From the human T2T-CHM13v2.0 reference genome, Homo sapiens: a stretch of DNA of 64,000 bases. Numbering within the stretch: the stretch's first letter is position 1; every line of letters begins with the position of its first letter. The stretch is from NCBI RefSeq assembly GCF_009914755.1, contig NC_060947.1; one strand, 5' to 3'. The notes under the pieces are model-generated. The model did no database searches. It saw only the letters and a list, made by a program, of their open reading frames with translations, and was not told where the DNA came from. Shown piece by piece: positions 1-64,000 of the stretch. Both the position numbers and the translations under genes were made by a program.

Positions 1-601
1 AAACTCAGTGCAATTTGAACATGTATATGAAAATCCAAAGGACCTAGCATAGCCCAAACAACTTAGAAAAAGAAAAAGCTGTAAGACGTACAGGACCTAC
101 TTCAAGACTTATTGTGAAGCTACAGCAATCAAGAGAGTGTAAAGACAGACAAAAGTATGAATGAAACAGAATAGAGTCCAGAAATAGAGCCACATATATA
201 TAGTCAACTGATTTTTGACAAAGCTGCAGTGGTAGTCCAGTAGAGAAAGAATTGTCTTAAACAAATGGTGCTGAAACAATTGGACATTCAATATGCAAAA
301 TAAACAAATGATGAACTTTGATCTATACTTCACACTATGTACAAAAATTAACTCAAAATATATTGTAAATGTAAATATAAGCCTGAGACTTTAAAATTTC
401 CAGTAGAAAAATTAGGAGAAAATCTTTGTCCTCTTAGATTAAGCAGAGATTTAGATACAACACCAGAAACTTGAAGCATGAAAGAAAAAAATGAAGAAAT
501 TGGACATCATCTAAATTAAAACTTCCTTTTTGAATGATATTCTTATGAGAATGGAAAGATAAGCTCTAGACTGAGAGAAAATATTCGCATATCACATATC
601 T
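1..601 (+). mobile_element. Old L1M (L1MC/MD/ME-class) ORF2 3' fragment
   Basis: L1 ORF2-like motifs acagaatagagtccagaaatag, gtcaactgatttttgacaaag and acaaaaattaactcaaaa; degenerate. Confidence 0.85.
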
Positions 602-954
602 CAGGGGTCTCCAACTCCCAGGACAAAGACCCGTACCTGTCTGTGGCCTGTTAGGAACTGGGCCGCACAGCAGGAGGTGAGCAGCGGGCATGTGAGCACC
701 TGAGTTCTGCCTCCTGTCAGATGAGTGGTGGCATTAGATTCTCATAGGATCACAAATCCTATTGAAAATTGCACATGCAAAAAATCTAGGTTGCACGCTC
801 CTTTTGAGAATCTAACTAATGCCTGATGATCTGAGGTGGAATAGTTTCATCCTGTAAGCATCCCTCGCCCCACACCTCCCACCCCGGCCCCTTCTATGGA
901 AAAATTGTCTTCCACAAAACCAGTCCCTGGTGCCCAAAAGGTTGGGGACTGCTG
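602..954 (+). mobile_element. MER1B (hAT-Charlie DNA transposon), full length
   Basis: Starts caggggtctccaac and ends ggttggggactgctg; perfect 8-bp TSD ACATATCT at 594-601 and 955-962. Confidence 0.95.
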
Positions 955-1029
955 ACATATCTCATATGTCAGCAGTCCCCAACCGGTCCTGGGGGTTGGG
1001 GACCTTTGTCATACAGGGCTATTGGTACA

Positions 1030-1398
1030 GGCAGCATCATGAATGAGTATCAAAATAATTATGCTGAGTAAAAAGCATAATTATTTTTTAATTATGTAGA
1101 AAAGCACATGTATTTTATGTTTCCATTTCCATGGAATTCTAGCAAATTAAAATTTATCTATAGTGACAGAAAACAGATTTGTTATTGTCCAAGGATGGGG
1201 GGTGGCAGAGAAGAGTGAGAGAAGGTATTACAAAGGAATATGAGGGAACTTTTGCAGATAATGGACATGTTCATTATCTTCATTGTGGTGATGCTTTCAT
1301 GCTTGTACATACTTGCCTAAACTTATTAAATTGTACAATTTAAATATGTTCAGTTTACTATAAGTCAGTTATATCTCAGTAACACTGTTAAAAAAAAA
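1030..1398 (+). mobile_element. Old L1M 3' UTR with A-tail
   Basis: tatagtgacagaaaacagatt ... cattatcttcattgtggtgatg ... ttatatctcagtaacactgttaaaaaa. Confidence 0.75.
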
Positions 1399-1399
1399 C

Positions 1400-3330
1400 A
1401 CAGCAAAGGGACTCAGAAGTCATTCTGAATAGGTTCCCACTGCCCAAATAAGTGATGGCCTGAACACCAATAACGATAACTGCATTCAATGAAATTTGTA
1501 AAATATTTGGAACTTCATGAATCCATAATGGTAACCTACACACAAAAAAACCTTTCACAGGTCACTTTTGGAGGATGCCAGGGAAATAATTATTTTTTAA
1601 ATTTGTTAAAAAAAGGATAGTGGAATCAAGCATTCATTCTGCCTTTCCTAAATGAACTATAACTCAGGATAACCATAAAAATTAATGAAGGGATGTTTCT
1701 CCTAAATAAAGTATTCAAGTACAGTATGCATAAGAAAAGACAGAATTACAGAATCAACATTTGCAACTCCCAGTGAAGTAATAGATTGAGGTAATAGATA
1801 TCAACAGCTGCTAGTATTTCAGAAAGAAGATCAAGCAGACATTGCAGACATTTTGTACATCAATAATGATGGAAGAATAAAACACTACGTGATTAAATAG
1901 TTTTGCAGAAAGAGGGGAAGGGGAAGAGGCGGTGGAAGGGGGAGAGGGAAAGGGGGAGAGAAGGAGGGAGGCAGAGAGGAAGAGGGAGAGAAAGAGAGAG
2001 AGAGAAATGGAATATGATTAAGTCTCTAGATCTAACTGCCAAAGCTTTACAATACCAGCACCAACCAATACCAATGCCAACACCAACCAACAAATCAAAA
2101 CTGTGGGAAACTTACAAGACAAAATGATCCAGTTTTTTCCACAAATATTTCAGGGAGAAAAAAGAGAGATTGAGGAGAAGCTACAGATTAAAGCCATTAT
2201 GAACAACAGTATGGAGATGCCTCAAAAAATTAGAAATAGAACTACTTCATGATCTGGCAATTCCAAAGGAATATGAAATATCCAAAGGAAATGAAATGAT
2301 GTTGAAGAGATATCTGTGATCCCAGATTTATTGCAGCACTATTCACAATAGCCAAGATATGAAGTCAACCTAAGTGTCCATCATTGGATGGATGGATAAA
2401 TAAAATGTGGTACATATGTACATGGAGAAATGCTACTCAGCCATAAAAAGAACAAAATCTTCTCATTTGCAACAACATGGATAAGCCTAGATGACATTAT
2501 GTTAAGTGAGAAAAGTCAAACACAGAATAAATACCACATGATCTCATGTGTGAAATCTAAAAGAAGTTGATCTCACAGAAGTAGAGAGTAAAATAATGGT
2601 TTCTAGGGGCTAAGAAGAGTGGGAAGGGGGCTGGGAATGATGGAGAGAAGTTGGTCAATGGATACAAAGTTATAGTTAGAGAGGAGGAATAAGTTCTGGT
2701 GTTCTACTGCACAGTAGGGTGACTGCAGTCAAAAGTAATATTTTGTATAGTTCAAAATAGCTAGAATAGAGGAATTTGAATGTCTTACCACAAAGAAATG
2801 ATAAGTGTTTGAGGTGATGGATATGTTAATTACCAGGATTTGATCATTACACAATTTATATATGTATGGAAACATCCCACTGTACCCTCTAAGTATGTAC
2901 AATTATGAGTCAATTTAAAAACAAAATAAAACTTAAAAAATACAATGACTTAAGAGATTTATCATCCAATCACAATGTAGGGACTTTATTTGGATACTCA
3001 AATGTAAGGAAGCAAATCCATTTATGAAACAATGGGGAAATATGAACATTGTCTGGATATTCGATTATATTATATTATTGTCAATTTTGTTGGTGTGATA
3101 ATGGGATTTTGGATGTTTTCATAACTTACTTTTAAGAGATACTTAATGAAATACAGATGAAATGAGATTATTTCTGGTATTTGTTTCACAATGATTGAGG
3201 GTGAGAAGTGAGGATTGTTGGAAATGAGACTGTCTATGAATTGGTAAATTTGAAGCTGAGCAATTGGTACATGGGAGGAGTTTCATTGTACTATTCTATT
3301 TTTTTATGTTTTAAGTTTAAGTTTTATTTT
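1400..3330 (+). mobile_element. L1MC-like 3' UTR, interrupted by a purine-rich tract (1910-2005) and a younger L1MA piece
   Basis: L1MC4/5-like motifs on both sides of 2190-2940, e.g. aactgtgggaaacttacaagacaaaatgatccag and ggtacatgggaggagtttcattgtactattc. Confidence 0.6.
2190..2940 (+). mobile_element. L1MA-class 3' end
   Basis: ttattgcagcactattcacaatagccaagat; aggaggaataagttctggtgttct; gtttgaggtgatggatatgttaattacc; A-rich tail. Confidence 0.85.
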
Positions 3331-3379
3331 ATGTTTGGGATTTAAGTTTCTGAGTTGGTAAATGGACGGATTAAGGTGA

Positions 3380-3760
3380 ATGACTGAACCTTTGTGGGAA
3401 GGGAAGGAAAAAGAGGAGTCGAAGGTGACTCTTTCAGCTTGAGCAACAGGGAGGATGGTAATGCCATTTGCTGAGATGGGGAAGCATGGAATAGGACCAA
3501 TTTGTGTGTATGTGTGTGCATGTGCGTGTGTAGAAAATGAGTTCGGTTTTGGACATGCTGAGTTTGAAATATCTGTGAATAGCCAGGAAAATATGTCTAA
3601 ACAGTTATATATATATATGGGCTTGGAGCTTGGAAGACAGATTTGGGATAGAACGTAGAATTATGCAAGGATGAGTTTGTGCAGAGAGTGAAAGAGTTCC
3701 GGGAAAAAGCCCTGACGAACATCTACCTTAAAGATCTGTGCAGAGAAAGTAGGGCTCAAA
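3380..3760 (-). mobile_element. L2 fragment containing a short (TG)n
   Basis: gatggtaatgccatttgctgagatgggga and gagttcggttttggacatgctgagtttga are typical antisense L2. Confidence 0.7.
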
Positions 3761-4823
3761 CTTATATGGATACACAGCAGAATGGGACAAAGACTCTGCT
3801 ACTGGGGAGCTCCACCTTTAACCAGGGATACACATTCAATTAAATTCTATAGGCCTGGTCCTGGCCCAGATACTAGGCATAAGACACCGCTTTGAAAATA
3901 TTCATGTGCTGTCATGCACGGCTCTCCAAGTACTCTATGAGCTTTAATTAGTCTTAACTCTCAAAAGACTCTAAATGACTTCAGTGCAGGGAGTCAGAGA
4001 AGAGCTTGCATCCTTGGGAATAAGTGGAATTCACTACATTTTAAGGACATGATCCTTCCCTGAAATACCCAGGGCTGGCCTTTTAAATGGTTGATGAATG
4101 CAAACTAAGTACTGATAGAGCCTGAAAACTGAGTAGGCAATCCTGGAAACCAGGAGGTAGAAGACAGGGGACAGGTAACTGCCACCAGCCCATATATTCA
4201 ACTAATTTGGCCCAAATAAAGTTGTCAGAGATACAGGTGGTCTCAGCAGGAGCATCTGTGTGCCCGTTTTCACTCCACAGCTATACCAAGTAATTTTTCC
4301 AACCCTAGCTTGGGTTCCAGAGATTAAGCCAAGTTTAGGGGGAAACGCTGGCAAATCTGAGGTTTCTTATATCATCACAACTATGTCATTACACACTGTG
4401 CACAAAGCTAAGATTCAATAAATGTTTATTGAATTAATTTATTGAGTAGATGTAACAAACAGGATAGTCTAAAGTAAAGAGGGGAGTCTATTTTTACCTC
4501 TATTTTTGCAAGGTTTCTCCTTCTAAATTAAATAAATTTCCCACTTGCAGATAAATGTCTGAGTGTCCTTAGTTATCATCATGTGTAAAGGACATCATGA
4601 AATGCCCCGGATGCTTTTCTTGTGGCTTTATTTTCCCGCCTTGACCTACCTTTGTCAATGTGTTTTGTCACATTTTGCCATATTGTGCAAATTTCTTTGC
4701 ACAGAGGTCTCTTCTAAATATTCCCAGAGCCTAGCACTGTGCCTGGTACATTAGTAGGTGGTTGTTATTAGTTCGGGATCTCCAGGAAAATATAGCCAAA
4801 ATGATATTTGTGTGTGTGTATGT

Positions 4824-5161
4824 ACACTCCTGTCACTCAACAACTAGGAAACATTCTGAGAAATACATCCTTAGGCGATTTCGTCACTGTGCAAACATCA
4901 TAGCATACTTACACAAACTTAGATGGTATAGCCTACTACATGCTAGGCTATATTTTATAGCCTATTGCTCTTAGGATAAAACATGTGCAGTGTTACAGTA
5001 CTGAATACTTCAGGCAATTGAAACACGATGTTAAGTAATTATGTGTTTAAATATATCTGAACATTAAAAAGGTACAGAAAGATACAGCATTAAAATACTA
5101 TGTAACCACTGTTGTATATGCCATCCGTCCTTGACCAAGACATTGTTTGTGGCACGTGATT
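4824..5161. mobile_element. Tigger3a/MER7A (TcMar-Tigger)
   Basis: cattctgagaaatacatccttaggcgatttcgtcactgtgcaaacatcatag ... gatggtatagcctactac; about 340 bp. Confidence 0.85.
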
Positions 5162-5411
5162 ATATTTGTATTAAGGAATTAGCCCACTCAGTTGTGGAAA
5201 CTAGCAAGTCTGGAATCTGCAGGGCAGGCTGGCAGGGTAGAGACCCAGGGAAGAGATGACGTTGCTGTCTAAAGTCCAAAGGCAGTTTGGAGACAGAATT
5301 GCTACTTTGTCAGGGGATCTCAGTCTTTTTCTCTTGAGGCCTTCAGCTGATTGGATGTGGTCCACCCACATTATGGAGGGTAATCTGCTTTACACAAAGT
5401 CTACTGATTTA

Positions 5412-7711
5412 TTGATTTTTATAGATTTAGGGGGTACAAGTGCAGTTGTGTTACATGAATATGTTGAGTAGCAGTGAAGTCTGGGTTTTTAGTGTTACCC
5501 ATCACCCAAACAGTGTACATTGTACCCAACAGGTAGTATTTCATCCCTCACCCCACTTCTACACTCCAACTTTTTGGAGTATCCAATGTCTATTATTCCT
5601 TTCTGTATGTCCATGTCTAACTCATTTTTTATCTCCCACTTATGAGTGAGAATATGTGGTTTTTGACTTTCTATTTCTTAGTCATTTCACTCAGGAAAAT
5701 GGCCCCCAGTTCCATCCATGTTGCTGCAAAAAACATGATTCCATTCTTTTTTGTGGCTGTCATTCCATGGGATATATATCACATTCTTTTTATTGAAACA
5801 TCCATTGATGGACATTTAGGTTGATTCCATGACTTTGCTATTGTGAATAGTGCAGTGATAAATACATGAGTGCAGGTGTCTCTTTGAAACAATGATTTCT
5901 TTTCCTTTTGGTAGATACCCAGTAGTGAGATTGCTGGACACACAGTAGTGGTAGTTCTATTTTTACTTCTTTGCGAAACTTCCTATACTGCTTTCCATAC
6001 CAGTTGTACTAATTTACATTCCCACCAACAGAATATAAGCATTCTCTTTTCTCTGCATCCTCACCAACATCTGTTGTTTCTTGCCTTTTAAATAATAGCC
6101 AGACTGCTGTAAGAAGGTATGTCATTGTGGTTTTAATTTGCATTTCTCTGGTGATTAGTGATGTTGGGCATGTTTTCATGTTTGTTGGCCACCTGCATTT
6201 CTTCTTTTGAAAAAATCATTTGTTCATGTCCTTTGCCCATTTTTAATAGAGTTATTTGTTAGTTTTTTTTTTTAGTTTAGTTCCTTGTAGATTCTAGACA
6301 TTAGATGCATAGTTTGCAAATATTTTCTCCCATTCCATAGGTTATCTTTTTACTCTGTCAATTATTTCTTTTGCTGTGCAGAAGCTTTTTAGTTGCATTA
6401 AGTCACATGTGTCTATTTTTGTTTTTGTTATGTTTGCTTCTGAGGATTAGTAATAAATTTTTCTCCTAGGCCAATGTTCAGAAGTATTTTTCCTAGTTTT
6501 TTTTTCTAGAATTTTTATAGTTTGAGATCTTGCATTTAATCTATCTTGAGTTAATTTTAGGATATGGTGATAGATATGGGTTCAGTTTCATTCTTCTGCA
6601 TATGGCTGTCCAATTTTTCCAGCCTTATTTATTGATAGAGGGCACTTTCCTCAATGAATATTCTTGTCAATTTTGTCAAAGATCAGTTGGTTGTAGGTAT
6701 GTGGCTTTCCTTCTGGGTTCTCTATTCTATTCCACTAATCTATGTGTCTATTTTTATACTAGAACTATGCTACATCATGATCAAGTGGGTTTTATTCCAG
6801 GTATGCAAAGATGGTTCAATATGCAAATCAATAAATGTGATTAACCACATAAACAGAATTAAAAACAAAAATCATATAATCATTTCAATAGATGCAGAAA
6901 AAACATTCGATAAAATCCAGCATCCCTTCATGAGAAAAACCCTCAACAAACTAGATGGAGAAGGAACATACCTCAAAATAATAAAAGCCATACCTGACAA
7001 ACCCACAGCCAACATCATATTGAACAGGAAAAAGTTAAAAGAATTCCCTTTAAGAATGAGAACAAGACAAGTTTGCCCACTTTCACCACTCCTATTCAAC
7101 ATAGTACTGGAAGTCCTAGCTAGAGCATTTAAGCAATAGAAGGAAAAAAAGGCATCCAAATTGGAAAAGAGAAAGTCAAATTATCTGTGTTCATTGATGA
7201 TATGATCTTATATCTAAAAACCTAAAAGACTCTTAGATTTGATAAATGACTTCAATAAATTTGCAAAATATAAAATCAATGTGAAAAAATTAGTAGTGTT
7301 TCTGTACACTGATAACAATAAAGCTGAGAACCAAGTCAAGAACCCAATCCCATTAACAGTATCTACAAAACAATACCTAGGAATACATTTAACCAAGGAG
7401 TTAAAAGATACCTACAAGGAGAACTACAAAACACTGGTGAAAGAAATTGTAGATGACACAAACAAATGGAGAAACAACCCATGCTCATGGATTGAAAGAA
7501 TCAATTTTGTTAAAATGACCATACTGCCCAAAGCAATCTACAAATTCAATGCAATTTCTATTAAATTATCAATGTCATTTTTCACAGAATTAGAAAAAAA
7601 CAATTCTAAAATTCATATGGAACCATAAAAGGGCCTGAATAGCCAAAGGAATCCTAAGCAAAAGGTATAAAGTTGGAGTTACCACATTGCCTGACTTCAA
7701 ATTATACTGCG
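5412..7711 (-). mobile_element. L1PB-class insertion with 5' inversion: 3' part on minus (~5412-6771), inverted ORF2 part on plus (~6772-7711)
   Basis: L1PB 3' end (gggggtacaagtgcagttg...gaagtctggg). Plus-strand ORF2 RT peptides [30 protein letters not shown] and [13 protein letters not shown]. 15-bp TSD aagtct(a/c)ctgattta at 5397-5411 and 7712-7726. Confidence 0.92.
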
Positions 7712-8859
7712 AAGTCTCCTGATTTAAATGTTCATCACATCTTAAATATATCTTTACAATAACACCTAGACTAGTATTTTACCAAACTTCTGGTCATCAT
7801 AGCCTAGCCAAGTCGACACATAAAATTACCCATCACAGTGGTTATAAACTAGAACTGAAATAACCTGTGGACTGCCTGCATTTGCCTATTTACTTCTGAA
7901 CATCAAGTAGTGAATACAGTGGGCACACAGACATCAGGGAACACCAGGTCATTAGTTCATTTCTAACTACACAAAACAGTTTTTCAATAAGGTCGGTGAA
8001 ACATGAGATGAAAATAAGTTATGGATGAAATTTATTTTCAGATTTTCTCCCAACATTTAATCATTTTTAACTGATGAACTATTACATTATTCATCCATTA
8101 GAGGCAATAAAGTAACATGAGATGGCATTCCTGGAACTGGATTCCAGTCCTGCTTTATTATTATAATAAATGGCTGAGTGACCTTGGACAACTCACTTTA
8201 CCTTTCTTGGTTTCTGCCTCACCAATAGCAAAAGAAAATCTCAGAAATTCTTTAAAGTAAGTGTGTGGTATAGTAAATTCGAGTCTTCAGAAGGATCCGG
8301 GTCCAAATCTTGCTTCTGACACTTATTAGTTCTGAGCAAGTTTCTTCTGAGCCCCAGTTTCTGCAGTTCCAAAATGGGAATAAGGATATTTACCTCATAA
8401 CAGAGTTGTTATAATGATCAAATAAGACAAGCTGAGTGCAGAGTATCACAGATATTAACTCCTTTCACTGTCATTTTCCCTTTCAGCTCAAATACTATAT
8501 GGTACTGTTCTGTGCAGATGGAAAGTTAATTCCTCTTAGAAAAATGTAACTACCAACAGAGACTAAGCGTAATCAGGATACTCAAAGGATGCATTTGAGA
8601 TTACAGAGTCTTGAACAGCTTTTGTTATGGTGTAATTTCATTTCATTTGGAAAAACTCTTTATGACCATTTGATATTCTTTCAGGCCTAGCTAAAGTCTT
8701 TGGCTCTTTAACTCCTGTGGGCCACTTTGGTGGCCTGTGGTGTGTGGGAAAGCAAGGAAGGTCAAAGTCATGGGTATCTTTGTAGCACCAGACTGAAGAT
8801 TGTGTGCTTGCTGTGTTCCTAGCACTAATGCTTGCCTTATCCCATCTATTATTCACAAA

Positions 8860-9040
8860 AAGTCACAAAGGTGGGTACTACTATTTATATTCTTGGTTTA
8901 CAGATGAGGAAACTGAGGCTCAGATGGATGAGGTAACCTTCCCAATATTACACAGCTAATAAACACTGAATTTTCATTCATTCCCATGTCTATTTTGATT
9001 CAAACATATTCTCTTAACTACTAAATTGCATTGCCTCTTC
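8860..9040 (-). repeat. MIR
   Basis: ttacagatgaggaaactgaggctcaga core. Confidence 0.8.
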
Positions 9041-9409
9041 CTGGAAAGTGTCGGTTTTATAAAAGACACACAGGCTTTTGAGATTTTAAAGAAATGTTTT
9101 CACTAGAATAATTTGTGTGTACAGTACATGGAAGTGTGTATGTATATATGTATGTGTATAAATATATACAGAAACACACACATATATATACACATACATA
9201 CATGCACAATTCTAATAATTTAAAATTTGGGGGTTAAGAAATGAGGGTAGATCATTTTCTGGAAATTCCGACTACTTCCAGAGCTCTACAAGGTGGGGGT
9301 GATGAGGTAAGTAGCAAAATAAATAAGAGGGTCATGCCTCTACTTGTCTGTGATGCTGACTATACAGAACATTTTGAATAAGACTACTACAGGATATTCC
9401 TAGTAGCTG

Positions 9410-9600
9410 ACAGGTATCTAATGCTTAATATGTGTCAGGCACTGTGTTGAGACTTTATATGCATCATGCCATGTGATCCCCAAAACAACCCTATTCAGCA
9501 GATGGGAAAACTGAGGCTGACAGGTTATATCACTTGCTCAACGTCGGCCAACTAGCAAGTAACAAAGCCAGGATTCAACTCAAAGTTGAAAGCCCTTGTT
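9410..9600 (-). repeat. MIR
   Basis: gatgggaaaactgaggct...cacttgctcaacgtc...gccaggattcaactc. Confidence 0.75.
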
Positions 9601-9624
9601 TTTAAGTAATATGACAGATTTACA

Positions 9625-10222
9625 TTAAAAGTTCCTCAGTAAATTAAACATAGAATTGCCATATGACTCAGCAATTGCATTGCTAGGTGTATACCCAAAA
9701 GAATTGAAAACAAGTGTCCAAACAAAAACTTCTACGCCAATGTTGATAGCAGCTCTATTCACAATAGTCAAAAGGTGGGAGCCACCTAACTGTCTATCAA
9801 CAGATAAATGAATAAACAAAATGTGGTATATCCATACAATGGAATTCAGCCATAAATACAATACAATTCAGCCATAAAAAGAAATGAAATTCTGATACAT
9901 ATTACAACACAGATGAATGTCGAAAAGGTTATGCTAAATTAAAGAAGCCATGTATTCTATTATTTCATTTATATGAAATATTCAGAAAGACTAAATCCAT
10001 AGAGACAAAAGATTAGTGGTTGCCAGGGGCTGGGGAGAGAGGTTAATGAGGAGTAGTTGCTTAATGGGTACAGGGTTCCCATTTGGGGTGGTGAGAAAGT
10101 TCTGGAAGTAGATAGTGATGATGGTTGTACAATATTGTGAGTGTACTTAATGCCATGAATTGTACTGTTTAAATGGTTAAAATGGTAAAATTTATATTAT
10201 GTATATTTTACCACAATAAAAA
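9625..10222 (+). mobile_element. L1MB-class 3' end
   Basis: aacatagaattgccatatgactcagcaattgc; ggttgtacaatattgtgagtgtacttaatgcc; tattttaccacaataaaaa. Confidence 0.88.
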
Positions 10223-10323
10223 TCAATCAATTGATCAATTGATTAATCAATCCATTGGTCCCTGATTTTTTTATGCCTAACTATGGGTTTTGCTCCTTTA
10301 AAGCATGTATGCATGTCTCCGCT

Positions 10324-12343
10324 CATGGTTAAAAATTAGATTGCACTGTTGCAATGAAACACATAAGCAGAGCTTTGTTTGGTCTGGCCCTAGAATTGGT
10401 TATACCTTTGTAACCATTTAACACTCTGGGCTCATTTCCCTTCTCTTTACCCTAACTCCTACTTTTCCTTCCTTGTTCCTCCTTGGACCTGGAGTCTCCT
10501 CTCCCTTTCCCACCAATTCAAATTTTGCCCATTCTTCATAGTCCAGCTCGTCCATGAAGACTTTCCTGATTATTTCTTCTCTGCCTCTAGTCAAGAAACC
10601 CAGAATGACTGAGGTAGGCCCACTTTATTTTAAAATTAGCATTAAAAGTTAACATTACACAACTGTTTCTAAAACAACACTGGTTCTCAGACCAGTGTCC
10701 TTTCTATTAACACCTCAGTGTCTCACCCAATATTTAGAGTTGTCACATGAATTGGCATATTATTTTACATGTGTATATATATTCTGAGGGGGTTCCTGTC
10801 AGGTAACCTCATTTCTCTGGTAAGACACTCACTCCTGGTAATTCCTATTCCTTACACTTATTTGAATCACCCACCATGTGTTGGTACATAATAGATGCCC
10901 AATAAATACTTAGGATGAGAGATCTACAAATGTCCACAATTGGCCTCAAAACTATTGCTGACATGTAAAACAGGACATTATAACCCATCACTCCATCAGA
11001 AAGGAAACATCTGTTTATTCTACTGTATTTTCAGTTTCTAACAAATTAAAATCAGATGAGTTCTTGCTCGTGAAGCGAGGAGCAGACAGACACCTTCCAA
11101 GAAGCAGCAAGTGCATATGCTTTGAATCAAAACAGACATGAGAGTAAATTCCAATTCAGTATTTATTAGCTGTGTAATCTTGGGCAAGTTTTCTCACCCT
11201 TCTGAACCTCAGTTTCCTCAACTGTAAACATGGGGATATGAATAATAGTAAGTAACCTTGTTGGTTTGTTGTGAATATTCAATGAGATAATGCAAGCATT
11301 AATGCTAGGTTAATAAGCACTTAATACATGTTAGTATTTATGATTATCCATTACTTTCCCAAATCTTCCTAAGGAAACAGTTTATTCATAGTCCTAGGAC
11401 TTAGGGAACATTTAGCCTAGTTGTATATAGTATGGTAGGTTCAATGATTTGGTCCTAAATGGTGGTGTCAGGACACAAAGATATAGATAATGAGGCTTAA
11501 TAATCAATTCCAGGAAAATGTAGGCTGATGTCACGATACTGTAATTATGACCTAAGAAGTCCAATTAGCTGGACCAACCAGATTTTTTTTTTAATAATGG
11601 CAGTGTTCCTAACCCTGAGAACAAAAGTGAGACTTGAAAGAAGTGTTAGTTTGCATCCTGGCCAATGAACAAGGGATCTGCTGGTGGCTTTCCAGCTGAT
11701 AATAGAGAAATCACTGGGGAGGAATGAGATGGCATTCCCAGTGTTTAACCATAAGAATAAGGCTTTTAATTCTCTAAGCCCTTTGGATGTCTTGGACACA
11801 TGGTTATTCATCAATTTTCTTCAAACATCTGATTGCCCATGCATGCCAAGACAGCTGCCCACATTTCGGTAGACTGGCTTGTGCCTAGGCATAGGGATTT
11901 GAGGTTGAAAGAGTGAAGTTACATGAGATGGAAAAAAGTAGAGAGGTCAGAACAAGGAATAGTCTTGGGAATGAAGACTTGTAATCTTTGTAAAGAATTA
12001 GCAATGCCCACATATAGTTCTTTCAGACTGGTCTTGCTCAGGAATCCAAACCTCTGTTAGTATTGCTTGAAGGTATAGAAAAGCATCAGATTTCTGGGAT
12101 TGCAAACCCACTGCTGGCAGACAGTTGGCTGCTTTCATAATGCACAATCGACACTTGAAGGATTAATTTCCTAAGGTCAGGTAGAATGGTTTGTTCGCCC
12201 CTTTGGGTGAGCTGTCTCTAGCCCTTCTGTAATATGCTGCTATTCTCAAAAGCCATGGTTAAAAATGAGATTGCACTGTTGCAAACAAACACATAAACAG
12301 AGCTTTGTTTGGTCTGGCCCTAGAATTGGTTATACCTTTGTAA
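10324..12343 (+). repeat. Local 90-bp direct duplication (copies at 10324-10413 and 12254-12343)
   Basis: catggttaaaaat(t/g)agattgcactgttgcaa...ggtctggccctagaattggttatacctttgtaa occurs twice, 1930 bp apart, with 4 mismatches. Confidence 0.95.
11125..11345 (+). repeat. MIR
   Basis: ttattagctgtgtaatcttgggcaag...cctcagtttcctcaactgtaaacatgggg. Confidence 0.85.
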
Positions 12344-13719
12344 ACAAATGTAGGCACTAATCTGATTATCAAGTTTTGAAAATAACAGCTGAAAGCTTAA
12401 ATTAGTTTAGACTATAGTATGTAAAATTGTGAAGGGAGTGGGCAGGAGAGATGAGATTTTTACCGTCAAGCTGAATTTTACAAGATATGAGAGAGACATA
12501 GGATAGCCTGCTTGACTCAGGCACTTTAAAATGGCTGTCTCTGATTTTTCACTCATACCCAACTTCCCCTGTGGCCACACACCTGCTCTCTCTCCCTGCC
12601 AAAAAAAATGTTGGGAATCAGATCTTTTAATCAGTACCTCTGACTCTGAAAGTTAGTGGGGTTGGTGGGGCAGGAAAGAGCTGAAGAAACTTTTGTGAAA
12701 ACCAGGAGTGGGCTACAAAGCAGCTCAGAAAGCCAGGCAAGAGCCTGGGGCTAGAGCTCTCTGTAGTTTTTGACTAAATTAGACCAACAGCTTCTGAATC
12801 CCACATCACATTCCTGCTGGCTTTTAAGTTTATAGAAATAACTCTACAATTAACTGAAAACCAATATTAAGACCTGCACAACGTCCCCTCTCATTGTATT
12901 CGATTTTTGGCTGACCTTCGCCCTTTTCATCCTCCTTTCCTTTTTGATCTACTCTTCTATACCACATTTGCTCCCTCCATGTTCTCTTCCTCTTCCTAGA
13001 GTAATTAACCTCAGAAATTCAGTTCTTAGCAGCCCAGTTCAGGCCTCACCCTCACCCTCCCAAACTTTGATAGCTATATGTTGTGGGAGTCAAATCCTAT
13101 TCTTCCACATGTTTACAGATAACCCTCTCTTAAACATAGCTTTCAAAGTAGTAGATAGGTCTTGTGGATGATGGCAATATACTTAGGAAATGAACATATT
13201 TTGATCACAGGATTGAGAGTTTACTCAGCCCTCAAAGCCCAGAGCACAGACTTCAGATACTTTACATTATTCACAGCATCTGTCCTGAACTGCTCTCTCT
13301 GACCTGCCTTGCACTCCACCTCTTAGCCTCCGTTTAATCTTTTTGGCTTCTGACCTCATAACTCGTTTTCCCCTCTCACAGTCTTGCTTTGGATCTGATT
13401 CTTGCTACGGCTTTTCTGTTCTTTAGTTATCTTATTTTCTCTGCAGTAATGATTTCCAACTCTTCCTCTTGCTATGCTGCAGTTGATTGCCCTGGATAAA
13501 CACCTTAGTCGATCCTCCTCCAAGCCCATGCCCAGGACCCTTATACGCAATCACCCCCTCTAACCTCATATAGCTCTTCTTCCTGGAACTCAGTTAACAT
13601 TTACCATATATAGCTCTGTAATGCAGTATTTTCACATTCATTCATTCACTCCATAGCTATTTAGTGCTTTTTATGTTCATAGTGTACTGGGAAAATACAA
13701 ATAAAATTATTCTCCAGGG

Positions 13720-13947
13720 CAGCATTGGAGAGTTCATTAGAATGTCTGTGATGATGGAAATGCTCTATATCTGTGTGCTTCAATTCAGTAGCCACTAGCC
13801 ATCTATGGCTATTGGACACCTGAAATATGGCTAGTTCTACTGAGGAGCTGAAATTTAAATACTATTTTATTTTTAAATTTTAATTAATTAAAGTTTTAAT
13901 TTAAATGGTCACATGTGGTTAATGGCTACCATGTTGGATAGTACAGA
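13720..13947. mobile_element. MER3 (hAT-Charlie)
   Basis: tgtgatgatggaaatgctctatatctg...gtagccactagccat...atggctaccatgttggatagtacag. Confidence 0.85.
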
Positions 13948-14871
13948 CCCAGTGTATATATCTAGAAATTGACTTACTTAGTTGACAAGCATGTGCATTT
14001 TCAACTTTACTATATATTGGCAAATGTTTTCCAAAATGGTTGTCTCTGTTACCCCAAAAATGTAAACATAACTTAAATATTCAGGAAGAAATGAAAAGAT
14101 CACCAAATTATGATTATAGGCATATAATGAAGTAATAAATAAAGGTTAAAATGAAATAAATAGAAATATAATATAGTTGATTATTAAGATGTAAGTAAAA
14201 TGAATGAAAACAGCAAGCTGTAGAATGATGTTTCATATCATTTAAATAAGGTTTAAAAACATGTAAAACACTTTTATGTTTCTGAAAAATGCAGTAAAAA
14301 TATAAAGACATACATAGGAATGACAAATATCTAAAATAGTTCATTAAAAAATAAAGTTATTTTTCTTCCAGGAACTTATAATCTACTAGTGGGGTGGGGG
14401 GGGGGAATGGACAGGAGGGCAGGTCAAATTTATATATTTACACAAATAACTATACTTTATAAAGGCCATGAAAGGAAAAAATGCTTTAGAAGCTTATGGA
14501 GGAAGCACTCTCATATTTGTGTTTGTGTATTTAGAAAAGATTTTAATAATTTAAGGATCAAGACTTGGCTTGGATGCAGTGTTTCAGACAGAATGGGCAA
14601 TAGCTGCTGTATCCTAGGGTTTGTAAGGCTGAATGAGAGTCATGCAACAGGGGATGTATCTGAGCTTTCTGTCATTGAACCTACCTAAACATCCATTGGG
14701 CTGTGTCTTATTCATCCTAATATGCAACAATGCCTTACAAGTACACAATAACATGTGTACAAGTTGTTCTTGCCACTTGGAAACTACCATATTCTCCATT
14801 CCACATCTACAGCTTCTAATTTGTGATTCAGCTCTAATGTCACCTCTTCTGGAAAGCCTTTCCTAACTCCC

Positions 14872-15233
14872 TGTATGGTTTGGCTGTGTCCCCATCCAAA
14901 TCTCATCTTGAATTGTAGCTCCTATAATTCCCACCTGTTGTGGGAAGGACCCAGTGGGAGATAATTGAATCACAGGGAGCAGTTTCCCCCATACTGTTCT
15001 GGTGGTAGTGAATAAGTCTCAGCAGACATGATGGTTTTATAAGGGGTTTTCCCTTTCTTTTGGCTCTCATTCTCTCTTGCCTGCCACCATGAAAGATGTG
15101 CCTTTTGCCTTCCATCATGATTGTGAGGGTTCCCCAGCCCCATGGAACTATGAGTCCATTAAACCTCTTTTTCTTTATAAATTACTCAGTCTTGGGTATG
15201 CCTTTATCAGCACCGTGAAAACAGACTAATACA
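14872..15233 (+). mobile_element. THE1 (THE1B/C-like, ERVL-MaLR) solo LTR
   Basis: TG...CA ends (tgtatggtttggctgtgtcccc ... cagactaataca); 5-bp TSD CTCCC at 14867-14871 and 15234-15238. Confidence 0.95.
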
Positions 15234-16409
15234 CTCCCCAAGGCAAAACTAATCACTTCTACCGCTGAAAAATTTTTCTTCCATCTGAAAAAATGGCAGT
15301 GACTCTTGGGTCAGAAATGCATTTCCCTCTTTCATTTGAGAATTGTACTAGATTATATAAAGATTCCCAGAGGACCGATAAATGCACCCACTAAACTCTG
15401 AGAATTTGATGAATAAAATTAAAACACATTAGATAAGACTAAAGGTGCAAAGTCACCTTAAAAGATACAGCAGAGGTTCCAGGCTGAAAGCCAGTCCAGA
15501 CAGTAACCCAAACAATGTTATTATCATATCTAAGGAAAGAGAGAGTCCATTGAGAGGAAGAAGGTTAGTTGGAAATATTGAAAATGTGGATTTTCAGAAG
15601 GAAGTTCTTGGCAAAGCAGCACTCCCAAGGCTAGGAAGAACCTCTGGCTCAAGAAATCTATTTTCCATTAACTGAGGTTAGCAAATCCCCATCCTGAAGA
15701 CGGATGGATCAGACCATTAGAGTTGGCTGCCACAAAATATTAAGATTATGCAACCAACTCCCCTTGCAATGGTGCTACACACATAAAGCAACCTTTCTGT
15801 TATCTTTTGGCTTCCCACATGGATTTTCCTACAGGCAGAAGACTTGTTCATGTGACCATCAGATGCTTAGCAATTATCTTTTCTTATGCTAATTCAATAA
15901 ATTGTATTCTAGTCTAGGTGTCCACCTCTTGTGACCTTGGCTAGTGTAGGCTAATAAATGATATATCCCTACTACCCCTGGGCTGACAAAATTAAATTCC
16001 CAAGTGGGCAAAGCTTAGGGCCAGACCCAGAAATATGGGGAACTAAGTAAGGTGACACCCAAAGGGCCAGGTAACCTTCCTCTGAGAACACTCCTAAGCT
16101 AACACCCCTTTTGAACCAAAAATACACTCTGTACAATGAATGAGAAAAGCAATGGCACATTCTACGAATAATTATGGGTAGACATCTTGCTGCACAAGGT
16201 ATGTCTTGCATCCCTATTTAGAAACAAGGCTTTCAATTGCAGGCATCTTTTGCTAAATTCTTTGGGCCTGCAATAGAGCCGATCACAGTGCTTGTCTAGG
16301 TAGCTACCCAGTGGATATTTATTGAATGAAACTTTGACCCTACATGCCCTCTAATGGTGGAATTAGACAGTTATATAGAGCTAGTTTAAGGGTAAGTAAA
16401 AAATTTTTC

Positions 16410-16690
16410 TTCATTTATTCAAACAGTATTTGAGAGTGCCTGGTATGTGTTAGACACTGCATTATCTACTGGGGATACAGTGGAAAACAAGTGGGACATG
16501 AGTCTTGGCCTCATGGAACTTACATGACTCATAGAGTTGTTCCAAGTGACAAGCATATAGAAAGGTACTAAGCAGTACTTTTTTTAATGTGTGTAGATAT
16601 GAAGTTCAGTTTTTATCAATCTATAAATTTAGAATTTATAATAAATACTACAAAGGAAAGGAAAAGAGCGCTATGAAAAAGATTAATGGG
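16410..16690 (-). mobile_element. L2 3' fragment
   Basis: ttcatttattcaaacagtatttgagagtgcc...ggggatacagtggaaaacaag...ggcctcatggaacttaca. Confidence 0.75.
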
Positions 16691-16691
16691 A

Positions 16692-16716
16692 ATATATATA
16701 TATATATATATATATA

Positions 16717-16758
<42 letters not shown>
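16692..16758. repeat. Compound microsatellite (TA)n(TG)n
   Basis: Read directly from the sequence. Confidence 0.97.
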
Positions 16759-19358
16759 ACAAAGGCTGGGAGTTGACATGGTGCCCATAAGTGACTCAAT
16801 TCAATTTAACAAACACCTGCTATGTGTAAGCCACTAAATGTGGCTTCTGTCTTCATGCCATCTAAATCAGGGGGACGGAACTGTGGCAAGATCCGAGATG
16901 TATAGACAATGATATAGGGCAGTAAAAAAATGATTGAGATTCTCAAGGTCTATTTTTGGTTGGATGGAATGTTTAATTACAGAAGAAAAGTTACTGCTTA
17001 TAAAATAGTCCTTCTTTCAAGGAAAAGCATAACAAAATAAACATTACTAAACAAGAATAAATATCCCTAGTCATAGAGGCATGTAAGTTTGGAATTAGAG
17101 ATGAACAGGATTTGTGGATTGGAAGAGATGTGAAGTTTGAGATTTGATTTTGCTGATGAATTAACTATTGGTTGAAATGGCAAACAAAGCAGTCATTATC
17201 CAGATAAAGGATAATAGTAAATAATAAATGTTCAGAGTAACTGAAGCAATAAAAAATATTGCAATAAAATTTTGGTTTTTCCCTTCCATTCCAAATTAGG
17301 TTGAAAATGAACATAATTTGCCAGCTATTTTTGGCTGCAAAGGCAAAAAGCCAAAAAAAAAAAAAAAAAAGGCAGTGAAGAAAGGAGGGGTGAGCGTTGG
17401 GGGGAGTTAAGTTGCATGCCAGTTAGCACTACTAGCCATTAACGAAAGGTGACCCAATCAAGCATCCTGGAAGTGCAACAATAGTGAAATTGATTAGACA
17501 ATCTTAACTATTATCAAGTGGTAGGGATAAAATAAAATTGCATGTTTTTTTTTCCATGAATGTTCTGTTTGTAAAGATCCACTTTACTGGTTGTAGTTAG
17601 TAAGTATTGTTTCTATTTTGTCAATCCCAAGAATAAAATCAACTCCATTTCAAAAAGTAATGTTTCTCACAGGCTCAGATCTGCATTGAAAGTTCCAGGA
17701 CAGGACTCCATGTCTAAAATCAGCCCCTCGAAACACCCCAAACATTAGTTTCCACTGAGAATGTACTTAAAGGCAAAAGTTGCATCTGCCTTTTACTTCA
17801 AGGAAGCAAACCGAAGCTTTAAAAATCCCTTCATATGGTAAGGTAGTGATCCCAGCCAAAGAACAAAGCAACCCAGGATCTGTCTCTTGGCCACCAAGAA
17901 TAAACAAGAAAGAGGGAACAGCTTTACAAACAAAACAAAAACCAACTATGCTCCCTTTCTGCTTTCTTCATCCAACTTGGCAGAATCTCAGAGTTTTCAG
18001 AAAGATTTTGGAACATAAAAGATATGTGCTTAAGATAAAACTTGAATTTTGCTGAGACTCAGCACTAAGGCCTGTCCAGAAGGCTTTTTTTTCCTGATGT
18101 TTCAAAAAGATACTTTTCATTTTTTTTGAGCAATTTAAGTCACATATTAAAAGCCATAGTATCAACAATTCATTTCCAATGAGTGATTATGAGAAAAAAT
18201 GCTTTAAATTAAAACAATATTCTATGATCAACAATCATTTGTTTCTGATTCAAGATCCTTTGATTTCAAATTGACAAATTTATTTGCCACTAGGCTTTTT
18301 GGGGTTCAGAGAGTTGCTTCATAAATCATGTCCTTATGTAAAAACCATATCCATTTTCCTCCATCAAGAGCAGCAAGACATTTACAGGAAAGAATCCAGA
18401 TATAAATTCAAATATTTGAGTGGATATGACTTATATTTCCATTTTATATAGAAATTAACTTCATCTGGCCTGTTACCCAGATGGATACTAACCATGGGTG
18501 GGGGATGAATGTTCCTATGTTACTAATAGTGTCTCCAGCATGGATTAAGTGTCTAAACTAAGCTAAACTAAACCTAAATTAAGCTAGTACACATCATAGA
18601 CATATAGAGTGAATACCTGTTCCTAACTACTGAATCTCAACGTAGGGTTTTATTTACCTGGTTTTGAGCCCTCCAAGCAAACAAAAGTTGCCCTACTTGT
18701 TTTTAATCCATACTAACTAAAACTTCAAGTACTATGTTCCCTCCTCAATCTTTCCCATCCCATAAGACTTCATTAACCAAACAAATCTGTTTTCAGATGA
18801 CTTTTAGTATGTAAAAATGAAGAGTGGATCTTACCACTCATCATCCATAAATGAAACAAAATTACCAAAACAGTTGAAAGCTGAAATAATTTCAGTTTAT
18901 CTAAATAAAACACATGTAGTCATCTTCTGGAACTGACAGAAGGGCATGAGTTATAGCATCATCTGGAATTGTGGACAAGGCAGATACATGTTCAAGCCTA
19001 AATTAATAAAAGCTGAGTAATAGCTAACAACCCAAGCATAGGAGATCAGCATTAATGAGATTAACTCTTAGACTACTGTACATTTTCTTAACCTGATTAC
19101 AAAACCAGGTGTGAGCTTTTTATCCCTGCCCCTTATGCAAATTACGCGCATTTAATGGAGTGTGGTACAGTATGGCTGATGGTGACATTTGATAAATACA
19201 GGTGGGGCTAATGCAAATTTTGTGGGTTGGTGATTATTGCCCTGGGTCAAGAGATTTGGAAGGAATCCATGATCAAGGCTGTAGTGGCACGCTGCCTCCT
19301 ATAGCATGATGTTAATTTTCATCATCTTTGTCACAGATGTGGAGCATCTGCCTAAAAT

Positions 19359-19537
19359 CAAGTGATTCTCAACTCTGACTGCACATTAGAATCACTTGGG
19401 GGAGCTTTGAAAAATCCCTTTGCCCAGGTACCACTGCAGATAAATTAAATCAGACTCTCTGAAGGTGGGACTCAGGCATCCATACTTTTTAAAGCTCCCC
19501 ACATAATTGCAATGTGCAGCCAAGGTTGAGAAACACA
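19359..19537. mobile_element. MER5A-type (hAT-Charlie)
   Basis: gtgattctcaac...tgcacattagaatcacttgggggagc...aatgtgcagccaaggttgagaaacac. Confidence 0.88.
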
Positions 19538-19729
19538 AGTCTAAATGTTGTGATTCACCAGGATTTGAAGCAACACAAGAGGGGAAACCAGAAACACCCC
19601 CGCACCCCCCACACACCGTGGCACCAACATTTAACTGGAGGGTCAACTGGTTCCCCTGCATGGGGAACACTACCTTGCCACCTGGAGCCATGTGGATACT
19701 GCCTTCCCCTTGGAGAATATAGCCATCAT

Positions 19730-19920
19730 TTAATGAACATAGAATTTATTATGTGCCAGGCAGTGTGTGTGAAGCGCTTCAAGTGCTACTCTTTTTCATT
19801 TAATCTTTACAACATCACCATAGAGAATATATTAGTATTTCCCTTTTACTAAGAAGGAAACTGAGACAGGACAGGTGAAATTATTTTCTTAAGGTCACTC
19901 AACTAGTACTCTTAACTCCT
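19730..19920 (-). repeat. MIR
   Basis: tatgtgccaggca...tcatttaatctttacaac...ggaaactgagac. Confidence 0.75.
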
Positions 19921-20112
19921 CTGAAATGAAAAAAAAAATACCGCCTTTCACAAACTGTCCAGAGGCCTGGGCTCTCTTTTGTTACATTGTTTTCCCACCA
20001 AAAAGGTTTCTTCTCTTTGGAGAGAGCCTGACAGTCTACCAATAAATAATGTGCTACACGAAAAATATCAGCATGAACCCACCAAATATCACCCATTTAT
20101 ACAATGATATGT

Positions 20113-20940
20113 AATTAAGTCCTCACTTAACATCAATAGGTTCTTGGAAAGTGTGACTGTAAGTGAAATGATGTATAATGAAGCCAATTTTACTCTAGGC
20201 TAATTGATACAAACAAGAGTAACAAAAGTTAAGTTCCTACAGCATACATCTGGTCAAAGCCACCAAACTTCTAAATAAAGACCCAAAACACTTCTAATAT
20301 TAAACATTTAAATAAGTGTGAGCTATACATACATTTAAGAAAAGTTAATAAGAACAAGAAAGAGAATTATTTGCCCAATTTTTGGTGAATTGGTGAGTGA
20401 CAGCGGTCGTAGTGATGGTGGGTCAGGTCAAGATATAAATGTTTGCAAAGCGAAATCATAAGGAGCACCTCCTGCCACCCAGCAGTTCCAGAAGAATCAC
20501 AAATGTGGCAGATTGTTGAGTGCTTTCCTAGAGTGTCGTTTATTGTCATGCATTTGTATGGTTATCATATACTTTACAAATTTTTATTTTCCAATAATTT
20601 GTATTACTTCATTTAGTTATTTTCCAACCCGCTAATTCCAGCTCAGGGTTGTGGGTGGCCGAAGCCCATCCTGGCAGCACAGGGGGCATGCAAGGTGAGA
20701 ACCACCCTGGACAGGATGCCATCCCGTCGCAGGGAGCACTCACACACCACCCACTTACACTAGGACAACTTAGACACCTCATGTGCACAAGTGTGGGAAG
20801 TGGGAGGAAAGCGGAGTACCCAAAGAACACACGCAGACATGAGGAGGATGTGCACCTTCCACATGGGCAGTGGCCCTGGGGAGAATCAATTTTTTTCCTC
20901 ATTAACATTTTAATAAAATGGCATTGAATAGGACCTGCTG
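20113..20940. mobile_element. MER6 (TcMar-Tigger), near full length
   Basis: aagtcctcacttaacatcaataggttcttggaaag at the left end; aggacctgctg followed by TA at the right end; about 830 bp. Confidence 0.85.
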
Positions 20941-21299
20941 TATATACAATTTACCACACGTTTAAGCAACTCCTAATTAAGAGCTGCATTTCCCAAACAT
21001 TTGCTGATTATCTGTCTTTCAACGTTGGCCTTCAAGGAGGGAATTGAACTCAGGAACATGTCAGAAAAGGATCTGTCAAATCCACATTTGAGACTCACAG
21101 CCAAAAGCAAAGATTCCAGAGAGGTCAGTTACTTTACCTTACCTTCTGGTAAGTCTTGTTGGCCACTATTCCCCAACTTATTAATGAGCATCTACTTCAG
21201 AAAGAAACATTAATTTCCCAGAGTCAGTCATCTAGCATTGTTATTATGACTGGTAAATTTTTCTAGGGTATTGTTTCACAAAAATCAAGACTGAGGAGA

Positions 21300-21590
21300 G
21301 GGAATGAACAAATTCCATTTCTAACAGCGCCCCACTGGGCTGGACATGTGTGAAGGATGGATGGCCCCAGGACACCAGATCAGACTGTTGTATGGTGAAC
21401 TGAAGTGAGGCAACCCCAAGCAGGGAGGGCAGAAGAAAACCCATTAAAGCAGCTCTGAAGCCCCACTTCAAACAATGGGGCTGAGCTGCAGGCAGCAGGA
21501 AACAAGCAGCAGGCAGGCCAGGCTGGCTACAGCAATAAGGGAGTGCAGGAGGGGGTTGTTTTCTGAGCTCTAGGATGACCTCGGGTCTCA
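21300..21590 (+). mobile_element. Ancient RTE-clade LINE fragment (L4/RTE-X or MamRTE-like), ORF C-terminus
   Basis: Manual translation from 21333 with two 1-bp shifts gives HWAGHV*RMDGPRTPDQ/LLYGELK*GNPKQGGQKK/PIKAALK, matching the RTE motif WAGHVxRM...PKQLLYGEL...GGQKKR.KD.LK. Confidence 0.75.
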
Positions 21591-22478
21591 GAGGCAGAGT
21601 CCCAATCAGTCACCATATCCGCACAGCTGCAATTGTAACTCGAAAACAGTCTTTGTGTGTACAGTGGTCTATGGAGTGGAAAAGGCTGAGACTGTCACCC
21701 TGGTCTTTTTAGTCCCATCTGTACTCACAGATAACAATCCCCATTAGCAGTATTATCTTCAAATGCGTGAAGAACATCAGCATAAATATAGCTAACATAT
21801 CATTTCCGTGAATATGAATAGAATGGCAGGACCTGTACATGGAAGATAATAATCTGTGATAGCTTTTCATTTTGCAAATGGATTTCCTTTATTGTAGGGC
21901 TATTTTTTTTTGGAAAAAAATTCTATCTGCATATAGGAAGGAAAAAACATTAGAAATATGTACACCAATATGTTAGCCATGTTTACCTCTGGATTTTGGA
22001 AAAACGGATTTTTTTAAAACCTATTTTCTTTTGTTTGCATGAGTTTTCTAAATTTCCTAAAATAAATATGTGTTCTTTGGGTCATTTTATAAGTTTTAAA
22101 ACTATTTTTTTGGTAGTTTAAATTAAAACAAAATAAAAACAAACAACTTCTTTGGTGTACTTTAATTTATCCTCAATTTCAAAGATATCAATTGAGACAA
22201 GGGATTAGCATTTCTAAAGATAGAGCATGACACAATATATTCATATATCCTTTGGGGGGGAAAAGTTCTATAAATAAGTCACAAGAGGGCCTTGGCAAAG
22301 GCTCAATCCCAGTAATAGAACCAGTCCTAAACTCTAAAAGAAGAGTTGGCGAGGATACCAATTCTATTGAATTTCAGAATCCTGGCATATAAGAAACACT
22401 CATTTTTTTCTTCACCATCAGAATCTTAGCTTGGAACAATACTCAGGGTTTGGTTGTCATTCTCCATGAGGACGGATG

Positions 22479-22680
22479 CAGTGGTATGCTAGAGTCAGAT
22501 CACACCAGCTTGAGGCAGTGGATTGTGTGCATCTCCTCCCAACTTAGCATCCAGTGCCATGACATGGATAAGTTGAAATCAGCCTTGGTGGGAGTATTTA
22601 TACCATGGAAATTGGCAAAAGCTACAAATCAGGGCTTTCCCTTCCTCCCACAGAGAGCTGATTGTTAAATTTTCCCTCTA
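22479..22680 (-). mobile_element. MER63A-like (hAT-Blackjack)
   Basis: cagtggtatgctagag ... ggtgggagtatttataccatggaaattggcaaaagctacaaatcagggcttt. Confidence 0.8.
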
Positions 22681-22939
22681 ATTCAGTAGAGTCATTGTTT
22701 GTTTGTCTGATGCTTGAACGGCACAGTGAAAACTTTTCATTTGTACGAAAGCAAAACTATATTGCTGTAAAAAGTTCAGAGGTTAGAGTCAACCCAAGTT
22801 TAGCTCTTGGCTTTGCCATCAGTGAGCTGATGTATCTCACTCCACCACCAGGCCTCAGTTCTTTCATCTCTACTATGAAAGGATTACTCTGTGATGTCTA
22901 AGGTCCCTTCTCAACAGGGACAGCTTATGATACTGAACT

Positions 22940-23190
22940 GGAGAGGCAGTGTTGTGCAATAATTAGGGGGCTCAGACTTTGGAGAAAAGATAGCCCTTGG
23001 TTTAGATCTTGGCTCTGCATTTATTAGCATCTGTGGGACCTCAGGCAAGTTACCTAACTTTTCTGAGCCTCCATTTCCTCATCTGTAAAATAATGATTAT
23101 AATAATACTTTCCGTATGGGGCTGTCGTTAGGATTAGATGAGATCATTCTCAACAATCATAGTAGCAGGCACCAATAAATGCTTGCTGTA
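22940..23190 (+). repeat. MIR
   Basis: ggcaagttacctaactttt...tttcctcatctgtaaaat. Confidence 0.85.
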
Positions 23191-23894
23191 ATTATTCCTG
23201 TTCCCACTTGTCCCTGACATAAAATATGTCTTAGAACCATAGGGAAATCTTGATTTGCTGAGATCTCCAGGAGATGTTGCCTTGGCTCCATTAGATAGAT
23301 ACTATATTCTATTATAGATGAATCAACACTAGAAATAGTAGTAACAATCCCTGCAACATAAATACAGATAATAGAAGGGATATGGGGGCCTAACATTTAT
23401 TTTCGTCTATGCTAGGCATTTTATACACTATTTATCTTGTCTGATGCACACACTCCCTAGGTGAGCCACATGTTTTTCTGTTTGTTTTGGTTTTGTCCTT
23501 TTTACAGATGTGGACACTGGGGTTCAGAAATGTCAGCTAACTTACTGAAGGATCTACAGCTAATAATTGGCAGAGCTAGAAATCTTCTCCAAAAAAGACT
23601 GCCCACATACCACTGAGGTATTAGGAAATTATACTTTTTCAGAAAGACAAAGATGGGAGAAATTCTGTTGATCGGAGGGCAGAAGGATAGATAAAAAGGA
23701 ACTCTAAAACAAAAATGCTATCATAAATTGAAAAATACAATCTGCAATATATATGGGGTAATGGAGTAGTGGTGGCTAAATTCAATAATTTTCTACCAAA
23801 ATTAGCCTAAATCAGGAATAATATTTTGGAAAATTCACAGTTTCATCTTTTCCCTAAATATTTTGAGATGAAATCATGCCTATATATTCTTGTA

Positions 23895-24080
23895 GGGCAG
23901 TGATTCTCAAAATCTGGTTCTCAAACCAGCATTATCATCATCACCTAGAAACTTGTAGGAAATACAGATTCTCAGGTCCTCATCCCAGACCTACTAAAGT
24001 CAGAAACTCTGGAAGTAGCACCCCCTTCCATCTCCAAGCTCTACAGGTGCTTCTAAGGCTACAGTTTGAGAACCAGAGTT
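23895..24080. mobile_element. MER5A/B-type
   Basis: cagtgattctcaaa...catcacctagaaacttgtaggaaatacagattctcagg...agtttgagaacca. Confidence 0.8.
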
Positions 24081-24980
24081 GTAGGAATTGGTGGAAAGAA
24101 TGAAAAAACCAATTCAGGCATCTAGGTAAATCTATATATACATATATTGCCCTGACATGCTCATGGGTAGTGACAATATAAGTGGATACTTAAGGAGGTT
24201 CAGCTTCAAGAGAGATTTAAATCATTCATCTTCCCATAAGTAACAACTAAATCTTGCGGAACGCTGACTTTCATGTCTCTTTGCCACACATCCCACTCTC
24301 CCAAAAAGCATCTGTAATTGATTTTTTTTTTGAAAGAGTGGTTCCTGAAAAATAAATGATGTTCAAAGGACCTTGGTACTTAGTACTGACTCCGTTTCTG
24401 GTTTCGGGACAATGCGGGAAGGTGATTATGTGTAGTTGACCGTCAAAATCGAACCCTTTCCTTCTCAAGAGTCAGAACTCAGGGTTTCAGCCAGCAAGGA
24501 GTAGGGAAAGTTTTGCTTACGCTATAGAGCCTGGGCAAGGACAGTCAATCCCTCTGTAATAGCTTCTGTTCTGGCATTTAATTCTCTGTTCTCCCCACAA
24601 TGAATTCCGCTGCAGCCAAGCTTAGCCTCGGGGTCCCAATCATCTCTCAGGTGCACATCCTAGCGCCTGGACTTTGCTTCATTTCAAGTCACATTACTGT
24701 CATCGTCCAAAGAATTGTGCCCTATTGACAGTTTTCTTTTCATTACTAAGGTGAAATTAAATGAATTTGTGTCCTAGAAAAATGTAAGTCACTTCTACAA
24801 ATGCTAACAGTGGCTATTTTCTTGGGGTTGGGGGGTGGAATGGTATTTGTTTCTTCTTTATACTTGTCTGCATTTTCTGATTTGAAAATAAATCATTGTA
24901 GCAATGTGTATAATTTAATTTTTAATTTATAAAATTCAGTCTTTAAACATACAAATAAACAGTATTAAAAAAGGAGGTAA

Positions 24981-24988
24981 CTCTCTCT

Positions 24989-25033
<45 letters not shown>

Positions 25034-25060
25034 TATGCCTGTGTATATCTATGTGTATGT
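24981..25060. repeat. (CT)n(GT)n microsatellite
   Basis: Read directly from the sequence. Confidence 0.95.
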
Positions 25061-27419
25061 TAGAAGGGTAGCTGGGGAGACCCTCACAGCCACACCTCGA
25101 GTGAATACAACCCTGTGATTGCAATCTACTAAGGCACTTGGCTGCATGGCTTCTGTGACTGATTGCACGTGGAAATACCCTCACAAGACTGTACCCTGAT
25201 TTTAAAGTCAGATGTTTCAAGATTCAACAGGAAGCTTTGCTTGTAGAGGCACAGAAAGAAGGAGACAAAAACAAGAACAATAAAAAGGTTATTTTCAGCT
25301 GGGGATAAATAGTGATTTTATGTGAAAAGAAAAAACATCGAAGCTGTATCTCTTCAAGCAGCAAGAAACATAAATTAAACACACACTTCAACATCCACGC
25401 ATACACACACACCCCACACAGAGGCAAGATAGTGAAACAAGATATCTATATATTCACTGCATGAGGCTTGTAATCAGAGATCATTTCTGCCAGGGAACAT
25501 ACTGGCAGGTAAAATACCCTTTGCAAATTGTCTGGGTAATTGCCATCTTAATACAAAACTTCTTTTTCCCCGATCAATGTGGCAAGGTCTTTGGGACACA
25601 GGAATCTTGGTCAGAATACTCTGCCTGCGGCCTTTTCTTTGGAGTCAGGTGAATGCAGGCATTTGGAGAAGTATTTCTGCGGCTGTTGTGAAGTGCGTGT
25701 GCACCCAAGTGTTGCTTACCTGCTGTTGCTTCCATTTTATTTCCTCTATCTCCACATAAAAAGAGAAGAACATGCCTGATGCATAAGAAATGAACACTAA
25801 AGCTGTGTTGAATGTGAATACAACCCAACATTTTACTCTGTGGAATGTGAATAGCAAAGTCCTCCCCTCAAAAGTGGGCTTTTACATTGCCAGGCAACAA
25901 GGAGTCAATGTACTTTGCATGCATATTTCACAGAATCCTAGTGACAAATCTTTGATGAAGGTATCACTGTAATCTCATTTAATGGACAAAGAAACTGTAT
26001 TCTGAGAGAAATTAACCACAAACAAGTCCCATATGGAGCACTTACTATGTTTCTAGCACTGGGTTGCATGCTAAATATTATCTCATTTAATCCTCACCAC
26101 ATCAGGGCTGAGACTAATACTGGAATATACAGAGGTGTCCCAGGTAGTCCTTTAAAGCTACAGCATAAACCTATACACATCTATGGAACATCAACTTCAT
26201 CTTAAAACATTATTTTAAATATCCCAACAAACACAATTACATTTTAGAGAAGACTGCAAAATAGGTCTGAATTTTTAAGATAAGGCATGAGAATTACACT
26301 TATGGTAGGTGCTTTGGACCATCATGCCATGGTCCTAAGGGATTACGTGCTTACAGCCCTCTGTCATTAGCATTGAGCTATGTATGCCATGCTGCTTCTG
26401 GACAAGGTAGCAGGCAATTTTGCCTGTCATCTTATGAGGCTTGACAGAACTTTGGGCTTCCTTGTGGGGATGTCTTAATTGAGGGAATGTATATTTGTTT
26501 TCTTTCCTTGTATTAATCCCCCATCAGTGGAATCCCACCATATAGTTTCCTTGGCAACAGAATGACAGGACACTGTTTGATGAGGTGATGGTGAAGGCAA
26601 CGCCAGCGTGGCTGAGCTATACAGGGTAGTGGTTATAAGAAGAAAAAAAGGCTAGACAAGTTCACTGTCCTCAGTGTTTCTAGGTCTCCATATCTTTCCC
26701 CCTAAGGCCTGGGTTCTACTCCTAGAAGCAGTGACAAGCCAGGTCTTCTCAGAAAATCCTTAGTTGTACTCATGTAAATTTCCTTCTCTTTCCCTGATTA
26801 TTGCTGCCCAAACAATCCTGAAATTCATCTTCTCTTTTTATCATGGAATACAATGAGAAAACAAGCTTCAGTATACAGAACACCTCTTAGCTAGCCTTGC
26901 AAGATGGCTGTCATTTCTGCCTCTGGGAGGCATATATGTGACTCAACCTACAGTTCATTTATAATTTTTTCAAATATTTGAATACCTGTATGGGAGGCTT
27001 TGTATTAAGCCTCAGGAGGATGAAAAGAAGATTAGGAGAAAAGGCTAAAGGAATTCACAACACCAAAAGATCACTTCCTACTGAGGTAGCATTTAAATGA
27101 GCTTTAAAGGATGGGAAGAATTTCATTAGCTAGAGATTATAGGGTGAGGGAGAGGCATTCCAGAGGGAAGGAACAGCATAAGCAAACATTCAGTGGAGGA
27201 GGAGGTGGTGGGAAAGATCAAACCAAAAGAGCACAGGGCATATACAGGAAATGCAAGATAAGTACTCCAGGATGTCTGAGATTAGCGTATATTATGGAAG
27301 TAGTGGGAAAGTAAGCTAGAAAGATAGATCTTGAAAGGGTTTTAGTGTTAGGCTTAAGGGTTTGATTTTATTCAACTGACAAGGAGGCACCATTAAATGT
27401 TTTGATAGAAAGTGATGCT

Positions 27420-27719
27420 GGCCGAGCGCTGTGGCTCACGCCTGTAATCCTAGCACTTTGGGAGGCTGAGGCAGGTGGATCACTTGAGGTCAGGAGTTCA
27501 AGACCAGCCTGGCCAACATGGTGAAACCCTGTCTCTACTAAAAATACAAAAATTAGCTGGGCATGGTGGCATGTGCCTGTAATCCCAGCTATTTGGGAGG
27601 CTGAGGCTCAAGAATGGCTTGAACCCGTGTGGCAGAGGTTGCAGTGAGCTGAGATTGCGAGATTGTGCCACTGCACTCCAGCCTGGGTGACAGAGTTAGA
27701 CTCCATCTCAAAAAAAAAA
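27420..27719 (+). mobile_element. AluS (Sx/Sz-like), full length, inside an L2 remnant
   Basis: Dimeric Alu with A-tail; TSD aagtga(t/c)gct. Confidence 0.97.
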
Positions 27720-28979
27720 TAAGTGACGCTATGAGAAGAGTAATTTAGAAAGATTAATACAAGGGAGGAGGAAAAGGAAAGAGACCTTGCAGATGAGACA
27801 GGTTAAGGTGCTGCACCGGATGCAAAGGGAATGGTAAAATGTGGTCTCTTCCCTCAACAAGCATATACTAAGATAAATTATAACTACCAGACACCACAAA
27901 ATGTTTCCATGGTGCTCAGTACATTTCTATAAGTGCTTTATTAGATGATACTGATGATAACTTTTTCTTTCCACAAGTCCCATTTTCTGTGGCAACAACT
28001 ATTACAGGCATAATATAGCCCTGAATTTTGAACCCTGTGACTTGGAACTCTTTCTTCTTTCTTTGTATATCACCTCCTCATTCACAGTAGGGGAAAAGAA
28101 AGGCTTCACAACTCTAACCTTTTCCTTAGAATGCAGTTTAAATCCCTCCCCCCCCCCTTTTTTTTTACTTCATTTAGCAAACTAGGCCTTTACCAGGTAG
28201 CAAGGCTCGAAGCTGCCATAGTCACTCCTTTCTCACTCCCAAATAACCTGTGCTAATTTCCTGAACAGAGTTCTGAGATTACAAGCAAATATCATTTAGG
28301 AAGAAAAACATGTCATCTCTATGGCAACCTGAAAGTCTGACAGGGAACCCACCTTGAAGTCACCAAACAATGGTCTCTTTGAGAAGTATCTAGGGCCTGG
28401 GTTAGACAATCTCTTATTAGGTGATTGGCTGTTTTTAGTGTATTTGCTATTCAAACCCTCAAATATAAGTCATAACTCTTGACAACCCTACGTAAGTTGT
28501 CTCTTTTCTTTCCACACCTCGTTGATATATGAAGTTGTGATGTTAAAGAAAAAGAGAAGGTTCATTCACAGGGTGGACAATTATTGAGCACCCACTGTGT
28601 ACAAATCACTGTACTAAGTGCTCTAGAGACATCAAAATAAAAATTACAAAGTCATACCCCTTGAGATGTCCAGATCCATCCAAGGAGACCCAAGGGACAA
28701 GAGGAGGGAGTGACTAACACTATCGGGTACCCATTTTGCAAGGACCACTGTAGGAAACACTGGCATTACAGAGATCACATGAATGGGTTTTCCAAGCCAG
28801 TTCTAATGACATTCTCAGTGCTGTCTCCACCTAAACTATCAAAAATGTACAAGAAGTTTCCATTTTTATAATCCAAAATATACCATCCAGTAGTTTCTAC
28901 ACCTAGAAGCACACAAATAAAGGTTCTTTGACAGACAAGGTGCACTGGCTTTGGTTCAGAAAATGGAATCACAGTATTT

Positions 28980-29330
28980 GTTTATTCATTCAATGCATTT
29001 CAACTGAACATTGCCACATGCTATTTGGTACAGTGGTGAACAAGGCAGACAAGGTCCCTGGCCCCATGGAGCTTATGTTCTGGTGAAAGTACTCAAATAG
29101 TACATAAATAAAAAACTAGATAATTACAGATGGTGGACATGAACAATTAAGGCAATCACAGGGTGATATGACAGAGCCTGGCAGGGAGGGACCTACTTTA
29201 GATTGGGTGGACAGGGAATGCCTCCCTGAGGGGATGACATTTGAATGGACACCTGCCTGATGATAAAGAGTCAGCCATGCAAAACTCTTAGGAAAGAAAG
29301 TTATAAATTGAGGGAATAACAAATACAAAA
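28980..29330 (-). mobile_element. L2 3' fragment
   Basis: ttattcattcaat...gtgaacaaggcagacaaggtccctggccccatggagctta...gggaatgcctccctgagggg. Confidence 0.8.
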
Positions 29331-29590
29331 TAGAAGGAATAACAAAATCAGCAGATAATTAGCAGGCAGATAATAATATTGATTATGTGATAAGCACTTT
29401 TCAGATGCTTTACGTAGTGAAGTTATTTAATTCTCATTACAACCTGACAAGGTAGATACTACTAATAACCCCATTTTTCAGAGGAGGAAACTAAGCCAAA
29501 GAGAAGCTAAAAAACACCTAAGATTGACAGCTAGTAAATGTCAGGTCAAGGATTGAAACCTAGGCGATCTTGCTTGAAAGTCTTTATCTG

Positions 29591-29903
29591 CACCCATTAA
29601 CTCGTCATTTAGCATTAGGTATATCTCCTAATGCTATCCCTTCCCCCTCCCCCCACCCCACAACAGTCCCCAGAGTGTGATGCTCCCCTTCCTGTATCCA
29701 TGTGTTCTCATTGTTCCATTCCCACCTATGAGTGAGAACATGCGGTGTTTGGTTTTTTGTCCTTGCGATAGTTTACTGAGAATGATGATTAATGGGTACA
29801 GCACACCACCATGGCACATGTATACATATGTAACTAACCTGCACATTGTGCATATGTACCCTAAAACTTAAAGTATAATAATAATAAAATAAAATAAAAA
29901 AAA
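29591..29903 (+). mobile_element. Short L1PA3-like 3' end with 5' inversion, inserted in a MIR
   Basis: 29591-~29788 is inverted; ~29789-29903 is sense plus A-tail. Perfect 15-bp TSD GAAAGTCTTTATCTG at 29576-29590 and 29904-29918. Carries the gctaaatgacgagttaatggg diagnostic. Confidence 0.93.
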
Positions 29904-31908
29904 GAAAGTCTTTATCTGTCTTAACCATATGGGAGGGGAGGTGTTCAAACAATATAGGAATCTATGTTTAAGAGTTGGAATTTACATAACAAAGGCTGAA
30001 AAGTATTGTGAAGCAGCCTAGGAAGATATGGGGCTAAACCAGTAGCTAGGCTCCTAGGAAGTAAATAGGTTTGAAGGGTGAAAAACTCACTTCATATTGA
30101 GCCAGATTTGAAACATGGAATTTTGATTTATCAAGTTACCCCTGAGCCCCAAGACTTAAACTTTTCCATAACAGGCAGAAATGTCTGAAAAAAAGGCAGG
30201 AAATACCACAGTGTAAGAATATTAGCCCTTCACATAAATGACAATGTAAATCCAAGTTTCTATCACCTACTGAAAGAGTTCTCCAAGAAAAAGTTTAATT
30301 AAATGGCTTTAAGATAAGTATGAAGAAACTGGCAACAAGTCATCAATACAGACAGTTCAGGGATGTAATCATCATTCTTTATTTTCCTGGAATTTTTCAT
30401 CTGTAATATTTATCTATTAGAATAATAAGAGCAGAAGAAGCACATTTCATCTGAAAAAAAAAAGCTAAAAATGCCGGCAGACATTAATTCATCATCCTCA
30501 TGATACAACAACAAAGAGTAGAAAACTCTATTCCATGCATTTAAAGTAGAAAAAAGAAATGTTTCGAACCCTAAATGCTTTTTATTTATATTACCTCTTT
30601 CTAGGCTGTTCTCTATTCCTTTTTAGCAGTTTGGTTTTTCTAGTATTACCTTCTCAACATACATACATATATACAAACAGACAAATATAGATAATTCACT
30701 CAGTGAATGCTTACAATGATGGGTAGAGAGCTTGAAAATACACAGGACTGAGACAAGAGAGAAAAGGAATGTTAGAGCTAGAAGACTTCTGGCAGAGTCT
30801 TATCATTATACACACTGGGAACAAGACTATGCATGATTCCCCAAACCTGTTACTGATAAGTCTAAGCCTTCTCTGCTTACTATTTCACAGTCCCTAGACC
30901 AGAGCTAGGTGGCTTGTCAGTAAAGGCATGAAATGGTTTGACTCCATCTCAGCTTTGGCCCTAAAATACCACTCCAACCTGGAATTTGATAAAATTCTGC
31001 TTACACCCTGGCCTCAGTTTCCCCACCTGACAAACACTGAGGTAAGACAGTGATAACACATAGATAGATGGTCACTCTTAAAAAAACTGCTTCTGTGATT
31101 TCTCATTACCTTGTAGAACTGAATCCAACTTCCTTACCATGGCATACGTGTCCCTCCATGCTGATTCTCTGAACTTCTCTTGTCACTTCCACCAATCTCC
31201 CTTTACACTACACACTACACATTCCCCTCTTTCACCCCTTGCCTTTTGTGTACGATATTACTTTGCCCAGTATGCCTTTTTCTTCTTCTCCTTGCTTCTC
31301 CCTCTCCCCCTTCTCTTGGATAACTCCAACTTGACACTTCTTCTTGGAGGACTTTTGGGAGAGTAACTCTAGCAGTTACGTATATGTTGTCCTAGAATAG
31401 GGATGGCTTGGGACTGGGAACCCAGATAGGAAGGCATTTTATAGTCTTGTAACCCTTATAACACATCATCGGCCTGTTAAAATCAGTTGTAAGCTATATC
31501 CAAATAATTTGTTACAAATAATTGCTAAAGTACCAAAGTTTGCCAAGAGTTGAAAGCAGATTCAAGGTTATTCTTGTATAATATCATTAGCCCTCAGGCT
31601 TCCCAAGAAGTCTTGCCTGACACCTTCCCCAAAACGTAGGGTGCCCCAGATGCACACAGCACCCCTGGTGCTGCACAGCACTTAGAACTCAGCATAGGAA
31701 CTGTAATTTTCCTCTTCTGTCTCCCCTATCAGACTACAAATTATTTGACAGCATGGACAGTATATTATCCATTTCTGTATTTCCAATACCAGGCACAGCT
31801 GTAGGCATTTTACTGAATGGAAGCATGAACACTGACAGGTAAAGTAACTAAGAAAATAGTAAGAATTCTTTTGAGGACTAGTATGGCTCTACCTTGCTTT
31901 AGCTATAA

Positions 31909-32292
<384 letters not shown>

Positions 32293-32759
32293 TAACTGAA
32301 TTTTTTTTAACTTCAGAAGACTGCAGACATAATAAAGCAAAGGCTTTCTTCAGCAGTCTTTTCTTTTGAATTCTGTCTATAAGCTGGCAACATAACATAA
32401 GGTAAGGTATGGGTACAATAAGGTGGCTGAAATGGAAAGCTAGGAGTCCTGATCCTTTCTAGAGGGTGGTGCTTCTGGAGCAGGCATGAGGGAGAGGGAG
32501 TACATCGAAAAGAGCTTCAGAGTCCTAGGGACCGGATCTGCACTAGAGATAAGTAGTTTGAATATGGTTCAAGACAGAGCTGAATTCCAAACCATTCTGA
32601 AAGCAGATCTGTCCATAGTGTTCAAAAGATATTATCTCCAAGTCCTTGCCAATCAGTTATTCTCTCCCTTTCTTGTATCATCAACCTTTTATTCTCCACT
32701 GGCTCCTTCTCCACCTCGTAAAAAATGTGAAAGTCTCCTACATCATTTTATTTTATCCT

Positions 32760-32940
32760 CAAGCCAATCCCATGTGGTAGGCCATATCATTATCCTCATT
32801 TTATAAATTAGACAATTGAGGGCCAAAGAATAAGTAAATTACCGAAGGCCACACAGCTAATCAGTGACGGGAGCTAAGACTCTAATCCAGATCTGTCTGA
32901 CACCAAAGTCCTTGTTTTTAATCATTCTGCTAATATTGCC
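32760..32940 (-). repeat. MIR
   Basis: attatcctcattttata...aaggccacacagctaatcagtg...gtctgacaccaaagtc. Confidence 0.75.
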
Positions 32941-34081
32941 TTCTTATCTAATTCAGGCAAGCTGCAATTGCAGGTATTTTTCCTATTATCCTGTCTTGCA
33001 AGGTAATGAAGGATAACTGTCTACACTATTCCTGTAATACTCTTTCCTGTACCAGGAGATTCATGATTATGTCTATCTCTGGTCATTTCTTCTTAAAATT
33101 AAATACAGGTGGTTTGGTGTTTAGACTCTATTTAGCAGATCTTTAATTAAATCAGCCAAAACTTATTAAGTGCCTACTAGGTGCCTACTTTGTGTTTCAG
33201 GACTCAATACAAACAAGTTCTTGGCTTGAAGTGGGAACAATGTATCAATGCAGAATTCAAGACAGTGGGGGACAGGTGTGAGTGAGCAAATATATGGTAT
33301 TCATTTTAAATGCTTATATGTTCAGGAAAGTTAAAGTATAGGGGCTGCCATAATTTGCCTTTAGGAAGTATAAGTTTCAGGGTAATACCGCCTACATAAC
33401 ATATTTGCAGTTAAAGAAATAAAGAAGTTCCGTGTACATTTCTTACTTGTGTAGAGTCAACAGATGTGATCCAGAATGGCTATATTCTGAGTAGCTGCTA
33501 GAAGACTGGACACAGCTGGACAAAAGTCATTAACCTTGGAAGAGAAGTAATTCTAAGTACACCAACAGCTGTGTTGATCATATTTGGAGGCAACCAGATG
33601 TTTTGGTCTGTGCAGTACTACCAACTAATCTTCTTACCCAACTGCTAAATAATCCGAAACTCCAGGGATCTATCCAGTTTTCCTTCATCTCAATGGCTGA
33701 GGTCCCCACATAATTTCATTCTTGTCAATATCCAACTATGAGTCTTCCTTTTCCATTCTGTTCAACTATGACTCTCCTCAAACATGAAGTTATCAACTAA
33801 CCAATTAATCCAGTATTTACTATGCAAAAGGTGCTGTTGGGAATACAAGGACACATTATATAAAGAAGCATTGGGTTCTGTCTTTCAGGAGCTTACAAAC
33901 TGATAATATTTGGGAGACAAGAATGACTCACTTGAGAAGATTACCAGAATTTACTTCCCCAAACTATGACATGCCACATGAGAATGCAGAGAGGAGTACA
34001 GGATTTCAGAAAAAGGAGTAGAGAGATTGATGTTTTGCGATTAGTATAGTCAGGGCAGTTTCATGAGAGTTGACACTTTAA

Positions 34082-34384
<303 letters not shown>

Positions 34385-35599
34385 AACACTTTAACCTTTG
34401 AAGGACCGGGGGTTTTCTTTTAAGAAGTGGAGTCATTTTATAAGCAAGGAGGAATGGGAATGATTCATTAGAGTGAAGAGTAAGTCTGGGAAATTAGCGT
34501 GGGGCAGATCAGGGAAGGCTGTGTTCCCTGTAAAGAGTCTGACTATCATCTTAGAGGAGGCTGGAAGTCAGAGCTATCATGATGATAGTCTACAGGATAT
34601 TGCAAACATCGATTTACCATTTTTAATTTTGTGGAAACCAGTCCCCATGACCCCTCCATGCAATATTTAATTATTCTTCTGCTATCATTTTTAATTCTGT
34701 TTTCAAGGATTTTTTTCCCTCTGGTTGATGAAAATATATATTTATGGTATGAACCCTCAGCTCTAAGGCCTTCATCCCTTAGCAGTCACAACCTGGACAG
34801 TCACTAATGTCTATCACATTGCACTCAGCTTAATTAACTGCACAAATAGATTACTTCCCCAATACAAAAGTTATCTGGAGAGAGAAATAAAAGGATAGGG
34901 AGGGAAGCTATGAAAAGCAGAAGCCAGAAGACAAATTTATCTGACTCAGGAAGCCATACTGGTTATCATAACAATAACAAATATTTATAGAGGGCTTTCA
35001 TCCTGAAGAATCCCAGAGCCTCAGAGCAATGAACACTTGTGGTAAATAGATTAAAGGAACTACTCAGCCATCCAAGAGAGGAAGCCCTCTCTCCTAGGCC
35101 CAGTGCACTAAGTCATCCCTGGGACAACATTCGATTTTAGCCAAGGGATTTTAAAGGAAGCTGAATGGAACTTCCAAGTCATAAAACGTGGACAGTATAC
35201 ATAAAGAACAACCCAGAATCTTTTCACAAGAGAGAGCCTGGGAGCAACAGGCATGCCCATAGTCATCTTAAGTCTCATGTATTAAGATCACCACAGCTTC
35301 TGAGGCCAGTGAAACCTCACTGATTTGAGATAAAAGGAGTCATAAATACCATCAGATGTTGTTGTATATCTTGAAACTACAGATTTATCACAAACACACA
35401 CTTCTAAATTAATTAACTCTGTAAGTATTTAGAGCATATATTAGAGGAGAAAAAGGGCTTACAATCTCATCAGAAATTCAAGGCACACTATTAATAATGT
35501 AACGTATATTGTTCTGGTTCCATTCCTAGATCTAACATTAAGTAGCTATATGAACTTGGACAAGTCATTTGGCATCTCTAGATCTCAATTCCATCAAAC

Positions 35600-35604
<5 letters not shown>

Positions 35605-35639
<35 letters not shown>

Positions 35640-35682
35640 AAGAGAGAGAGAGACAGAGAGACAGAGACAGAGACAGAGAGAG
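35605..35682. repeat. (TG)n(GA)n microsatellite within a MIR remnant
   Basis: Read directly from the sequence. Confidence 0.95.
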
Positions 35683-36099
35683 CACGTGTGCTCAAGAGAA
35701 TAGAAAGTGAAATAACATACCATCCATATTACTCTAATAACTATTTTGCCTGCCTGTAGGGAGTGGTCACAGGTCATTTGGCTCCAGGCCAAAAGGAATA
35801 CAATCTATTAGACAGCTTGGATCTTTCCTCTTACAATAAGTTTAACAAAACATTTTAAAAAAAGGAGTAGGTTACAAGAAGGTAGAACTTGAACAGATGG
35901 GTAAAATGTTAATACATGATCATGGGCATGTTGATATATAAACTGGATCACAGGCATGTTGATGTGTACTCATAGGGATAAACTGGGCTGTAAAGGTCGC
36001 CTAGTCCACTTCTTTTCAAGTGATTCCAGGGAACATCAAGGTTCCTTGGGAACATCTCAAGATCCACCCAAGGGTCCATGAGGGCTGGGCTCCCAATCC

Positions 36100-36560
36100 A
36101 AAAATGTCCTTTTAAAAAGCATTCAGCCTATGTTGAAATAACTGCAGTTACTGGGTACTCCTTCCCTCTCAAGGTGGCCTATTTATTGGTCCTTTGGAGA
36201 ACTCAGACTATTAGACAGCTTTTCCTTATATTGAATTAAAATTTATTTCCTAGAGCTTCAACCTATTGATCCTAGCTCTAGTCCTGTGCCAATGTAGAAC
36301 ACGGTAAATCCCTTTTCCCCATGACAGCCCTTCAAATATTTAAACACAGCTAACCTGTCCAGGAGTCTTTTCTCCAGTCTCAACAGCCCCACTTTCTTCA
36401 CCTGTGCCCTCATGTCCTAAGCCACTCTCTTCTGGACACAACTCAGTTGCTTTACATATGTGCTAAACCTCATGCCCCAGAGCCATCCTTAAACTTTGAG
36501 GTATGATCTACCCTTGAGTGCAGAAGAATTCAAGACAATGAAGTCTCCTGGTCTAGATAC
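36100..36560 (-). mobile_element. L3/CR1 fragment
   Basis: ttttccttatattgaattaaaat...catgacagcccttcaaatatttaaacacagct...cttttctccagtctcaacagcccc. Confidence 0.75.
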
Positions 36561-37425
36561 TGTGCTATTTTTACTTCTATTTATGCAATGTGAGATTACA
36601 GTAGCTCAAAACAAGGATGGAACTGCTAAAACTCAGAGTGGCTGAGGAGAATTGCACTAGCACACGAGAGAGTGGACTGTATGTAGCTGGAGGTGATGTG
36701 TGTCGTACTGGAAGGGGCAAACACAAAGCAAGATTATTATCTGGTAGGAATATTATAGAGGAGGTTTGGTGAGGTAAAAGCGATACTACTTCCACATTTC
36801 CTTTGAGCCTTGAAATTCCATGATTCTATGAATCAATTGGCATTCTACAATTGCTCATAAATCTCTATATGTGGACCTCTTCAGAGCTTCCTCAAAAGTT
36901 GAGTCAGTAAATTCCTGCAAAGAATCTAGTGGGCATTTAGTAATATAATACCACATTTGCCCTGGTGGTTTCATACAAGATTCCTCAAATAGGAAAGCAG
37001 GTTATAAAAATAAAAAGTAGCAGGGGCGTATTTTCAGCCCCCAAACACAGGTATAACTTGTCCCCAAATTACACCACTAGTAAGTAGAAGAGCATGGCTT
37101 GGAAGTTGGTTGTCCAGACCCCTAAGCACAATTGTTTTTCTTCACAGCTGCAAGTTTATAACAAAACCATGTGCATGTACTTCTGCCTTCACTTTCCAGA
37201 AACTCACAGGCCTGCTACCTGTAAAGGGGGATTTCAAAGATTCTTCACTTATATCAGACATTCTGTCTGGGTTTGGATGACGTAATAACCTGCATTTTAT
37301 TCAGATCAATTTGTTCTGAGGCTTTGCAGTTGTGCTTTGATTTTGCCATTCTGATAGGGAAGTCTCTTAATTAAGTTATGCATAGTTAGGCATATTTCCC
37401 TCTCTCATCACAGTAGCCCCCCACC

Positions 37426-37720
37426 TTTTTTTTTCTTGAGAGGGCGTCTTGCTCTGTCACCCAGGCTGGAGTGCAGTGGTGCGATCTTGGCTCATTGCAA
37501 ACCTCTGCCTTCTGGGTTCAAACGATTCTCACACCTCAGCCTTCTGAGTGGCTGGGATTACAGGTGTGTGCCACCACACCCTAATTTTTTTTGTATTATT
37601 TGTAGAGATGGGGTTTCGCCACATTGGCCAGGCTGATCTTGAACTCCTGTCCTCAAGTGATCTGCTCATCCAGGGCTCCCAAAGTGCTGGGATTACAGGT
37701 GTGAGCCACCACGACTGGCC
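37426..37720 (-). mobile_element. Alu (J or old S)
   Basis: Antisense dimeric Alu; TSD cacagtagcc. Confidence 0.95.
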
Positions 37721-37967
37721 CACAGTAGCCTCTTAACAAGCTTCATTTCAGAGTAAATTAAAGAACACTTTGCCTACAACCTTGAGAAGAACCTTTTATC
37801 TCCTTCCACAATCTATTCAAGAAAGTTTTATTGAGCACCTGCTATGAGATAATAGATCTGAAAATCACCGAGAACTCCCCATTGTCTAATGAAAGGAAAA
37901 AAACCAACCTAAGTTCCTTATTGTGGTAAGTGTTACATAGGACATGTTTAATGTGACTTTTGGCTTA

Positions 37968-38450
37968 ATTTTTTTTAATTTTTAATTTTTATTTGTATAA
38001 ATTTAAGGGGTACAAGTGCAGTTTTGTTACATGGATATATTGCAGAGTGGTGAAGTCTGGGCTTTTAGTGTATTCATCACACGAACAATGTGCATTGTAC
38101 CCATTAAATAGTTTTACATCACCCACTCCCCTCCCACCTTTCTGAGTCTCAAATGTCTATCATTCCACACTCTAGGTTCATGTGTACACATTTTTCAGCT
38201 CTCACTTATAAATGAGAACGTGTGGTACTTGACTTCCTGAGTTGTTTCACTCGGGATAATGGCCTCCAGTTCCATTCATGTTGCTACAAAAGACATTATT
38301 GCATTATTTTTATGGTTGAATAGTATTCCATTGTATACCACTTTTTTCTGGTTGAATAGTATTCCATTAATTACCACATTTTCTTCATCTAATCATCTGC
38401 TAATGGACGCTTAGGTTGATTCCATATCTTGGCTATGGTGAATAGTGCTG
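37968..38450 (-). mobile_element. L1PB/L1MA 3' end fragment
   Basis: aaggggtacaagtgcagttttgttacatggatatattgc...gaagtctgggcttttagtg; small internal tandem duplication (tggttgaatagtattccatt twice). Confidence 0.88.
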
Positions 38451-39214
38451 GAATATCCCAGCCTAATTTTGAGCCTTATTTCTAGCCACCCAGACTTCCC
38501 CTGCCCCAGAACACACACATATTCCATGATGTCACCACACCTAATGACTCAACATTCCCTAAACATAAAACATAGTATGTATTTAGTGTGTATGTGCGCA
38601 TGCTCTTCCCTCTGTATGGGAGACCCCTGTCTACCTGAGGGTTCGTACTCAACTTCCAAATTCAACTCTAATTTCTTTCTGTAACCTTTTCTACTTCTTC
38701 ATTTCCCAAATCAATCACTCAACTGCACTCCCAAGGCAATACTATTACAGCATTAACAAATGTAAATTTACTTGCTTATGGTCATATGTATTTTTACTAG
38801 ACCCAAAATAAGAGGTTTTGTCTCAGCTATCCTCAAATTCCCAACAACTAGTGCTGTGTCTGAAATAAGAGTAATGTTTATAAAATATTGAAGGATAGAT
38901 GAAAGGAAGGAAGCAATGAAATAAGCAAGAAAGCAATTTCTCCATTTCTTAGACCTTGAGTCCCTTTAGGGTAGGCACTACATCTTACTCATTTTTTTGT
39001 ACCCACAGTGGCTTAAACACAGAAGACCCATAATAAACCTCTGTGGTATTGAAAGTAGGTAAAAAAATTTCTTAAACACAAAATCAGTAAATATATAGCT
39101 GCCTCCCAAGTGCCTACAATCTCAAAGTTGAAAACAATAGTTTTCAGTAGCAAGACAGACACTGCTAAATGCCCTAAAAGTCCAGAGAAGGGAGAAGCGA
39201 ATGTGGGCTGGAAA

Positions 39215-39352
39215 GCACTTCTCAAACTCTATGTGCCAAGAAATCATTTGGGGAATTTGTTAAAATGCAGAAGCTGATTCAGTAAGTCTGGGCAAGACCT
39301 GAAGATCTGCATTTCTAATAGTCAGGTGTGAGGATCATATTTTGAGTAGTGA
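39215..39352. mobile_element. MER5B-like
   Basis: cttctcaaact...gaatttgttaaaatgcagaagctgattcagtaagtctggg...tgcatttctaa. Confidence 0.7.
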
Positions 39353-39719
39353 TGAAGGTGTAGAAAGCCTTCTTGGAGGGGGCACTTCTTAAGCTAGGTG
39401 CACTTCCAAGTTGCTTTAGTTAGATGGAAAGGACAACCTAAGCAAGAAGAAGAGCATAAGTAAAGTAACAAAAGCAGGAAAAAGAGTATCTCCAGGAGAG
39501 TAAGAAAACCACAGAAATGGAGCAGAGGGGTCTAATAAAGGCATAATTAGTGATAATTCTAGAGAGGTTAGGTGGGATCAGATTATTAGCTGCATCAAAA
39601 AGTCTTCTGAGGAGTTTGGACTTTATATTGTACATTCTTAAGCAAGAACTTGATGTATCATTCTCATACCTTATATTGGTATAGAAATGTCCAGTTCATG
39701 AGACATATTTTTCCTATGT

Positions 39720-39890
39720 ATTTGCCACCTGATCCTCCCAACAACCCTCTGAGTTGGGCCAGGTGTTTTGTTTTCATCCCCATTTTACACGATGAGGAAA
39801 CTGAGGCTCCACAGAAGTGAATTTACTTTTCTCAAGGTTATCCAAATTTGGATTAGAGGCGGTACCAAAACCAATTTTTATCACTACCAC
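39720..39890 (-). repeat. MIR
   Basis: cccattttacacgatgaggaaactgaggctc. Confidence 0.8.
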
Positions 39891-40734
39891 TGCAAAGTGA
39901 TTTTGCATCACATCATGTTGAGATTGCCCCTTTAAACCAGAGGGTCCTGAAAAGGGGCACTTATGAAATTATCTTCACATTATTCCAATCTTCTCTTTAA
40001 CTGCAGCTCATTATCTGGTTAAGGAAAATCTGCTTTCAGAATTATAATTCTCTGACCCAAAAGGCTATTAATTTCTTTCTATTTAGTCATTGAGGGGTTT
40101 CTCCCTGCCCCCTACCATTCTCACTGTATGTTAAAGAAGAATGAAATTACTGGAGTAAAAATGTGGGGTGGCACCTGCTAATATATTTCATTTAGGAAAA
40201 TTAAATGGAACCAGTTCCAATCTCTAAATGATAGCATCAAACTCTGCTCCCTGAGGCCTTGCTATTGTAGTTTCACTTGCCATGCACCTTTTATTTATAT
40301 CTCCCAGCCTGGAGAGCTGATCACTCTGATATTGCCTATTGTGACCCTATAGGAGTCTATTGTTCCCCAAATTCCCTTCTTTACAGATTCTTTTTTGGAG
40401 ATCTGCAGGGCTATGGGACTAATAGTGTATGACATCAGTGTCATTCTTTCTTTTCAGTTGCAAACAATGTGTTTGGCCACATTGGAATTAAGTGGGTTAA
40501 AATTCCATCAAAGCAGCTCAGGAATTAGAAAATACTTTTTCTAGAAAGGAGAAGAGGGATAGACTTAATTTGAAGCTCTACGGAACTCAGATCATGAAAC
40601 AAGTGTTAGAAATCTAGCAGGTTCTCAACCAGTGTTTCAAACCTGATTAATTTCTATCAAATCTGATGAAAGTTCAGAGAATATCAAATTGAGTTTGTGT
40701 TTATTTCATTACTAATTATGTAGGCAAAAAAATA

Positions 40735-40915
40735 TACTGGCTGTGTGGCCTTGGGCTAGTGCCTTAACTTCTCTGAACCTCAAATATCATTATCTGATAA
40801 TGAGATGATGAATTGTGCCTATTTCATAGGATTACTGTGAGGATTAAATGGTATAATGTACAAAAGGTACTTTGTGCACTGTCTGGTCCCAGAGTAGGTG
40901 CTCAGTAAATGGTGG
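40735..40915 (+). repeat. MIR
   Basis: gctgtgtggccttgggc...aggattactgtgaggattaaatg...agtaggtgctcagtaaatgg. Confidence 0.82.
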
Positions 40916-41638
40916 CTGGTGTTCTCTCACTCACTCTTACACTTACTCTGAAAAGAGCACAAAGGTAAGCTTGGAAGTACCTGCAGAACATACCCTCGTG
41001 TCTTAAAGACAGGAACCTGGAGAAGCTGTTATCTATGTGACAAATTGTAATTATATAGAGCCAAAGCAGATCTTTTGGGTCAGTGATCTTTCTGGACTGA
41101 GGCCCACGATGAGAGGAAATGCATTTTACATAGTTTTACAAAACAATTATTTCCAGAAAACAACTGGAAATTTTCATTCTATTCTATTTCAATCTTGTCC
41201 ATTCCATTCTATTGCATAGGAAACAAATGTTGGTCAGGATCCATATAATTGATTTTTTCAAAATGGGTTTCAACCTTCAGATTGAAAAAATACTAATTTA
41301 CATGTTTCCAAGCTCCATTTTCATCAACCAAGAAAGGAAACAATTATCAGTACTACTATCTCGATTTACTGGTCCTACACATCCTTCGGATATTAGCTGG
41401 AATGCTTCTCCCTGATGTCATCAGTCTAGATCTTATTCCCTTGTTATTTGTTGCCATGTGACCATGCTCCTTTTCTTCAGAGCATTTATAACAGTTGATA
41501 ATTATATACTTATTTGTCATTTTAAAATTTAATATGTATCTAAGGTCCATGAGAACAGAAACTTTGTTTTTTTTTTTCATTAGTATATTTTTCCATCTAG
41601 CCCAGCCCAGCACCTAGCACATAAGTACTTTATATATA

Positions 41639-42853
41639 TAGTCATATGTCTCTTAACCACCATGGTGCCTTCTGAGAAATGTGTTGTTAGGCAATTTCAT
41701 TTAGGTTTATACAAACCTAAATGGTATAGCTTACTATCTATATACCTAGGCTATATGATATAGCCTATTACTCCTAGGCTACAAACCCATATAGCATGTA
41801 AGTGAATTCTGCAGGCAATTATAAAACAATGTAAGTATTTGTTATCCAAACATATCAAAACCTAGAAAAGGCACTGTAAAAATATGGTATAAAAGATTTA
41901 AAAAATTATATCCCTGTCTAGGGCACTTACCATGAATGGAGCTTGCAGGACTAGAAGTTGTTCTGGGTGAGTGGGTAAGTGAGTGGTGAGTGAATGTGAG
42001 GGCCTAGGGTATTACAGTACACTACTGTAGGCTTCATAAACACTACACCACTGCTATGATGTTACAATGGCTATAACTGTACACTTAGGCTACTCTAACT
42101 GTATAAAATAATTTTCTTTCTTCAATAATAAGTTAACTTTATCTTACTCTATTTTACTTTATATAATTCTAATATTTTAGACTTTTGAATATTTTATAGT
42201 AACACTTAGCTTAAAACACACACTGTACAGCTGTACAAAAATATGTTTTTCTTTATATTATTCTATAAGTTTTTTTATTGCTAAAATATTTTATTTTGTT
42301 AATTTTTAAAATTTTCTGTTAAAAACACAGGCACAAACACACACATTAGCCTAGGCTTACACAGGGTCAGGATCATCAACATCACTTTCTTCCACCTCCA
42401 CATCTCATCCTAGTGGGTGTTTGGGGGCAATAACACACATGGAGCTATCACCTCCTATGATAACAATGCCTTCTCCTAGAACACTTTCTGAAGGACCTGT
42501 CAGAGGCTGTTTTACAGTAAACTTTTTTGTTTCAGAAGTAGATGGAGTACACTTTACAATAATGATAATAGTATAGTAAATACGAAAACCAGTAATAGTA
42601 GTTTATAATTATTACCAAGTATCATGGCTGTACATAATTATATGTGTTATACTTTTATACAACTGGCAGTGCAATAGCTTTGTTTACACCAACATCATGA
42701 CCAACACATAAAGAATGTGTTCTGCTATGATGTTACAATGGGTATAATGTCACTAGGCAACAGGAAATTTTCAGCTCCATTATAATCTTATAGGACTACC
42801 ATCGTACATGTAGTTCACTGTTGACCAAAATGTCATTATGTAGTGCATGACTG
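41639..42853. mobile_element. Tigger3b/MER7B (~1.2 kb), inserted at TA in an L2 3' end
   Basis: agtcatatgtc...ttctgagaaatgtgttgttaggcaatttc at the left; tgtcattatgtagtgcatgactg plus TA at the right; L2 tail tgaatgaatgaa resumes after it. Confidence 0.9.
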
Positions 42854-43301
42854 TATATATTGAATGAATGAAAGAATAAACTAATAAATGAATGAATAAA
42901 GGTGTTCATAAACCCAAATGTAAACCTGGACAGTTCAACCTACCATGAAATAATTTGTTGGCTTTGCTTTCCAAAGTGAAAGATATGAGGAGGTTCTGTT
43001 AAAAACTGTCTCCTCCAGAAGACTCTAAGCTCCATGACTGCTAGGATCATGTCTGGTTTGCTCCCCATTGCAACCCAGAACTATCACTGTACCTAGCAAA
43101 CAGCAAATCCTTAAAACGTTTTTGGATTAATAATAAACAAAAACAAAATAATAAACATACAGGTGGGACCTCTGGAGTATTTCCAAATTTCATGAAAGGT
43201 TTCCAGGTGAACCTAAGGATTGCAAATGGTCTGACACATTAAGTCTTTAGCAGTACGCATATCACAGATTGTCAGAGGAGGAAGGGACCTTACACATCAA
43301 T

Positions 43302-43514
43302 CAGAGGTTAGCAAACTATTTCTGTAAAGGGCCAAACAGTAAATGTTTTTGTCTTTGCAGGCAATATAGTCTTTGTCACAACTTCTCAACTCTGCTGTTG
43401 CAGGGGGAAAGCAACCACAGATATTAGTTAAATGAATAGAGTGGCTGTGTTCCAATAAAACTTTATTTATAAAAACAGGTGGCCGACTGGATTTGGCTGC
43501 AGTTTGCTGACTCT
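43302..43514 (+). mobile_element. MER58A
   Basis: cagaggttagcaaactatttctgtaaagggcca...gtgttccaataaaactttattta...agtttgctgactc. Confidence 0.9.
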
Positions 43515-45063
43515 AACTCTAATCCAATCTTAACTCCCATAACAAAGAGGGACCATTTCCCCAGAAGGGGGAAATAACATTGTTGAAGATCACACAGCTA
43601 AAAGATGAAAGTGGGAACTTCCAACTCCCATTTTAATTTTCATGACACTACAAAGCAGCCATGTTTCAGGGTCTTCCTGCTTCAGTGTTGGTGTTAGCAT
43701 TATCCTGCCTTGTTTATTGAAGCTAAGAGACATTATCTTAAATTTGGTTTGTGTTGATGGTTTTTCATTTTTACTTTTTATTCTGTCATCCATGTAGTCT
43801 AAAAACCTTGGGGGTGATCATCTTCACAGAGAGAATATACAACTCCCTTTATTTTCTTCAAGTACCTGGAGCTCTGCCTCCTCACAAATTCAGAGATGGT
43901 ATGTACTAGGTTCTCTTAGGCAAAATGTTCTGACTTCTTGGTACTAAGGACCGGATGGAGAAATAGGAGGTGAGATCCCTGTCATATCATGTCCTACCAT
44001 ATACCTTAATCAACTCTCTCATCAATCATTCAGTCGTAGGGATTTGCTACTGTATATGCAGCACTAAGCTGGAGTTTGGAGAAAAGGAATGGTAATGATG
44101 AGATAACAGCTAACTTTTTTGAGGTCTGACTATACATCAAGGACATTATATATAGCTTCTCTAAAACCTCAACACAGTGCTTTAAGGAAGGATTAGATAG
44201 ACCAAATTGCTATAATTGCAACCCGATTTGGTCCACATCCAAACTCTGGGCTGCTGCTGTCTCTACTACTGCTGCTGTTCTTAAGGCCAGAGATTCCTGA
44301 ACACCCTTCTAAGGATTAGAGGTGGAGAAATTAAAGCTCCTAGCCCAGCGTCCAGCACATAGTATGTGTTGTTATTACTTACCAATCTCCCTTACATAAT
44401 CACCTGCAGACACATATTAATGTGTCTTCAACCTCAATAAACACTCTTTGAATAAACGATGGCCTTCCACACCACTGTGCCTTTGTATGGTCCATCCATT
44501 CTTCCTGGAATGTTGCCCACCAATGTCCTGTGCTCTACCAAGACTTAGCTCAAATGTCACCTCTTCTGTGACATTTTCCTGATACCTTTGGAGAAATGGA
44601 ACCAGTTTCTCCTCCATGCTTTCCTCAGAACTTTGTTCAAACCTCTATTCTTGGATCTAGTAAAGCATCTGTTCTCTGGTTTATCACATTCACTACGAAC
44701 TCTACTGAGACAGGGTCTGTCTTATTGATTTCCTTTTTAAAATAACATCTATTGTGTTTTTTTTAATATAGAAAAGCATCAAAAAGAAAAAAAAGAATGA
44801 TAATTCATCTTCCAGAAACCCCCTTTGGCCTTTAAAAAAGCAATATATGAACATGGTAAGAAAATTCAAACTGTACAAAAAAGTACAAAACAAAAATTAA
44901 AAGTCTCCCACTAGCTGACAGCCCAGAAGAAACCTTTGATAACCAGTTTCTTGCATATTCCACCAGCAAACATTTGCACATATATATTAGAACTTATATA
45001 TGTATTGTAGCTTATTAAAACATTAAAAAAATTCTAAACACAACTGTATATACTTTAATTTTC

Positions 45064-45606
<543 letters not shown>

Positions 45607-46670
45607 TTATGAAAGCTAAGGAGTTGGTTAAAGCGCTTTTCAAGTGCTTTGCAAAATCAGGGAGACTAACAGTCATTTTTCTCACTGGGGAAGGCCGGGC
45701 CTCTCAACATCAAAGAATGGCCCCTCTTTTCAATGGGGCAGCTTCCCACAGCAGTACCTAGCTCCCTTAATCTCAGTAACTACAATAAATGCACAAGCCC
45801 CCTTTTGTGTGAAACTCCTATCTAATCAAAACTAATCACCAAACAGATCTTTGCCTAACATATCTGAGTAACAGAACTGAAATCTTTACCCTAGCAGAGG
45901 CCCCCAATAAGCCCCTGTGAATGAAGAAAAGGGTGATTGGGCTGTTTGCCTTCCTCAGTGCTCTGTGAAAACTCTACATTCACAAGAATAAAATCAAAGG
46001 CACTTGGAAAATAAGAATGCAGTCCAACTCTCCACATCTAGACTGATTGGGACCAGGCAGATTCAGATACTGACAAATTGAAAATAGCAGAGATGCCTCA
46101 AAACCAGTTTTCTGGGAGGGATGTTGAGGAAGTCTAAGAGTGTCAGAGGGAGGGGGTTGCTGTTGTGTAAACTGACATGGAAGACCTCGATTTCAAGATG
46201 ATAAAAGCTCAGTCTCTAAGGAGGAGCTAAAGAGTCCCCTTTGTGTAGGCTAATTTGTCTAGCAAAACAGTCCAGGCAAACGAGGGCTACAGTAATTGGA
46301 AGCTATGAATGACTACCATTTATTGAGTGCTATGGTAAGCCACATGTGCTTTGCTCAGATTAATTCATTTTGTCTTCAAATCAACCCTATTTAGTATGTA
46401 GTATTATTATTCCACTTTAATAATTAGAAAATTCTTGTTCAGAGAGGTTAAGGAACTTGCTTGAAATCACAATCACAACTAAGTGGGTAAGTGGATTCAT
46501 ACCTTAGACAGGTCTATTCAACCCCAAAGCTTGTGTTTTTTTCTACTACATGATAACTCTTTTCCACATATCTATCTAATGCATTTGATACAAAATTTTC
46601 TGTCTCATATATTTTTTTCTTCATATGGCTTTTCCTTATGCTGGTTCTGGGCCTTAATAAATGGGCCTTC

Positions 46671-46808
46671 AGCCAGGCACGGTGGCTCATGCCTGTAATC
46701 TCAGCTCTTAGGGAGGCATAGGCAGGAGGATCGCTTGAGCCCAGTAGTTCAAGACCAGCTTGGGCAACATAGCAAGACCCGATTCTTCACACAAAGGGAA
46801 AAAAGACA
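46671..46808 (+). pseudogene. BC200 (BCYRN1)-like retrocopy (monomeric Alu-derived ncRNA pseudogene)
   Basis: FLAM-type monomer with BC200-like cagctcttagggagg and 3' gacccgattcttcacacaaagggaaaaaagacaaa; TSD aataaa(t/g)gggccttc at 46656-46670 and 46809-46823. Confidence 0.8.
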
Positions 46809-49049
46809 AATAAAGGGGCCTTCATAAGGTCCATCCCTCTCTTCTGTAATCTCTTTCTTTTCAGCCGTGAGGTCTACTGAAAACTTGAGAGCTTGACTGA
46901 ATTTAAAATTTAAAGCTCACTTCTCTTGAGGAAGTTTTCAAATCCCAGAATGCCTTCCTTGGAAATCTTTTGCATAGTGCTGACCCTGAATTGTGGAGGG
47001 CGTGACCTAAAGTTTGAAGAGGGGAACTGACAAGCCAAAGGTCAAAGAGCTACAGAATGGTGAAGTTTGCATCAGGACTAAACCCAGGTCTCCTGAATCC
47101 CAGTGCAATACTATTTTCCCTCCAGTCTCCCTGTCCCTGTTACTCCACCCCCATCCCTGATTATGTCTCTCTCCTTCCTTGATTAAGCCTGTTATATCTC
47201 CCCAGCCCCCAGTCCATCCTACACACTTCATCTTGTTCATTACTATCCAAAGCAGGGCCTCTACATCAGTCAAGCCTGTCACCTTAAGCCCACTTCAGTG
47301 CTCATTTACTCTAGAGTCTCTTCACACATATGCATAATGTTTGTGGCTTACAGATTTCTATAACTAGCTTAACTTCCTCAGATCCTTTGCTCCTTTAAAA
47401 TTGTTTTCCTTTTATATTCATTTGTGTCCCCCAAAAGGCCTTAAAGATGCTTAGTAAACATTGGTTAAATTAACAAACATTGTCTCCTTGCAAAAAACAC
47501 AAATGTTTGCTAAAAGAATATATCCTCCCCCAAAAGAAAATAAAACAGGCTAAAAAGACTCCTTATCAGTTCTCATTAGAATTTGACAAAGTATACACTG
47601 GTTAATTAGCCCTTAGCAAAGGCTTAGATAAGAGCTGGAGGATGCTGATTAACCCAAAGCCCCACAAACCAAAGGCAGAGAAGTGGGAAAATATTTTAAG
47701 CAAATTTTGTTTTCAAGAGTGTATGCTAACGTGAAAACTGAGCATGGCATATTTACAACATTTTTGCCGTAGCAAAATGAGCCAATCTAGAAGCAAAGGA
47801 ACCAGGAAAACATGGCAGTTCATCTTCAAAGCAGCTCATTCACCACTTAATTTTCAAATCACCTCTTTGGGGTAAAAAAAGTATTATTATCCCACTTGAA
47901 CAATGGGGAAACTAAGGCAGGCTAAGAGACATGTGGGGGCCTAAAGCTGTCCAAGGAATATAATAACCACGGAAGAAATATTTAACACATTTTTTAATGC
48001 TCATAAACCACTAACAGAATTGAACCTAAAATACAGGTTTGGCTGACATTTTAGTATTCAAAGGTAATTTAAAAGGGGCTGTCAATCACGTCCTATTTTC
48101 AATGCACAGAGAAGGTTCTCAGGAGTGAGTAAATTCTTTGGTAAAGTAAACAACCACCTCATTTGTTCATTTCGTAAATAATCTCCTGCCTTTTTAATCA
48201 CAAAGTCCCTAGACAAGCAATCTGGCCAAAGAAAAAGAGTTAGAATCTACCAATATAACTCATAGAAGTACAGCAATTTAGGGTGGTTTTTCAAAATGTT
48301 AATAACTACTTTGTCATTATACTGATTAGACTTCACACTTGCTTTAAGGGTGTGGGAGTCAGGGTTGACCATCCATGACACAGAAGGATTGTTGTTATCG
48401 GCACTTGGCAGAATTTCATTCAGCTATTTGAAATCAGGAGAGAGCGCTCTGATTCATTTTTAAGGGCTTGCAGTCTCTTTAATAAAATTTAGAAAAGTAT
48501 TTTCAAGGCGTTAAGTAAGTAAACGGAAAAGAGAAGTGCAATGAAGTTGTCTTTTCTAAGTTGTCTGTCCCCTGGAAACCATTAACATCCATCTAAGCTA
48601 GCTCAAGGACTTAGGATCATTTTAAGTAATCAAGGGGAAGGCTCCAGGCTTTCTAATCTAATTGCCATCTCCAGGGAAGTGCCTTCTTCACTCAGCTAGG
48701 TTGAAGGGGAAGAGCATCTCTTGGGATTAAGAAGTGAATGATTTGGACTGTAGATTTTTCAATCATTTTGATGGTGCTTATCTCAGGAATTAAGGTTATT
48801 TTTTCCAAATGTAGTATATAATGAAAGACACTGGCCTGTGTGGGTCTGTATAACAATCAACCTACCTCATGCAAATTGCTGGTCTCAGGAATTTTTACTT
48901 ATTTGACTTAAGATGAAAGAAAGAGTATTATCCTAAAATATTTTTTTCTGAGTTACCTGGGGAAAACCCTTCTATAATCAGAATCAATGAGAGTTTGGAA
49001 ACATGATGCTGGGATTCTTGGAAAATGCTACCAACCTCTTGTTTTTAAT

Positions 49050-49466
49050 ACTCTTTTTGGATTCTGAATAAAAGAGGTGTCCTTATCTATTCCAAACTAC
49101 CTTTTCTCCTGGAATCTTAATATGTAGGTCAGCTCTCTACCTGATTTCTAACATTTGCAGTTCTCACGTCTGGAGCCATTTGCCTCCCAGCTGCAGCCTC
49201 AACCATACTCCAAACCCTAGGCTAAATCTTTTTTTTTTTTTTTTTCTATGTGTCTCTTTCTCTTAGAAGCACCTGTGATTAAGTTTAGCACAATCAGAAT
49301 AATCTCCGTTTTGATAAACACAAAGTCAACAGATGAGTAACCTAATTTCATGAGTGATTTCCCAACACAGTCACACATTTTTTTTTCACTGAAGAGGAAA
49401 GTATGACACAGCAGGTGTGCAACAGACTGGTAATCCAGGGTATTATCTTAAAATGTTGCCTACCCA
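49050..49466 (-). mobile_element. Diverged MLT1 (MLT1E/F-like) LTR fragment
   Basis: cacctgtgattaag...ataatctccgttttgataaacacaaagtcaacagatgagtaacct...atcttaaaatgttgcctaccca. Confidence 0.55.
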
Positions 49467-49862
49467 CCTAAATAAACTTTTAAAATAGTCTTTCTGCTCC
49501 TTTTGTTATCTACATAAACAAAGATATTATCTGCAACTAATAATTAACTACTCTCCAGTTTCATTCATTACAAATATTAACTTACATCTTTTTTCTGGCT
49601 TAAATTATTTTTCCTGTATGTACCATTTTATACATTCACACACACATAAAACAATAAAAATATATCCAATTACTCAATGTTGGTTAAATTTTCATTAAAA
49701 TAAGTGTTAAAAATGATTATTTTTTTCTGTTTGAAGAGGGCTTTTATTGTTCTACTCAAGAGTGTTATTTCTGAAGACAAAGATGCCTGTGCTTTAATAG
49801 GCAGATTCTAGGGAGAATCTGAACCATAAGCCATAACATTTTACAGTAATAAATTCAAGACA

Positions 49863-50192
<330 letters not shown>

Positions 50193-50416
50193 AAGGAATT
50201 CAAGACAAAACAAAAAGTATAGATTTGCTTTCAGCATTTTTGAGGTGTTTAGTTTTCTATTAGTCAGCTTATTTATTTGTTTTGTTGCAATTATTGCTCT
50301 TTTTTTCTGAAAATATGTACAAACTCATACTCACACAAACACTCTCACTTAATACTTTTCTTACACCTAAGGTTTATCTTCAGAGTAATATGTGTATATT
50401 TAACTCTATGTAAATT

Positions 50417-50938
50417 TGAAGGGCTGGGTTGCCCCTCCACACCTGTGGGTGTTTCTCCTTAGGTGGAATGAGAGACTTGGAAAAGAAACAGACACAGAGA
50501 AAAAGTGTAGAGAAAGAAAAATGGGCCCAGGGGACCAGCGTTCAGCATAAGGGGGACCCGCGCCGGCCGCGGCCTCTGAGTTCCCTTAGTATTTGTTGAT
50601 CATTATCGGGCGTTTCCCGGAGAGGGGGATGTGGCAAGACAATAGGGTAATAGTGGAGAGAAGGTCAGTAAGAAAACGCGTGAACAAAGGTCTCTGCATC
50701 ATAAACAAGGTAAAGAAAAAAGTGCTGTGATTTTGATGTGCATATACATAAACATCTCAATGCATTAAAGAGCAGTATTGCTGCCAGCATGTCCCACCTC
50801 CAGCCCTAAGGCGGTTTTCCCCTATCTCAGTAGATGGAATATACAATTGGGCTTTACACTGAGACATTCCATTGCCCACGGATGAGCAGGAGACAGATGC
50901 CTTCCTCTTATCTCAACTGCAAAGAGGTCTTCCTCTTT
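50417..50938 (-). mobile_element. HERV-K(HML-2) LTR5 (5A/5B-like), 3' half only
   Basis: tgaagggctgggttgcccctccacacctgtggg is the LTR 3' terminus; ends at gagacagatgccttcctcttatctcaactgcaaagagg, abutting a poly(T). Confidence 0.92.
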
Positions 50939-51106
50939 CTTTTTTTTTTTTATGTGAAAAGAATTGTCATGTATTATTTATTCATTTAAAAGTAAAAGTT
51001 TATTGACAGTCTATAATCTTCTGTTCTCCAATAACATAAATAATCTTCTCTCATCCCAAACATGGAAATGGATGTTTCAACTTTCTCTGTACAGAAAAAA
51101 AATTTC

Positions 51107-51153
51107 TTTTTTTTTTTTTTTTAAGTATTTATTGATCATTCTTGGGTGTTTCT
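51107..51153 (-). mobile_element. Very 5'-truncated SVA (SINE-R) 3' end with poly(A)
   Basis: Minus strand reads AGAAACACCCAAGAATGATCAATAAATACTT followed by A16, the SVA/LTR5-type polyadenylated end. Confidence 0.8.
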
Positions 51154-51198
51154 TAATAATAGTTAAGGGGAGGAGGAGAATTTAAAAAGCTGTAACTC

Positions 51199-51535
<337 letters not shown>

Positions 51536-52049
51536 CTAGTCAGAAATAGGCATATGAACAATATTCAGAAATTAAAGTAGGCAGTCCATTTGTGTAGGTG
51601 GTAGGTAAGGATGTGAAGAAATTTAAAAAAAAAATGTTTTCATGTAGTGGCTTTATATTTTAAAAAGTTTTTATGCACAAGAAATTCCAATGCAAATATA
51701 TGGGATCATAAATAATTTCCCCAGCACTGCCTGGACTCTACTCCCTTCATCTCCCACTCCAAATGCAAGTGAGCATCAGTAACTTTATTATAAAATAGTG
51801 TTCACCAACATTTTAGGGAGCTTTTTGTTTGTTTCTTTGTTTCACACTATAAGACTTTTCAGAACCTTTGATATGTTAATACGCACTGTGAATCTCAATA
51901 TGAAGAAAGAACCTATAAATATTATTTCTAATCATATATGGTCTCAGAACCCATTTTTTCCCTAAAAAGTCTCCAGTACATGTATTGTATATATGAGATA
52001 CCCTTTAGGAAAAGTTGGCTTACAGCAAGGAAATTAGAGGAAATTTTAA

Positions 52050-52680
52050 GCTATAGAAGCTGGCCAGATGTTTGCCAGAGTTTTTTCATCTTTCTGGGCA
52101 CATAGATTATATTCGCCAGCTTCACTTGACGTTAGATGCAGCCACATGACTCAGTTCTGGACAATGAAATACGGGTAGGATTCTTGTATGCCACTTCCAG
52201 GTATGATCCATAAAAACTATTCATGTAATCTTCCACATACTCTCTTTTTTCTTATCTGCCCTCAGATGTAAAGGATTCCATGGAAGATTATGATGCCTTA
52301 GGCCTGGATTGGCAAACTATGGCCCCCTGGGCCAAATCTTGATGCTACCTATTTTTGTAAATAAAATTTTATTGGAACACAGTTATACCTGTTCCTTTAA
52401 GTATTGTCTATGGCTGTTTTTGTGCTCAACAACAGAGATAAGTAGTTGTGACAGAGGCAGACGCACAAAGCCAAAGTATTTACTACTTGGCCCTTTACAG
52501 AAAAGTTTGCTGACTCCTGCCTTAGGCCATGGCAGAAAGTTCATGGAAAGAGCTTGGGTTTCTGAATGACTGCATGGGACACAGTCACCTATTTCCTCCA
52601 TGGACCCACATTGGATCTTTATTATATTAAACTCCCAATATTTTGGATTTTAAAAAATTACTGCAATTGGCCTAACATAT
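52050..52680 (+). mobile_element. Old MLT1 LTR interrupted by MER58A
   Basis: gccacatgactcagttctggacaatgaaat...atgccacttccagg...agagcttgggtttctgaatgactgcatgg. Confidence 0.65.
52304..52519 (-). mobile_element. MER58A
   Basis: ttggcaaactatggcc...taaataaaattttattggaacacag...tacagaaaagtttgctgactcctg; perfect 8-bp TSD CCTTAGGC at 52296-52303 and 52520-52527. Confidence 0.93.
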
Positions 52681-52782
52681 TGTTAAAGGATGTGTTAGGT
52701 ATTATGTTTGCCCGTTTGATCTCAATGCTCCACCTTTTTTCACCCTGTTTTATGTCCAGGGAGAATGCCCACACTTTTGTGA

Positions 52783-53125
<343 letters not shown>

Positions 53126-54299
53126 AACTCTTCTAAATTAGTCTTTTTAGTGTACTATCCACTTCCTGCTGAGACTCTGACTGATTTAAGGGATAATCTT
53201 GACTCTGCTTTATTTATATCAAAAAATCCACAAATGTTACTATTTTATTATTAATATGTTAATTGCAGTATACTTCACAGCTGATGGAGACATACTAGTA
53301 GTATTATGACAAATACAGGTGAAACATACTAGATTTGTCTCAATCTCACATTTAAAATAAGTTAATATTTTTAAAAAGCTCTCAAGGCTGGATGGTACAG
53401 AGAGAAGAATATCCCTCCAGCAGTTGGAGACCCCAAGTCTTCTCTTTGCCCTGCCCCTGACCCTGTTTGTGTCTTCTCTCTTCATTATTGCCAATGATCA
53501 GGCTGGACCTGGTGGTCTGTCCTACAAATCTCTCTGCCGCCAATATTTGATAATAATTCCAAGAATCTGCTAAATAATCCAACATGCTAAAGAGTCAGCA
53601 TAGAAGCTCCTGGGTTTATGCATTTACTGAGATTCTTCAGCAGGAGAGTTTTTGCTTTATACTCATTCAACCAGGTAATGCTGTCAATCTACTATTTTAA
53701 AAACACAAGCTAATGGAGATAGTATATTTAATTAACACAAACTAAATTTAAGAAGCCTATTTTTTACTTTTGTGAATCAAGAATGTTGACAGTCTTTCCT
53801 AAATAAATTGTCCTCTACAGCTTAAGGGGATTATCTCAGTAAACTAGTTCATAAATAGCTGAATTGCCATTTAAGAAAAAAAAGTTTAACTGAATCACTT
53901 TTTGGAAACTGGATTTCTTCAGGGCTGGAGGAATAGGTCATGCACTGGCCAGAGTGAACAGTGAAGTCTCCATTGGCCTACGCGTTGTTTACTGAGCTTT
54001 AAAATAGACAGGAAACTGGATACACATTGAACCTAGGAGCTTTTCCATAAGGCAGTGACATCCTTTTCAATCCAGAACAACCTGTGGTATTGATTAACTT
54101 TTGGGATCTTTTTCACCACTACTGATCTGTCTCATCTTTTATTCAACAGTTCCCTGAAAGAAATTTAGAGGCAACTATGGAACACCTGAGGCAAATCATA
54201 CTTGTAAGTTCTCTGCAACACTGTTACTTACTCAGTTTACAAATTCTTCTTAGAGAATATGGAAACTATGAAGATTTTCAGCACTTTCTGAAACTACAC

Positions 54300-54520
54300 T
54301 ATAAAGGGCTCTGAGCCAGAATCAGAAGCCCAGAGTCATTGAATCAAAAAGTAGCTGTGTATTCTTGCACAAATTACCAAAGTGATATGGGCCTCATTTT
54401 CCTCATCTGTAAAAAGAGGATAATAATATACTCCATAGGGTTGTTGAAAGGATTCAAAGAGATATATGCATGTAAAGCATTTGTTACAATGCCTGAGACA
54501 TAGTGAGCATTATTATTATT
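54300..54520 (+). repeat. MIR
   Basis: cctcattttcctcatctgtaaaa...atagggttgttgaaaggatt. Confidence 0.82.
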
Positions 54521-55059
54521 AGAGTATTATTACCTATAAAGTGGATCAAGCCCACCTTCATGGTTCTATTTGCATCTACTCTTCAATGTAAGCCATCTTC
54601 TATAAAAATTCCCAGTTCGTCACTGTCCCTTTAAAATATTGTGCCCTCAACCATGACTGTATTATTAAATTATAGGTTATCTTATTTATTATCTTCTATT
54701 TGTTTGTCTTAGCCCCCAATTCCTGAGAACTGCAGGTATTCTTGTGCCTTAAGGTTTGTAACTCATCCCAAAAGGGATAGTCAGGTAACATAAATAAGGT
54801 AAGCAGGATGGATGGGCACTGAGTTCTACTTGAGAGCTTATGATCTGTCTAAAGGGGCAGCTCATTAAGTCCAGCTGAACACTGCCATATGGGAAAGCAG
54901 ACCCAGTATAGCCAGATTCTAGCATACTGCTTTAAAAGAAGCTGAGAAATATGTATCTTTAAAAAATTTAAGTTATGTTGATGTCTACATGTTGAAAACA
55001 AGTTAACATTTTTTTAAAAAAAGAAGCATTGTACAGGCCAAATAATTATATCAATACTT

Positions 55060-55270
55060 TCAGACTAGATTTGGCTGTACTATTTATTAGCTATGTGCCT
55101 TTGGGCAGTTACTTAACCTCCTTGGACCTCAGCTTCCACAATTGCAAAATGGAATATTAGTACCTAACTCACAAGGCTATTATGGGAATTAAATGAGGTA
55201 ATACATATAAACAAAGCAATTAGAATAGTACCTAGCACATAGGTAACACTTGGTAAATGTTAATCATTAT
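55060..55270 (+). repeat. MIR
   Basis: ttattagctatgtgcctttgggcagttacttaacctc...gtacctagcacatagg. Confidence 0.85.
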
Positions 55271-56084
55271 AATAATAATTTAAAAAGTTATTGGTAATGA
55301 AAGTTTCATTAACAACAACAACAATAATGTTATTAATGCCAATAGCATTAGTATACAGTCTAACAAATAAAATCATATGCAACTGATGATATTGGTATTA
55401 GTAATAACCGATATTTGAATCTACTCTTTCTTCCTAAGCTTAGCACAAAATAAGGACTTTTCATTCTCTATTTTCTTCCTATCTCTCTCTCTTTATGACT
55501 AACATCTCAGCTCACATTGATTTTTCTCTTGAATTTTAATTTTCTTTTTTACCCTCTTTTTTATTTTCCTATTTTAGGCACTCATTATTTCTCACCTAGA
55601 CTCTAACAGCAGTATCTTCACTGGTATCTCAGTCCAAGTTTTGGTGCCCTCTAATTATTTCCAATTCAGCAGGCAGAGTTGTGTTAAAATATAAGTCTGC
55701 TCACATCTTGTCTTTCCTCAGAAATTTTCAAATGCACCCCAATACAAATATACCATTTTCTTTTCACCTTCATTATGTCTGCTAGGATTTTCATCCTGGA
55801 TTTGTCTCTTACTTGCTATGTGACCTTTGGAAAGTTACCAAGCCTTAGTTTTCTCGTATCTACCCACTGGGTAGTTGTGAAGATGAAATGATTTAATTGA
55901 ATATGTATAAAACACTTACCACAGTGCCTGGCACATAATAAGTACTTAATAAATGAAAATATTATCATCACTCTAGTCTGATTAATGGTTACATTAACCC
56001 CTACATTAATCTCTAAGATCCAGGCACAAAGAACATCTCACTTTCCAAATATGTCAGATTATTCCACACCTCCATAGCCATGAA

Positions 56085-56960
<876 letters not shown>

Positions 56961-57553
56961 TCAAGCAGCATCCTCAACCCTGATGGCTTCCTGGGCTATC
57001 CCTGTGCCTCCTACAATGAGTTTTGGGAGGTAGGTTACCCCAGAAGCCTGAGGAAGATGTTGGTGGCCCTGTTTTGGGTGTTTTTGCATTCCTGTGGCTT
57101 AGAACAGAACAAAGAGATGTAACTCTGCAACGAATGCGAGGCGAATAGCTGTTTCCCTTGTCCAGCTGAAGGATGCCCCAAAATGGGGCACTATGCTGAC
57201 CAATTTAAGGGGAAAACCAGTGCCGTTGAACAAATATTTTTCCTCAACACAGGAGAGAGTGGTAACTTTACTAGTTGGAGATATAAGGTATCAGTCACAC
57301 TGTCTGGAAAAAAGAAAGTGAGTGGGTACATCAGGATTGCTTTGTATGGAAGTAATGGAAACTCAAAACAATATGAGATTTTCAAAGGATCCCTCAAACC
57401 AGATGCAAGTCACATGCATGATATTGATGTGGATCTCAATGTTGGAAAAATACAGAAAGTTAAGTTCCTCTGGAACAACCATGTGATAAATCTATTCTGG
57501 CCCAAACTGGGGGCTTCCCAAATCACAGTGCAAAGTGGTGAAGATGGGACTGA
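56961..57553 (+). pseudogene. PNLIPRP2: Semi-processed, 5'-truncated copy of pancreatic lipase-related protein 2 (end of the catalytic domain plus most of the C-terminal PLAT domain)
   Basis: 56961-57029 encodes SSILNPDGFLGYPCASYNEFWE. 57144-57553 encodes NSCFPCPAEGCPKMGHYADQFKGKTSAVEQIFFLNTGESGNFTSWRYKVSVTLSG...QSGEDGTE without introns. A 114-nt insert starting GTAGGT (57030-57143) holds an in-frame TAA at 57120. No signal peptide or catalytic triad. The symbol names the parent gene. Confidence 0.93.
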
Positions 57554-58670
57554 GTATGTATTTTTTATTGCATCTAAGTTTGGTTACTTATATTTACATA
57601 TTGATTTACCTGTCTATGCATTCATTCATCCAGTTACCCACCTACCCACCTACTCATCCATTCATCTACCCATTTATCCATTTCTCTACCCATTTATCCA
57701 TTTCTCTATCCTTTTTATCCTCTATACTTTTAACCACTTAGCCACTTACCCATTCACTTATTCCTCTACCCATCCACCCAGACATCTATCTCCTCATTCT
57801 TCTGGCCCTCCAGCCATTCTTTGATCTTCTCATCCATCCATTCATCTTTCCAGCTATTCATCTTAACTCTCCATCCATCCATCTGATTTACTGTGAAAAA
57901 CCAAACATCATTTTCCTTAGGCAAAATTCAACTTGGCAGGGGCAAGGCAATGAATGTAGGCACAGATTCAAGAAACAGGCAAATATGAATGACTGTTTTA
58001 TCTCAAACAATGAGGAAAACACCTGGGAAGCACGTAGGGGAAATCTCTGAGTTAATTCCAGTTTACGTGCAGTTACTAATGTAAACTGGTTTGTTTGGAG
58101 ACTATTGCATGAGAGGGATACACACTGTGTTGGGGATCTGGCTCATAGTGGCAAGCTTTTCCATTCTGAGGGAATAGAATCCTACTTGGTAGGCATGAGA
58201 GAGAACATAATTGTTTTTGAAATATGGAAAGAAAGAAGGACACCTCAAAAGAGGATAATTCAAAAATAATGGAATATTAGAGAATAAAGGAAACGTAAAT
58301 GTCGACTCTCAACTGCTCTCATTTTAAGATGAGGAAATAAGATTTGGAGAGTCAAATAACTTGTCTAAGGTCACATGGGGAATCTAAAGGGAAAAAATAT
58401 TGGACTTCAGAATGTTTTCAAAACTTACACCAAGACTTTGCTCCCCTGCTTGACTTAACTTTGCTGGCTGTAAAAGTGGCAATGATCCCAATTACTCAGT
58501 GTATTTTTGGAAGGATCAAATGTCACAGTTAGCATGCCATCACTTTGTATGCAGTAGACCGCCTTATCTGTGGGGGATGGGTGGTATTTTCCAAGACCCC
58601 AGTTGGATGCCTGAAACCTCAGATAGTACCAATTCTTATATATACTATTTTTTTTCCTAGTCATATATAC
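57554..58670 (+). other. Probable retained last intron of the lipase parent gene, with (CATC)n low complexity, a MIR and a truncated MER44
   Basis: Starts with the donor GTATGT exactly where lipase homology stops (GTE; the parent continues YNFC). (CATC)-rich 57620-57885, MIR ~58320-58420, MER44-like cagtagaccgccttatctgtgggggat...gcctgaaacctcagatagtacc at 58552-58670. Confidence 0.7.
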
Positions 58671-58754
58671 TATATGAATGGGAAATATAGTATGTGTATA
58701 GAATGGGAAAAATGTTTTGTAGTTTTCCAACTAAGTTTTGCCTTTTTGATAGTA

Positions 58755-59272
58755 CTTCTGTACACTGGTAATGAACAATTTAAAAATGAAATTACGAAAA
58801 GTAATTACATTTACAGTACTATCAAAAAGAATTAAATATATAGGAATTACTTTGACAAAAAAGGCAAAACTTAGTTGGAAAACTACAAAACATTTTTAAA
58901 AAGATATTAAAGAAAATCTAAATAAAAAACACGACTATGTTCATAGATCAGAAGGCAAAATCTTTAAGATGGCAATACTCCCTCAAACTGATTTATAGAT
59001 TCAATAAAATCCCTATTAGAATCCCAGATGGCTTCTTTGTAGAAATTGATCAGCTGATTCAAATTCCATGGAATTGGTTGGTTTCCAGATTAACCAAATC
59101 AATTTTGAAAAATAAGAATAAAACTGGAGGATTCACATTTCCTCCTTTCAAAACTTACTTCAAAGCAACAATAATCAGGACAGTATGGTACCACTGTAAG
59201 GACAGAGATATAGATCAATGAAATAGAATTGAGACTTAAGACATAAACCCATACATCTTGGTCAATTGATTT
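58755..59272 (+). mobile_element. Old L1M ORF2 fragment, post-RT region
   Basis: LYTGNEQFKNEI and LIYRFNKIPIRIPDGFFVEIDQLI...FKTYFKATIIRTVWY peptides. Confidence 0.88.
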
Positions 59273-62200
59273 TATTTTTGTTTCTTTTTTTAAATTATAC
59301 TTTAAGTTCTGGGATACATGTGCAGAACATGCAGGTTTGTTACATAGGTACACATGTGCCATGGTGGTTTGCTGCACCCATCAACCCCTCATCTACATTA
59401 GGTATTTCTCCTAATGCTATCTCTCCCCTAGACCCCTACCCCCCCAAAAGGCCCCAGTGTGTGATGTTCCCCTCCCTGTGTCCATGTGTTCTTATTGTTC
59501 AACTCCCACTTATGAGTGAGAACATGCAGTGTTTGGTTTTCTGTCCTTGTGATAGTTTCCTCAGAATGATGGTTTCCAGCTTCATCCATGTCCCTGCAAA
59601 GGACATGAACTCATGCTTTTTTTATGGCTGCATAGTATTCCATGGGGTATATGTGCCACATTTTCTTTATCCAGTCTATCATTGATGGGCATTTGGGTTG
59701 GTTCCAAGTCTTTGCTATTGTGAACAGTGCCACAATAAACATACATGTGCATGTCTCTTTATAGTAGAATGATTTATAATCCTTTGTGTATATACCCAGC
59801 AATGGGATTCCTGGGTCAAATGGTATTTCTAGTTCTAGATCCCTGAGGAATAGCCACACTGTCTTCCACAATGGTTGAACTAATTTACACTCCCACCAAC
59901 AGTGTAAAAGCATTCCTAGTTCTCCACATCCTTTCCAGCATTTGTTGTTTCCTGACTTTTTAATGATCACCATTCTAACTGGCGTGAGATGGTACCTCAT
60001 TGTGGTTTTGATTTGCCTTTCTCTAATGACCAGTGATGATGAGCAATTTTTCCATACATTTGTTGGCTGCATAAACGTCTTCTTTTGAGAAGTGAATGTT
60101 CATATCGTTCGCCCACGTTTTGATGGGTTTTTTTTTCTTGTAAAATTGTTTACGTTCTTTGTAGATTCTGGATATTAGCCCTTTGTCAGATGGATAGATC
60201 ACAAAAATTTTCTCCCATTCTGTAGGTTGCCTGGTAACTGTGATGATAGTTTCTTTTGCTGTGCAGAAGCTCTTTAGTTTAATTAGATCCCATTTGTCTA
60301 TTTTGGCTTTTGTTGCCATTGCTTTTGGTGTTTTAGTCATGAAGTGTTTGCCCATGCCTATGCTCTGAATGGTATTGCTTAGGCTTTCTTCTAGGGTTTT
60401 TATGGTTTTAGGTCTTATGCTTAAGTCATTAATCCATCTTGAGTTAATTTTTGTATAAGGTGTAAGGAAGGGATCCAGTTTCTGCTCTCTGCATATGGCT
60501 AGACAGCTCTCCCAACACCATTTATTAAATAAGGAATCCTTTCCCCATTGCTTGCTTTTGTCTGGTTTGTCAAAGATCAGATGCTTGTAGATATGTGGTG
60601 TTATTTCTGAGGCCTCTGTTCTGTTCCATTGGTCTATATATATTTTGGTACCAATACCATGCTGTTTTTGTTACTGTAGCCTTGTAGTATAGTTTGAAGT
60701 CAGGCAGCATGAGGCCTCCAAGCTTTGTTCTTTTTGCTTAGGATTTTCTTGGCTATGTGGACTCTTTTCTGTTTCCATATGAAATTTGAAGTAGTTTTTT
60801 CCAATTCCGTGAAGAAAGTCAATGGTAGCTTGATGGGGATAGCACTGAATCTATAAATTACTTTGGGCAGTATGGCCATTTTCACAATATTGATTCTTCC
60901 TATCCATGAACATGGAATGTTTTTCCATTTCTTTGTGTCCTCTCTTATTTCCTTGAGCAGTGGTTTGTAGTTCTCCTTGAAGAGGTCCTTCATATCCCTT
61001 TTAAGTTGGATTCCTAGGTATTTTATTCTGTTTGTAGTAATTGTGAATGAGAGTTCACTCATGATTTGGCTCTCTGTTTGTCTGTTATTGGTGTACAGGA
61101 ATGCTTGTGATTTTTGCACATTGATTTTGTATCCTGAGACTTTGCTGAAGTTGCTTATCAGCTTAAGGGGATTTTGGTCTGAGATTATGGGGTTTTCTAA
61201 ATATACAATCATGTCATCTACAAACAGAGACAATTTGACTTCCTCTTTTCCTAATTGAATATCTTTTATTTCTTTCTCTTGCCTGATTACCCTGGCCAGA
61301 ACTTCCAATACTATGTTGATTAGGGCTGGTGAGATAGGACATCCTTGCCTTGTGCTGGTTTTAAAAGGCAATGCTTCCAGTTTTTGCCCATTCAGTATGA
61401 TATTGGCTATGGGTTTGTCATAAATAGCTCTTACTATTTTGAGATAGTTTCCATCAATACTTAGTTCATTGAGAGTTTTTAGCGTGAAGGGCTGTTGAAT
61501 TTTGTTGAAGGCCTTTTCTGCATCTATTGAGATAATCATGTGGTTTTTGTCATTGGTTCTGTTTATGTGATGGATTACATTTATTGATTTGTGTATGTTG
61601 AACCAGCCTTGCATCCCCAGGATGAAGCCAACTTGATCGTGGTGGATAAGCTTTTTGATGTGCTGCTGTATTCGGTTTGCCAGTATCTTATTGAGGATTT
61701 CTGCATCAAAGTTCATCAGGGATATTGCCCTAAAATTTTCTTTTTTTGTTGTGTCTCCGCCAGGTTTTGGTATCAGGACAATGTTGGGCTCATAAAATGA
61801 GTTAGGGAGGATTCCCTCTTTTTCTATTCTTTGGAATAGTTTCAAAAGGAATGGTACCAGCTCCTCTTTGTACCTCTGGTAGAATTCGGCTGTGAATCCG
61901 TCTGGTCCTGGACTTTTTTGGTTGGTAGGCTATTAATTACTGCCTTAATTTCAGAACTTGTTATTCGTTTATTCAGGGATTTGACTTCTTCCTGGTTTAG
62001 TCTTGGGAGGGTGTATGTGTCCAGGAATTTATCCATTTCTTCTAGATTTTCTAGTTTATTTGTGTAGAAGTGTTTATAGTATTCTCTGACGGTACTTTGC
62101 ATTTCTGTGGGATTGTTGGTGATATCCCCTTTATCATTTTTTATTGCGTCTATTTGATTCTTCTCTCTTCTCTTCTTTATTAGTCTGGCTATCAGTCTAT

Positions 62201-64000
62201 TTATTTTGTTGATCTTTTCAAAAAACTGGCTCCTGGATTCATTGATTTTTTGAAGGGTTTTTCGTGTCTCTATCTCCTTCAGTTCTGCTCTAATCTTAGT
62301 TATTTCTTGTCTTCTGCTAGCTTTTGAATTTGTTTGCTTTTGCTTCTCTAGTTCTTTTAATTGTGATGTTAGTGTGTCGATTTTAGATCTTTCCTGCTTT
62401 CTCTTGTGGGCATTTAGTGCTATACATTTCCCTCTACACACTGCTTTAATGTGTCCCAGTGATTCTGGTATGTTGTGTCTTTGTTCTCATTGGTTCCAAA
62501 GAACATCTTGATTTCTGCCTTCATTTCGTTGTTTACCCAGTAGTCATTCAGGAGCAGGTTGTTCAGTTTCCAGGTAATTGTGTGGTTTTGAGTGGGTTTC
62601 TTAATCCTGAGTTCTAATTTGATTGCATTGTGGTCTGACAGACTGTTTTGTTATGATTTCCGTTCTCTTGCATTTGCTAAGGAGTGTTTTACTTCCAATT
62701 ATGTAGTCAATTTTAGAATAAGTGAGATGTGGTGCTGAGAAGAACACATATTCTGTTGATTTGGGGTGGAGAGTTCTGTAGATGTCTATTAGGTCCACTT
62801 GACCCAGAGCTGAGTTCAAGTCCTGGATATCCTTGTTAATTTTCTGTCTTGTTGATCTGTCTAATATTGACAGTGGGGTGTTAAAGTCTCCCACTATTAT
62901 TGTGTGTGAGTCTAAGTCTCTTTGCAGGTGTCAAAGAACTTGCTTTATGAATCTGGATGCTCCCGTATTGGGTGCATATATATTTAGGATAGTTACCTCT
63001 TCTTTTGCATTGATCCCTTTACCATTATATAATGACCTTCTTTCTCTCTTTTGATCTTTGTTGGTTTAAAGTCTGTTTTATCAGAGACTAGGATTGCAAC
63101 CCCTGCTTTTTGTTTTTGTTTTTTTTTGCTTTCCATTTGCTTGGTAAATATTCTTCCATCCCTTTATTTTGAGCCTATGTGTGTCTTTGCATGTGTGATG
63201 GGTCTCCTGAATATAGCACCCTGATAGGTCTTGACTCTTTATCCAATTTGTCAGTCTGTGTCTTTTAATTGGGGCATTTAGCTAGTTCACATTTAAGGTT
63301 AATATCATTATACGTGAATTTGATCCTGTCGTTATGATGCTAGCTGGTTGTTTTGCCCATTAGTTGATGCAGTTTCTTCACAGCGTCGATGGTCTTTACA
63401 ATTTGGTATGTTTTTCCAGTGGCTGGTACCAGTTGTTCCTTTCCATGTTTACTGCTTCCTTCAGGAGCTCTTGTAAGGCAGGCCCGGTGGTGACAAAATC
63501 TCTCAGCATTTGCTTGTCTGTAAAGGATTTTATTTCTCCTTCACTTATGAAGCTTAGTTTGGCTGCATATGAAATTCTGGGTTGAAAATTCTTTTCTTTA
63601 AGAATGTTGAATATTGGCCTTCACTTTCTTCTGGCTTGTAGGGTTTCTGCAGAGATACCCACTTTTAGTCTGAAGGGGTTCCCTTTGTGGATAACCCAAC
63701 CTTTCTCTCTGGGTGCCCTTAACATTTTTTCCTTCATTTTAACCTTGGTGAATCTGACAATTATATATCTTGAGGTTGCTCTTCTGGAGGAGTATTTTTG
63801 TGGTGTTCTCTGTATTTCCTGAATTTGAATGTTGGCCTGCCTTGCTAAGTTGGGGAAGTTCTCCTGGATAATATCCTGAAGAGTGTTTTCCAACTTGGTT
63901 TCATTCTCCCCATCATTTTCAGGTACACCAATCAAACATAGATTTGGTCTTTTCACAAAGTTCCATATTTCTTGGAGGCTTCATTCGTTTCTTTTCATCC
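59273..64000 (-). mobile_element. L1PA7-like LINE-1: 3' UTR, frameshifted ORF2 and part of ORF1; runs off the window
   Basis: ORF-track peptides for ORF1 (KRPNLCLIGVPE...), EN (GDFNTPLS), RT ([19 protein letters not shown]) and C-terminus ([15 protein letters not shown]). 3' UTR catctacattagg. ORF2 start appears mutated to ACG near 63332. Confidence 0.95.

What the first reader, a model, noticed from the sequence alone, without database searches (positions are those of the whole stretch)
58630..58897. Right junction of the lipase insert is a patchwork of inverted templated snippets (Pol theta-like break-repair scar)
Seen in sequence: 58708-58747 (40 nt) is a perfect reverse complement of 58858-58897 in the downstream L1 flank. 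58743-58756 (14 nt) is a perfect reverse complement of 58815-58828, and the two snippets overlap by TTTTT microhomology. ~58681-58704 is an imperfect inverted copy of ~58632-58657 on the insert side, and gaatgggaaa is repeated. No poly(A) tail or TSD is visible. Established: short insertions templated from break flanks are typical of polymerase theta-mediated end joining or microhomology-mediated template switching. Inference: the cDNA was captured during double-strand-break repair (endonuclease-independent or RNA-templated insertion) rather than by classical L1 TPRT.
Basis: partly seen in the sequence, partly recalled or inferred. Interest (0 to 1): 0.8.

Follow-up and report, generated by a model that had tools for sequence, protein, structure and literature searches.

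The report
Template-switch scar beside captured lipase cDNA
A fragment copied from a partly spliced pancreatic-lipase (PNLIPRP2) transcript sits in a gap in an old L1 repeat, and its right end is sealed by 68 bases stitched from short copies of nearby sequence, which is the mark of break repair rather than ordinary retrotransposition.

Summary
Window 58708-58747 is a perfect inverted copy of 58858-58897 (40 nt). 58742-58756 is a perfect inverted copy of 58815-58829 (15 nt, not 14), and the two share CTTTTT. GAATGGGAAA occurs twice. The PNLIPRP2-derived insert (56959-58688; source chr10:117529201-117537702) has three introns removed and one retained. It has no poly(A) and no target-site duplication, and it replaces about 1.83 kb of an old L1. 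All 68 filler bases (58689-58756) can be assigned to templates, joined through 3-8 nt microhomologies.

New here: the 12 nt next to the insert end, plus 4 nt of overlap, match exactly a minisatellite in the PNLIPRP2 intron upstream of the captured exons. The chance of such a match is about 8e-4. A gapped local template also fits those bases.

Best reading (0.55): one event in which a break was repaired by non-classical capture of transcript-derived DNA, primed after snap-back synthesis. This is a class 2 templated-insertion or endonuclease-independent type of event, and the enzyme cannot be named from sequence.

Main rival (0.25): an ordinary retrocopy that was later truncated by a deletion. 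The arms are perfect although the insert is about 8% diverged (p about 0.02-0.04), and that favours a younger scar. Primate orthologues would decide. New member of a known kind.

The parts
56577..56960 (+). Left flank: old L1, endonuclease-domain part of ORF2. It ends at about ORF2p residue 129-130.
   Evidence: Window 56853-56942 aligns to human L1 ORF2p residues 95-124. 39 other genomic L1 matches end at window 56916-56955. Aligned with 10 L1 relatives, the L1 reading CTGAC runs to 56960.
56959..56960 (.). Left junction: the 2 nt AC are shared by the L1 reading (CTGAC) and the chr10 reading (ACTCAAG). There is no filler.
56959..57149 (+). Insert block 1: the 3' part of a PNLIPRP2 exon, 5'-truncated inside the exon, plus a 113-nt extension to a downstream GTAATG donor.
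   Evidence: Window 56959-57137 matches chr10:117529201-117529379 with 11 mismatches in 179. The junction has the length expected for that donor joined to the next exon, but 6 of the 12 nt around it differ.
57150..57556 (+). Insert blocks 2-4: three further exons with precise intron removal. They encode the lipase C-terminus and the PLAT domain.
   Evidence: Window 57150-57275, 57274-57385 and 57378 onward match chr10:117531102-227, 117532680-791 and 117536420 onward. The two exon-exon joins are exact. Pfam Lipase and PLAT hits. PDB 2oxe, PNLIPRP2, E 1.6e-80.
57557..58688 (+). Insert block 5: 1132 nt of retained intron following the last captured exon. It ends at an arbitrary, non-A-rich point (...GGGAAATAT).
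   Evidence: Colinear with chr10 up to 117537702. Non-CpG divergence is 88 of 1084 sites, 8.1%. There is no poly(A) signal or A-run at the end.
58689..58700 (+). Filler snippet 1: AGTATGTGTATA. With ATAT (58685-58688) it forms a 16-nt exact sense match to the 33-bp-spaced minisatellite in the PNLIPRP2 intron upstream of block 1. Alternative reading: an inverted copy of the ancestral insert end.
   Evidence: Nine copies at chr10:117527972-117528279. The 16-mer occurs 109 times in 3.117 Gb and the 12-mer 1177 times. The alternatives are scored.
58701..58710 (+). Filler snippet 2: GAATGGGAAA, an exact direct copy of insert 58676-58685.
   Evidence: D1. chr10 reads GAATAGGAAA at this place.
58708..58747 (-). 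Filler snippet 3: a perfect inverted copy of L1 58858-58897. It overlaps snippet 2 by AAA.
58742..58756 (-). Filler snippet 4: a perfect inverted copy of L1 58815-58829. It overlaps snippet 3 by CTTTTT. Its last 8 nt (58749-58756) also match forward L1 at 6 of 8 positions, so up to 8 nt are junction microhomology.
58757..59262 (+). Right flank: the same old L1, resuming at about ORF2p residue 740. It holds the two template stretches (58815-58829 and 58858-58897) and the 28 nt skipped between them (58830-58857).
   Evidence: Window 58792 onward aligns to ORF2p residue 753 onward. It is 71-76% identical to 39 other L1 copies. L1 alignments begin at window 58746-58753.

Best explanation
One event is proposed, dated by divergence to very roughly 30-45 million years ago (calibration recalled). 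A break or gap in an old L1 inside a COL4A6 intron was repaired by capture of DNA copied from an incompletely processed PNLIPRP2 transcript. This was not classical L1 target-primed insertion.

Inferred path, following one growing 3' end on the bottom strand:
1. The L1 end at about 58749-58757 folded back on itself, pairing over the AGTACT region (6-8 nt), and copied up to 58829.
2. It slipped across the AAAAAG repeat, skipping 28 nt, and copied 58864-58897.
3. It paired through AAA with the transcript or its cDNA and copied GAATGGGAAA.
4. It copied 12 nt from the upstream intron minisatellite, entering through TATA and leaving through ATAT.
5. It then ran processively for 1.73 kb to 56959, where it was joined to the left L1 end through AC.

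Steps 3 and 4 have a second reading. The insert's own DNA end may have snapped back and been copied with 2 indels and 1 substitution, after which the two extended ends annealed through AAAAA.

Shown: the templates, the overlaps, the RNA origin of the insert, the lack of poly(A) and of a target-site duplication, and the missing L1 segment.

Inferred: the order of the steps, that it was a single event, and the enzyme. L1 ORF2p acting without its endonuclease suits the long copy. A Pol theta-like activity suits the snap-back steps.
For: - RNA origin. Three introns are removed, two of the joins exactly, while the donor locus on chr10 is intact.
- Nuclear-type template. There are 1132 nt of retained intron and an alternative donor, and the 3' end is not at an A-rich site.
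- No A-run of 6 or more and no direct repeat of 8 or more between the flanks.
- L1 ORF2p residues about 130-739 (about 1.83 kb) are absent between colinear, same-strand flanks.
- All 68 filler nt are covered by four templated pieces with overlaps of 3-8 nt.
- The filler 16-mer matches the PNLIPRP2 minisatellite 0.92-1.23 kb upstream of the insert's 5' end, in sense. There are at most 86 other places genome-wide, which gives about 8e-4 for a 30-kb region. About 29.4 kb of the 30-kb span around the source was scanned (a 628-nt stretch between two loci was not), and it shows nothing else of 12 nt or more.
- Under the rival local reading, the filler agrees with the ancestral states (T at 58660, C at 58666; 5 of 6 family copies each) and not with the present X states. 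Either way the scar is old.
- The features match the printed criteria for class 2 templated insertions and for non-classical L1 insertions (passages read).
Against: - The 49-nt inverted copy has 0 mismatches, although the insert and its source differ at 8.1% of non-CpG sites. P(0 in 49) is 0.017-0.029 at d = 0.08-0.07. Empirically, 49 of 1267 windows of 49 nt in the insert-versus-source alignment are clean, and 10 of 464 AT-rich ones. This favours a scar younger than the insert.
- The minisatellite match is low-complexity TA/TG sequence, and a local gapped template reaches the same alignment score of 16.
- A T|AAAA site lies 9-11 nt left of the 5' junction, as classical insertion would leave. 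However, 17.8% of positions in this L1 flank have such a site.
- Whether the minisatellite unit existed at the time of the event is unknown.
- Whether the 1.83-kb L1 loss happened in the same event is untested.
Confidence: 0.55

Rival explanations
1. Two events. An ordinary L1-mediated, 5'-truncated, semi-processed PNLIPRP2 retrocopy inserted at a TTTT/A site in the old L1. A later deletion of more than 2 kb removed its 3' part, the poly(A) tail, the right target-site duplication and 1.83 kb of L1. The deletion joint was sealed by snap-back or template-switch synthesis.
For: - The arms are perfect (0 of 49) against 8.1% insert-source divergence.
- The GAATGGGAAA copy is identical to the present X version and not to the chr10 version.
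- A T|AAAA site lies at the distance expected for a 9-11-nt target-site duplication.
- Deletion scars with inverted local templates are a known outcome of end joining (abstract starts seen).
Against: - The 12-nt snippet has no exact local template on the present X sequence. The best is 9 nt, of which 4 are overlap.
- The 10 kb downstream of the source, which would have been the deleted part, holds no match of 10 nt or more.
- The 16-nt minisatellite match would be coincidence (about 8e-4).
- Under the local-template reading the filler carries ancestral, not present-day, X states.
- At 58680, G is probably ancestral, though the alignment with the family copies there is weak, so the GAATGGGAAA argument carries no weight.
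- The T|AAAA site is uninformative, because 17.8% of positions have one.
Confidence: 0.25
2. The junction is old, but the perfect hairpin is younger. The inverted L1 copy was created or re-homogenised later by a short replication template switch between the arms.
For: It would reconcile the perfect arms with the signs that the rest of the filler is old. Template switching that creates and maintains perfect hairpins is described for human and other genomes (PMC5453318 and PMC8794818; abstract starts only).
Against: - The inverted copy sits exactly between the transcript-derived filler and the start of forward L1, with microhomology at both ends (AAA, and up to 8 nt). A later, unrelated event would not be expected to respect these boundaries.
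- No trace of an earlier junction sequence remains.
Confidence: 0.1
3. The inverted piece is a 5' inversion of the old L1 itself, produced by twin priming when the L1 inserted.
For: An inverted L1 segment lies directly 5' of forward L1 sequence.
Against: - The forward arms differ from the 60%-or-more majority of 25 L1 relatives at 13 columns (10 + 3), and the inverted copy shares every one of these differences. The arms are only 65-73% (median) identical to the relatives. The copy was therefore made long after the L1 had decayed.
- It duplicates downstream sequence rather than continuing the element upstream.
Confidence: 0.01

Closest known systems
Class 2 templated sequence insertions (Onozawa and Aplan; review PMC5110952, passages read)
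   Same: A patch copied from RNA of a distant locus, which may include spliced exons or intronic sequence. No target-site duplication, no poly(A) tract and no cryptic poly(A) signal. Microhomology and deletion at the junctions.
   Different: This one is fixed and old rather than polymorphic or experimental. It is long (1.73 kb) and goes with a 1.83-kb target loss. One junction carries a 68-nt fully templated filler, where the review speaks of microdeletion, microhomology and non-templated additions.
Non-classical (endonuclease-independent) L1 insertions, 21 human loci (Sen et al. 2007, PMC1920257, passages read)
   Same: 3' truncation, no target-site duplication, no poly(A), target deletions, short filler DNA at the ends, and end microhomology.
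   Different: The template here is a cellular pre-mRNA, not L1 RNA. The fourth criterion of that paper, deviation from the L1 endonuclease site, is not clearly met at the left flank (T|AAAA is present). No empty site has been verified.
Pol theta-mediated / synthesis-dependent microhomology-mediated end joining (PMC4912351, PMC2943611, PMC5728401; abstract starts only)
   Same: Snap-back extension of a 3' end on its own strand, repeated dissociation and re-annealing at short microhomologies, and inverted and direct copies of the flanks in the joint.
   Different: The snippets are long (34-40 nt) and perfect. The templates lie 60-140 nt from the end. The joint is attached to a 1.7-kb RNA-derived insert. 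Dependence on Pol theta cannot be tested from sequence.
Semi-processed retrocopies made by classical L1 TPRT (recalled)
   Same: A 5'-truncated copy of a transcript that retains an intron.
   Different: Poly(A) and the target-site duplication, which define that route, are absent here.

Membership tests
Class 2 templated sequence insertion | The insert is templated from a distant locus that remains intact | tested here: met
   chr10:117529201-117537702 is present in the same genome, and there is no other copy.
Class 2 templated sequence insertion | RNA-derived | tested here: met
   Three introns are absent, two of the joins exact.
Class 2 templated sequence insertion | No target-site duplication, poly(A) tract or cryptic poly(A) signal | tested here: met
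   No shared repeat of 8 nt or more between the flanks and no A-run of 6 or more. No AATAAA or ATTAAA in the last 40 nt (read). A later loss of these features cannot be excluded.
Class 2 templated sequence insertion | End-joining features at the junctions (microhomology, deletion) | tested here: met
   AC at the left junction and overlaps of 3-8 nt at the right. About 1.83 kb of L1 is missing. The timing of that loss was not tested.
Class 2 templated sequence insertion | A pre-insertion (empty) allele is known | not testable with these tools
   No primate or population data are held.
Classical L1 TPRT retrocopy | 3' poly(A) tail | tested here: not met
   The insert ends ...GGGAAATAT inside an intron.
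Classical L1 TPRT retrocopy | Target-site duplication | tested here: not met
Classical L1 TPRT retrocopy | Insertion at a TTTT/A site | tested here: inconclusive
   T|AAAA lies at 56949|56950, 9-11 nt left of the junction, but 17.8% of positions in this flank qualify.
Pol theta-type end-joining scar | Filler templated from the break flanks, with microhomology at each switch | tested here: met
Pol theta-type end-joining scar | Dependence on POLQ | not testable with these tools
   This needs genetics or biochemistry.
L1 twin-priming 5' inversion | The inverted part is as old as the element and continues it upstream | tested here: not met
   13 private differences are shared by both arms, and the inverted piece duplicates downstream sequence.
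Replication template-switch mutation | The ancestral sequence shows replacement by the reverse complement of a neighbouring stretch | not testable with these tools
   No ancestral or orthologous sequence is available.

The most novel reading that the evidence does not exclude
The right junction may be a complete natural record of how RNA-templated break repair was primed in the primate germline. On this reading a single DNA 3' end snapped back twice on its own strand. It then made three short jumps on one nascent PNLIPRP2 pre-mRNA, one of them onto a still-unspliced intron minisatellite about 2.7 kb away along the RNA, before copying 1.73 kb processively. That would show that the RNA itself, and not a ready-made cDNA, was at the break when the joint was formed.
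Probability: 0.3. Interest if true: 0.6.

Novelty: new member of a known kind. Interest (0 to 1): 0.42.

Why it matters
Fixed insertions of transcript-derived DNA that lack L1 hallmarks are the natural counterpart of the RNA-derived patches seen at experimental breaks. In most of them the junctions say little. Here every filler base can be traced to a template, so the order of priming steps can be read off. One snippet may also place the pre-mRNA itself at the break. The locus gives a concrete test case for comparison across primate genomes. It has no evident bearing on COL4A6, because it lies deep in an intron on the antisense strand.

Tried and rejected
- The filler as a block copied from elsewhere: a 20-nt stretch of it, allowing 2 mismatches, was found exactly only at its own place. 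The 27 two-mismatch hits compare with 20 for the reversed control.
- Template in the part of the source transcript that a later deletion would have removed: no match of 10 nt or more in the 10 kb downstream of the source, nor in the 10 kb upstream of the minisatellite locus.
- L1 twin priming: rejected.
- Polarising the G/A difference at 58680 with six copies of the interspersed repeat that ends the insert: the family alignment is too weak beyond 58670 to trust.
- Mapping both L1 flanks on one long L1 copy: only 1 of 6 fetched copies reached far enough (62% identity; it gave about 2.0 kb missing). Residue numbers of solved ORF2p structures were used instead.
- The L1 endonuclease-like site at the left flank: not informative.
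- Print search: among the 10 papers listed (of 111 holding at least two of PNLIPRP2, pseudogene, COL4A6), none holds both PNLIPRP2 and COL4A6.
- No orthologous primate sequence could be reached with any tool.

Full report
**1. The observation**

The repeat finder returns a 40-nt perfect inverted repeat (58708-58747 / 58858-58897). The two left arms overlap by CTTTTT. A 10-nt direct repeat, GAATGGGAAA, lies at 58676 and 58701.

- The longest inverted repeat in 500 first-order Markov surrogates of 58400-59100 was 20 nt, with a mean of 10.7.
- The 64-kb window holds only two other perfect inverted repeats of 20 nt or more with arm starts within 400 nt: a (TA)n run and a palindrome at 940-985.
- Folded as single-stranded DNA, the bottom strand of 58660-58910 forms one interrupted hairpin at -57.2 kcal/mol. 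Shuffles give -15.2 +/- 2.9, and 0 of 200 fold as well.

**2. What lies around it**

A search of the window's own genome places the insert on chr10 in four colinear blocks:

| Window | chr10 | Mismatches |
|---|---|---|
| 56959-57137 | 117529201-117529379 | 11 of 179 |
| 57150-57275 | 117531102-117531227 | 6 of 126 |
| 57274-57385 | 117532680-117532791 | 5 of 112 |
| 57378-58688 | 117536420-117537702 | 105 in 1316 columns |

- The translated exons hit the Pfam Lipase and PLAT families. They also hit solved structures of pancreatic lipase-related protein 2 (2oxe, E 1.6e-80).
- Two exon-exon joins are exact.
- The first join fits use of a GTAATG donor 113 nt downstream of the usual one, although 6 of the 12 nt around it differ.
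- After the last captured exon the copy runs 1132 nt into the next intron.
- The 5' end lies inside an exon.
- The 3' end (...GGGAAATAT at 58688) is not followed by anything A-rich in chr10.

The template was therefore an incompletely and aberrantly spliced transcript.

**3. The host**

- The left flank, 56853-56942, aligns to human L1 ORF2p residues 95-124.
- The right flank, from 58792, aligns to residue 753 onward.
- Both are on the + strand. Residues about 130-739, some 1.83 kb of L1, are therefore missing where the 1.73-kb insert and the filler now sit.
- The one long L1 copy that reached far enough gave about 2.0 kb.
- At the left junction the L1 reading (CTGAC) and the chr10 reading (ACTCAAG) share AC, and there is no filler.
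- Forward L1 alignments on the right begin at 58746-58753.
- 58749-58756 matches the 25 relatives at 6 of 8 positions, whereas 58708-58748 does not (median 33%).

**4. Which arm is the copy, and when was it made**

The right-hand arms are colinear with 25 other L1 copies. They differ from the 60%-or-more majority at 13 columns (10 + 3). The inverted copy shares all 13. It was therefore copied from this decayed L1 long after the L1 had inserted, and an L1 5' inversion by twin priming is excluded.

The inverted copy reads as 58897 back to 58858 and then 58829 back to 58815. The 28 nt in between are skipped across the repeated AAAAAG. This is what one snap-back of the bottom-strand 3' end with one slippage would produce.

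**5. The remaining 22 nt of filler (58689-58710)**

GAATGGGAAA is an exact copy of the insert end.

- Together with the preceding ATAT, the snippet is a 16-nt exact match, in sense, to nine units of a minisatellite in the intron just upstream of the first captured exon. The units are spaced 33 bp apart. Tandem Repeats Finder reports a period of 66.
- These units lie at chr10:117527972-117528279, which is 0.92-1.23 kb before the insert's 5' end.
- The 16-mer occurs 109 times in the 3.117-Gb genome. Merging tandem neighbours in the 100 listed rows gives 79 places, with at most 9 more unlisted.
- The chance that one of the at most 86 other places falls in a 30-kb region is about 8e-4.
- For the 12-mer alone (1177 hits) the chance is about 0.01.
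- In the 30-kb span around the source (about 29.4 kb scanned; a 628-nt stretch between two loci was not), nothing else of 12 nt or more matches. The 10 kb downstream has no match of 10 nt or more.

If this match is real, a piece of the same pre-mRNA that is not part of the insert was copied into the joint. That ties the joint to the insertion event.

**6. The competing local reading of those 22 nt**

The source intron ends in a quasi-palindrome. The filler 58685-58710 also aligns to the reverse complement of the chr10 version of 58650-58675. That alignment has two small indels and one substitution, and it reaches the same score of 16.

Six other copies of the interspersed repeat that ends the insert show that T at 58660 and C at 58666 are ancestral (5 of 6 each), and that the X copy has since changed to G and T. 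Under the local reading the filler pairs with the ancestral states. The scar would then predate two X-lineage substitutions in a 26-nt template. Either reading makes this part of the scar old.

**7. Evidence the other way**

- The retained intron differs from its source at 88 of 1084 non-CpG sites (8.1%).
- K2P for the block is 0.093, with 82 transitions and 29 transversions.
- If the 49-nt inverted copy were equally old, the chance of no mismatch is 0.017-0.029.
- Empirically, 49 of 1267 windows of 49 nt in the insert-versus-source alignment are clean, and 10 of 464 AT-rich ones.
- The arms thus look younger than the insert, at about the 2-4% level.
- A T|AAAA site lies 9-11 nt left of the 5' junction, as classical insertion would leave. 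However, 17.8% of positions in that flank have one.

**8. Weighing the readings**

I put 0.55 on a single non-classical capture event. This rests on the nuclear-type template, the absence of TPRT hallmarks, a filler that is fully templated, the minisatellite snippet or alternatively the ancestral-state agreement, and the fit to printed criteria.

I put 0.25 on a classical retrocopy that was later truncated by a deletion whose joint carries the scar. I put 0.10 on an old joint whose hairpin was created or homogenised later by replication template switching. The rest goes to other readings.

The enzyme cannot be read from the sequence. Snap-back with repeated re-priming is described for Pol theta and for synthesis-dependent end joining (PMC4912351, PMC2943611, PMC5728401; listing and abstract starts only). 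Pol theta can reverse transcribe (PMC8195485; abstract start). A 1.7-kb copy fits L1 ORF2p acting without its endonuclease better, which is my inference.

**9. Comparison with the known**

The locus meets the features given for class 2 templated sequence insertions: no target-site duplication, no poly(A), and end-joining features. The review itself likens these to an endonuclease-independent event that uses non-L1 RNA (PMC5110952, passages read).

It meets three of the four criteria used for non-classical L1 insertions: 3' truncation, no target-site duplication and no poly(A). Deviation from the endonuclease site is unclear (PMC1920257, passages read). The empty allele that both papers rely on is not available here.

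Among the 10 papers listed by my search (of 111 holding at least two of the terms PNLIPRP2, pseudogene, COL4A6), none holds both PNLIPRP2 and COL4A6. The RefSeq table supplied with the finding lists no pseudogene here. Retrocopy databases and supplements were not seen.

**10. Verdict**

This is a genuine, well-preserved break-repair-type junction on an RNA-derived insert. It is a new member of a known kind. Its value is forensic rather than conceptual. The dating in years and the 25-30 kb size used for the source gene rest on recalled figures.

Noticed in passing
window 940-985: A near-perfect palindrome: 21-nt arms (GGTTGGGGACTGCTGACATAT and its complement) around a 3-4-nt centre. It is the only other non-simple perfect inverted repeat of 20 nt or more in the window.
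   Followed up: no
L003 55-680 (chr10:117527755-117528380): A TA/TG-rich minisatellite of about 600 bp in a PNLIPRP2 intron. Tandem Repeats Finder gives period 66 and 9.5 copies, and the 16-mer recurs every 33 bp.
   Followed up: partly
L002 about 2745-2783 (chr10 source of window 58650-58688): The source intron holds a native 10-bp inverted repeat, TTTCCTATTC ... GAATAGGAAA. It is perfect on chr10 but degraded by two changes in the X copy.
   Followed up: partly
window 57135-57149: A cluster of 6 mismatches in the 12 nt around the first exon-exon join of the insert, far above the 5-8% seen elsewhere. It may be a mis-read splice join or local damage at a template jump.
   Followed up: no
window 57123-57824: A 233-codon stretch without stops. 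Its first 145 codons are the lipase C-terminus and PLAT domain, still open after about 5-8% divergence. This is probably chance.
   Followed up: no
window 56215-56575: An Alu-like element with a long (AAT)n tail interrupts the same old L1 just upstream of the left flank. I identified it by eye, and the stretch 56174-56572 is masked in the hub's table.
   Followed up: no
window 58546-58670: The last ~125 nt of the insert belong to an interspersed repeat with many genomic copies, 77-89% identical in the six fetched. No tool named the family. The homology of the other copies stops at 58665-58670, about 20 nt before the insert end.
   Followed up: partly
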